Below the pieces are notes generated by a model that had not been told where the DNA came from, did no database searches, and saw nothing but the letters and a program-made list of their open reading frames with translations. From an uncultured Actinomycetota bacterium (GTDB taxonomy: Bacteria > Actinomycetota > Actinomycetes > Actinomycetales > Kineosporiaceae), in assembly GCA_963778845.1 (NCBI GenBank), contig CAVZVW010000009.1:1702206-1742205 (forward strand): 40,000 nucleotides of DNA. The letters run 5' to 3'. Positions 1 through 40,000 of the stretch are shown here, one piece after another; position 1 is the first letter of the stretch, and every line of letters begins with the position of its first letter. Made by a program: the position numbers and the translations under genes.

Positions 1-2349
<2,349 letters not shown>

Positions 2350-2605
2350 CTGCGCTCCTCGTGCGGTCGGGCGATGGCGATGGGTTCCACCGGCTGACCA
2401 GTCGATGCTATCTCCGGTGTCTGACGGGATCACCCGCCGCGTGGGCAGCAGACTCCCGACACCTGTGCCTCGACCAACCCCTGCCAGGACTTTCGTGTTC
2501 CGGGCATGGAGCACCCGCCTGCCGGTTTCGCTGCCGGCGGAACCACCGTTGTGACTGATTCGCCCTATTCGCACCATGTGAGGCGACGCAGGTCCGCCCG
2601 CAGCG

Positions 2606-3775
2606 TCACCAGCCGTACGGCATTCCCGTGTAGTTCTCGGCCAGGCTCGTCGACGCCGCCTCCGACGAGCACACGTACGCCAGCTGGGCCAGCTGCAGCT
2701 GGGCGTCGAAGTCGTCCCCGACCCGGTGCAGCATCGACGTCATCCACCACGAGAAGTGCGTGCACCGCCAGACGCGTCGCAGGGCCGTCGCCGAGTAGGC
2801 CGCGGCGGGTTCGGGCCTCCCGTCGACCACGAGGGCGACGAGAGCCTGGCTGAGCAGGCTGACGTCGGCGATCGCGAGGTTGAGCCCCTTGGCACCCGTC
2901 GGCGGCACGATGTGGGCGGCGTCGCCGGCGAGGAAGAGCCGGCCGTGGCTCATCGGCGAGCAGACCCGGCTGCGCATCGGGGTGATGCTCTTCTCCAGCA
3001 CCGGGCCGGGCGTCAGCGACCAACCGTCGGCCGACAGCCGCGTGGCGAGCTGGTCCCACACCCGGTCGTCGGGCCATGCCTGCAGGGAGTCGTCGGCCGA
3101 GACCTGGAGGTAGAGCCGGCTGAGCGTGGGCGAGCGGAAGCTGTGCAGGGCGAAGCCCTCCGGGTGCCAGGCGTAGATGAGATGGTCGGTGGACGGCGCG
3201 ACGTCGGCGAGGACCGTGAGCCAGGCGTACGGGTACATGCGCTCCCAGGTGCGCCGTGCGAGGTGAGGGATCCCCGCCGCGCTCACCCCGTGCGAGCCGT
3301 CGCACCCGGCCACGGCGTCCGCGCTCAGCACGTGCGCCACGCCCGCGGCGTCCACGAAGCGCACCGTCGGGTGCTCGGTCGCCAGATCGTCCAGCTCGAC
3401 GTCGCGGACCTCGTAGTGGATCACCTGGCCCGCCGCGTCCCGTGCGGCGCCGAGGTCGCGCTGCAGCTGGGTCTGGCCGTAGGCCCATACCGTGCGCCCG
3501 CACAGTCGCGCGAAGTCCAGGTAGTGGCGTTCGCCGGGTCGGTTGAGGTAGATGCCCCGGTGCTCCTCGCCGTCCGTCACCACCCTGCCGCCCACCCCCG
3601 CGTCCGCGAGCAGGCCCACGGCCCCCTGCTCCAGGATCCCGGCGCGGATCCTCGACTCGACGTGTGCCCTGGACCGGGTCTCCAGGACCACCGAGTCCAC
3701 GCCCTGCAGGTCCAGCAGGTGGGCCAGCAGAAGGCCGGCCGGCCCGGCTCCGACGATCGCGACCTGAGTTCGCAT
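2606..3775 (-). CDS. pobA: 4-hydroxybenzoate 3-monooxygenase (FAD-dependent)
   Basis: 389 aa. N-terminal dinucleotide fold [21 protein letters not shown]. Full-length PobA-like sequence (...[28 protein letters not shown]...). Divergent from pcaHG. Confidence 0.88.
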
Positions 3776-3782
3776 GGAGCCG

Positions 3783-3788
3783 ATGCTA
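3783..3788 (-). promoter_or_regulatory. Candidate -10 box (TAGCAT) for a leaderless pobA mRNA
   Basis: The minus strand reads TAGCAT-cggctcc-ATG. The hexamer fits the actinobacterial TANNNT. It lies 7 nt upstream of the pobA ATG, and there is no Shine-Dalgarno sequence. Confidence 0.3.
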
Positions 3789-3812
3789 CGTTCGTCAGAT
3801 GCACCGGCGTTC

Positions 3813-4592
3813 GTGCTGCGAACAACCGGGCCGGCCGTCGTCCACCGGCGTCGCTCGGTGAGCAGCCCGCCCTCGACTCACGCACAGGGCCCCTACGAGC
3901 GGCCCCTCGGCGTCCACCCGCCCCTCGACCATCCCGCCTATGCCAGCACCCGGCTTCGACACCCCAGGCTCCCCCTGGTCCTTCTGCCGCACCGGCTGAC
4001 CGAGACGACCGGCCCGGTCTTCGGGCGATCCACCGTCACGCAAGCCGACGCCGATCTCACCACCGCGTTCGGTGGCGAGGCGATCGGCCAGCGCATCGTC
4101 GTCCACGGACGCGTGCTCGACGGCGGCGGCCGTGCCGTGCCGTGCACCCTCGTCGAGATCTGGCAGGCCAACGCTGCGGGGCGCTACCGCCACGACAACG
4201 ACCGCTGGTCGGCCCCGGTCGACCCCCACTTCCACGGCGGCGGACGGGTGATGACCGACGAGGCGGGCAGGTACGCGTTCACGACCGTCAAGCCCGGGGC
4301 CTACCCCTGGAAGAACCACCTCAACGCGTGGCGACCGGCGCACATCCACCTGTCGCTGTTCGGGCAGGCGTTCACGCAACGGCTGGTCACGCAGATGTAC
4401 TTCCCCGACGACCCGCTGTTCGACCAGGACCCGATCTTCCTGTCGGTGCCGGAGAAGGCGCGTGGCAGGCTGGTCGCAACGTACGACCATGCGGCGACCC
4501 TGCCGGAGTGGGCGCTCGGGTTCGCCTTCGACATCGTGCTTCGCGGGCGGGAGGGAACGCCCTTCGAGGCGCCCGGGGACGGCGATGACTGA
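3813..4592 (+). CDS. pcaH: Protocatechuate 3,4-dioxygenase beta subunit
   Basis: The ORF is open from 3774, but that ATG overlaps the pobA start codon, so a GTG at 3813 or 3858 is more plausible. Conserved core: GRVLDGGGRAVPCTLVEIWQANAAGRYRH...PGAYPWKNHLNAWRPAHIHLSLFGQAFTQRLVTQMYFPDDPL. Confidence 0.85.
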   Translation: MLRTTGPAVVHRRRSVSSPPSTHAQGPYERPLGVHPPLDHPAYASTRLRHPRLPLVLLPHRLTETTGPVFGRSTVTQADADLTTAFGGEAIGQRIVVHGRVLDGGGRAVPCTLVEIWQANAAGRYRHDNDRWSAPVDPHFHGGGRVMTDEAGRYAFTTVKPGAYPWKNHLNAWRPAHIHLSLFGQAFTQRLVTQMYFPDDPLFDQDPIFLSVPEKARGRLVATYDHAATLPEWALGFAFDIVLRGREGTPFEAPGDGDD

Positions 4593-5166
4593 CGACGCCG
4601 GCCCGCGCCGCATGCGCGGCGGCCCGACACCGGGCCTGACGCCGTCGCAGACCGTCGGACCGTTCCTGAGCATCGGCCTGCACTGGGACGACGGGCCGCA
4701 CGCCGTCCCAGACGGCACCGCCGGGGCGGTCCGGATCGGCGGCGTGCTGCTCGACGGAGCCGGCGACCCGGTCGGCGACGGGGTGGTCGAGACCTGGCAG
4801 GCCGACGCCGACGGTGCTTTCGCACCGCGCCCCGGGTTTCGCGGCCTCGCCCGCAGCCTCACCGGTGCCGACGGCACGTGGGAGGTGCTGACGGTGATGC
4901 CCGCACCGCTGCCCACCCCCGACGGCGAGGTCGAGGCGCCGCACCTGGACGTCTCGGTGTTCGCCCGCGGCCTGCTCGACCGGCTCGTGACCCGCGTCTA
5001 CTTCCCCGACCAGTCGGCGAACGACACCGACCCCGTGCTGCGCGCCGTCCCGCCGTCGCGGAGAGGAACGCTCGTCGCACGCGCCGTCCCCGGGGGCTAC
5101 CGCTTCGACATCCGGTTGCAGGGACACCAGGGCGGGGGCGACGAGACTGTCTTCTTCGACCTCTGA
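4585..5166 (+). CDS. pcaG: Protocatechuate 3,4-dioxygenase alpha subunit
   Basis: ATG at 4585 overlaps the pcaH stop (ATGACTGA). Sequence: MTDDAGP...LTPSQTVGPFLSIGL...VETWQADADG...PHLDVSVFARGLLDRLVTRVYFPD. Confidence 0.85.
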   Translation: MTDDAGPRRMRGGPTPGLTPSQTVGPFLSIGLHWDDGPHAVPDGTAGAVRIGGVLLDGAGDPVGDGVVETWQADADGAFAPRPGFRGLARSLTGADGTWEVLTVMPAPLPTPDGEVEAPHLDVSVFARGLLDRLVTRVYFPDQSANDTDPVLRAVPPSRRGTLVARAVPGGYRFDIRLQGHQGGGDETVFFDL

Positions 5167-5230
5167 CGGCTCGGGATCCGCAGCGGACGGCTGCGTACCG
5201 GCACCTGCGGCGCCGGGGCTCTTCGACGCC

Positions 5231-6472
5231 GTGTATGCCACACCGCAGGTGCTGGCGGCCACCGGCGACGCCGCATGGGTGCGTGCAATGCTCACCACGG
5301 AGGCCGCCCTTGCGCGTGCCGGCGCCGAGGTCGGCCTGGTGCCGCCGGGGTGCGCGGCCGACATCGTGGCCGCCTGCCGAACGGACCTGGTGGACGTCGC
5401 GCAGCTGGCTGCCGCTGCCGGCGCCGACGCCACCCCGGTCACCGCGCTGGTGCGTCGGTTGCGCGAGCTGGCAGGCCCGCGGGCGGCACGGTACGTGCAT
5501 CTCGGCGCGACCAGCCAGGACATCCTCGACTGCGCCCAGATGTTGGTGGCGCGATCGGCGATCGAGGAGGTGCTGGTCGACGCCGCTGAGGTGGCCCGGC
5601 TGCTGGCCGGGCTGGCCGCGGTCCACCGCGACGCCGAGCAGGTCGGTCGCACGCTGCTGCGGCAGGCCGCGGTCACGACGTTCGGGGCAGCGTGCGCGGC
5701 GCGGCTGGTGGCCGTCGACGAGGCGCGCCACCGGCTCGCCGACGTGAGCCGGCGCCGGCTCGCCGTGCAGCTCGGCGGGCCGGTCGGCGTCCTGGGCGGG
5801 CTCGGCCCGCGAGCCCTCGACCTGGCAGCCGCGCTGGCCCGGGAGCTCGGCCTGGCTGAGCCGGTGACGCCCTGGCACACCTCCCGCGGCAGGGTGGTCG
5901 AGGTCGCCGCCGCCGCCGGTGTCCTGGCCGGCGAGCTCGGCGCGGTCTCGGCCGACCTCGTGCTGCTCGCGTCGGTGGAGATCGGCGAGGTCGCACCGTC
6001 GCACCCGGGCGGGTCCTCGGCCATGCCGCACAAGCAGAACTCGGCACGAGCCGTGCTCGCGGTCGCGTGCACCCACCGGGTCCCGGGGCTGGTCGCCACG
6101 CTGATGGCGGGCATGCCGCAGCAGCTGCAGCGCGCCGCCGGGGCGTGGCAGGCGGAGTGGGGAACGCAGTCGAGCCTGCTGTGCCTGGTCGCGGCGAGCG
6201 CGCAGCACACCCGCGCGGCGCTGGACGGTCTTCATGTCGACACCGCGCGGATGGCCGACCACGTGGCTGAGCTACGCTCACTTGCCCGCTCGGGGTCGCT
6301 CGACGCGCAGACCTGGCTCGACCCCGGCACCGCCGGGCTGCTCGTGGACCGGGCCCTCCAGGCGCACGCGAACCTCGCCACACCCGGCAGCCCAGCAGAA
6401 GATCCGACCGACCGTACAGCAGCGGGCCTGACCGGCCGCACGGCCGACGACCCGGCCGGAGGCACCCGGTGA
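5231..6472 (+). CDS. pcaB: 3-carboxy-cis,cis-muconate cycloisomerase (fumarate-lyase superfamily)
   Basis: Carries the lyase signature GGSSAMPHKQNSARA and HLGATSQDILD. The first canonical start is GTG 5231. The conserved N-terminal LFDA lies just upstream of it in frame, so the true start is uncertain. Confidence 0.82.
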   Translation: MYATPQVLAATGDAAWVRAMLTTEAALARAGAEVGLVPPGCAADIVAACRTDLVDVAQLAAAAGADATPVTALVRRLRELAGPRAARYVHLGATSQDILDCAQMLVARSAIEEVLVDAAEVARLLAGLAAVHRDAEQVGRTLLRQAAVTTFGAACAARLVAVDEARHRLADVSRRRLAVQLGGPVGVLGGLGPRALDLAAALARELGLAEPVTPWHTSRGRVVEVAAAAGVLAGELGAVSADLVLLASVEIGEVAPSHPGGSSAMPHKQNSARAVLAVACTHRVPGLVATLMAGMPQQLQRAAGAWQAEWGTQSSLLCLVAASAQHTRAALDGLHVDTARMADHVAELRSLARSGSLDAQTWLDPGTAGLLVDRALQAHANLATPGSPAEDPTDRTAAGLTGRTADDPAGGTR

Positions 6473-7236
6473 CGGCGCGCCTGGGGCACGAGGTGGAGGG
6501 GAGCCTCGCGGGCGGCCCCGTGCTGGTGCTCGCGCCGTCGCTGGGCACCGACCGGGGGCTGTGGGCGCCGCAGCGCGCCGCCTTCGCGCAGCACTTCACC
6601 GTGGTGGCGCTGGACCACCGCGGCCACGGGGGCTCGGACGTACCCGAACCGCCCTACTCCCTGGCCGACGTCGCCGGCGACGTCCTGGCACTCCTGGACG
6701 AGCTCGGTGTCGCCCGGTTCAGCTTCTGCGGTCTGTCCCTCGGCGCCATGGTGGGCATGTGGGTGGCCTCACACGCGCCCGACCGGGTCGACAGGCTGGC
6801 CCTGTGCTGCACGTCGGCTCACCTGCCGCCGGCCCAGACCTGGCTGGACAGGGGCGCCGCCGTGCAGGCCGGCGGCATGACCGCGGTCGCCGACGCGGTC
6901 GTCGGGCGCTGGTTCACGCCGGATTTCTCCCGTGACGCCCCCCTCGTCGTCCAGGAGTGCCGCCAGATGCTCCTGAGCACCCCTCCCCTGGGCTACGCCG
7001 GGTGCTGCGCGGCCATCGCCGGCATGGATCTGCGGCCGAACCTGGCCGACATCGCGGCCCCGACCTTGGTGCTGGCGGGACAGCAGGACGCCGCGACTCC
7101 GCCCGAGCATGCCGAGCACCTCGCGGGGGGCATCGCGGGCGCTCGGCTTGCGGTCGTGGAGGGGTGCGCCCACCTGGCCATCCGGCAGCGCCCCGAGGAG
7201 TGCACCAGGCTGCTCCTGGACCACCTCTGCGGGTGA
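6469..7236 (+). CDS. pcaD: 3-oxoadipate enol-lactonase (alpha/beta hydrolase). Stand-alone, not fused to PcaC.
   Basis: GTGA overlap with the pcaB stop. 255 aa with nucleophile elbow GLSLGAMVG. Position after pcaB. Confidence 0.75.
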   Translation: MTARLGHEVEGSLAGGPVLVLAPSLGTDRGLWAPQRAAFAQHFTVVALDHRGHGGSDVPEPPYSLADVAGDVLALLDELGVARFSFCGLSLGAMVGMWVASHAPDRVDRLALCCTSAHLPPAQTWLDRGAAVQAGGMTAVADAVVGRWFTPDFSRDAPLVVQECRQMLLSTPPLGYAGCCAAIAGMDLRPNLADIAAPTLVLAGQQDAATPPEHAEHLAGGIAGARLAVVEGCAHLAIRQRPEECTRLLLDHLCG

Positions 7237-7300
7237 GCGCGAGCTCGTGCGGCGCGGCCGGCCCAGACAGCATGGGGCGTGGCTGGGGGACTCGACCGCA

Positions 7301-7318
7301 GGCCGGTCTAGACCGGCC
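7301..7318. terminator. Perfect 18-bp palindrome between convergent pcaD and the ferredoxin gene
   Basis: GGCCGGTCTAGACCGGCC is its own reverse complement. It overlaps the ferredoxin TAG stop (7308-7310). A hairpin could form on either transcript. Confidence 0.3.
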
Positions 7319-7559
7319 GGAGGTGCAAGGCCATGAGTGGGCAGGCGTCGACCGCGGCGGCGGCGTGCTCGACCAGGCCCGCCGGCACGCTGACCACCCC
7401 TCGGGCGTCGGTGGCGTCCGGCCTGCCCACCGGGTAGCCCCACGGGTCCTCGCGCAGCAGCTCCGGCAGGAGCTCGGTGCACAGGCCGCGCCCGTCGCAC
7501 CGGGTCCAGTCGACTCGCAGCCTCGCGGCGACGACGTTCCGGTTCGTGGTGGTGGTCAC
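7308..7559 (-). CDS. Small ferredoxin (single [Fe-S] cluster type)
   Basis: GTG at 7559 is preceded by GAGGAG. 83 aa: VTTTTNRNVVAARLRVDWTRCDGRGLCTELLPELLREDPWGYPV...AAAVDACPLMALHL (C-x5-C ... CP). This is the C-terminal part of the long track ORF 7308..8735; the upstream part of that ORF is not coding. Confidence 0.65.
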   Translation of the reverse strand: MTTTTNRNVVAARLRVDWTRCDGRGLCTELLPELLREDPWGYPVGRPDATDARGVVSVPAGLVEHAAAAVDACPLMALHLRPV

Positions 7560-7597
7560 GGGTGCTCCTCTTGCGTGGCTCGGGGTCGGTGGGTGGC

Positions 7598-7657
7598 GGG
7601 TAGGCGGGTCGTGGGTAGCCAGGTGGTGGGTAGGCGGGTCGCGGGTAGGCGGTGCAG
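7598..7657. repeat. Degenerate 15-bp tandem repeat x4 (GGGTAGGCGGGTCGY). G-rich on the plus strand.
   Basis: GGGTAG recurs at 7598, 7613, 7628 and 7643, an exact 15-bp period. The array lies in the spacer between the NuoF-like stop (7673) and the ferredoxin start (7559). Confidence 0.8.
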
Positions 7658-7672
7658 ACGCACCACCGCGGG

Positions 7673-8923
7673 TCAGTGCTCGACCAGACAGCGGCCCTCG
7701 AGGTGCGCCGACACGTCGTCGCCGAACGTGCGCAGGGCGCTGCGCAGCAGCCGGACCGTCCCGTCGGGGTGCTGGCAGGCACCGCGGCCGCAGACCAGCT
7801 CGGCGAGCCGGGCCAGGCGTGCCGGCAGCTGCGCGTCGGCCCGGCCCCGCGCGAGCAGGCTCATCGTCGACGCCATCGCCGGCAGCCCGTTCAGGCACGG
7901 GCCGCACTGCGCCGCGGTCTGAGCCGCGAGGTAGTCCACGATCCCGGCCGTCGCCTGCAGGCCGCAAGAACCCGACGGTAGCGCGACCACCACGCCCGCA
8001 CCGGGGCTCGCGCCCCACGGCGAGAGCCCTCTGCGCGACATCGCGGTGTCGAAGGCCTGGGGCATGGGCAGCCAGGCCCCGTGGTACCCGCCCACCAGCA
8101 CGGCGGACAGCGGACCATCGCTGCCTCCGGCCAGCTCGAGCAGCTGCCCGAGCGACGTGCCGTAGGCGGCCTCGACGACGCCCGGACGGCGCACCGCGCC
8201 GCTGAGCGTGGCCAGGAACGTCCCCGGCTGGTCGGCCTCGCCCGCACCGCGGAACCAAGCGGAGCCGTGGCGGGCGATGAGCGCGACATGCGCCAACGTC
8301 TCCACGTTCTGCACGAGGGTCGGTCGGCCACGCACGCCTGACTCCACGACCATGCGTGCCTTGAACCTCGGTAGCGCCGGCGCACCCTCCAGTGCGGCGA
8401 CCACCGCGGACTCCTCGCCCGCGACGAAGGTGTCCGGCGCCCGCAGCACCTCCACGCCAAGCCTGTCGTGGCCGCGCTCGCGCCGCTCGCGCACAGCAGC
8501 GCTCACGACCTCGAGTGCCCTCCCGTGTTCCCCGACGTACATGTAGGCCTCGCCCGCGCCCACAGCCTCGGCCGCCAGCTGGAGGCCGTCGAGCACCAGG
8601 TGCGGTGCGTTCACCAGCAGTGCAGCGTCCTTCGCGCTGGCGGGCTCGCCCTCGGCGCCGTTGGCCACCACGACAGCGGCACCGGACCGCCTCGACCCGC
8701 GCGCGGCGGCGCCGACCGCCGCCAGCTTGCGCCACGTGGGGAAGGCCGCACCGCCTCGGCCGGTGAGCCCCGCGGCCTCGATCTCATCCACCAGTGCCGG
8801 CCCCGGGTGCGGACAGACGCCGTGGCGCTGCAGATGGGCGTCGAGCCCGGGGGCGAGCGCCGCGGTCAGCCGGCCGAGGCCGGCCGCTGCCGTGCGGGAC
8901 CCCGTCGTCGAGATGGCGCTCAC
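7673..8923 (-). CDS. NuoF-like protein (NADH/FMN-binding with the complex I 51-kDa-type Fe-S region)
   Basis: GTG at 8923 forms a GTGA overlap with the upstream stop. Motifs: GLTGRGGAAFPTWRKL, VVANGAEGEPASAKD, QCGPCLNGLP, VCGRGACQHPDG. Confidence 0.8.
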   Translation of the reverse strand: MSAISTTGSRTAAAGLGRLTAALAPGLDAHLQRHGVCPHPGPALVDEIEAAGLTGRGGAAFPTWRKLAAVGAAARGSRRSGAAVVVANGAEGEPASAKDAALLVNAPHLVLDGLQLAAEAVGAGEAYMYVGEHGRALEVVSAAVRERRERGHDRLGVEVLRAPDTFVAGEESAVVAALEGAPALPRFKARMVVESGVRGRPTLVQNVETLAHVALIARHGSAWFRGAGEADQPGTFLATLSGAVRRPGVVEAAYGTSLGQLLELAGGSDGPLSAVLVGGYHGAWLPMPQAFDTAMSRRGLSPWGASPGAGVVVALPSGSCGLQATAGIVDYLAAQTAAQCGPCLNGLPAMASTMSLLARGRADAQLPARLARLAELVCGRGACQHPDGTVRLLRSALRTFGDDVSAHLEGRCLVEH

Positions 8924-9561
8924 CGGTGGCTCCTGACGGGAAGTGCCTGCAGGCGGGACGGCGACCTCGCGGGGTCCGGGACAGGCAGGGGCGCAGGAGC
9001 GTGAGTTCGCCGTCCGGCGACCTGGGCGAAAGTCGGCGCGACCCGCCACGACAGCGTCGCCGCCACGGTCGCGGCGCAGACCGCCGCCACAGCGGTCATC
9101 CACGGCGTGCCCGTGTCGGAGCCGGTGCCGATCCCGTGCAGCATCGCCAGGGGCCACGCGCCGTAGGCGAGCCAGTGGATGCCGCGCCAGGCGCGGTGAC
9201 CGATCCGGGCCCGCAGCACGCTGGTGGCGACGAGCGCGACGACCAGGTCGAGGCCGAGCGTGCCCAGGCCGAGCCACAACGGTCGGTAGCTGCCCGCGAA
9301 CGGCAGCACGAGGTCGACCAGTCTCAGCTGGGCGTAGGGGTCGAACAGCAGCGTGCCGACGTGGACGGCGAGGAAGACCACCGAGAGCAGCCCGGCGTTG
9401 CGGTGCACGGCCGACACGGCGAACCTCGGCAGGCCCGCGAGGACCCGTCCGGATCTGGTGGCGATGCCCAGCACGACCACGAGGCTCAGCAGCACCAGGG
9501 ACACCACACCCGAGCCTCGACCCAGGTACCACAGGGCGGCGGTGGCAGTGGCGGTAGTCAT
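8920..9561 (-). CDS. Ferric-reductase-like (MsrQ/FRD-type) polytopic membrane protein
   Basis: ATG at 9561 is preceded by GAGGAGG and forms an ATGA overlap with the apbE stop. 213 aa with several hydrophobic helices and conserved His residues (AVSAVHRNAGLL..FLAVHVGTLL...IHWLAYGAWPLAMLHGIGTG). Confidence 0.7.
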   Translation of the reverse strand: MTTATATAALWYLGRGSGVVSLVLLSLVVVLGIATRSGRVLAGLPRFAVSAVHRNAGLLSVVFLAVHVGTLLFDPYAQLRLVDLVLPFAGSYRPLWLGLGTLGLDLVVALVATSVLRARIGHRAWRGIHWLAYGAWPLAMLHGIGTGSDTGTPWMTAVAAVCAATVAATLSWRVAPTFAQVAGRRTHAPAPLPVPDPARSPSRLQALPVRSHR

Positions 9562-10580
9562 CGAACAGCCTCCTCGGGCCAGTCGGGGGTGGTGACGACC
9601 TCGCCGGCCGCGGTCACGAGGCGGGCCGGCACGCCGAGGGACCGCAGCCACGGCAACGCGGCTCGGCCACGCACGAGCGCCGCCGTGGTCAGGGTGTTGG
9701 CGGCCACGCAGGTGTGGGCGGCCGCGGTCACGCTCCGCCACACGGGGGCGACGGGCAGGCCGGTCGCGGGGTCGAGCACGTGGTGCATCTCGGCGCCGGC
9801 CTGGAGCCACCGGCGACGGACCGTGCTCGACGTCGCGATGGCCGCACCCGACGGGAGGAGGACCGTGCACGCGGGGTCGCCTGGGGTGTCCTGCACGAGC
9901 ACCTGCCAGCCTCCGCCGCGGGCTTGCCCCGCTGTGGCGATGTCGCCCCCGAGGCTCACCAGCACCCCGACACCCAGGCGCTGCGCCACCAGATGCGCGC
10001 ACTGGTCGGCCGCCGCCGCCTTCGCGGTCGCGCCGAGGTCCAGGACCGTCCCCGACGGCACACGCAGGCTGCGCCCGTCGAGGCGGACGCCGCGCCAGCC
10101 GCTGGCGGGGCGGTGGCTGATCCGCGAGAAGCCTCCGGCGCGGGCGACGGCGTCCGCTGCAGGGCGGGGCGTCGGGTCGGCCCGCGCCAGGTCGGCGAGG
10201 TCCCGGTCGTAGCCGATGCCGACCATGGCCGCCCCCACGGTCGGGTCGACGTCGCCGTCGGTGTTGCGAGCGGCCTCGAGGGCCACCGCGACCAGGTCGG
10301 CCAGCAGCGGGCCGACCGTCACGCTGCGACCGCCGGAGCGGTTGACAGCGGCCAGCTCGGAGTCGTCACGGAAGCGGCTCGCCGCCAGGTCGACCGCATC
10401 GAGGTGCTCGACGACGATCCGGTGTGCGGCAGCCAGCGCAGCCGGGTCGCAGACCACGATGCGCGCGGTGGTGCTCCAGAGAGCCCACTCGAGGGTGTCC
10501 GGGCCGGCCGGCGCCGTCTGTGCCGCCGGCGTCGTCTGGGCCGCCCAGGCCCCTTGTGCCACGAAGGCGGGTGCGCTCAC
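9558..10580 (-). CDS. apbE: FAD:protein FMN transferase (flavin transferase, ApbE family)
   Basis: 340 aa. ApbE-like throughout (...AASRFRDDSELAAVN...DPTVGAAMVGIGYDRD...LDLGATAKAAAADQ...LVSLGGDIATAG...). I see no obvious N-terminal signal peptide or lipobox. Confidence 0.8.
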   Translation of the reverse strand: MSAPAFVAQGAWAAQTTPAAQTAPAGPDTLEWALWSTTARIVVCDPAALAAAHRIVVEHLDAVDLAASRFRDDSELAAVNRSGGRSVTVGPLLADLVAVALEAARNTDGDVDPTVGAAMVGIGYDRDLADLARADPTPRPAADAVARAGGFSRISHRPASGWRGVRLDGRSLRVPSGTVLDLGATAKAAAADQCAHLVAQRLGVGVLVSLGGDIATAGQARGGGWQVLVQDTPGDPACTVLLPSGAAIATSSTVRRRWLQAGAEMHHVLDPATGLPVAPVWRSVTAAAHTCVAANTLTTAALVRGRAALPWLRSLGVPARLVTAAGEVVTTPDWPEEAVR

Positions 10581-10584
10581 GTCC

Positions 10585-10851
10585 TCACGACCCCGAGGTT
10601 GTGGCCTGCGAGGCCCCCGAGCCGGTCGCGAGCTGGGGCGACGTCGCGCTGCTCGTGGAGCCGGACGTCGAACCCGACGTCGTGCTCGACGTCGCCGAGC
10701 TGGAGCTGCCGGACATCGAGGCCGCCGTGGTCGCGGAGTGCCCGGCCGCGTACGCCATCCCCCCGGCGGCCGCCGTCCCGGCGACGGCGGCGGCGACGAG
10801 CCCGGCGGTCAGCCCGGCGATGCGACGCCTGCCCCGTTCGCGGCTGTTCAT
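10585..10851 (-). CDS. Small secreted Ser/Thr-rich protein with a twin-arginine-like signal peptide
   Basis: 88 aa: MNSRERGRRRIAGLTAGLVAAAVAGTAAAGGMAYAAG, followed by a roughly 50-aa S/T/G/A tract ending ...LATGSGASQATTSGS. Third codon positions are almost all G/C, consistent with real coding. It is the first gene of the apbE operon. Its stop lies 4 nt before the apbE GTG. Confidence 0.6.
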   Translation of the reverse strand: MNSRERGRRRIAGLTAGLVAAAVAGTAAAGGMAYAAGHSATTAASMSGSSSSATSSTTSGSTSGSTSSATSPQLATGSGASQATTSGS

Positions 10852-10948
10852 GGTGGTCCTCGCTCTCCTCGGCCCGGCCCCGGCCGGTGGCGACCGGAGG
10901 CTGCGGGTGGTGGTGATGACGACAGTGCCCGGCTCCCCGGTGGCCGCC

Positions 10949-10981
10949 CTGTGCTGTCTCTGTGGTTCGGCTGTGCCTGTG
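10949..10981. promoter_or_regulatory. Candidate response-regulator operator: CTGTG direct repeats at 11-bp phasing
   Basis: CTGTG starts at 10949, 10960 and 10971 (exact 11-bp spacing), plus 10977. The site is in the divergent region between the redox operon (start 10851) and the response regulator (start 11059/11068). Confidence 0.35.
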
Positions 10982-11058
10982 TCGGCGTCTGGTCCCCGCC
11001 AGATCGCACAGCCGGCTCACAGGAAGTGCTCGGACCCTGCCCAGTGGCCCACCGGAGC

Positions 11059-11865
11059 ATGAGGGGCATGACCACCACCAGCAGCGGCCGCTCCGCCACC
11101 TCACCAGGCGCGGGCGCCACCACGGCCGAGACCGCCCGCAAAGCCGCCTCCCGCACACCGCTGCGGCACCTCGACGGCACCCCCATCCGCGTGCTCGTGG
11201 TCGACGACGAGCCCAACCTCACCGAGCTGATGTCGATGGCCCTGCGCTACGAGGGCTGGGACGTCCGGACCGCGGCCGACGGCCGCACCGCGCTGCGGGT
11301 GGCCAAGGAGCACCGCCCGGACGTCGTCGTCCTCGACCGCATGCTTCCCGACGGTGACGGCCTCGACGTGCTGCGCCGCCTGCGGGCCCAGCAGGACGGC
11401 GTCCCCGTGCTCTTCCTCACGGCACGCGACGGCGTCGAGGACCGGGTCGCCGGCCTCACTGCAGGCGGCGACGACTACGTGGTCAAGCCGTTCAGCCTCG
11501 AAGAGGTCGTGGCGCGGCTGCGCGGCCTGGTGCGGCGCAACAGCCTTCTCGACGAGGCGTCGGATGCGGTGTTGACAGTCGGTGACCTGATGCTCGACGA
11601 GGACAGCCACGAGGTACGCCGGGCCGGCGTCTCGATCGCGCTCACAGCGACGGAGTTCGAGCTGTTGCGCTTCCTCATGCGCAACCCGCGGCGCGTGCTC
11701 AGCAAGGCTCAGATCCTCGACCGGGTCTGGAACTACGACTTCGGCGGCCAGGGCAACGTCGTCGAGCTGTACATCTCCTACCTGCGCAAGAAGATCGACG
11801 CCGGGAACGCGGCGATGATCCACACCGTGCGGGGTGTCGGGTATGTGCTGAAGCCGGCGAGCTGA
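11059..11865 (+). CDS. OmpR/PhoB-family response regulator
   Basis: Receiver domain RVLVVDDEPNLTELM...VVVLDRMLPDGDG...KPF, then a winged-helix output domain ...LTATEFELLRFLMRNPRRVLSKAQILDRVWNYDF...IHTVRGVGYVLK. An alternative start at ATG 11068 has GGAG 10 nt upstream. Confidence 0.88.
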   Translation: MRGMTTTSSGRSATSPGAGATTAETARKAASRTPLRHLDGTPIRVLVVDDEPNLTELMSMALRYEGWDVRTAADGRTALRVAKEHRPDVVVLDRMLPDGDGLDVLRRLRAQQDGVPVLFLTARDGVEDRVAGLTAGGDDYVVKPFSLEEVVARLRGLVRRNSLLDEASDAVLTVGDLMLDEDSHEVRRAGVSIALTATEFELLRFLMRNPRRVLSKAQILDRVWNYDFGGQGNVVELYISYLRKKIDAGNAAMIHTVRGVGYVLKPAS

Positions 11866-11948
11866 ACCCGGTCTGCTGAACCTTGACACCCCTGACCGTC
11901 GAGCACCCGACTCCCACGCGGACCACCGACCAAGCCCCGGAGGGGACC

Positions 11949-13580
11949 ATGAACGCTCGCTCACAGCGGTGGCGGCCCGGCCGCTGGCCGCTGCGCGTGC
12001 GGCTCGTGGTCGCGATGGTCGCGCTGCTGGCCGCGGTCAGCGGCGTCGTCGGCGTCGTCAGCGTCCTCGCCCTCGACCGCTTCCTGACCGACCGGCTGGA
12101 CGTCCAGCTGGCGCAGGCGCTCGACCGGTCGCGGCACGCCGACGGCCAGCCCCACGCTCCCGACAGCCGGGCTCAGCCCGGCGGGGTCCTGCAGCAGCCC
12201 GGCGGCGCCCCTCAGCGGCCCGACGGCCTCGCGCCGTCACCCGACGGTGACGGGCACGCCCCCGCGGGCCCGGACTTCCTGCTGGCGCCCGGGCAGGGTC
12301 AGGGAACCGTCGGGCTGCTGCTCGAGAACGGCCGCGTCACCGCGGCCGGTGTGCTCGACGGAACCGGACAGACGCAACCGCTCACGGCTTACCAGATGGC
12401 GGCCCTTGCCGCGCTGTCCACGTCGGGCCGCCCTGAGACCGTGGATCTCGGGCCTGGCCTCGGCCGGTACCGCGTCTTGGCCGCGGCTGTCGGTGACGGC
12501 CGCGTGCTGGTGACGGGCCTGCCGCTGCACGACGTGACCGCGACGGTCGTCCGGCTCGCGGTCGTCATCGCCGGGGTTGCCCTGCTCGGGCTGCTGGCGG
12601 CCGGGTTCGCGGGTTCGCTGATCATCCGGGTCAACCTGCGGCCGCTGCTGCGGATGGCCGCGACGGCGTCCCGGGTCGCCGAGCTGCCGCTGGACCGGGG
12701 AGAGGTCGCGCTGGCGCTGCGCGTCCCCGAGGCCGACACCGACCCTCGGACCGAGGTCGGCCAGGTGGGCGCCGCGCTCAACCGGATGCTGGGGCATGTC
12801 GCCCGTGCGCTCGCCGCCCGCCAGGCCAGCGAGGCACGCGTACGGCGGTTCGTCTCCGACGCCAGCCACGAGCTGCGCACGCCGCTGGCGTCCATCCGCG
12901 GCTATGCCGAGCTCACGCGCCGCGGCGGGGGGGAGGCCGCACCCGTGGTCGCGCACGCCCTCGCCCGGGTGGAGTCCGAGGCGGTGAGGATGTCCGGCCT
13001 CGTCGACGACATGCTTCTGCTGGCTCGCCTCGACGAGGGCCGCCCGCTCGACGCCGACCCCGTCGACCTGACCGCCATGGTGATCGACGCGGTGAGCGAC
13101 GCCCATGCCGCCGCGCCCCGGCACCGGTGGGCGCTGGACGTCCCGGAGGAGCCCGTGGTCGTGTCAGGCGACACCGCCCGGCTGCACCAGGTGGTCGCGA
13201 ACCTCCTCGCCAACGCCCGCGTGCATACCCCCGCCGGCACGACCGTCACCGTGAGCGTGACGGCGGACGGGCGCGAGGGGACCGACACTGGCCCGATGGC
13301 GAGACTTCGGGTCGAGGACGACGGGCCCGGGATCCCGGGCGACCTCGTCGACGACGTCTTCGAGCGCTTCGCCCGCGGCGACGCCTCTCGCGGGCGCTCG
13401 TCCGGCAGCACCGGGCTGGGCCTGGCCATCGTCAATGCCGTCGTGCACGCACATGAGGGGCGCACGGGCGTCACCAGCATTCCCGGGCACACGCGCTTCG
13501 ACGTCCACCTTCCTCTGCTCACACTCGCCGGCCCCACGAGCGACCCCGTTCCGCGAATCCCCGCGGCGTCGGTCGGGTGA
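11949..13580 (+). CDS. HAMP-domain sensor histidine kinase
   Basis: ATG at 11949 follows GGAGGGGA. Two TM segments flank a periplasmic loop of about 150 aa. H-box SHELRTPLASIRGYAEL. ATPase motifs LANARVHTP, DDGPGIP, GSTGLGLAIV. Confidence 0.88.
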   Translation: MNARSQRWRPGRWPLRVRLVVAMVALLAAVSGVVGVVSVLALDRFLTDRLDVQLAQALDRSRHADGQPHAPDSRAQPGGVLQQPGGAPQRPDGLAPSPDGDGHAPAGPDFLLAPGQGQGTVGLLLENGRVTAAGVLDGTGQTQPLTAYQMAALAALSTSGRPETVDLGPGLGRYRVLAAAVGDGRVLVTGLPLHDVTATVVRLAVVIAGVALLGLLAAGFAGSLIIRVNLRPLLRMAATASRVAELPLDRGEVALALRVPEADTDPRTEVGQVGAALNRMLGHVARALAARQASEARVRRFVSDASHELRTPLASIRGYAELTRRGGGEAAPVVAHALARVESEAVRMSGLVDDMLLLARLDEGRPLDADPVDLTAMVIDAVSDAHAAAPRHRWALDVPEEPVVVSGDTARLHQVVANLLANARVHTPAGTTVTVSVTADGREGTDTGPMARLRVEDDGPGIPGDLVDDVFERFARGDASRGRSSGSTGLGLAIVNAVVHAHEGRTGVTSIPGHTRFDVHLPLLTLAGPTSDPVPRIPAASVG

Positions 13581-13911
13581 CGTCGCGACGCGGGCGCGGA
13601 ATTGGACCCCTTGAGGCATTCATTGGCCTTTGTCGCAGATATTCTTGATCGACGCCGACCGCGGTCGCAGGCTCGCCCGGAATCGGCCCGTCAGGGAGCA
13701 ATCCGTGATCGGCATAGCCGGCACGGCGCTATTCCGTGGTCGGCGTTCGCGGCACACCGTGTGCGCCGCAGCCACGCCAGTACAGCCAGAGCACCGGCGC
13801 ACGGGCAAGCATGGGGGTTAGGGTGTCCTCGCACGTGACCTGGATCACCCCGGCGGGGTGTCGGCCCGGCGTTCCCGCACTGCCCCTACGTCCACCTCGC
13901 AGGAGCCGAAG

Positions 13912-15462
13912 ATGTCTCACCGTAGCCCGCTCCCCGATGTCGAGATCCCCGATACCGCGCTCACGCCCTTCGTCCTGCGTCGGGCTGCCGAGCTCGCCGA
14001 CAAGCCCGCACTCATCGACGCACCGACCGGGCGCACCCTGACGTACGGCCAGCTCGACGGCGCGGTCCGGATGCTGGCCGGCGGCCTCGTCGCGCGCGGT
14101 TTCGCCCGAGGCCAGGTACTCGCCCTGATGGCTCCGAACCTGCCCGAGTACGCCGTGGTCTTCCACGGCGTGGCGATGGCGGGTGGGATCGTCACGACGA
14201 TCAACCCGACCTACACCGCCCGCGAGGTCCACCATCAGCTGGTCGACGCGGGCGCCACGATCATCGTGACCGTCCCGCTGTTCGTGCAGACGGCCCGCGA
14301 GGCGATGGAGCAGACCGCGGTCACGGAGCTCTTCGTCATGGGCGAGGCCGACGGCGAGCGGCCGCTGACGGCGCTCTTCGGCGCGCCGTTGGCCGAGCAG
14401 GTGCCGGTCGTTCCGGCAGAGGACCTTGTCGTGCTGCCGTACTCGTCGGGCACGACGGGCCTGTCGAAGGGTGTGATGCTCACGCACACCAACCTCGTGG
14501 CCAACATCTGCCAGGTCCTCTCCTCGGCAGACGTCCGCGAGGACGAGAGGTTCGTTGCCGTGCTCCCGTTCTTCCACATCTATGGCATGCAGGTGCTGAT
14601 GAACACCGGGCTCGCCGCGGGTGCCACAGTCGTGACGCTGCCGAGGTTCGACCTCGCGCAGTTCCTCGACGCCCACCAGAAGTACGGGATCACGCGCTCG
14701 TTCGTGGCACCACCGATCGTGGTCGCCCTCGCCAAGCACCCCATGGTCGACGGGTACGACCTCTCCACGCTGGAGCAGATCTTCTCCGGTGCCGCACCCC
14801 TGTCGGCGGAGCTCGCGCTGGAGGCCGGGGCACGCCTGGGCTGCGAGGTCGTCCAGGGCTACGGGATGACCGAGATGTCACCGGTCTCGCACCTCACCCC
14901 TCCGGGGGCGTTCAAGCCCGGGTCGGTGGGGGTGACGGCGCCCAACACCGAGCTCGACATCGTCGACCCGGCCTCCGGGCAGTCGCAGCCGGTGGGTGCG
15001 AACGGCGAGCTGTGGGTGCGCGGCCCGCAAGTGATGAAGGGCTACCTCAACAACCCCGTCGCGACGGCGCTGACGATCGACGAGCAGGGCTGGCTGCACA
15101 CCGGCGACATCGGCCACGTCGACGAGGACGGCCACGTCTTCATCGTCGACAGGCTCAAGGAGCTCATCAAGTACAAGGCCTTCCAGGTTCCCCCGGCCGA
15201 GCTCGAGGCGCTCCTGCTCACGCACCCTGCGGTGGCCGACGTCGCCGTCGTCGGTCTTCCCGACGACGAGGCGGGCGAGATTCCCGCGGCGTTCGTGGTG
15301 CTGCGGCCGGGCGCCACGGCCACCGAGGCCGACCTGACGGAGTTCGTCGCCGGCCAGGTCGCGCACTACAAGCAGATCCGCAGGCTCACGTTCATCGACG
15401 CGGTGCCGAAGTCGGCCTCGGGCAAGATCCTTCGTCGCGTGTTGCGCGAGACTCCCGTCTGA
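13912..15462 (+). CDS. AMP-dependent acyl/aryl-CoA ligase (4-coumarate-CoA ligase-like)
   Basis: ATG at 13912 is preceded by AGGAG. AMP-binding motif LPYSSGTTGLSKGV, plus ...GYGMTE..., GWLHTGDIG and C-terminal PKSASGKILRR. Confidence 0.85.
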   Translation: MSHRSPLPDVEIPDTALTPFVLRRAAELADKPALIDAPTGRTLTYGQLDGAVRMLAGGLVARGFARGQVLALMAPNLPEYAVVFHGVAMAGGIVTTINPTYTAREVHHQLVDAGATIIVTVPLFVQTAREAMEQTAVTELFVMGEADGERPLTALFGAPLAEQVPVVPAEDLVVLPYSSGTTGLSKGVMLTHTNLVANICQVLSSADVREDERFVAVLPFFHIYGMQVLMNTGLAAGATVVTLPRFDLAQFLDAHQKYGITRSFVAPPIVVALAKHPMVDGYDLSTLEQIFSGAAPLSAELALEAGARLGCEVVQGYGMTEMSPVSHLTPPGAFKPGSVGVTAPNTELDIVDPASGQSQPVGANGELWVRGPQVMKGYLNNPVATALTIDEQGWLHTGDIGHVDEDGHVFIVDRLKELIKYKAFQVPPAELEALLLTHPAVADVAVVGLPDDEAGEIPAAFVVLRPGATATEADLTEFVAGQVAHYKQIRRLTFIDAVPKSASGKILRRVLRETPV

Positions 15463-15513
15463 GGCGCTGCGGACACGTGCCGTGCGCCTCGCCGCGTCGG
15501 CCGCGGGCGTGGC

Positions 15514-15551
15514 GACGGGCGGTGACCCTGGCCTGGCCGTCACCGCCCGTC
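15514..15551. terminator. 13-bp perfect stem-loop between convergent CoA ligase and lsr2
   Basis: GACGGGCGGTGAC-cctggcctggcc-GTCACCGCCCGTC. It lies in the 175-bp convergent spacer. Confidence 0.45.
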
Positions 15552-15637
15552 GCAGAGACCCCGGTGGCAGAAGTCCCCGCGGGTCGTGCACAGGAGCACC
15601 TCGTCCCGGGTGATGCCCCTGCCGGTTCCTCGTATGG

Positions 15638-15976
15638 TCAGTGCGCGGCGTCGTAAGCCGCGAGGACCTCGCCGGAGACGCGGCCCCGGTCGCTGACCTG
15701 GTAGCCGCTGTCGCGCGCCCAGGAACGGACGTCGCCCAGGTCGGGCTTGCCGGCGGGGCGTGACCGAGCCGGGGCGGCGGCACGAGCGCGGGTGGAGCGA
15801 CCGCCCACCCGGCGGGCGTGCCCCAGCCATGGCGCGACGGCGTCGCGCAGCGCCTCGGCATTGTCTGCGGACAGGTCTATCTCGTAGCTGACCCCGTCGA
15901 GTGCGAAGGAGACGGTCTCCTCGGCCTCGCCTCCGTCGACGTCGTCGACAAGAATGACCTGGACCTTCTGGGCCAT
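15638..15976 (-). CDS. lsr2: Nucleoid-associated protein Lsr2
   Basis: 112 aa: MAQKVQVILVDDVDGGEAEETVSFALDGVSYEIDLSADNAEALRDAVAPWLGHARRV...VRSWARDSGYQVSDRGRVSGEVLAAYDAA. GGAG upstream of the ATG. Confidence 0.92.
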   Translation of the reverse strand: MAQKVQVILVDDVDGGEAEETVSFALDGVSYEIDLSADNAEALRDAVAPWLGHARRVGGRSTRARAAAPARSRPAGKPDLGDVRSWARDSGYQVSDRGRVSGEVLAAYDAAH

Positions 15977-16062
15977 CAAATGCTCCATTTCGCTGGTACG
16001 GATTATCGCCAGATCATCTCCCCAGGCCCAGGGCAATGTCAAAGCGCCACGCCTTCGGCGCA

Positions 16063-16089
16063 CAGTTCGGCGGAATATCCGCCGAACTG
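16063..16089. promoter_or_regulatory. Perfect 12-bp inverted repeat with a 3-nt loop (CAGTTCGGCGGA-ata-TCCGCCGAACTG)
   Basis: Lies 87 bp upstream of the lsr2 ATG and 39 bp downstream of the stop of the small ORF 16128..16337. It could be a terminator for the lysS transcript or an operator in the lsr2 promoter. Confidence 0.4.
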
Positions 16090-16127
16090 GGTGACGAACC
16101 GTGCACGACGATGCCCGGAATATCGCA

Positions 16128-16337
16128 TCAGGTGGGCGGGGGCGCCTCTTCCGCCGCCCCGCGTTCTGCGGCCTCGGGCGACTTCTGCGGCTGTTCGGTG
16201 CGCGTCATTTCCGCGTCGCGGTTCAAGCGGGCCTGGGCGATCCGTTCCCTTCGGTCGGCCTCGACCATGCCCTTGATCCCCAGATAGAAAAGAAACAGCA
16301 CCCCCGCCGACGGCGCTATGGCGACGAGGAAGCCCAC
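16128..16337 (-). CDS. Hypothetical small single-pass membrane protein
   Basis: GTG at 16337. 69 aa: VGFLVAIAPSAGVLFLFYLGIKGMVEADRRERIAQARLNRDAEMTRTEQPQKSPEAAERGAAEEAPPPT. One hydrophobic helix followed by a charged tail. Mostly G/C at third codon positions. Confidence 0.4.
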   Translation of the reverse strand: MGFLVAIAPSAGVLFLFYLGIKGMVEADRRERIAQARLNRDAEMTRTEQPQKSPEAAERGAAEEAPPPT

Positions 16338-16360
16338 CCGCCCAGGGTACGGCCCTTCTG

Positions 16361-16434
16361 CCGACCCCGATGGAGCCGACCCCGATGGAGCCGACCCCAG
16401 TGGAGCCGACCCCAGTGGAGCCGACCCCGATGGA
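16361..16434. repeat. 15-bp tandem repeat, 4.9 copies (CCGACCCCGATGGAG / CCGACCCCAGTGGAG)
   Basis: Units start at 16361, 16376, 16391, 16406 and 16421 (two GAT variants, two AGT variants, one partial). Intergenic, between the lysS stop (16451) and the small ORF start (16337). Confidence 0.9.
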
Positions 16435-16450
16435 AGGGGCAGGGTCTGGG

Positions 16451-18004
16451 CTACTCCGGCTTCACCAGCGGGAACAGGATGGTCTCGCGGATCCCCAGGC
16501 CGGTCAGCGCCATCAGCAGCCGGTCCAGCCCCATGCCCATGCCGCCCGAGGGTGGCATGCCGTACTCCATGGCCCGCAGGAAGTCCTCGTCGAGCCGCAT
16601 TGCCTCGGCATCCCCCTTGGCGGCCAGCCGGGCCTGAGCCAGGAACCGGTCCCGCTGCACAACCGGGTCCACGAGCTCGGAGTACGCGGTCGCGAGCTCG
16701 AAGGAACGCACGTAGAGGTCCCACTTCTCGGCCAGCCCCGCAGTCTTGCGGTGCTGGCGGGTGAGGGGGGCGGTCTCCTCGGGGTAGTCCCGCACGAAGG
16801 TCGGCGCATGGAGCCCGGGAACCACGAGGTGCTCGAAGAGCTCCTCTGCGAGCTTGCCCGGGCCGTAGTGGGCGAGCACGGGGACGCCGATCCGCTCGGC
16901 GATGGCGACCAGGCGGGCCATGGGTGTGCGGACATCGACCACCTCCCCGAGCGCCGCCGACAGCGACCCGAACAGGGTGACCTCGGTCCACTGCCCGCTC
17001 AGGTCGTACTCCTCACCGTCGACCAGGCGTACCACCGTCGAGCCGTGGACGAGGGTCGCGGCCTCCTGCACCAGCTCACGGGTCAGCGTGGCCATCGTGT
17101 CGTATGACCCATACGCCTCGTACGTCTCGATCATCGCGAACTCGGGCGAGTGCGAGGAGTCCGCACCTTCGTTCCGGAAGTTGCGGTTGATCTCGAAGAC
17201 CTTGTCCATACCGCCGACCACGCAGCGCTTGAGGAACAGCTCCGGGGCGATGCGCAGGTACACGTCGATGTCGAAGGCGTTCATGTGCGTCTGGAAGGGT
17301 CGGGCGGCAGCCCCGCCGTGCAGCACCTGCAGCATGGGCGTCTCCACCTCGACGAACCCGCGTCCGTGGAACGAGTCGCGCAGCGAGCGGACGACGCCCG
17401 CTCGCATCCGAGCGACGTCGCGGGCTGCGGGACGCACGATGAGATCCACATAGCGCTGCCGGACGCGCGACTCCTCCGACATCTCCTTGTGCAGCACGGG
17501 CAGCGGCCGCAGTGCCTTGGCCGCCATTCGCCAGTCGTCGGCCATCACGGACAGCTCGCCACGTCTGCTCGCCACCACCTCGCCATGGACGAAGACGTGG
17601 TCGCCGAGATCCACGTCGGCCTTCCAGGCCACGAGGGACTGCTCGCCGACGCCGGCGAGGGACACCATCACCTGCAGGCGGGTCCCGTCCCCCTCCTGCA
17701 GCGTGGCGAAGCACAGCCTCCCCGTCGTGCGTGCGAACACGACGCGCCCGGCGACGCCGACGACGTCCCCGCTGCCCGCGCCCGGCTCGAGGTCGGGATG
17801 GAGTGCTCGCACCTGGGCGAGCGTGTGCGTGCGGTCGACGGCCACGGGGTAGGGCTGGCGACCGGCGGCCAGCAGCCGCTCCCGCTTCTCGTGCCTGACC
17901 CTCATCTGCTCCGGCAGGTCCGACGCGTCCTCGGTATCGGGGTCGGTGTCGGCGGGCGAGCCCGTGGAGGGCGCGGCCGGGCGCGAGGCGGGGAGGTCGG
18001 TCAC
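16451..18004 (-). CDS. lysS: Lysine--tRNA ligase (class II)
   Basis: ...RQRYVDLIV..., [21 protein letters not shown], ...[26 protein letters not shown] at 18004 is chosen because the third-position G/C bias starts there. The track ORF extends to 18172. Confidence 0.9.
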
Positions 18005-18222
18005 GAAGGCCAAGGCTATCTCCGGCGGCGCTTCGGGTCCTCGCCGCCGACCCGCCTGCAAGCGGGAGGGTGCCACCCGGGCGACGTCCACCGGGTTTCG
18101 ATCCGGTCGATCCGTGGCAAACACAGTCAGTAGCCCACCGAGCACGCGCCGACCCTGAGGTAGGCATGTCACCCTCCCGGCGTCGCCGTCGCCGGGCGAG
18201 CCCCGAATGGGAGGGCCGCCCG

Positions 18223-19278
18223 GTGATCACCGTTGCGACTCTTCCCGGCCGCGGGCTCTATGCGCGCCACCTGGGGCACCCGGAAGGCGTGGACGGCGTC
18301 CACCGCCCGACCATCACCCCGACGCCCGCCCCGGGGGCCGCACCACCCGCCTTCGACCGGCGGTGGCTGACCGCGAACATGGGGATCGTCGACGTGGTGC
18401 ACGTCCACGGGGTTCCAGCGCGACAACGCCCGGCCGACGTCGAGGCGGCCGTCGACGTCGTGCGGGCGGCGGGCAGGCCCCTGGTCGTGACGGCCTACCA
18501 CCTCAGCGACCCGACGGGGGAGGACGACGAGCGGCACCTCGCGCAGATCGGCCACCTGGTGCAACGGGCCGACGCGGTCATCACGCTCACGCAGTCAGCG
18601 GCCACCGAGCTGTCGCAACGGTGGGGGGTCGACCCGCTCGTAGTGCCGCACCCGCACGTCGTCGACTTCGTCCGGATGCGCCGGCAGCGCCCGTGCGTGC
18701 GGCGCGGCCCGTTTGTCGTGGGCACGCACCTGGGAGCGCTTCGAACCCCGCTCGACCCCGTGGCCCTGGTGAGCAGCCTCGCCGACGCCGTGCGCCGGAT
18801 GTCCGGTGCGGTGCTCTCGGTGCAGGTGAACGAGAACGTCCTCGACCCGGGCTCGTCCAGCTACGACCCGCGCACCGTGTCGCAGCTGCAGCGCATCGCG
18901 GCCACCGTCGGGGGTCGCCTGCACACGCGGCCGCGGTTGAGCGAGCCCGACCTCTGGGACCACATCTTCGGCGTCGACGTATGTGTGCTCCCCGGGCTGC
19001 ACGGGTCGCACTCGGTGTGGCCCGAGGCGTGCTTCGACCTCGGCACGCAGTCCCTGGTGCCCTCCGGGACCCATGCCGCCAACCAGCGACCGTGCCTGGT
19101 GTTCGACTGCCGGGACGGCGCCGCGGACCCCGCGTCGCTGGCCGCAGCGCTGGAGGCGAGCCAGGAGCACGGCAGTGTCTGGCGTGCGGATCCCGGTGAG
19201 CGGTGGAAGGAGCGCGTAGCGGTCTCGGAGTCGCTGCGCGGGGTCTACGAGCGCGTCTGCGGGCTCGACCGGGTCTGA
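18223..19278 (+). CDS. Hypothetical protein, possibly glycosyltransferase-like
   Basis: Strong third-position G/C bias. GTG at 18223 has GGAGG 8 nt upstream; an alternative ATG is at 18166. VITVATLPG...DVVHVHG...PLVVTAYHL...[15 protein letters not shown] resembles a GT-B N-terminal half, but the functional assignment is weak. Confidence 0.6.
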
Positions 19279-19305
19279 CGCCGATCCCTCGACGGCGACG
19301 ACCCG

Positions 19306-20214
19306 CTAGCGTCCGCTACGGATGGTGGGGATGCCTACCTCGAGGACGACGTTGTCGATCAACCGGGTCGTGCCCACCCGCGCCGCGACGGCCAGCAGCG
19401 CCTCGCCGCGGTACCACTCGGGGACGTCGTCCAGTGACTGCGGGTGCACGAGCACGAGGTAGTCCACGACGCAGAGCGGCTCGGCGACCAGCACCGCCCG
19501 GGAGGCTCTCCGCACCGCACTCGCCCCTTCGCCGGCGGCGGCCTCGCCGGCCCGCAACGCCGTGGACAGCGTGAGAGCCACCTCGCGGTCCAGCGCGCTC
19601 AAGTGCATGTTGCGGCTGCTCATCGCCAGGCCGTCGGGCTCGCGCACCGTCGGGACGGCAACCACCTCGCAGCCGAAGTCGAGGTCGCGCACCATCCGAC
19701 GGATGAGCAACAGCTGCTGCGCGTCCTTCTGCCCGAAGTACGCCAGGCCAGGCCCGGTGAGGTGCAGGAGCTTCGCGACGACCGTCAGCACACCGTCGAA
19801 GTGGCCCGGGCGGCTCTTGCCCTCCAGCACGTCGCCGAGCCGGCCGGCGCCGACCCGCACGCTGGGGTCCCCCTCGGGGTAGACCACGTCGGGGCCCGGA
19901 GCGAAGACGAGGTCGACACCCTCGCGCGTGCAGAGCTCGAGGTCGGCGTCGAACGTGCGCGGGTACTTGGCGAGATCCTCCTTCGGCCCGAACTGCAGCG
20001 GGTTGAGGAAGATCGTGACGATCACGCTGTCGGCGTGGCGGCGGGCCTGCCTGACCAGCTCGACGTGCCCCTCGTGCAGCGCGCCCATGGTCATGACGAC
20101 CGCGACGGTGCCGGTCAGCCGGGCCCGTGCCGCTTCGAGCTCGGCCCGGGTGCGGGTGACCATCGGTCGATCCGGGGCCGCGCCCTGGTGCCCCTCCAGC
20201 GCCATGCCGGTCAC
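19306..20214 (-). CDS. panC: Pantoate--beta-alanine ligase
   Basis: ...[20 protein letters not shown]...[12 protein letters not shown]...[10 protein letters not shown]...MSSRN. GTGA overlap with the upstream gene. Confidence 0.92.
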
Positions 20215-21152
20215 GCTATCGGCCGACCCGGCGGGCGATCGTCGGCGAGTACCGTCAGCAGCGCCTCCGCCGCCGCCGGCTTCAGCCGCCCGCTTGCCAG
20301 TGCCCGGTCGGCCGTCGTGCGGGCGAGCGCCCGGTAGGTCGCCACCACCTGCGCCAGCCCAGCCGCGCTGATCGCCTCCAGGTGGACCGCGACCGTACCC
20401 GCGTCACCGCGCGAGACGGGACCGGTGAGGGCCGCGTCCCCCGAGCGCAGCGCGTTGTCCAGGGACGCCGACAGCAGGGGTGCGAGCACCCTCTGCGCCT
20501 GCTCGACACCGGCGGCACGCAGCACCTCCATCGCCTGGGCGACGAGCGTCACGAGGTGGTTCGCGCCGTGGGCCAGCGCCGCGTGGTAGAGCGGGCGCAG
20601 CTCCTCGTCGATCACCACCGGCTCCGCACCCATCTCGACGACCAGGGCCTGCGCGATGGGCAGCACCGCCGCCGGGGCGCTCACCCCGAAGCAGCAGTCG
20701 GCAAGGCGGCTGAGGTCGAGACTCGTGCCGGTGAAGGTCATGGCGGGATGCACTGCGAGCGGGATCACCCCGAGGGCCACCGCGTCACCCAGGATGCGCC
20801 AGCCGTGCCGGCCGGACGTGTGGACGGCGAGCTGTCCGGCCTGCCAGGCTCCCGTCGCGGCGAGGCCGCCCACGACGCCGGCCAGCGCGTCGTCCGGCAC
20901 GGTCAGCAGCACCAGCTCCGCGCGCTCGACGACCTCGGGCACCGTGAGCACGGGCACCCCCGGCAGCATCGCCTCGGCCCGCTCGCGGCTGGCGGCCGAG
21001 ACGGCGGAGACCCCCACCACCGCGTGCCCGGCGGCGCGCAGGGCGCTGGCCAGTACCGCACCGACGCGCCCCGCCCCCACGACACCGACCCCCAGCCGGC
21101 CCGGCCTGCTGGAAGGGTCGTCGACCACGTGCTCGCCCGCGTCCCCTGCCAC
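20211..21152 (-). CDS. Rossmann-fold / DUF2520 protein (oxidoreductase-like), the conserved panC neighbour
   Basis: [25 protein letters not shown], then ...[14 protein letters not shown]...TGPVSRGD. Same position as the gene upstream of panC in mycobacteria. Confidence 0.75.
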
Positions 21153-21177
21153 GAGGTGCGAGGCTAGCCTGACCCCC

Positions 21178-21903
21178 GTGGGACGTCATGAGCGGATAGC
21201 CGAGCTCGCCGACCTGACGACGCCCGGGCTCGAGGTGGCCGACCTCGCCTCGGGCGCGGGCCGGGTGGTGCGGGCGATGCTGGCGTCGGCCGTACCCACG
21301 GTGCGCATCCACGCCGTCGACGCCGCGTCGGGCCTCGACGACGACCTGCTGCACGACGAGCGCGTCCGCTCGGTCATCGCCGACCTCGACGAGCCGCTGC
21401 CGTTCGCCGACGCCGTGCTGGACCGTGTCGTGTCGCTCAACGTCGCCGAGCACCTCGCCGACCCGGCGGCCCACCTCGTCCAGTGCCATCGTGTGCTTCG
21501 CCCCGGCGGCAAGCTGGTGCTTGCGCACAGTGACTGGGACACGGCGTTGTTCGCGGGCGAGGACGACGTGCTGACCCGCACCCTCGTCGACCGGTTCGTC
21601 GCGATGGTGCCGCACTGGGCCGACCGCTCCGACGGCTTCATGGGGCGCAAGCTGCTCGGGCTCGCGCTGGCAGCCCCGTTCCAGGTGGTCTCGGTGGACA
21701 CCTGGGCCGACTGCCACCGGCGCTTCGACGCCGGGTCGGTCGGCTGGAAGGTCGCCGGTGGCGTCCTCGAGGCGGCCGCAGACGACCCCGACCTCGCTCG
21801 CCGGGCGAAGGGGTGGTTCGAGGGGCTGGCGAAGCTGGCCCGCGAGGACCGCTTCCTGTTCACGGTCACCGACGTCGCGCTCGTGCTGCTGCGCCGGTCG
21901 TGA
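21178..21903 (+). CDS. Class I SAM-dependent methyltransferase
   Basis: The only canonical start in frame is GTG 21178. Motif I-like VADLASGAGRV, then DRVVSLNVAEHLADP and LRPGGKLVL. Confidence 0.7.
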   Translation: MGRHERIAELADLTTPGLEVADLASGAGRVVRAMLASAVPTVRIHAVDAASGLDDDLLHDERVRSVIADLDEPLPFADAVLDRVVSLNVAEHLADPAAHLVQCHRVLRPGGKLVLAHSDWDTALFAGEDDVLTRTLVDRFVAMVPHWADRSDGFMGRKLLGLALAAPFQVVSVDTWADCHRRFDAGSVGWKVAGGVLEAAADDPDLARRAKGWFEGLAKLAREDRFLFTVTDVALVLLRRS

Positions 21904-22937
21904 GCCGGCGCTCGCCTCACGACGAGGTACTGCCCACCTGGCGCGCCGCGTGGCAGCAGGCGCTGTACGGCGACGGTGGCTTCTACCATCGCCCGGAAGG
22001 CCCGCGAGGCCATTTCCGAACGGCGTGCCACGCCGCGCCCGCCCAGGTCGGTGCCGCCATGGTCCGCCTCGCCAGGGCCGGCGGGTGCGGCGCCGTCGTC
22101 GATGTAGGGGCGGGCCGGGGCGAGCTGGTGGCGGCGATCGCGTCGCAGGCTCCCGACCTCCAGGTGCACGGCGTCGACGTCGTAGACCGCCCGCCGGGCC
22201 TGCCCGACGGCATCGGCTGGTCGCGCGGTCTCGAGCGGGTGCCCGCGGCGCTCGCCTCAGGTGCGACCCCCGTGCTGCTGATGGCCTGGGAGCTGCTCGA
22301 CAACATCGCCTGTGACGTCGTGGAGGTGGACGCCGCCGGTCTCGCGCGGGTGGTGACCGTGGACGTGGGCTCGGGCCGGGAGGTCCTGGGCGGGCGCATC
22401 CGCGGCGAGCTGGACGAGTGGTGCCGGCGCTGGTGGGCGCTGGACGGCGCGGAGCCCGGTTCGAGGGCGGAGGTGGGCGTCGAGCGCGACCGGGTGTGGG
22501 CGGAGCTGGTCTCGGGGCTGCCCCGGGGACTGCTGCTGGCCGTCGACTACGCCCATACCCGCGGCACCCGCCCGCGCGACGGTTCGCTCGCCGGGTTTCG
22601 CGGCGGCCGGATGCTCCCGCCGGTTCCGGACGGCTCCTGCGACATCACGGCGCACGTGGCTCTCGACGCGGTGGCTGCTGCGGGCCGAGCGTCCGGGGCC
22701 GGGACGCAGGTGCTGACGACCCAGCGCGAGGCGCTGCGCGTGCTGGGTGTGCGCCGCCGCACGCCCAGCGTCGGCGAGGACGCCGCCGCCCTGCTCGCCC
22801 GCTTGCAGCACGACGGCTGCGTCGCCGAGCTCATGGACCCGGGTGGCCTGGGTGGCTTCGGCTGGCTGCTCCAGGGCCGCGACGTCGAGATCCCGCTCGC
22901 TCTGGAGCGGCTCGGCGGCGGGGACCGCAGCGCGTAG
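21900..22937 (+). CDS. MidA/NDUFAF7-family (DUF185) SAM-dependent methyltransferase
   Basis: GTGA overlap with the previous gene. WRAAWQQALYGDGGFYHR...VVDVGAGRGEL...LLMAWELLDN...AVDYAH...GSCDITAHV. Confidence 0.7.
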   Translation: MSRRSPHDEVLPTWRAAWQQALYGDGGFYHRPEGPRGHFRTACHAAPAQVGAAMVRLARAGGCGAVVDVGAGRGELVAAIASQAPDLQVHGVDVVDRPPGLPDGIGWSRGLERVPAALASGATPVLLMAWELLDNIACDVVEVDAAGLARVVTVDVGSGREVLGGRIRGELDEWCRRWWALDGAEPGSRAEVGVERDRVWAELVSGLPRGLLLAVDYAHTRGTRPRDGSLAGFRGGRMLPPVPDGSCDITAHVALDAVAAAGRASGAGTQVLTTQREALRVLGVRRRTPSVGEDAAALLARLQHDGCVAELMDPGGLGGFGWLLQGRDVEIPLALERLGGGDRSA

Positions 22938-22971
22938 CGCTCGGGCGTGTCTGGTGGACCGTCACGCAGAC

Positions 22972-23619
22972 TCACATCCCGAAGTGCGTGCGGTGGACGG
23001 TCGCGACAGCCTCCGCCGCCCCGGTCACCTCGACCTGCGCGGCGGTCGAGCGTCCGAAGAGGTAGAGGAGAAGCTCGCCGGGCGGCCCGATCAGCCGAGC
23101 ACTGGGTTCGCCCTTCCGAACCGTGCTGCACTCGGTGGTTCCCACCCACTCGATCTCCAGCCCGACCCCGCGCAGCCTGCGGCTCAGGTAGCGGCTACCT
23201 CGGCAGACGTTTCGCCACAACGCAGCCTCCAAGGCGGGCGTCAGCGTGTCGCGGGGGCTCAAGCCGTTCGCTCTGCGCACGTCCTCCTGGTGGACGAAGA
23301 ACTCGTTCAGGCTCGGGAAGGAGCGAACCCATCCGATGCGGAAGAACCCAGGAGGTGGGCCCGACCGGATCCGCCCGACGAGCCACCCGAACTCCCGCTT
23401 CTCCGCCAGCCTCACCCTGCGGCGCTCGGCGAACCGTTGGAACGGCCCCGGAAGGACCATGCAGGGGCCGGCGATGAGATCGTGCTCACGAAGCACGAGG
23501 TGAGCGGCGAGGTCGTGCCCGGTCCAGCCCTCCAGCAGCGTGGGTGCGTCGCCGCCGAGCTCGTCGAAGAGCTCGCATAGCGCGAGGCGCTCCTGCGCGT
23601 CCAACGGAAGATCACCCAT
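22972..23619 (-). CDS. DinB/maleylpyruvate-isomerase-like metal-binding protein (TIGR03085-like)
   Basis: 215 aa: MGDLPLDAQERLALCELFDELGGDAPTLLEGWTGHDLAAHLVLRE...FFVHQEDVRRAN... Confidence 0.65.
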   Translation of the reverse strand: MGDLPLDAQERLALCELFDELGGDAPTLLEGWTGHDLAAHLVLREHDLIAGPCMVLPGPFQRFAERRRVRLAEKREFGWLVGRIRSGPPPGFFRIGWVRSFPSLNEFFVHQEDVRRANGLSPRDTLTPALEAALWRNVCRGSRYLSRRLRGVGLEIEWVGTTECSTVRKGEPSARLIGPPGELLLYLFGRSTAAQVEVTGAAEAVATVHRTHFGM

Positions 23620-25122
23620 CTACGGGGTCGACGGCTCCATCCATCGCTCGGGCCCGGCGACGGCCCGAGCACGGCGAGCCCGCTCGGCCTGCGCCGCTAC
23701 CAGCGCGGCCGCTGCGTGCTCCTCGAGGTGCGGCACCAGCGGCGTGACCGGCCCGGGGGTCGAGTGCAGGACGAACGTGGCGAGCCCGAGCCGGCGTTCG
23801 AGCGGGCCCTGTCGCAGTCCGCAGCTCTGCGTCTTGACGTGCGGTACGACGTCGACATAGCGGTAGAGCCTTCCTCGCCGGACGAGCAGGGCCGCACCTG
23901 TCACGCGGTACCCCGTGCGCCGGACGACGATGGGGTCGAGCCAGCGGGCCGACCGGGGGGACCCCACGAAGCCGTGCCCGTTCCCGTGACCCGACATGGC
24001 CGCTTCGACGACCTCCCGGGGGGTGTCGGGGCCGACGTCACCGAGGTCGGGCAGCACGAGCGCGACGAGCCCGATCGCCTCGCCCCGGGTACCGACCGGC
24101 AGCAGCGTGCTCTCAGTGTCTCGGGCGCTCTCCCTGCCCGCGCCGTAGCCCGCCACGTTCACCCGTACCCGCCACCAGTCGACCCGTCTCCAGAGCAGTG
24201 GCTGCTCCAGCCTCAGGGCCTGAAGCCGGCCCGGCGGCACCGTCTGCGCCCGCTGCTCGAGGAGGCCGTGGCGCAGTCGCAGCCCGTCCGGTGAGGTCGC
24301 CACACGGAAGTGGAACCCGCCGTTGAAGCGGGCCCACAACAGGCTCCCCGAGCCCAGGGCCAGCGGGATGATGACGGTGAGGGGGCCGAGGTTCCCCAGG
24401 GCGACGGCCCCTCCGCTCAGGGCCACGACAAGCACACCGACGGTCACGGCGGCTCCGGACAGGACCAGAGACAGCAGCAGGCGCGCCATCGGCACCTCGA
24501 GGACCTGGTGCTCCGGCGCCTGGGGGGCCTCGTGCGTGTCGTAGTGCAGCCCCGCGGCGCGGGCCAGGAGGTGGGCCCGCAGGCTGCCGGCCTCCTTCTC
24601 CGTGAGGAAGGACAGCGCGATCTTCGAGTCGCCCGCCCCCGCCACCTCGAGCGTGAGCTGAGCCAGCCCGAACAACCGCGCCACGAACGGCTGCACGACG
24701 TCCACGGCCTGCAGCCGGTCCAGTCGCGCCCGCCGCTGCTGGCGGAACAGCACGCCGCTGTGCAGCTCCAGCGCCTCCGCCGTCACGCGGTAGCGCGTCA
24801 TCCGCCACGAGAGGACGGCGAAGCCGATGCCCGCCAGGAGCACGAGGAGCAGGACCAGCCCGCCTCCGGCCAGGACGCGACCCCCGAGCCTCGGCACCTT
24901 GGAACCGACATCGGGGACCGAGCCGTCCTGCAGGGACTTCTGCCCGAAGTCCTGGGCCAGGAAGAACAGCACCACGACGAGGACGCGCCACGAGCGGACA
25001 GCCGGCGTCAGCGGGTGCATCCGTCGCCAGGCGAGGTCGACGGGTTGGCGAGGGTCGGCGCCGGCTCGCGGCTCGACGACGTTATGGGGGTCGAGCGGCG
25101 TGGGCTGGTCGGGGCTCGTCAC
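23620..25122 (-). CDS. Membrane protein with repeated bacterial PH (bPH_2, YdbT-like) domains
   Basis: 500 aa. Three repeats of TM hairpin plus a PH-like module (...[33 protein letters not shown]...). Its start overlaps the stop of the YdbS-like gene (GTGA). Confidence 0.75.
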
Positions 25123-25703
25123 AGACCCGCCAGCCGGGCCTGGCCCCGCGAGGCGAGCTGGTCACGAAGCCGGGAGGCCTCCTCGGGGCGCAGCCCGGGG
25201 ATCACGGCGTCGGTCGCGGCCGCGGCGGTGTGCAGCTGCACCTTGGCGATGTCGAATGCCCGGTCGATCGGCCCGGCCTGGACGTCCACGTACTGCATGC
25301 GTCCGTAGGGGACGACGACGAGCTCGCGCCACATGATCCCGTGCCGGACGATCAGGTCGTCCTCGCGCTCGACGTAACCCCATGCCGGGACCTGGCGTCC
25401 GATGATCCACCAGGCCCAGGCGGCGGCCAGGGCCAGCACCAGGGCGGGGATCGTCAGCAGCACCCACTGCGCGGCGGCAGCAGCAACGAGGAACCCCGCC
25501 ACGGGAAGGCCGGTCAGGGTGAGCACGAGCACGCGGCGAGCCGTCGCCAGCCGAGGGGACACCCTCGTCCAGACGACGCCGTCGGGGTCGAACGGCTGCT
25601 GCTGGGCGGGCATGTCGTCAGCATCGCACAGCACTCTGACGGCTCGACCGTACGCGAACCGGCCGGCCGGTGCGGCCTCCTCGTCGCCCATGACGGGTGT
25701 CAC
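25119..25703 (-). CDS. YdbS-like PH-domain (DUF304) membrane protein
   Basis: TM hairpin, then ...[50 protein letters not shown]. An alternative start is ATG 25691. Confidence 0.75.
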
Positions 25704-25724
25704 GGCCTGGGCGCGGTCACGCCG

Positions 25725-26942
25725 GTGACCTCACATGGCAGACTGCCCGACGTGGACGCCTCCTCCGCCGGCACCGCACTCACCCGCGAGCGCTCGCTGA
25801 CCGTGGGGGTCGGCGCCGGCAGCCTCGCGACGTCCGACATGGTCCTCAACATCGGGCCGCAGCACCCGGCCACCCATGGGGTGCTGCGGTTGCGCATCCT
25901 CGTGGACGGCGAGCGCATCATCTCGGCCGAGCCGATCGTCGGCTACATGCACCGGGGCGCCGAGAAGCTGTTCGAGGTGCGGGACTACCGCCAGATCATC
26001 GTGCTCGCGAACCGGCACGACTGGCTCTCGGCCTTCGCCAACGAGCTCGGCGTCGTGCTGGCCGCCGAACGCATGCTCGGCATGGAGGTCCCCGAGCGAG
26101 CCGTATGGGCGAGAACCCTGCTCGCCGAGCTCAACCGCATCCTCAGCCACCTGGTGTTCCTCGGTTCCTACCCGTTGGAGCTCGGTGCGATCACGCCCGT
26201 GTTCTACGCGTTCCGTGAGCGCGAGGAGCTCCAGGCCGTGATGGAGGAGATCTCGGGCGGGCGGATGCACTACATGTTCAACCGCGTGGGCGGGATCAAG
26301 GAGGACATGCCGGCCGGCTGGCTGGGCCGGGTCAGCACCGCGATCGCCGCGGTCCGCCGGCGGATGCCCGAGCTCGAAGGGCTGATCGCCACGAACGAGA
26401 TCGTCCGCGTGCGCACTCGTGGCGTGGGGGTCCTGGACAAGGAGCTGGCTGCGAGCTTCGGCGTCAGCGGACCGATCGCCCGAGCGGGCGGCCTCGACGT
26501 CGACATCCGCCGGGACGAGCCGTACCTGGCCTACGCCGAGCTCTTCGCCCCCGGAGGACCGGGCCGCGTGGTGACGCGGACGCAGGGTGACTGCCTGGCG
26601 CGCCTCGAGGTGCTGCTGGAGCAGGTGCACGTGAGCCTCGACCTGGCTCAGGCGTGCGTCGAACGCCTCCGACTCATGGCGCCGGGCCCGGTGAACCAAC
26701 GGCTGCCCAAGGTGCTGCGAGTACCCGAGGGCCACATGTACCAGCTCACCGAGAACCCCCTGGGGATCAACGGGTACTACCTCGTCTCTCGCGGGGACAA
26801 GGTGCCGTGGCGGCTGAAGCTGCGCTCGGCGTCCTTCAACAACGTGCAGGTGCTGTCGCGGATGCTCCCCGGGTGCCTGGTCGCCGACATGGTGGCGATC
26901 ATGGGATCGATGTTCTTCGTCGTGGGCGACGTCGACAAGTAG
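25725..26942 (+). CDS. nuoD: Orphan NADH-quinone oxidoreductase subunit D (NuoD/49-kDa)-like protein
   Basis: Full-length NuoD signature: [47 protein letters not shown]-terminal [20 protein letters not shown]. Start options are GTG 25725, 25752 or 25803, or ATG 25839. No other nuo genes lie next to it. Confidence 0.8.
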
Positions 26943-26983
26943 CCGCGAGCCCGTCGGCCCGTCCGGACGAACCGCGGACGCAC

Positions 26984-27928
26984 TCAGGCCGTGTGGCGAC
27001 CCGGCCCCGCGACGCTCAGACGCAGCTCGCCGGTCGGGGGTCCGACGTGGCGCCCCTCCGCCGGCGGCGCGCCGGGCGTGCCTTCCAGGGTGAGCGTGAG
27101 CTCGTCCGCGTCGGCGGTGGCCAGTGCGGCGTACACCCGATCCTCGACGGCACCGACGGGCAGTGGCAGAGGCGACGTGGTGGGTGAGGCGATGCCGCGC
27201 AGGTCGATCACCGCGGCCACCCCCCGCAACGGCGTGACCGGCGATGCGCCCGCGGGAGCCGCTTGCGAGCGAGCCGGCACCCCCGGCACCGACCGCGGCA
27301 CGAACATGGGCGCCGCCCGGCGGTCCCGCGGCGGGATCGCAGCGACCATGCGGGTCCGTGCGGCGGCACCCGGCGAGGGCGTCGCCGTCGTCGCGCGCGC
27401 CGTCCATGGCTCGGGTACAAGGTGATGCTCGGGTTCCACGCGCGGCTGCGGCTGTGCCCGCGGCTGGACCGTCGGCGGTGCGACCACCAGTGGTGGGCCC
27501 ACCAGTCCCGGAACAGCCGAACGGAGGCGCAACGGCTTGGTCTCCGCGTCGGCGCGGGGCGCGGGGCGCGCGGGGCGGGTGTCGAGCACCGCCCGGCGGG
27601 CCAGGGAGACCTCTTCGGTCAGCTGCTGGATCTGGTGCCTCATCTGCTCCAGAGCCACCGAGAACGTGTTCCGCTCGAGTCGGTGACGCACGCGTTCACG
27701 GCGAAGTCGACGGCCGACTGCTCGGGACTGCATCGTCTCGACGGCCACGCCGGCCGCAGCGCAGACGGCGCCGGCGGCCGCGACTGCCGGATGCGAGCCC
27801 ACCAGCCCCAGCGCCCCGAGAGCGAGTCCGACCAGGGCCGCGGCCCGCGACGAGAGCAACGCCGCCGCGGCCAACGCCGTCGGTATCGGGCGGCGCCGGG
27901 CTCGCTGCGCTGAGTGACGTCCGGACAC
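26984..27928 (-). CDS. Hypothetical membrane-anchored, Pro-rich protein with a short coiled-coil
   Basis: 314 aa. N-terminal hydrophobic segments, then FSVALEQMRHQIQQLTEEVSLARRAVL, then a P/A/R-rich tail. Third-position G/C bias is fairly high. I recognise no family. Confidence 0.45.
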   Translation of the reverse strand: MSGRHSAQRARRRPIPTALAAAALLSSRAAALVGLALGALGLVGSHPAVAAAGAVCAAAGVAVETMQSRAVGRRLRRERVRHRLERNTFSVALEQMRHQIQQLTEEVSLARRAVLDTRPARPAPRADAETKPLRLRSAVPGLVGPPLVVAPPTVQPRAQPQPRVEPEHHLVPEPWTARATTATPSPGAAARTRMVAAIPPRDRRAAPMFVPRSVPGVPARSQAAPAGASPVTPLRGVAAVIDLRGIASPTTSPLPLPVGAVEDRVYAALATADADELTLTLEGTPGAPPAEGRHVGPPTGELRLSVAGPGRHTA

Positions 27929-28041
27929 GGCGCCAGCCTAGGGCCGTCTCCCGGCTGATTCCGGGAACGGCCCAGGTCAGCGGCGTGTCCGCGGCCGACG
28001 ACCGAGTGCGCGGGGCGTCACGGCGCGCGACGGCCAGATCC

Positions 28042-28527
28042 TTACGCGCCGGTGTCCTGACCCTCGGCACCGTCGCCGGCGTCGAGGTCGTCGCCGGGCG
28101 GGACGCGGCACCAGCGCTGCACCACCAGGCCGGCCGCCGCGACGGCGGCCGCACACGCGGCCGCGGCAAGCGCCATGACCAGCCGGGTGCGCCGGGCACC
28201 CACGACATCCGGCAGGACCGTCAGGGCCTGGGCGGCGTACCACCCGCACAGGAGGGCACCCGCGTACGCAGCGGCCTTCCCCAGGACGGCGGTGCGCGCG
28301 GCCGTCAGGGGGTCCAGTCTGCGATCACGCCGGCCGTGCTGCCAGCGCCGGACGGGCAACCCCGCCGCGACCACGACCATCGCCAGGGCCGCGAGCCCGG
28401 CCACCGCCGTCCACGGCACCGGCAGTGGGTCTCCCCCGGCTCCCGCCCACGCGGCGAGCGCCAGCCATCCAAGCCCGCAGGTGACAGCGGCGATGACCGC
28501 CATCACCGGCAGCCGCGCCGGCTTCAC
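28042..28527 (-). CDS. DUF3180-like membrane protein (conserved gene downstream of folK)
   Basis: GTG at 28527 forms a GTGA overlap with the folK stop. 161 aa with four hydrophobic helices. Same position as the gene after folK in other Actinobacteria. Confidence 0.7.
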   Translation of the reverse strand: MKPARLPVMAVIAAVTCGLGWLALAAWAGAGGDPLPVPWTAVAGLAALAMVVVAAGLPVRRWQHGRRDRRLDPLTAARTAVLGKAAAYAGALLCGWYAAQALTVLPDVVGARRTRLVMALAAAACAAAVAAAGLVVQRWCRVPPGDDLDAGDGAEGQDTGA

Positions 28528-29084
28528 GGCTCCACCTCGAGCGCGACGTCGTCGCGCACACGTACCCCGGGACGGTCCATGGCCGCCTCGGCAAGGTCGC
28601 CGACACGCTGGAGGCCGCCTGCCGTGGGCAGGCATGCCTGCGGATCCGCCAGTGCCCACGGCAGCAGCACGAAGGCACGCTCGTGCGCCCTCGGGTGCGG
28701 AATGACGAGAACGGCCGACTCGGCGACCAGGTCGTCATACGCGATCACGTCCACGTCGAGCGTGCGTGGGCCCCAGCGCGCCTCCCGAACGCGGCCGTGG
28801 TCGCCCTCCACTCGCTGGCATGCGGCCAGCAGAGCCAGCGGCGACAGCGATGTCGTCACCAACACCACTGCGTTGAGGAAGTCCGGCTGCACCGGGCCGC
28901 CGACGGGTTCGGTCTCGACGACCGGCGACACCGCCCGAACTCGCAGGCCCTCGAACGCCCGAATCTCCGCGACCGCTGAGCGCAGCGTGGCCGCCCGGTC
29001 CCCGAGGTTGCTCCCCAGGGCCAGGACGGCGGGAACGGAGGCCTCGGGTTGCTGGTCAAGGCCTGCCGACGTCGGGAGGCTCAC
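28524..29084 (-). CDS. folK: 2-amino-4-hydroxy-6-hydroxymethyldihydropteridine diphosphokinase
   Basis: ...AVLALGSNLGDR..., SPVVETEPVGGPVQPDFLNAVV, RWGPRTLDVDVI, IPHPRAHERAFVLLP. GTGA overlap with folB. Confidence 0.9.
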   Translation of the reverse strand: MSLPTSAGLDQQPEASVPAVLALGSNLGDRAATLRSAVAEIRAFEGLRVRAVSPVVETEPVGGPVQPDFLNAVVLVTTSLSPLALLAACQRVEGDHGRVREARWGPRTLDVDVIAYDDLVAESAVLVIPHPRAHERAFVLLPWALADPQACLPTAGGLQRVGDLAEAAMDRPGVRVRDDVALEVEP

Positions 29085-29548
29085 CCCGGCCCGGCCACGG
29101 CGTCGTCCGGTGCCGCTCGCGCGACGTCCGCCCCCCGCGGAAGGTCCTCACGCGTGCGCCGCACAGCGACCACGACATCGCCGAACGCCTCGGTCAGGGG
29201 AGCCTGCGGCTTGTGGACGGTGACGTCGACCGCGACGACGCGGCGGTCGGCGAGGCAGGCGAGCGCGATGCGAGCCGCGAGGGTCTCGACCAGCCGCACG
29301 GCCGGGCCGCGAACGACGTCGAGCACGGCGACGGCAAGCCCCCCGTAGTCGACGGTGTCGACGAGCTCGTCGGTGGCCCCGGCGGGTCGGCAGTCCAGGT
29401 GCAGGGTCACGTCGACACCGAACTCCTGACCGTCGCGGCGTTCGTGGTCGAGGACGCCGTGACGACCACGAGCCGTGAGCCCGACCAGGCATACCTGGTC
29501 CAACGGTCGACCGGTGCCGTCGACCACCAGTGCCGACGGGAAGCTCAT
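29081..29548 (-). CDS. folB: Dihydroneopterin aldolase
   Basis: ...GLTARGRHGVLDHERRDGQEFGVDVTL...TVDYGGLA...VDVTVHKPQAP. ATGA overlap with folP. Confidence 0.88.
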   Translation of the reverse strand: MSFPSALVVDGTGRPLDQVCLVGLTARGRHGVLDHERRDGQEFGVDVTLHLDCRPAGATDELVDTVDYGGLAVAVLDVVRGPAVRLVETLAARIALACLADRRVVAVDVTVHKPQAPLTEAFGDVVVAVRRTREDLPRGADVARAAPDDAVAGPG

Positions 29549-30414
29549 CGGTCACCGCCGCGCCGGGCTGCCGCGACAGCAGCGGCGACGCGCACCGCGT
29601 GGGCCGATGCGCGGACCTCGTGCACGCGCACCCCCCACGCGCCCGCGGCGGCGGCGAGTGCCGAGACGGCGGCGGTTGCGTCGTCGCGCTCCTCCATGGG
29701 CACGGGCACCCCGTCGGGGCCGGCCAGCAGCTTCCCGAGGAAGCGCTTCCTCGCGGCTCCGACGAGAACCGGGCGGCCGAGCCCCACGAGTGCGTCGAGG
29801 CGGGCGAGCAGCGCCCAGTTGTGCTCTCCGGTCTTCGCGAAGCCGAGACCGGGGTCGAGAACCACCTGTCGTGGGTCGACCCCCGCCGACACGAGCGCGT
29901 CCAGCCGGGCGGACAGCTCGGCACTCACGTCGGCGACCACGTCGCCGTACACCGCCATCGACTGCATGACCGTGCTGGGGCCACGCCAGTGCATGACCAC
30001 CATCGGCACCTGAGCGTCGGCGACCAAGGACGCCATGTGCGGGTCGGCCAACCCGCCGCTGACGTCGTTGACGAACGTGGCGCCCGCCGCCAGCGCGGCG
30101 TCGGCCACTTCGGCCCGCATCGTGTCGATGCTCACGACGGCGCCCGCCGTGGAGAGCGCACGGACGACAGGGAGCACACGCCGCAGCTCCTCCTCGGGAG
30201 GGATCCGCTCCGCCCCCGGTCGGGTCGACTCCCCCCCGACGTCGAGGACGTCGGCTCCCTCGGCGAGGAGCGCGAGACCGCGGTCGACGGCGGCGCTCGG
30301 AGCGAACCACAGGCCGCCGTCGCTGAACGAGTCCGGGGTGACGTTGACCACGCCCATGACGAGACACCGCCCCGCGGCGGCCAGGTGCGCCGGTAGCCCG
30401 AGGACGTCGCTCAC
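29545..30414 (-). CDS. folP: Dihydropteroate synthase
   Basis: VMGVVNVTPDSFSDGG, DVGGESTRPGA, SIDT, NDVSGG, DPGLGFAKT, GAARKRFLG. Confidence 0.92.
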   Translation of the reverse strand: MSDVLGLPAHLAAAGRCLVMGVVNVTPDSFSDGGLWFAPSAAVDRGLALLAEGADVLDVGGESTRPGAERIPPEEELRRVLPVVRALSTAGAVVSIDTMRAEVADAALAAGATFVNDVSGGLADPHMASLVADAQVPMVVMHWRGPSTVMQSMAVYGDVVADVSAELSARLDALVSAGVDPRQVVLDPGLGFAKTGEHNWALLARLDALVGLGRPVLVGAARKRFLGKLLAGPDGVPVPMEERDDATAAVSALAAAAGAWGVRVHEVRASAHAVRVAAAVAAARRGGDR

Positions 30415-30420
30415 ACAGGC

Positions 30421-30426
30421 ACCCTA
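30421..30426 (-). promoter_or_regulatory. Candidate -10 box (TAGGGT) for a leaderless folP-folB-folK mRNA
   Basis: The minus strand reads TAGGGT-gcctgt-GTG. There are exactly 6 nt between the hexamer and the folP start codon, and no SD. Confidence 0.35.
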
Positions 30427-30681
30427 GATCCTGCCGGCGACGGTCGGGCCACCCGGAGCGCACCCGGCGCCCGTCCTCGGACACCCCCGCGAGGAGCACC
30501 CCGGCGAGCCGCCCCACAGCGGGGTCGGCGGTGGGCTCCGCGGGGTCGCTGAAGCGGCCCCATCCACAGCATCGGGCCAGTCGTCCACACGTTGCCCACC
30601 GTGTTCATGTAGTTACCCACACCCTCGTGCACAGATTCCTCCACAAGCCGGGAACCGTTGCAGCGCAAGGAGATCGGGGAC

Positions 30682-30753
30682 GTGCCGACATTCGACAAGA
30701 TCGACGAGATTTCTTGCCGGAACCCCTTGCGCCCACCTCTCAACCAGGAGTAG
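30682..30753 (+). CDS. Possible 23-aa small ORF (VPTFDKIDEISCRNPLRPPLNQE) in the low-GC patch
   Basis: Canonical AAGGAG (30667-30672) lies 9 nt upstream of GTG 30682. Stop TAG at 30751-30753. Codon usage is atypical (aca, att, tct). Too short for the ORF track. Confidence 0.15.
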   Translation: MPTFDKIDEISCRNPLRPPLNQE

Positions 30754-30780
30754 ACATCTCCCCACGCCACCACGAACGGT

Positions 30781-31381
30781 GGTCGAACTCGGAGGAGACT
30801 CCGGGGGATCTGAGGGCCTGGGAGACCAGGCCCGAGGACCTGGATCCGGCAGGCGAGGTCGGTTGCGGGGCAACCCGCACGAGACCGAGCACCGGGACTG
30901 GGGGCTGGCGGAAATGGTGACGATCCGGGGGCGGGGAAGACCGATCCAGGGCTGACTCGCTGGCCTCGCAAGAGGCCAGTGTGAGGCTGCCGCGGGTGAC
31001 GACGCGGAGGGTCGGAGGTAACCGCGCTTGGAAGGTCGCACTGCGTGCAACGACCCGGCTTCGGCCGGGTCGAGGCCCGGATGTGGCAGAGCCCCAGGTC
31101 GGCTTCGGTCGACCGAGGGCGCGCCGCAGGGTCCTCGATGTCGGCTTCGGCTGGCGGAGGGACCGTCGAGATCGTACTGGAGCGGCTCTGGCCGCGAAGG
31201 TCCTCTCGGTACCGGGTCGGGTTCGGCCTCGGCTGGACCGCCGAACGGGCGTCATCCCGAGACGGCCTGCGGAGCCCGACTCCGACGCTCTGCTCCCTCT
31301 GGGGAGCGGTGCAGCAGGGTAGGGCACCAACGGACGGCGACCACCGGCAAGGCCCCTCGAACTCATACTTCGAGGGGCCTT
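30781..31381 (+). ncRNA. Candidate large structured RNA of unknown class (5' boundary uncertain)
   Basis: GNRA-capped perfect stems at 30814-30833 (GAGA, 8 bp), 30864-30879 (GCAA, 6 bp) and 30960-30979 (GCAA, 8 bp). C(UUCG)G hairpins at 31053-31070, 31098-31113 and 31140-31155. Further stems at 30990-31007 and 31292-31307. The block ends at a terminator-like stem. No protein-like ORF in any frame. Confidence 0.4.
31349..31381 (+). terminator. Intrinsic-terminator-like hairpin (13-bp stem, 7-nt loop)
   Basis: AAGGCCCCTCGAA-ctcatac-TTCGAGGGGCCTT, followed by GTCGTATGTCT on the plus strand. The minus-strand tail has no T run. Confidence 0.5.
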
Positions 31382-31689
31382 GTCGTATGTCTAGCGTGCC
31401 AGAGCCGTTCCGTTCGGCAGCGACACGCGGCTGCATTGACAACGAAACTGTCGACGGCACTGGTGTCGGGGACGACCTTGACGGTGAGGTCCGACCACAC
31501 GTGTCGTGGAGATGCCGGCCGCACCGCTGACGGTCTCGGTCGTCGTCACCACGACGTTGGCCCCGGCCCGCCGTCGACTCGGCGCGGCCCTCGCACCGGC
31601 CCCCTGAACCCCAGAGCGGCCGGCCCTGCTGGTCCCGCCGACCCGACGCGCCGGGGCAGACAAGGACCGAAACGATTTGGCACACTTCC

Positions 31690-33546
31690 GTGATGACGAG
31701 GAGGCCGCAACTGCGGGCGGGCCGGGGAGTGCACGTCCCGTTGCTGGAGTGGCTTCCCGGCTATGAGTGGCGGGACCTGCGCCACGACGCCATGGCCGGC
31801 GCCGCGGTCGCAGCCCTGGCAGTGCCGCAGTCCCTCGGATATGCAGCAGTAGCAGGTGTGCCTGTCCAGGTCGGCCTCTACACGTTGCCGCCCGCCTTCC
31901 TCGCCTACGCAGTGATGGGCAGCTCTCGCCGCCTGGTCGTGGGGCCCGTGTCCACCATCGCCGTGCTCTCGGGCAGCATCGTGGCGGGCATGGCCGGCGG
32001 CGACCCCCAACGCGCGCAGTCACTCACGGCGGCTCTCGCCGTCGTCGCGGGGATCGCGTTGGTGCTGTTGGGCACCCTGCGGGTCGGCTGGGTCGCGGAG
32101 TTCCTCTCAGCCCCCATCGTCACCGGCTTCGTGACGGGCCTCGTGGTCCTCGTGATCCTCGGCGAGCTGCCCGCCCTGCTGGGTCTACCCGTGCCCGAGG
32201 GCTCGACGGTGGACCGTGTGTGGGCACTGGCCTCCGAGGCTAACCAGGTGCACGCCGCCACGATCCTGCTGAGCGCCCTCTCGCTGACGATCCTGCTCGC
32301 AGGACGGCGCTGGGCGCGGTCCGTCCCCTGGAGCCTGCTGGTGCTGATCGGCGGGATCGCGGCGTCACGGCTGCTGGGCATGGAGGAGCACGGGATAGCG
32401 GTGGTCGGCTATGTGCCGACCGGGCTGCCATTGCCGCGACTTCCCGCCGTGAGCGTCCGGGACCTGTCCGGAGTCGTGACGGGCGGGCTCGCGATCGCGA
32501 TGGTGGGCCTGGCCGAAGGCCTCGCCGCAGCGCGGCTCTTCGGTGCCCGGCACCACGAACGCGTCGACGCCGACCAAGAGCTCGTGGCCAACGGGGTCGC
32601 CGATCTTGCGACAGGGCTCGTCGGCGGCATGCCGGTGGCAGGCAGCCTGTCCAAGACCGCTGTGGCGGACAGGGCCGGCAGCCGCACCCAGGTGTGCGGC
32701 CTCGTGGCCGCCTGGCTGTGTCTGGCTGTCCTGGTGGCGCTGGCCGGCCTGGTCGCCGACCTTCCCCGCGCCGTCCTCTCCTCCATCGTCGTGGCCGCGG
32801 TGATCGGCCTGATCGACGTCCAGGCCTTCCTGCGCTACCGCGCCGTTCGCCGCAACGACCTGATCTCCGCCTTGGTGGCACTACTGGGCGTTCTGCTGCT
32901 CGGGCCGCTCAACGGGCTCCTGCTCGCGATCGGCCAGTCGCTGCTCGGGCTGGTCTACCGCTCCGTTCAGGTGAACGTGGACCCGATGGGCAAGGTCCCC
33001 GACGAGAAGGCCGCCTGGGGGTCGGTGGTCGGGCACCCGGAGCGGCGCACGCCACCCGACGTTCTCGTGGTGCGCCTGGACGGTCCACTGTTCTGGCCCA
33101 ACGCGGAGAGCGTCCACGACCGGGTCCTGCGGACGGTGGCCGCGCACCCGGAGGCCAAGGCTCTCGTGCTCGACCTCGAGGCCACCGGCCAGCTCGACAC
33201 CACCAGCGCCGACGTGCTGGTGCGCCTGCTCACCACGCTGCGCGACCAGGGAGTGGACCTCTACCTCGTGCGGGTGTTCGCCTCCGCACGCGGGGTGCTC
33301 CTGCGCTGCGGCCTGATGGACCGGCTGGGCGAGGACCATCTCTGGCACTCGATCTCAGCGGGGGTCAAGGCCGCACGGCGTGGACCTGCCCTCGTGCCCG
33401 CCGGCGGCTCGGACGTCGAGGCAGGCGTGGCTACCGCAGACGACTCCGGCGCCGAGCTCATCGCGGCCGAGACCCTCGAGGACGACGACGACCCCGACAT
33501 CGACGAGAAGGAGCGGATCGCCGTCCGGCACAACGGTGAGCGCTGA
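31690..33546 (+). CDS. SulP-family anion transporter with a C-terminal STAS domain
   Basis: ...DAMAGAAVAALAVPQSLGYAAVAGVP.QVGLYT... with about 10-12 TM helices, then a STAS-like tail (VLVVRLDGPLFWPNAESV...LDLEATGQLDTTSADVL). Start GTG 31690 or ATG 31693. Confidence 0.88.
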   Translation: MMTRRPQLRAGRGVHVPLLEWLPGYEWRDLRHDAMAGAAVAALAVPQSLGYAAVAGVPVQVGLYTLPPAFLAYAVMGSSRRLVVGPVSTIAVLSGSIVAGMAGGDPQRAQSLTAALAVVAGIALVLLGTLRVGWVAEFLSAPIVTGFVTGLVVLVILGELPALLGLPVPEGSTVDRVWALASEANQVHAATILLSALSLTILLAGRRWARSVPWSLLVLIGGIAASRLLGMEEHGIAVVGYVPTGLPLPRLPAVSVRDLSGVVTGGLAIAMVGLAEGLAAARLFGARHHERVDADQELVANGVADLATGLVGGMPVAGSLSKTAVADRAGSRTQVCGLVAAWLCLAVLVALAGLVADLPRAVLSSIVVAAVIGLIDVQAFLRYRAVRRNDLISALVALLGVLLLGPLNGLLLAIGQSLLGLVYRSVQVNVDPMGKVPDEKAAWGSVVGHPERRTPPDVLVVRLDGPLFWPNAESVHDRVLRTVAAHPEAKALVLDLEATGQLDTTSADVLVRLLTTLRDQGVDLYLVRVFASARGVLLRCGLMDRLGEDHLWHSISAGVKAARRGPALVPAGGSDVEAGVATADDSGAELIAAETLEDDDDPDIDEKERIAVRHNGER

Positions 33547-33564
33547 GCCGCACGCGGGGTTGCC

Positions 33565-34326
33565 TCAGGCGCGGCCGAGGATCAGGCTCATGGCCTCGGC
33601 GCGGGTGGCTGCATCGCGCAGCTGCCCTCGCACGGCCGAGGTGACCGTGCGCGACCCCGGCTTGCGCACCCCGCGCATCGTCATGCACATGTGCTCGCAC
33701 TCGATCACGACGATGACGCCACGCGGCTGCAGGATCGCCACGAGGGCGTCGGCCACCTGGCTCGTGAGCCGTTCCTGCACCTGGGGGCGCCGCGCGTAGA
33801 CGTCGACCAGCCTGGCCAGCTTGCTCAGGCCGGTGATGCGGCCGTCGGAGGCCGGGACGTAGCCGACGTGGGCGACGCCGTGGAAGGGCACGAGGTGGTG
33901 CTCGCAGCAGGAGAAGACCTCGATGTCCTTGACCAGCACCAGCTCGTCGTGCCCGAGGTCGAAGGTGGTCGTCAGCACGTCCTGCGGCTCCTGCCACAGG
34001 CCGGCGAACATCTCCGCGTAGGCACGTGCCACCCGCTGCGGGGTGCTGCGCAGGCCGTCGCGCTCGGGGTTCTCACCGATCGCCAGCAGGATCTCGCGAA
34101 CGGCGGCCTCGACGCGCCCCGCGTCGTAGGGCTGCCTTCGTGACGGCCCCGCCTCGACGGCCTCGCTCAGCGCAGCTCTCCCGTCGTGCCTGCCGGAGCC
34201 GTGCCGGCGGCCGGGGACGTCGCGTGCTCGGATGCGCCGTTGGACCCGCCGTTGAGCGCAGTGCGCTCGGCCGGGGTCAGAACCGGTGGGAGGTCGGAGA
34301 CCACGCGGCGGGCGCTGGACAACCAC
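33565..34326 (-). CDS. folE: GTP cyclohydrolase I
   Basis: [77 protein letters not shown]. The only canonical start is GTG 34326, which overlaps the ftsH 3' end by 160 nt. A homologue-like length of 201 aa would need CTG 34170. Confidence 0.85.
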
Positions 34327-36170
34327 ACCGGGCGTTCGGGACGCTTCACCACGGGCGCGAAGATCTTGGCGAGGTCGTCCTTGGCCAGCGTCTCGCGCTC
34401 GAGCAGCGCCAGCACGAGGCCGTCGAGGATGTCCCGGTTCTCCACGAGGATCTCCCAGGCCTCGTCGTGGGCGGCGTCGATCAGTCGACGGACCTCCTCG
34501 TCGACGACGCTGGCGACCTCTTCGGAGTAGTCGCGCTGGTGGCCGTAGTCACGCCCGAGGAAGACCTCGCCCTGGCTCTGACCGAGCTTGATGGCACCGA
34601 CCCGCTCCGACATGCCGAACTGGGTGACCATGCGACGTGCCAGCGTCGTGGCCTTCTCGATGTCGTTGCTCGCGCCGGTCGTGGGGTCGTGGAAGACCAG
34701 CTCCTCGGCCACCCGCCCGCCGAGGGCGAAGGCGAGCTGGTCGAGGATCTCGTTGCGCGTCGTGGAGTACTTGTCGTCGGTCGGCAGCACCATCGTGTAG
34801 CCCAGCGCCCGGCCACGCGGCAGGATCGTGACCTTGGTGACGGGCTCGGTGTGCCGCAACGCCGAGGCCACGAGGGCGTGCCCGCCCTCGTGGTAGGCGG
34901 TGATCTTCTTCTCCTTGTCGTTCATGATGCGCGTGCGCTTCTGCGGCCCGGCCACGACGCGGTCGATGGCCTCGTCGAGGGCGTGGTCGTCGATGAGGCG
35001 GGCGCCCGCTCGTGCCGTCAGCAGCGCCGCCTCGTTCAGCACGTTGGCCAGGTCGGCACCCGTGAAGCCGGGGGTGCGCCGGGCGACGGCCTTGAGGTCG
35101 ACGGCGGGAGCCATGGGCTTGCCCTTGGCGTGCACCTGAAGGATCTCGTGGCGCCCCCGCATGTCCGGCGGCTCCACCGCGATCTGCCTGTCGAAGCGGC
35201 CAGGACGCAGGAGGGCGGGGTCGAGGATGTCCGGACGGTTCGTCGCAGCGATCAGGATCACGTTGGTCTTGACGTCGAAGCCGTCCATCTCGACCAGCAG
35301 CTGGTTCAGCGTCTGCTCGCGCTCGTCGTGACCACCGCCCAGCCCGGCGCCACGGTGCCGGCCGACCGCGTCGATCTCGTCCACGAACACGATCGCCGGC
35401 GCGTTCGCCTTCGCCTGGTCGAACAGGTCGCGCACCCGGCTGGCGCCGACGCCCACGAACATCTCGACGAAGTCCGAGCCGGAGATCGAGTAGAAGGGGA
35501 CTGCAGCCTCCCCGGCCACCGCACGCGCCAGGAGCGTCTTGCCCGTGCCAGGAGGCCCGTAGAGCAGCACACCCTTGGGGATCTTGGCGCCGACCGCCTG
35601 GAACTTCGCCGGCTCGGCGAGGAACTCCTTGATCTCCTGGAGCTCCTCCACCGCCTCGTCCGCCCCCGCGACGTCGGAGAACGTGACCTTGGGCATGTCC
35701 TTGTTGACCAGCTTCGCCCGCGACTTGCCGAAGTTCATGACGCGCGACCCCCCGCCCTGCATCTGGCTCATGAGGAACCAGAAGAGGCCGAGGATCAGCA
35801 GCAGCGGCAGCACGGTGATCAACAGGCTGGAGATCCAGGACGACGTGGCAACGGAGTCGTCGAAGCCCTGGTCCGGCGGGTGGGCCTTGAGCAGGTCGAC
35901 GATCTGGACTCCGCGCGGCTCGACGTAGTACGCCATCACCCGGTTCGCGCCGTCGACGGTCTCGCCCTGCTTCAGCGTCAGCTCCAGGCGCTGGTCGCGG
36001 TCGATGATCGTGGCGCTGGCGACCTTGTCCTTCTGGATCAGGTCGAGGGCCTGCGAGGTGTCGATCTTGCTGTACCGGTTCGTGTTGAACAGGCTGGCGC
36101 CCACGAACACCACGGTCAGGGCCACGATCACCCACACCACGGGTCCGCGGAGGAGTCGCTTGATGTCCAT
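34167..36170 (-). CDS. ftsH: ATP-dependent zinc metalloprotease FtsH
   Basis: ATG at 36170 ([18 protein letters not shown]...). Walker [26 protein letters not shown], Zn site HEGGHAL. Low-complexity C-terminal tail. Confidence 0.93.
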
Positions 36171-36362
36171 CACCCCGGGCTGACGCCCGTCCTTCCTGAT
36201 CGTCGACACCTGTATCGAAGGTACACCGCCAGGCGTGGGGTGGGGCGCGCCCCGACACCGCACCGACGCGCTGCCGGACACCGTCGTTGACCTGAACGGC
36301 TCGCCCGCCCGCGGTGTTCCACACCCACCTCGCCGTGCTCAGCAGGAGCCCGGGCCGGTCCC

Positions 36363-36902
36363 TCAGGGCGAGTACACGTGGGGGGACAGGGTGGCCACGA
36401 CCCGGAGGTTGCGGAACCGCTCGGCGAAGTCCAGGCCGTAGCCGACGACGAACTCGTTGGGGATGTCGAAGCCGACGTAGCGCAGCGGCACCTGGACCTT
36501 GGCTGCGTCCGGCTTGCGCAGGAGCGTGCACACCTCGACGGAGGCCGGTCCGCGGGAGCCGAGGTTCGCCAGCAGCCAGGAGAGGGTGAGCCCGGAGTCG
36601 ACGATGTCCTCCACCACGAGCACGTGACGCCCGGTGATGTCGGCGTCAAGGTCCTTGAGGATGCGCACCACGCCGGAGGACTTGGTACCCGAGCCGTACG
36701 ACGAGACGGCCATCCAGTCGGTGTGCACCCGACCCCGCAGCGCCCTCATGAGATCGGCCATGACCATCACCGCGCCCTTGAGCACACCCACGAGCAGGAG
36801 GTCCCGCCCCGCGTAGTCGGCGTCGATCTCGCCGGCGAGCTCGGCCAGCCGGGTGAGGATCTGCTCCTCGGTCAGAAGCACGCGCTCGACATCCGCACCC
36901 AT
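36363..36902 (-). CDS. hpt: Hypoxanthine phosphoribosyltransferase
   Basis: ...[16 protein letters not shown]..., [23 protein letters not shown] motif [30 protein letters not shown]. An alternative start is GTG 36917. Confidence 0.9.
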
Positions 36903-36918
36903 GTCGCTGGCGTCCACG

Positions 36919-37947
36919 TCACTCCCGGGTCGGCTCAGTGGGGGTGGCCTCGAGCACCAGCCTCCCATAGTCGCGACGGGCCAGGACTCCGCCCGGCAGA
37001 TGTGTCGGCCCCTGCCCGTGCCACGCCACGACGAAGGCGTCGACGGCCAGCACGTGGCGGCGACCCAGCGCGCCCGCCGGGCACCCGGCTTGCCGCAGCA
37101 GCATCAGCAGCGCCCGACGTCGCACGGCATCCGGCGCGGCCGCGAGGCCGCCCACCGGGTAGCTGCTCGGCTGGAGGGGCAGCCCGTCCGATGCGCGCGC
37201 GACGGTGAGCTGGTCGACCAGCTCGGACGCCGCGGCGTCCAGGGCGTCGGCGTCCTCCCTCAGCAGGTCGGCGGTTCGGGCAAGCCCGGCGACCAGCCCT
37301 GGCCCGAGGGCGTCCCCCAGCGTCGCGACGACGGCGCGCAGGCGTGCTCGTGCGTACGCCGCGTCGGTGTTCGCCGGGTCGTCCCAGACGGCCACGCCCA
37401 GGCGCTCGCAGGCCCGGCGGGTCGTCGTCCTCGACACCCCCAGCAATGGGCGGCGCAGGCGCCCGCGCACCTGCGGCATCCCCGCGAGCGAGCGGGCTCC
37501 GGACCCGCGCGCCAGACCGAGCAGCACCGTCTCGGCCTGGTCGTCGAGGGTGTGACCGAGCAGCACGGTGGCGCCGAGCGGCCGCGCGACCGACTCGATG
37601 GCGGCGTACCGCTGCGCGCGCGCGACGGCCTCGGGACCACCGGTGGCGGACGCGTCCACCGGGCCCGCCACGTCCACAACGCTCACCGGCGCGAGGCCGA
37701 AGGCACGGCACGCCGCGGCCGCCCGGGCTGCGACCGACGCGGAGTCGGGGTGCCAACCGTGGTCCACGACCACCGCCGCGGCCTGCAGCCCCCGCCGCGC
37801 GGCCACGAACGCCGTGGCCTCGGCCAGGGCCAAGGAGTCCGCGCCGCCGCTGCAGGCGGCGAGCAACCAGGCCCCGCGCGGCAGGTCCGCCACGGCGCGC
37901 AGCACCGCGGTGCGCACCTCGGCGACGGCGGGGTCCGGACCTGTCAT
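36919..37947 (-). CDS. tilS: tRNA(Ile)-lysidine synthase
   Basis: PP-loop [12 protein letters not shown]. ...[22 protein letters not shown]...[11 protein letters not shown] at 37947 lies downstream of the neighbouring gene's stop (37994). Confidence 0.85.
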
Positions 37948-37993
37948 CGCGACCGTGTCATCCGGGGCGCGAGCGTCATCCGGGTCATGAGCC

Positions 37994-39058
37994 TCAGCCG
38001 TGCACCCGGCGGACCCAGGCGGCCGCATCGCCGATCTCGGCCGGCAGCGGAAGGGTGTCCGGCGACGTCCACACCGCGTTGAAGCCGTCGACACCTACCC
38101 GGTCCTCGACCGCGCGGACGAAGCGGGCGCCGTCCGCGTACTGGCGCATCTTCGCATCCAGCCCGAGCAGCCGGCGCAGGATCCGGTCCAGCGCCCCCCG
38201 TCCGGCACGGCGCTGGTTGAAGCGGGCGCGGATGTGGTCCACCGAGGCGACGACGTCGGGCCCCACCCGGTCCATGACCACGTCGGCGTGCCCCTCGAGC
38301 AGCGACATCACCGCCGTCAGGCGGGCCAGGCCCTCGCGCTGCCGTGGGCTCTGGAGCACGTCCAGCAGCCCGCCGTCGCCGTCGCCGCGGACGGCCCCCG
38401 GCAGGTCGCGCAGCACCCGCGTCAGCCGTTGCACCAGCTCCGAGGGGTCGACGAGCAGCTCAGCCACCAGAGCGCGCACCTGGCCGAGCAGGTGCTCGGC
38501 AAGCCACGGCGTGGCACCGAACTGCGCTCGGTGGGTCTCCTCGTGCAGGCAGACCCAGAGCCGGAAGTCCTGCGGGTCGACCTCGAGCTCGACCTCGACG
38601 TGCATCACGTTCGGCGCCACGAGAAGCAGCCGCGGCTCTGGACGCGCGAACGCGTCGTACTGGCCGAGCACCCGGGTGCTCAGCAGCGCCAGCAGGGATC
38701 CGACCTCTGCGCCTGTGAGCCGTGACCCCACCGCGGTGAGCCCTCCGGGCACCCGGGACATGCGGTTCTCGGCGGCGTCTGCCACCACGGGCTCCAGCAG
38801 TGACCGCATGCCCCGGAGGTTGAGCCGGACCCACCCCGCTCGGTCGACCACGAGGGCCGCAGGCCCGGCGGGCGTGCTCAGGCGCGACACCTCGGCGACG
38901 TGGGCGACAGCGCGGGCCGCGCTGCTCCTCAGGTCGGCCACGACTCCCACGACCTCGTCGCCGCTCACCCGGGGGCCGGGCGGCACCAGCAGTCCGGCGG
39001 TGCGCTCGGCGAGCTCCCAGTCCACCAGCTGGTCGACCGCGGTGGCGTTCGTCGTCAT
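37994..39058 (-). CDS. Zinc-dependent metalloprotease (HExxH), the conserved tilS-upstream gene
   Basis: ATG at 39058 (MTTNATAVDQLVDWELAERTAG...). Motif CLHEETHRAQF. Same position as the Rv3626c-type hydrolase. Confidence 0.75.
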   Translation of the reverse strand: MTTNATAVDQLVDWELAERTAGLLVPPGPRVSGDEVVGVVADLRSSAARAVAHVAEVSRLSTPAGPAALVVDRAGWVRLNLRGMRSLLEPVVADAAENRMSRVPGGLTAVGSRLTGAEVGSLLALLSTRVLGQYDAFARPEPRLLLVAPNVMHVEVELEVDPQDFRLWVCLHEETHRAQFGATPWLAEHLLGQVRALVAELLVDPSELVQRLTRVLRDLPGAVRGDGDGGLLDVLQSPRQREGLARLTAVMSLLEGHADVVMDRVGPDVVASVDHIRARFNQRRAGRGALDRILRRLLGLDAKMRQYADGARFVRAVEDRVGVDGFNAVWTSPDTLPLPAEIGDAAAWVRRVHG

Positions 39059-39090
39059 GCCCCCACCGTACGGGGGAACCCGCACGTGGA

Positions 39091-40000
39091 TCAGCGGCAG
39101 CCGCAGCCGGCCAGCGCGGCCGCCACCCGGTCCAGCGCGGCACGACCGCCCGCGGTGGTCGGCACACGGTCGGCGAGCACGGCGAAGACGAGCAGCCGCC
39201 CGTCGGCGTCCACGACCGTCCCGGCCAGGCTGGTGACGCCGCGCAGCGTCCCTGTCTTGGCGCGGACGACGCCCGCCCCGGCCAGGTCAGGGCCCCGCGT
39301 GAACCGGGATGCCAGCGTGCCCGACACACCCGCCACCGGGAGCCCCGAGAGCACCGGCCTCAGCTCGGGGTGGGAGGGCTGCGCGGCCGCTGCGAGCACG
39401 CCGACGAGCACGCTGACCGGGACGGCAGCGTTGCGGGCCAGGCCGCTGCCACCGACCAGGTGCGCGTTGGTCACGGAAACACCCAGAAGGGAGGCCCGGT
39501 CCAGCACGGCCACGCCGGCGTCGACGAAGGTCGCCGGCCGACCGCTGGCACGGGCGACCAGCCGGGCCAGGGCCTCGGCGACGGTGTTGTCGCTTTCGGT
39601 CAGTGCGAACTCCACCAGGTCACCGACCGATGCGGAGTCCACCTGGGCGAGGGTGCCGGCCTGGGCGAGGGCGTGCGTGCGTGCGATGGCGGCGGCCACA
39701 TGGACACCGTGGCGGGCCAGCAACCCCGCGAACGTGGCTGCCGCCGCCATGGCAGGGTCGCCGCTGCGGCGCGCGTCACCGGGCCGAACGCGGCCCTCGT
39801 CCACCTCCAGTGCCATGATCGGGGCCACCGCCCCGGAGGCGACGTCGGCCGGGCCCCAGGCGGACGACACGGCCGGGCCGACGAACAAGGAGTCGTCCAG
39901 CCGGACCGCGACCGTCGTGCGCCCCTGGTCGAGCAGCGCGTCGGCGGTCGCCGCGGCCAGGTCGTCCAGGCCGGCGCGCCCCCGAGTCTGCAGCGGGTCG
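39091..40000 (-). CDS. dacB: D-alanyl-D-alanine carboxypeptidase/endopeptidase (PBP4 family). The N-terminus lies beyond the window end.
   Basis: The frame stays open to base 40000 (...VRLDDSLFVGPAVSSAWGP...). C-terminal KTGTL motif (VVRAKTGTLRGVTSLAGTV). Confidence 0.8.
   Translation of the reverse strand, partial: DPLQTRGRAGLDDLAAATADALLDQGRTTVAVRLDDSLFVGPAVSSAWGPADVASGAVAPIMALEVDEGRVRPGDARRSGDPAMAAAATFAGLLARHGVHVAAAIARTHALAQAGTLAQVDSASVGDLVEFALTESDNTVAEALARLVARASGRPATFVDAGVAVLDRASLLGVSVTNAHLVGGSGLARNAAVPVSVLVGVLAAAAQPSHPELRPVLSGLPVAGVSGTLASRFTRGPDLAGAGVVRAKTGTLRGVTSLAGTVVDADGRLLVFAVLADRVPTTAGGRAALDRVAAALAGCGCR

Follow-up and report, generated by a model that had tools for sequence, protein, structure and literature searches.

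Which protein would accept flavin from an ApbE homologue that sits in an operon with no canonical FMN-binding partner? The question is raised by five minus-strand ORFs at positions 7308-10851 of the window (the whole 40,000-nt stretch of DNA analyzed), which comprise, in order, a small ORF, ApbE, a ferric-reductase-like gene, a NuoF-like gene, and a ferredoxin gene. The features of the locus are as follows.

7308..7559, minus strand: small ferredoxin, 83 aa (Pfam Fer4_15, 2.9e-12; GTG start, GAGGAG upstream)
7560..7672, minus strand: intergenic spacer, 113 nt (15-nt tandem repeat, 4.7 copies, at 7583-7652)
7673..8923, minus strand: NuoF-like cytoplasmic flavin/Fe-S protein, 416 aa (Complex1_51K, 1.3e-33; NADH_4Fe-4S, 3.2e-14; SLBB, 7e-07)
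8920..9561, minus strand: ferric-reductase-domain (FRD; MsrQ/NOX-like) membrane protein, 213 aa (Pfam Ferric_reduct, 1.9e-09)
9558..10580, minus strand: ApbE-family FAD:protein FMN transferase homologue, 340 aa (Pfam ApbE, 9.5e-47; GTG start)
10585..10851, minus strand: small protein, predicted to be exported, 88 aa (ATG start, GAGGA 7 nt upstream)
10588..10641, minus strand: conserved C-terminal block S-P-Q-L-A-T-G-S-G-A-S-Q-A-T-T-S-G-S of the small protein (alignment and position statistics)
10588-10608, minus strand: terminal heptapeptide Q-A-T-T-S-G-S, the end of this block
10747..10851, minus strand: predicted signal peptide of the small protein, residues 1-35 (read from the sequence)
10852..11058, no strand: divergent promoter region with CTGTG-N6-CTGTG boxes (candidate operator)
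11059..13580, plus strand: two-component system, divergent to the operon (Pfam)
11059..11865, plus strand: OmpR-type response regulator (Pfam)
about 11946..13580, plus strand: HAMP/HisKA/HATPase sensor kinase (Pfam; start uncertain, ORF opening at 11883)

The operon is conserved among Actinobacteria

The GTG start of apbE lies 4 nt beyond the TGA of the small ORF, the apbE and FRD genes overlap by ATGA, and the FRD and NuoF-like genes overlap by GTGA. A preliminary description of the sequence had reported these five genes, overlaps, and gap, and all are present; Pfam analysis likewise backs its domain assignments (ApbE, Ferric_reduct, Complex1_51K/SLBB/NADH_4Fe-4S, and Fer4_15). Third-position GC was 0.90 to 0.96 in the frames given for all five genes (0.94 for the 88-aa ORF). 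A scan of 7100-11200 found neither a sigma-70-like promoter nor an intrinsic terminator pattern.

The preliminary description had also called for a survey of neighborhoods in which ApbE and NuoF-like genes co-occur. We compared 80 orthologous loci out of a set of matching species-level genomes that numbered at least 585. The order ApbE, FRD, NuoF-like, ferredoxin recurred in nearly all 80, in different actinobacterial species and with tight gene junctions. Judged from these comparisons, the arrangement is far from chance. MsrQ-like flavinylation clusters have been described in Actinobacteria, 31 with a NuoF-like gene, for which a model running from NAD(P)H to the outside has already been proposed (Méheust et al. 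2021; PMC8238504). The architecture is therefore of a kind already known. The general idea put forward earlier for this locus, that electrons pass from NAD(P)H through a flavin/Fe-S protein and a di-heme protein to a flavinylated acceptor outside, is backed by homology and matches that published model.

The cytoplasmic and membrane components

The NuoF-like protein, the proposed NAD(P)H-oxidizing entry module, matches Thermus thermophilus Nqo1 (2fug; E, 8.7e-54) and shares its GRGGAxFPT and GEE motifs. It differs from Nqo1 in having APDTF in place of the GAGAY loop and Ala at the first Cys of the N3 motif; with the loop and one canonical cluster Cys missing, its use of NADH is uncertain. Six residues (C320, C340, C343, C383, H385, and C412) are invariant among the NuoF-like proteins. 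A ferredoxin gene lies downstream in 79 of the 80 loci. The repeat-filled spacer noted earlier was confirmed between the two genes, and its repeat is C-rich on the mRNA strand; in 77 of 79 orthologous loci, the homology-projected distance between them is under 60 nt, which suggests that the repeat has expanded locally. The ferredoxin is of the single-cluster type (C-x5-C...C-P), and its cluster is probably [3Fe-4S], given this Cys pattern and the Arg at the fourth-ligand position.

The FRD protein has five predicted transmembrane helices, in a topology that agrees with the positive-inside rule, and two predicted bis-His heme sites. H53, H67, H129, and H142 were invariant in 74 orthologues; the 13 and 12 intervening residues correspond to NOX-type spacing. 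Escherichia coli MsrQ differs from this pattern of four heme-ligand His residues. Sources name the homologues either methionine sulfoxide reductase heme-binding subunit, MsrQ, or YedZ, or ferric reductase-like, all of them transferred annotations. An AF2 model of moderate quality (mean pLDDT, 71.7; helices 3-37, 46-73, 94-115, 122-146, and 153-174) gave SpNOX (8qq7) as its best Foldseek match, which was weak and not significant (E, 0.31).

The ApbE clade lacks export signals and nearby canonical FMN-binding partners

The ApbE of the window aligns with the solved ApbE structures 3pnd and 1vrm. Inspection and simple scripts, which also served for the export calls on the small protein, revealed no hydrophobic or charged N-terminal signal. 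Members of the clade are 295 to 397 aa long (mostly 303 to 340 aa), with short, nonhydrophobic N termini, and each of the 62 loci that have a complete adjacent copy encodes a signal-less ApbE, in agreement with the earlier remark that the protein has no obvious export signal. DLGATAKA, GGD, ATSS, HH, and P271 are invariant in the clade. It carries Asn295, in contrast to the Asp of the canonical A-D-x-x-x-T motif; from work on Treponema pallidum Ftp, that Asp reportedly ligates Mg2+. The chemistry of this clade may therefore differ. The majority of characterized bacterial ApbEs are extracytoplasmic (PMC12052999); cytosolic ApbEs exist (PMC12052999; PMC9400968).

Méheust et al. described ApbE substrates as still unidentified. 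No canonical FMN-bind partner was present in the window or in any of the 80 loci, and no FMN-bind-like ORF with D..[ST]GA[ST] was found in the window or among 1,132 ORFs of those loci. The earlier observation that the operon has no FMN-binding domain protein thus extends to its orthologues.

A small protein with a predicted signal peptide is encoded upstream of apbE

The 88-aa protein has no family match in Pfam or NCBIfam. It is composed of a predicted signal peptide, a Cys-free, disordered linker rich in Ser and Thr, and a conserved C terminus. An equivalent ORF was found in 67 of the 80 loci, compared with 4 of 14,118 background ORFs. Where a complete apbE is adjacent, it lies directly upstream as a separate ORF in a different frame (62/62), and in two loci without apbE (L022 and L052) it is kept beside the FRD gene. 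In the closest relative (L081) it is annotated as an 80-aa gene. Both the signal-like N-terminal region and the C-terminal block are conserved across orders.

The predicted signal peptide comprises R-E-R-G-R-R-R, an uncharged A/G/V/L/T stretch, and A-Y-A before the predicted cleavage site. Among 72 family members, the n-region contains RR in 51 (71%) and KR, RK, or RxR in 9 more; AxA is present in 53, and the uncharged stretch has a median length of 23 aa. The signal is therefore predicted to be mostly of the twin-arginine type, but as 29% lack RR, export by Tat cannot be universal.

The preliminary description had regarded the small peptide and the signal-less ApbE as atypical. Both features are real; rather than being oddities standing in for an FMN-binding protein, they are conserved and defining. 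As hallmarks of the operon family, they appear to be what is new in it.

The C terminus resembles an ApbE flavinylation motif

The family consensus at the C terminus is [H/Q/D]-A-x-[S/T]-[G/S]-[G/A]-Ser-COOH, and the alignment extends the motif over 7 to 18 residues (P-x-[LV]-x-x-G-x-G-x-S-[HQ]-A-x-[ST]-x-G-S). All 61 tails end in Ser, encoded by three synonymous codons (TCG, 29; TCC, 19; TCA, 13). In the same tails, with Ser as the last position, -2 is G in 49 and A in 11, -3 is G in 35 and S in 16, -4 is S in 46 and T in 14, -6 is A in 39, and -7 is H in 20, Q in 12, and D in 8. Composition alone predicts the last four residues in about 3% of tails, versus 94% observed. A ribosome-binding site cannot explain the motif, since GGAG occurs within the last 21 nt in only 18 of 61 ORFs, and the Ser is retained even without start/stop overlap (TCC TGA N ATG).

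The minimal ApbE motif is D-x-x-[S/T]-G-A-[S/T], the last residue being the acceptor (PMC12052999). Six members from Streptomyces and Streptosporangiaceae end, at the homologous position, in D-x-T-S-G-A-S, an exact match, and 10 family members end in [ST]GA[ST]. The window's Q-A-T-T-S-G-S and most other tails deviate from the motif: the residue before the acceptor is Gly, not Ala, in 49 of 61, and, counted from the acceptor, -2 is Ser in 16 of 61 and -6 is Asp in only 8. The block of the window's protein also holds an internal canonical S-G-A-S. Substitution of the motif Asp with Ala has a minor effect on flavinylation, unstructured terminal tags are flavinylated efficiently by a cytosolic ApbE in E. 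coli (PMC12052999), and FMN_red proteins can carry their flavinylation sites in an unstructured C terminus (PMC11334425). With its C-terminal ApbE-type motif, the small protein is probably the flavinylated acceptor itself and not a placeholder.

Proposed electron conduit and its alternatives

On balance, we favor a NOX-like conduit with the disordered small protein, flavinylated as the ApbE substrate, as its outside partner. Electrons from the NAD(P)H or ferredoxin pool would enter the NuoF-like protein (FMN plus 4Fe-4S), with the small ferredoxin assisting, pass to the inner heme of the five-helix FRD protein, and cross the membrane via the inner and outer hemes (H53/H129 and H67/H142). Outside, the small protein would take the place of a folded FMN-bind domain as acceptor. 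We infer that the signal-less, cytoplasmic ApbE transfers FMN from FAD onto the hydroxyl of the C-terminal Ser (a flavin tag), the production of the two proteins being translationally coupled. The flavinylated peptide would then be exported posttranslationally, by Tat in most lineages, with cleavage of the signal peptide at A-x-A. We found no precedent for export of a preflavinylated peptide. The long Ser/Thr-rich linker would allow the flavin, whether mobile or tethered, to carry one or two electrons in the cell envelope and to reach iron, oxygen, quinones, or envelope enzymes; no gene for a terminal acceptor is conserved nearby in the loci. If true, this would be an undescribed kind of flavin carrier.

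The small protein might instead stay unflavinylated and serve the FRD protein as an accessory or envelope subunit (for example, a docking, stabilizing, or glycosylated spacer protein), while ApbE modifies an unlinked FMN-bind substrate, binds FAD, or, as a FAD pyrophosphatase, gives FMN to the NuoF-like protein. The Gly before the terminal Ser in most tails, Asn295, and the two loci that keep the small ORF without apbE are in keeping with this, as are ApbE homologues with pyrophosphatase activity, such as T. pallidum Ftp (PMC4767422). We consider it rather unlikely in view of the strict, translationally coupled pairing with apbE (62/62), the perfect tails of six members, the invariant terminal Ser, and the absence of another candidate substrate from the 80 loci. 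That the ORF encodes no functional protein, being either a leader retained only to couple translation of apbE or the beginning of a frameshifted Tat-signal-ApbE fusion, which would give ApbE an export signal, is suggested by its low complexity, lack of a family, and position 4 nt from the apbE start. Its GC3, conserved ends, separate frame, occurrence without apbE, and retention of Ser without codon overlap make this highly improbable.

Two further readings keep the conduit and change the role of the peptide. Folded, FAD-loaded ApbE might be exported by Tat "hitchhiking," as a passenger bound to the C-terminal block, and flavinylate the small protein or others extracytoplasmically. The frequent twin arginines, stop and start codons that overlap or adjoin (suggesting 1:1 production), a block of 18 residues that exceeds a minimal tag, and the extracytoplasmic location of most characterized bacterial ApbEs (PMC12052999) would fit; however, RR is missing in 29%, a long disordered linker would make an unusual carrier for a passenger, FAD for turnover would be absent outside, and some loci have the small ORF without apbE, and we give this reading little credence. 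We give no more to a conduit that supplies electrons, as MsrQ does, to a repair enzyme or reductase of the periplasm-equivalent space whose gene lies elsewhere (MsrP-like or an iron reductase), or that runs from outside to inside, with the peptide as an adaptor only. It draws on the names given to the homologues and on the link of MsrQ-like clusters to iron assimilation via VIT1 in 153 clusters (Méheust et al.; PMC8238504). Those names are transferred, however, the four invariant His residues are NOX-type, and the 8 kb flanking the operon on each side in the 80 loci hold no conserved gene for MsrP, VIT1, or another terminal enzyme.

The adjacent two-component system

The only recurrent neighbors within 8 kb in the 80 loci were two-component system genes. 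In 15 loci, an orthologue of the window's regulator (56% identity or more) is encoded within 4.5 kb of the operon; in 14 others, a different OmpR-type regulator is found within that distance. The regulatory link proposed earlier is real but partial; the adjacent system would govern expression in many lineages. In the window, CTGTG-N6-CTGTG boxes occur at 10949-10975 on the plus strand and at 11007-11022 as the reverse complement. Across 60 loci, exact boxes had a density of 0.43 per kb within the 350 nt that precede the small ORF and of 0.011 per kb elsewhere; only 7 loci have an exact box. The adjacent OmpR-type regulator may use this region as its operator.

A five-gene operon on the minus strand

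Five open reading frames (ORFs) were identified on the minus strand between positions 7308 and 10851 of the window. They are listed in order.

10851..10585, minus: small ORF, encoding an 88-aa protein
10580..9558, minus: ApbE gene
9561..8920, minus: gene for the ferric-reductase-like membrane protein (FRD)
8923..7673, minus: NuoF-like gene
7559..7308, minus: ferredoxin gene (Fdx)

From the small ORF to Fdx, the genes are joined by a gap of 4 nt, an overlap at ATGA, an overlap at GTGA and a spacer of 113 nt. Third-position GC is 0.90-0.96 in all five ORFs, and the GC content of the window is 0.66-0.78 (1-kb windows). The preliminary description had proposed a five-gene chain here, and ORFs, junctions and third-position GC all agree with it. 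Its domain assignments were all upheld by Pfam and NCBIfam profile matches, and the divergent two-component genes that it mentioned encode an OmpR-type regulator and a HAMP/HisKA/HATPase kinase. Pattern scans revealed no promoter-like or terminator-like site within the operon. The spacer between the NuoF-like gene and Fdx is filled by a 15-nt tandem repeat (7583-7652; plus-strand consensus GGGTAGGCGGGTCGC; 4.7 copies, 80% matches) that is C-rich on the mRNA. In 77 of 79 orthologous loci, homology projection puts these two genes less than 60 nt apart, which makes the repeat look like a local expansion.

The operon and its small ORF are conserved across actinobacteria

Using an alignment of NuoF-like homologues (A1), we retrieved 80 orthologous loci from species-representative genomes. 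Relatives are encoded by stretches of at least 585 genomes (585 of the first 600 candidates), and all related loci recovered were actinobacterial, the hosts including Actinoplanes, Amycolatopsis, Streptomyces, Streptacidiphilus, Nocardia, Rhodococcus, Mycolicibacterium, Frankia, Microbacteriaceae, Gaiellales and Solirubrobacterales. When the window proteins were used as tblastn queries, the order ApbE, FRD, NuoF-like, Fdx was found in nearly all of the 80 loci, and the intergenic distances are tight across the orthologues. All-against-all clustering of the 1,132 ORFs called in these loci revealed no other conserved neighbor except the two-component genes. An orthologous regulator (at least 56% identity) lies within 4.5 kb of the operon in 15 of the 80 loci, and another OmpR-type regulator is found near it in 14 more. 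Since only two-component genes recur, a conserved terminal reductase or oxidase beside the operon was rejected.

The small ORF was searched for on the plus strand by two features, an uncharged stretch and the C terminus [ST][GSAT][GA]S. This search was positive in 67 of the 80 loci, compared with just 4 matches among 14,118 background ORFs. In every locus with a complete adjacent ApbE gene (62 of 62), the end of the small ORF abuts or overlaps the ApbE start. The annotation of the closest relative contains it as a gene for 80 aa without a Pfam match. The search was negative in 13 loci. Four of these carry variant tails (ITIGS, ISRGS twice and SGATS) and four are cut by contig ends; L038 is a rearranged locus, L056 appears to be degraded, and neither ApbE nor a small ORF is present in L005, L033 and L039. 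An insertion splits the operon in L043 and L078, and there the small ORF remains with ApbE. We considered whether the 88-aa ORF is the lost N terminus of ApbE, carrying its Tat signal and separated by frameshift or broken fusion; this was rejected, as the two occupy separate frames and ORFs in each of the 62 loci whose ApbE is complete. The homologues of ApbE in the protein database consist of a single domain and are mostly 303 to 340 aa long.

These comparisons indicate that the small protein and an ApbE without a signal are conserved hallmarks of the operon family. The preliminary description had called two parts of the operon atypical, the missing FMN-binding protein and the ApbE without an export signal. 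Both features are conserved across the loci.

Some loci depart from the common arrangement. In L022 (Sinomonas, 7088-7399) and L052 (an uncultured actinobacterium, 6242-6553), the small ORF is the direct upstream neighbor of the FRD gene, in a locus without ApbE. The FRD of L052 is extended at its C terminus by about 200 aa, among them a low-complexity Gly/Ser/Thr-rich tail. In L056 (6766-7908), both the small ORF and the FRD gene appear frameshifted, the latter giving three HSPs in different frames, and this copy of the operon is possibly decaying or the product of an assembly error.

ApbE is divergent and carries no export signal

The ApbE of the operon matches PF02424 with 160 bits, aligns over about 300 residues with the structures 3pnd, 1vrm, 4xdt and 6nxi, and retains the motifs H-H, D-L-G-x-x-A-K, G-G-D and A-T-S. 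Further inspection revealed that the Asp of the canonical A-D-x-x-x-T motif is absent (A-N-T-L-T-T in the window); Asn295 is invariant in the clade and T299 is retained. This Asp is a Mg2+ ligand in the Treponema pallidum Ftp structures. The clade also has A-T-S-S-T where A-T-S-G-x-Y is canonical. Asn295 and A-T-S-S-T may alter the handling of metal or substrate. The motif of the catalytic His, which is His257 in Vibrio cholerae ApbE (H-H-I-x-D-P; PMC12052999), reads M-H-H-V-L-D-P in the window, and H266 and H267 are invariant in 25 members of the clade.

By inspection, the N terminus of this ApbE (MSAPAFVAQGAWAAQTTPAAQ...) has neither a charged n-region nor a hydrophobic core. In every locus the protein begins 10 to 25 residues ahead of the domain start, W-x-W-S-T-x-x-R-V-V-V-T-D-P, with no signal peptide; the lack of an export signal reported for the window thus extends across the loci. 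Cytosolic ApbEs exist (PMC12052999), and a truncated ApbE fully modifies flavin-tagged proteins in the Escherichia coli cytoplasm (PMC9400968).

The membrane protein, the NuoF-like protein and the ferredoxin

FRD matches PF01794 (Ferric_reduct) with 38.0 bits (cut-off 28; E 1.9e-09). Four histidines (His53, H67, H129 and H142) do not vary among 74 orthologues; 13 residues lie between H53 and H67, and 12 between H129 and H142. The AF2 model (pLDDT 71.7, pTM 0.51) has five long transmembrane helices, the standard of the solved fold being six, and places H53/H67 on a predicted helix at 46-73 and H129/H142 on one at 122-146. Loops 37-47 and 116-124 and the C-terminal tail are positively charged, and these charges fit a predicted N-out, C-in topology. 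In such a topology, by inference, the inner haem site would be at H53/H129 and the outer one at H67/H142. No PDB entry matched FRD by sequence, and the top Foldseek PDB match, the bacterial NADPH oxidase SpNOX (8qq7), was nonsignificant (E 0.31, TM 0.40). With a pLDDT of only 71.7 and no significant Foldseek match, these data gave no structure-based family assignment for the membrane protein.

The NuoF-like protein aligns with Nqo1 (E 8.7e-54). Its G-R-G-G-A-A-F-P-T and A-G-E-E-S-A segments, invariant in 19 homologues, align to the Nqo1 motifs G-R-G-G-A-G-F-P-T and G-E-E. The G-A-G-A-Y loop of NuoF is replaced by A-P-D-x-F (A-P-D-T-F in the window), and Ala stands in for the initial Cys of the N3 motif C-x2-C-x2-C...C (A-A-Q-C-G-P-C). 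C320, H385 and C412 are additional invariant residues beside C340, C343 and C383. These replacements suggest that cluster ligation and nucleotide preference may differ from those of NuoF. Because its score against the NCBIfam nuoF_fam model (214) is far below the cut-off of 559, we regard the protein as NuoF-like and not as a NuoF equivalog. No gene for a NuoE partner is present in the operon. The ferredoxin has three Cys in the pattern C-x5-C...C-P, which suggests a [3Fe-4S] cluster.

The small protein ends in a flavinylation-like motif

Profile searches revealed no Pfam or NCBIfam match for the 88-aa protein, and no Pfam-A or NCBIfam model covers its family. Among 72 members, RR stands just ahead of the uncharged stretch in 51, with KR, RK or RxR in 9 more, and A-x-A is found in 53. 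The remainder of the proteins is 32% Ser, 16.5% Thr, 14% Gly and 10% Ala; Cys is absent and aromatic residues almost so. On account of these signal-like features and this composition, we read the small protein as a predicted exported, intrinsically disordered polypeptide of variable length. In two mycobacterial members (L016, 5982-6494; L018, 6051-6476), the linker is rich in Pro, Thr and Ala and not in Ser, and the tails read N-Y-S-P-[H/Q]-I-T-I-S-R-G-S, with the terminal Gly-Ser retained and the rest of the motif not.

The C terminus of the family is conserved. The last residue is Ser in 61 of 61 sequences (Ser88 in the window; codons TCG 29, TCC 19 and TCA 13). Counting back from it as position -1 in the same 61 sequences, -2 is Gly in 49 and Ala in 11, -3 Gly in 35 and Ser in 16, -4 Ser in 46 and Thr in 14, -5 Thr in 36, -6 Ala in 39, and -7 His in 20, Gln in 12 and Asp in 8. 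In alignment A4, the conserved stretch is longer and reads P-x-[L/V]-x-x-G-x-G-x-S-[H/Q]-A-x-[S/T]-x-G-S.

The minimal motif recognized by ApbE is the heptapeptide D-x-x-[S/T]-G-A-[S/T], with FMN on the last residue (2025 review, PMC12052999). The family consensus, [H/Q/D]-[A/G]-x-[S/T]-[G/S]-[G/A]-S, aligns with it position for position. Six members end in exactly D-x-T-S-G-A-S-COOH: those of the Streptomyces loci L061, L068, L070 and L076, of L077 and of the Streptosporangiaceae locus L066. Among the tails of 72 members, 10 are [ST]GA[ST], 33 [ST]GGS and 19 [ST]SGS. The window protein ends in Q-A-T-T-S-G-S, so that its terminal T-S-G-S is noncanonical and Gln82 occupies the position, six residues ahead of the acceptor, where the motif has Asp; a canonical S-G-A-S lies 7 residues upstream. 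In experiments, replacing D by A had minor effects only, replacing G by A or A by V each left about 50% flavinylation in a model substrate, and short flavinylation tags work best at a protein terminus (PMC12052999). Unstructured C-terminal extensions of FMN_red proteins are flavinylated as well (PMC11334425).

Two trivial origins of the tail were rejected. It might be a Shine-Dalgarno artefact (GGAGG for ApbE). GGAG occurs within the last 21 nt in only 18 of 61 sequences, however, and the ApbE ribosome-binding site therefore cannot account for the motif; in addition, the Ser codons vary, all four Gly codons are in use at -2, and conservation is 7 to 18 residues long. Compositional chance would give the tail in about 3% of cases, judged from the linker composition, and 94% was observed; the background count was 4 of 14,118 ORFs.

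We also looked for other substrates of ApbE. PF04205 (FMN-bind) had no match among the five operon proteins, in line with the preliminary description, and the canonical FMN-bind partner that would have counted against it was found neither in the window nor in the 80 loci. In the 40-kb window, D..[ST]GA[ST] occurs in one ORF only, an unrelated 723-aa ORF (34167..36338) that we take to be FtsH-like. Among the 1,132 ORFs of the 80 loci, it occurs in four only, namely, ApbE twice, one stretch that we presume to be EAL-domain-like and one large protein, and none is an ORF of the FMN-bind type. FRD, the NuoF-like protein and the ferredoxin were rejected as targets, as inspection found no [ST]GA[ST] in any of the four window proteins (ApbE and these three) and none of their invariant Ser or Thr residues lies within such a motif. 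In the open-access literature we found nothing relevant on a small flavinylated actinobacterial peptide or a Tat-exported ApbE substrate.

A proposed flavopeptide conduit and its alternatives

The known targets of ApbE are folded domains (FMN-bind, NqrB/RnfD, DUF2271, DUF3570, Flavodoxin_4 and FMN_red). Here, an apparently cytoplasmic ApbE and a candidate substrate with a mostly twin-arginine signal suggest that the cofactor would be attached before export. This is the usual Tat logic, and attachment before export would make the export of FAD unnecessary. The explanation that we favor, as slightly more likely than not, is a flavopeptide conduit. The data show its gene set, the conservation, the motifs and the lack of alternatives, and from these we infer the flavinylation, its compartment, the export route, the direction of electrons and their acceptor. 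NAD(P)H, or else a ferredoxin pool, would reduce the NuoF-like protein, with the ferredoxin as its partner; electrons would pass to the inner and then the outer haem of FRD, from there to FMN on the C-terminal Ser of the exported peptide, and from the flavopeptide to acceptors in the envelope or outside the cell. In its specific form, the proposal is that cytoplasmic ApbE esterifies FMN to the C-terminal Ser of a Ser/Thr-rich preprotein of 75 to 180 residues, whose export (in most lineages through Tat) would follow, giving a flavin shuttle, either mobile or tethered, for the NuoF-like/ferredoxin/di-haem conduit; for this version we judge the chances to be evenly balanced.

The main rival, which we consider improbable while still giving it some weight, takes the small protein to be an unflavinylated accessory subunit and the divergent ApbE to do something else. 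The substituted Asn295 and the many noncanonical tails are to be set on its side, and the exact D-x-T-S-G-A-S tails of six members on the other. Three further readings are less likely. ApbE might reach the exterior by Tat hitchhiking on the small protein, given its own lack of a signal and the RR of its neighbor; the operon might have an MsrPQ-like role with an unlinked partner enzyme; or the small ORF might be a nonfunctional leader ORF, to be weighed with its place at the ApbE start and with its invariant terminal Ser.

If the flavopeptide reading holds, the range of ApbE substrates would widen to a disordered peptide with a terminal acceptor, a new structural class having no folded domain and its acceptor at the extreme C terminus. 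It would be the first case of flavinylation ahead of export, by which a Gram-positive cell could avoid exporting FAD by modifying first and exporting after, and it would explain part of the "orphan ApbE" genomes. The operon, which occurs in no fewer than several hundred species of actinobacteria (Streptomyces, Amycolatopsis, Actinoplanes, Nocardia, Rhodococcus, Mycolicibacterium and Microbacteriaceae among them), would then be a minimal and genetically compact module by which aerobic soil actinomycetes move electrons from NAD(P)H out to the cell envelope. A module of this kind is relevant to iron acquisition, the generation of reactive oxygen species (ROS), extracellular electron transfer and bioelectrochemical engineering.

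Relation to known flavinylation systems

E. coli MsrQ with Fre forms a "two-component NOX-like system" (also cited in PMC8238504). The operon shares with MsrQ/Fre and with bacterial and eukaryotic NOX (e.g., SpNOX) a membrane cytochrome of the ferric reductase domain that is reduced, here by proposal, from the cytoplasm by an NAD(P)H-dependent flavoprotein, and the 13/12 bis-His spacing. It differs in that the dehydrogenase is a separate NuoF-like Fe-S flavoprotein with a ferredoxin instead of Fre or a fused FNR-type domain, that only five TM helices are predicted, and that the proposed outside acceptor is a covalent flavopeptide, not O2 or MsrP.

MsrQ-like flavinylation clusters show broad conservation across Actinobacteria, typically with an FMN-bind gene alongside apbE (Méheust et al. 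2021, eLife, PMC8238504). That survey defined them by a PF01794 gene at most 5 genes from an ApbE, FMN-bind, DUF2271 or DUF3570 gene, and it retained only clusters with a predicted signal peptide or lipobox on one of these proteins. In 31 clusters, the survey proposed a NuoF-like protein (PF10589) as the source of NAD(P)H electrons for the PF01794 cytochrome, and it notes that some ApbE substrates remain unidentified. The electron conduit of the preliminary description is thus a hypothesis already published for such clusters. In the window, the ApbE and Ferric_reduct genes are adjacent, with a 4-nt overlap; ApbE, which has no signal, is the only one of the four gene types present, and the operon contains no PF04205 gene. 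The signal peptide filter is the reason why the family was largely left out of the survey, in which 31 NuoF-like clusters were counted, compared with at least 585 matching genomes here.

The operon shares with the surveyed actinobacterial clusters ApbE, the PF01794 cytochrome, the PF10589 protein and the proposed path from cytosolic NAD(P)H to an extracytosolic flavin (PMC8238504). Unlike them, it has no FMN-bind gene, a signal-less ApbE, and a small disordered protein with a C-terminal motif in the substrate position. We saw no reference to such a protein in the survey, its 2024 follow-up or the 2025 ApbE review. The system belongs with the MsrQ-like/NuoF-like flavinylation clusters and, mechanistically, with the two-component NOX-like systems; its difference from the published class is an uncatalogued small protein, with a putative flavin-tag-like terminal motif, in place of a signal and an FMN-bind gene.

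The engineered Flavin-tag (Tong et al.; PMC9400968, PMC12052999) likewise relies on a short unstructured terminal D-x-x-[S/T]-G-A-[S/T], which suffices for ApbE in the cytoplasm. It is synthetic and fused to folded proteins, and the F1 tag has three residues past the acceptor (GVDGLSGATLTS), whereas the candidate acceptor here is the very last residue of a natural, putatively exported disordered protein and most family members have G or S in place of A or G. The FmnB/PplA/Ndh2/EetAB system for flavin-based extracellular electron transfer in Listeria monocytogenes and multiflavinylated "beads-on-a-string" proteins also carry electrons, in Gram-positive bacteria, from cytosolic NADH to covalently flavinylated extracytoplasmic carriers that span the wall (PMC9973259; PMC11334425). 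The ApbE homologue FmnB, however, is an extracytoplasmic lipoprotein fed with exported flavin, whereas ApbE here appears to be cytoplasmic; the FMN-bind domains of PplA are folded, and electrons pass the membrane by a quinone-based step, in place of a di-haem cytochrome.

Genes beside the operon and the divergent promoter

Convergent with the operon, at 4462-7236 on the plus strand, lie genes resembling a protocatechuate/beta-ketoadipate branch.

upstream of the Lyase_1 gene, plus: possible dioxygenase subunit gene
5231-6472, plus: Lyase_1 gene
6469-7236, plus: alpha/beta hydrolase gene, with a 4-nt overlap with the Lyase_1 gene

We see no functional link between these genes and the operon, beside which they are not conserved elsewhere. 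The divergent promoter contains three tandem CTGTG half-sites with 11-bp spacing (10949-10975, plus strand) and an inverted copy (11007-11022, reverse complement). Over 60 loci, the exact CTGTG-N6-CTGTG is found about 40 times more often within 350 nt upstream of the small ORF than elsewhere (9 hits, compared with 11 in 966 kb). These exact boxes are found in only 7 loci, which are not solely those with the orthologous regulator.

Follow-up and report, generated by a model that had tools for sequence, protein, structure and literature searches.

The evidence supports the view that the gap between folP and sulP, in the 40-kb stretch of DNA analysed here (hereafter, the window), is the gene for a stand-alone, heavily folded non-coding RNA, which would occupy approximately positions 30758–31391 of the plus strand and would represent an undescribed RNA family; we shall call it the folP-divergent RNA. 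A sequence-only reading of the window had proposed a plus-strand structured RNA of about 0.6 kb, of an undescribed class, at this place, and that main claim is upheld by homologues with compensatory base changes and by the lack of an Rfam or protein match. The case is carried by conservation of the sequence, compensatory base changes, a consistent strand polarity, promoter-like and terminator elements that are themselves conserved, and a constant location divergent from folP with variable genes downstream, together with the lack of a coding signal. The extent had been given as 30781–31385; the unit is real, but it starts some 20 nt earlier, near 30758–30766, right after a conserved −35/−10 pair. 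The features are listed below.

30563–30645, plus strand: array of boxes in phase and in one orientation, each with a TCCACA core; 9-mers at 30581, 30592, 30613, 30625 and 30637, with an extra TCCACA at 30563.
30727–30757, plus strand: promoter-like pair, −35 TTGCGC (30727–30732), 18-nt spacer and −10 TAGACA(T) (30751–30757), conserved in homologues.
30758–31391, plus strand: predicted non-coding RNA transcript of ~630 nt (5′ end ± several nt), indicated by the fold z-score and by homologues with the same ends.
30759–30908, plus strand: 5′ domain of several conserved helices, probably the functional core (covariance model R1, 104 bits, E = 3e-17).
30765–30785, plus strand: H1 hairpin, CGCCACC-ACGAAC-GGTGG(T)CG (RNAalifold consensus).
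30788–30805, plus strand: H2 hairpin of 7 bp with a GAGA loop (100% of cells paired, n = 9 sequences).
30806–30840, plus strand: P3 arm, in which an 8-bp GAGA hairpin (30814–30833) stands atop a tandem G-A base in the predicted fold.
30814–30833, plus strand: the GAGA hairpin itself, GGGCCTGG-GAGA-CCAGGCCC.
30846–30895, plus strand: P4–P6 arm, tipped by the GCAA hairpin at 30864–30879 (helices 4–6 have 4, 1 and 1 double-change pairs).
30864–30879, plus strand: that GCAA hairpin, TGCGGG-GCAA-CCCGCA.
30909–31330, plus strand: variable region, with a GCAA hairpin at 30958–30981 and UUCG hairpins at 31051–31072, 31097–31114 and 31139–31156.
30960–30979, plus strand: second GCAA hairpin, CTGGCCTC-GCAA-GAGGCCAG, whose stem extends to 10 bp (30958–30981).
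31053–31070, 31098–31113 and 31140–31155, plus strand: C(UUCG)G hairpins.
31345–31393, plus strand: 3′ hairpin with 17-nt arms, the 7-nt loop CUCAUAC and a U-poor tail (inverted repeat 31345–31385), a probable intrinsic terminator.

The six tetraloop hairpins of the sequence-only reading are all present exactly where it had placed them, and a fourth GNRA hairpin that it missed, CTCGGAG-GAGA-CTCCGGG, lies at 30788–30805. Counting GNRA- or UNCG-capped hairpins with stems of at least 5 bp in 30758–31391, seven are found on the plus strand and one on the minus strand; dinucleotide shuffles gave 0.38 ± 0.62, and chance is excluded for the set because none of 2000 shuffles reached seven. Folding of 30781–31385 gives a minimum free energy of −363.6 kcal/mol for the plus strand (z = −8.8) and −299.9 kcal/mol for the minus strand (z = −4.4); for 30758–31395 it is −373.6 kcal/mol (z = −10.2). 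Within the paired columns of the 5′ domain there are 18 G-U cells against two A-C cells, which is also counted as evidence for the plus strand. Hairpin counts, fold z-scores and this bias all agree with the plus-strand polarity proposed earlier. The suggestion of a triplicated UUCG module fares less well: the three modules have only the hairpin core YCGGCYUCGGYYGR in common, Tandem Repeats Finder reports no repeat, and the triplication is weak.

The folP-divergent RNA has relatives. Ten further copies were found, which with that of the window makes 11 copies in eight lineages (the window, L003, L004/L021/L090, L089, L091, L096, L097 and L189/L190), with lengths of 334–634 nt. Every copy comes from a Kineosporiaceae-type genome and is located upstream of folP, in divergent orientation; the RNA is single-copy and syntenic in 8/8 lineages (1.07 Mb searched). 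The homologues (334–572 nt) share both ends with the RNA of the window, similarity by nhmmer and blastn being restricted to 30551–30892 and 31333–31393. Model R1 scores 102–144 bits on the homologues, and the next best match in the 1.07 Mb scores 19 bits. Among 77 other actinobacterial folP loci scanned with the same model, none carries the RNA. An exact-pattern scan of JGI metagenomes with CGCCACCNNGAACGGTGGTCGA returned six chance matches in coding DNA and no homologue; the specificity of this pattern is excessive, H1 being different in L091 and L189.

The paired columns of the homologues show the covariation that conservation of an RNA fold should leave. In the 5′ domain, where 95.5% of alignment cells are paired, ten pairs are altered on both sides, compared with 2.7 ± 1.2 in shuffles (0/500 reached this) and at most three in slid controls; it should be noted that there are eight independent lineages, and that the alignments were made by sequence similarity with the structure derived from the same alignments, so that the pairing statistics are inflated. 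Amongst the three long forms, which contain an internal duplication, 28 of 187 predicted pairs have double changes. The terminator stem exchanges CGCA/UGCG, CGAA/UUCG and CGCG/CGCG, as well as AAGG/CCUU for AGGG/CCCU (L091) and CAGGAC/GUCCUG (L189); its loop is AUAC in 8/9 aligned copies and GUAC in L189, which lies outside that alignment. The 5′ domain and the terminator are the conserved parts of the RNA, their structure apparently being maintained by compensatory substitutions.

The consensus fold consists of three consecutive branched domains followed by a separate terminator. For H1, single-sequence folds disagree with one another: it may form a local hairpin, or its GGUGGUC could pair with downstream GACCAC(C) segments. 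In L189 it is replaced by CGCC-AAGG-GGCG and in L091 by GCC-N9-GGC. H2 changes from G-C to A-U (L091), from C-G to G-U (L096) and from A-U to G-U (L097), with loops that read GAGA, GGGA, GAAA, CUCG or are 3 nt long. In P3 the homologues keep the hairpin with a stem of unrelated sequence, capped by GAGA, GCAA, GUGA, UUCG or UCGA, and the loop of the P4–P6 arm is a GNRA (GCAA, GAGA, GCGA) across most lineages. The region that follows is 130–370 nt long in the homologues; in the window, ~30905–31165 is a lineage-specific insert with no counterpart elsewhere, and holds the three UUCG hairpins and the second GCAA hairpin. A possible long-range pairing of GGGGGAUC with GAUCCCCC, present in most lineages and absent from the window and L189, shows no covariation. 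The true start may fall downstream of a closing helix, CUCCC/GGGA.

The elements expected at the two ends of an independent gene are conserved along with the RNA. CTTGCG and TAGAAAT/TAGACAT stand at a constant distance from it in all homologues, and transcription is predicted to start at ~30762–30766. The 3′ terminator-like hairpin (the GGCAAGGCCCCUCG hairpin in the Kineosporia copies) is likewise kept in all of them. With regard to the sequence-only reading, which had described a 3′ GC stem followed by a weakly U-rich tail, the stem is present, but the tail is too U-poor for a terminator scan. A strict sigma-70 promoter scan and a simple terminator scan of the window called neither element, actinobacterial signals being looser than the rules of these scans. 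On this evidence the RNA would be furnished with a promoter and a terminator of its own and would not depend on the genes beside it.

Upstream of the promoter-like pair lies the array of TCCACA-core boxes. Its five 9-mers are each within two mismatches of TTGTCCACA, at spacings of 11–12 bp or multiples thereof, and their density (five in 65 bp, plus strand only) compares with 1.6 per kb over both strands of the whole window. The array is in register in all homologues, each of which has four to seven same-strand boxes. In M. tuberculosis and S. coelicolor, TTGTCCACA is the DnaA box of high affinity (PMC4285127). By its clustering and phasing, the array is a cluster of DnaA-box-like sites. In this respect it resembles the clusters of DnaA boxes found outside oriC (datA-type titration sites and DnaA-regulated promoters), with five to seven same-orientation boxes close to TTGTCCACA phased at ~11 bp; here the cluster accompanies an RNA gene and the promoter region of folP rather than an origin. 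A direct-repeat layout of 11 bp also suits regulators of the OmpR/PhoB type.

The explanation that best accounts for these observations jointly, and to which we give slightly better than even weight, is that of a structured non-coding RNA of a new family, with its own promoter and terminator and a 5′ domain core, that probably serves as a platform for a partner in trans. Its transcription on the plus strand would proceed from its own promoter (−35 TTGCGC, −10 TAGACA), giving a predicted 5′ end near 30762 and a 3′ end at the conserved hairpin 31345–31385. The 5′ domain of ~150 nt would form a multi-helix junction, with arms capped by GNRA loops, and act as the functional core, and the middle of the RNA would be an expandable, lineage-dependent region. 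We infer the transcription, the action in trans, the binding of a partner and the identity of the box binders. By analogy, the RNA most likely acts in trans, its compact fold being a platform to which a cellular partner, probably a protein, would bind; our best guess on function is a compactly folded trans-acting RNA that would work via its 5′ domain. The level of the RNA would be set by factors on the upstream phased boxes, candidates for which are DnaA or an OmpR/PhoB-type regulator. A bolder form of the proposal is that a class of large multi-domain RNAs, driven by DnaA-box arrays, couples the state of replication initiation to a trans-acting RNA at a folate (nucleotide-precursor) operon, or has a sophisticated biochemistry of its own (catalysis or higher-order assembly); we consider this unlikely. 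A search by eye for complementarity to the folP ribosome-binding region (CUAGGGUG) found none.

A different way of seeing the locus is that the DNA is the functional unit: the box array, as a DnaA titration site or operator, and a hairpin module would together have been placed between folE and folP, insulating folP-folB-folK from ftsH-folE and supplying a new regulated promoter, with the transcript a by-product. The module does sit exactly between folE and folP in L091 and L189, relatives that lack it have folE directly against folP, conservation of the phased array is strong, and a GC-rich hairpin could block transcription from both sides. However, compensatory changes in helices hundreds of nucleotides from the array are unexpected of a by-product, GNRA loops stay GNRA while their stems change, and the dedicated −35/−10 pair, which faces away from folP, is retained. 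We give this account a low probability.

It could also be proposed that the RNA is 6S- or Ms1-like and binds RNA polymerase, storing or sequestering it in stationary phase. It would be a stand-alone and probably abundant regulatory RNA with a terminator hairpin, in a phylum (Actinomycetota) reported to lack canonical 6S (PMC9130861). A further point, to be taken as no more than a lead, is that 6S genes adjoin the folate gene ygfA in many bacteria (PMC9130861), and the folP-divergent RNA adjoins the folate-metabolism genes folP and folE. Ms1, which binds the RNA polymerase core, is similarly an actinobacterial stand-alone RNA of a few hundred nucleotides, with its own promoter and a 3′ hairpin. 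Unlike 6S, however, the folP-divergent RNA is two to three times longer and folds into branched domains, with no rod and central bubble, and even at E = 10 it is matched by no 6S model. The genes on either side of Ms1 are those of an oxidoreductase and a HAD-IB hydrolase/phosphoserine phosphatase (PMC9130861), whereas the present RNA is flanked by folP and by sulP, GDPD or folE, and is branched rather than rod-like. In Kineosporia sp. R_H_3, the predicted Ms1 (NZ_MWLL01000270.1:16182-16534) is on a different contig from the copy of the folP-divergent RNA (NZ_MWLL01000181.1). Identity with Ms1, prompted by the 5′/3′ complementarity GGUGGUCG/CGACCACC, was rejected on synteny and on this separate Ms1 locus. 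The broader proposal of a polymerase-binding RNA has, in our view, a slim chance.

We assign an equally slim chance to a ribozyme or ligand-sensing RNA, with the conserved 5′ junction as its catalytic centre or aptamer (a folate-pathway metabolite being one conceivable ligand). RNAs with compact tertiary folds typically have such a size, several GNRA-capped arms and a conserved junction, and folate genes are adjacent; but no ribozyme or riboswitch model matches, the 5′ domain is followed by neither an expression platform nor a regulated gene, and a cleavage site or ligand cannot be inferred from the sequence.

The searches for known families bear on that proposal and on those that follow. With Rfam 15 (4227 models, including RNase P, tmRNA, SRP, 6S, OLE, ROOL, GOLLD, HEARO, raiA, riboswitches and introns), no match reached the gathering score in the 40-kb window, in keeping with the earlier suggestion that the RNA may belong to an undescribed class. 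At E ≤ 10 the gap gave chance matches of 15.7–23.9 bits against cut-offs of 35–80. A permissive search of seven homologue loci found nothing inside the RNA but two weak matches to microRNA models in L004 (E = 1.3 and 5; 16–19 bits against an 83-bit cut-off). ARAGORN found no tRNA or tmRNA gene in the window. A type III antitoxin was looked for, and there is neither a tandem array (Tandem Repeats Finder) nor an adjacent toxin gene. On the basis of these searches, no described RNA family appears to match the folP-divergent RNA, which is known so far from Kineosporiaceae-type actinobacteria.

It is very improbable that the RNA is a relic of a mobile element or its passenger, such as an intron lacking an ORF, a retron, an IS guide RNA or an iteron-bearing RNA for plasmid replication control. 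The module looks inserted at the folE–folP junction, the gene content 3′ of the RNA is variable, the direct-repeat boxes are reminiscent of iterons and the long forms carry an internal duplication. Against this, the RNA is single-copy and syntenic in every lineage, and no reverse transcriptase, transposase or nuclease gene lies beside it at any locus examined, nor is there an adjacent integrase or Rep gene. A BLAST search of 30560–31400 against plasmids and phages matched nothing, two pattern scans of viral contigs gave chance matches and no copy, and no intron or retron model matches.

The earlier reading had offered, as an alternative, an unusually long element linked to sulP. A cis-acting sulP leader or riboswitch would explain why the RNA lies on the same strand, ~300 nt upstream of that gene, in the window. 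But sulP is the gene 3′ of the RNA in the window only; elsewhere it is a convergent GDPD (L004, L089, L090 and L096), a convergent folE (L091 and L189) or otherwise different, and the constant partner is the divergent folP. A strong conserved hairpin also closes the unit before sulP, and L001 and L002, the nearest SulP relatives examined (70–72% identity), have no such RNA, although L001 covers only 377 nt upstream of sulP. Since the downstream gene differs between genomes, the RNA is not a sulP leader, and membership of the sulP-leader or riboswitch type was rejected, there being no constant same-orientation downstream gene across the homologues; the probability that remains to this account is close to negligible.

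Public gene calls put products of 341 and 294 aa over the RNA locus. A decayed or unannotated protein-coding gene, for which these calls and the long ORFs that span the gap on both strands might speak, is just as improbable as the sulP leader: as claimed from the sequence, no ORF of the gap has coding-type GC3, no frame gives a Pfam match, the 424-aa antisense ORF has its own gene call as the sole match among 5.8 billion proteins, indels are not multiples of three (one of 1 nt falls within the most conserved stretch of the RNA) and the length varies almost twofold.

Large bacterial RNAs with an intricate fold are rare; the ones solved to date have proved to be ribozymes, cores of ribonucleoproteins or assemblies of an unusual kind, so that any further class offers a lead to new biochemistry. 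The folP-divergent RNA is tractable, in that a version of ~390 nt is found in cultured Kineosporia strains and a natural minimal form of 334 nt defines the core, and its regulation can be framed as a concrete hypothesis thanks to the conserved, phased DnaA-box-like sites upstream. Its narrow distribution limits its general importance. At the least, the spurious 294–341-aa gene calls at the locus should give way to an RNA annotation.

Among the closest parallels are OLE, ROOL, GOLLD and the raiA motif RNA, which are likewise stand-alone, unusually large and base-paired, with conserved helices, many stable tetraloops, a narrow range and no obvious function. The folP-divergent RNA differs from all four in that it gives no match to their Rfam models, even at E = 10, and in its fixed position divergent from folP, its variable middle, its upstream box array and its Kineosporiaceae-type hosts; and it has no partner gene such as oapA nearby.

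The gap that breaks the usual gene row ftsH-folE-folP-folB-folK very probably contains, to judge from the sequence and its relatives, a stand-alone gene for a structured non-coding RNA that belongs to no described family, the folP-divergent RNA. Its surroundings are listed below; the protein-coding neighbours, folB and folK also among them, were assigned by Pfam.

Features of the window around the folP-divergent RNA
29545–30414, minus strand: folP
30415–31689: the gap
30563–30645: boxes with a TCCACA core, arrayed in one orientation
30727–30732: −35-like element
30751–30757: −10-like element
~30758–31391, plus strand: folP-divergent RNA (predicted)
30765–30785, 30788–30805, 30806–30840 and 30846–30895: elements H1 (putative), H2, P3 and P4–P6 of its 5′ domain
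31690–33546, plus strand: sulP
33565–34326, minus strand: folE
34167–36281, minus strand: ftsH
36363–36968, minus strand: hpt

A sequence-only reading described six tetraloop hairpins and a 3′ stem, all of which were confirmed at the positions given; a fourth GNRA hairpin (GAGA loop, 30788–30805) had been overlooked. Within 30758–31391, hairpins capped by GNRA or UNCG loops on stems of at least 5 bp number seven on the plus strand and one on the minus strand; dinucleotide shuffles give an expectation of 0.38 ± 0.62, and seven was attained in 0 of 2000. The fold energy is −363.6 kcal/mol for the plus strand (z = −8.8) and −299.9 for the minus strand (z = −4.4), in a region where the plus strand is G-rich, with a GC skew as high as +0.24. 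The plus polarity proposed in that reading is fixed by the 5′ domain, in which there are 18 G–U cells and two A–C cells. Its ‘triplicated module’ is weak: the modules have a hairpin core in common, but the rest is not shared and TRF returned 0 repeats. It had recognized neither RNase P, tmRNA, SRP nor 6S, nor the cobalamin, ZTP, THF or guanidine riboswitches. Rfam 15 at gathering thresholds gave 0 matches in the whole window; at E ≤ 10 the gap gave only chance matches, which was also the outcome when JGI metagenomes and viral contigs were scanned for exact patterns. ARAGORN found 0 genes, and BLAST against plasmids and phages 0 matches.

A scan of FolP relatives, one genome per species, gave 80 loci, only three of which, those with the closest FolP (77–78% identity), have similar DNA immediately upstream of folP, on the strand opposite to it: a Kineosporiaceae MAG (L003), Kineosporia sp. 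R_H_3 (L004) and a groundwater MAG (L021). Exact look-up of FolP relatives added copies at L089, L090 (Kineosporia sp. A_224), L091, L096, L097 and L189/L190 (Kineosporiaceae bacterium GCA_035719045.1; FolP 72%), bringing the total to 11 copies in eight lineages, the window included, with lengths of 334, 390–392, 406, 456, 565–572 and 634 nt. FolP relatives of at most 75% identity in which folE abuts folP have no copy, and the two nearest SulP relatives examined (L001 and L002; 70–72% identity) lack similar DNA, L001 extending just 377 nt upstream of sulP. At these two loci (L001 3057–4382; L002 4034–5362) a small ORF comes after sulP, as does a reverse-transcriptase gene (RVT_1, ~441 aa) on the opposite strand; a HicA toxin gene also lies upstream in L002. 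Profile and covariance-model searches of 1.07 Mb matched only the known copies, at 102–144 bits, the next best match scoring 19 bits. Within the searches made, the evidence supports restriction of the RNA to Kineosporiaceae-type Actinomycetota, and also insertion of its gene between folE and folP.

All copies share a promoter-like pair, CTTGCG and TAGA(A/C)AT, with a spacer of 17–18 nt. The ~150 nt after the −10 are the best-conserved part (mean column identity 83% in the first four sequences) and form a 5′ domain with a multi-helix fold of four elements. H2, a 7-bp stem, is paired in nine of nine aligned sequences; the P3 stem sequence is wholly replaced between lineages with its cap retained (GAGA, GCAA, GUGA, UUCG or UCGA), and in most lineages the loop at the end of the P4–P6 arm is of the GNRA type (GCAA, GAGA or GCGA). 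Of the domain's cells 95.5% are paired, just eight lineages being available and alignment and structure being derived from the same sequences; pairs changed on both sides number 10, against 2.7 ± 1.2 in column shuffles (0/500) and at most three with slid partners.

Beyond this domain, the three long forms (L003, L096, L097) align end to end, with 187 predicted pairs, 28 of them showing compensatory double changes. They carry a second copy of two 5′-domain modules, ACGCCACC-loop-GGUGGUC and the CCGGGGAGACCCGG arm (e.g. L096 2319–2400 and ~2190–2235), which suggests growth by internal duplication; the second CCGGGGAGACCCGG arm is a weak covariance-model match (17.6 bits). The 3′ hairpin is conserved, several stem positions covary, and its loop is AUAC in eight of nine aligned copies; L189, which is outside that alignment, has GUAC. 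Within the window, ~30905–31165 has a counterpart in no other copy; since this segment contains the second GCAA hairpin and all three UUCG hairpins, the features that first caught attention are a lineage-specific expansion. The invariant 5′ motif GGGGGAUC (window 30803–30810, GGGGGATC) is complementary, without covariation, to a conserved 3′-domain motif, GAUCCCCC (GATCCCCCTCGAGGG in L003, L004, L089, L091, L096 and L097), which adjoins the palindrome CUCGAG in most lineages and is absent from the window and L189; the complementarity could represent contact between distant parts of the RNA or between molecules.

The conserved box array lies between folP and the putative RNA promoter. Five 9-mers within two mismatches of TTGTCCACA start at 30581, 30592, 30613, 30625 and 30637, against a background, both strands counted, of 1.6 per kb. 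In M. tuberculosis and S. coelicolor the high-affinity DnaA box has the sequence TTGTCCACA (PMC4285127). Phased arrays stand upstream of the RNA promoter in the window, L003, L004, L021, L089–L091, L096, L097 and L189; those of the homologues have 4–7 same-strand boxes, 11–12 bp or multiples apart, at distances from the −10 that are conserved in most. An 11-bp direct-repeat layout would also suit OmpR/PhoB-type regulators. The array may be the target of such a regulator, or else a divergent promoter under DnaA control or a site of DnaA titration. A palindrome, AACCCGTTG-N5-CAACGGGTT, followed by an A-rich stretch (GAAGAAAGTT), separates array and −35 (L004 ~5741–5783; equivalents in L003, L089, L090, L096 and L097), a different version, GGGAACCGTTGCRGCRCAAGG, being common to the window (~30650–30675) and L091; the palindrome may serve as an operator or form a small hairpin. 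A few nucleotides upstream of the folP start codon, CUAGGGUG (window 30420–30432, minus strand) is conserved at the same place in most homologues, those whose aligned sequence extends that far, and is probably the folP ribosome-binding region; further upstream in Kineosporia, A/T-rich TAGAAAAAGT may be the folP −10.

Our favoured account, held tentatively, is of a compactly folded RNA that would act in trans, with the 5′ domain as its working part, a binding platform, and with its expression level set by the upstream array; this mechanism is one that we infer. It is unlikely that the locus works as a DNA-level module with the transcript as a by-product, and slightly less likely that the RNA is a ribozyme or sensor, or, on a par with this, a polymerase binder of the 6S/Ms1 kind. 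A mobile-element relic is distinctly improbable; the RNA shows no visible sign of mobility, being single-copy and syntenic, with no mobility gene adjoining. There is very little to be said for a sulP leader, the linkage raised in the sequence-only reading, for the gene after the RNA differs between lineages: L004, L089, L090 and L096 have a convergent GDPD gene there, L091 and L189 a convergent folE that abuts the RNA, and L097 other ORFs. To judge from these variable flanking genes, the 3′ flank seems to have undergone gene gain or rearrangement repeatedly. sulP is close to the RNA, in opposite orientations, in the window and in Kineosporia (L004 104–2011; L090), where they are separated by two additional genes, Glyphos_transf/NTP_transf_3 and GDPD.

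Just as implausible is a decayed protein gene, since a 1-nt indel within the best-conserved segment is incompatible with a reading frame and, as had been noticed at the outset, the gap has no protein-like ORF, none showing coding-type third-position GC or a Pfam match. The 424-aa antisense ORF (30411–31685, minus strand), compared with 5.8 billion proteins, matched only its own public gene call and had zero homologues. Antisense hypothetical proteins called over the RNA, of 341 aa in the window (P0241, contained in that ORF) and 294 aa in L089 (3120–4004), have no Pfam domain and look like miscalls caused by high GC; the window is high-GC actinobacterial DNA (72.7%).

Identity with Ms1 was rejected by synteny, that of Ms1 being different (PMC9130861), and by the predicted Ms1 of Kineosporia sp. 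R_H_3, which is on a different contig; in its consensus folds the folP-divergent RNA is unlike 6S RNA in shape, the long forms being predicted to consist of consecutive branched domains.
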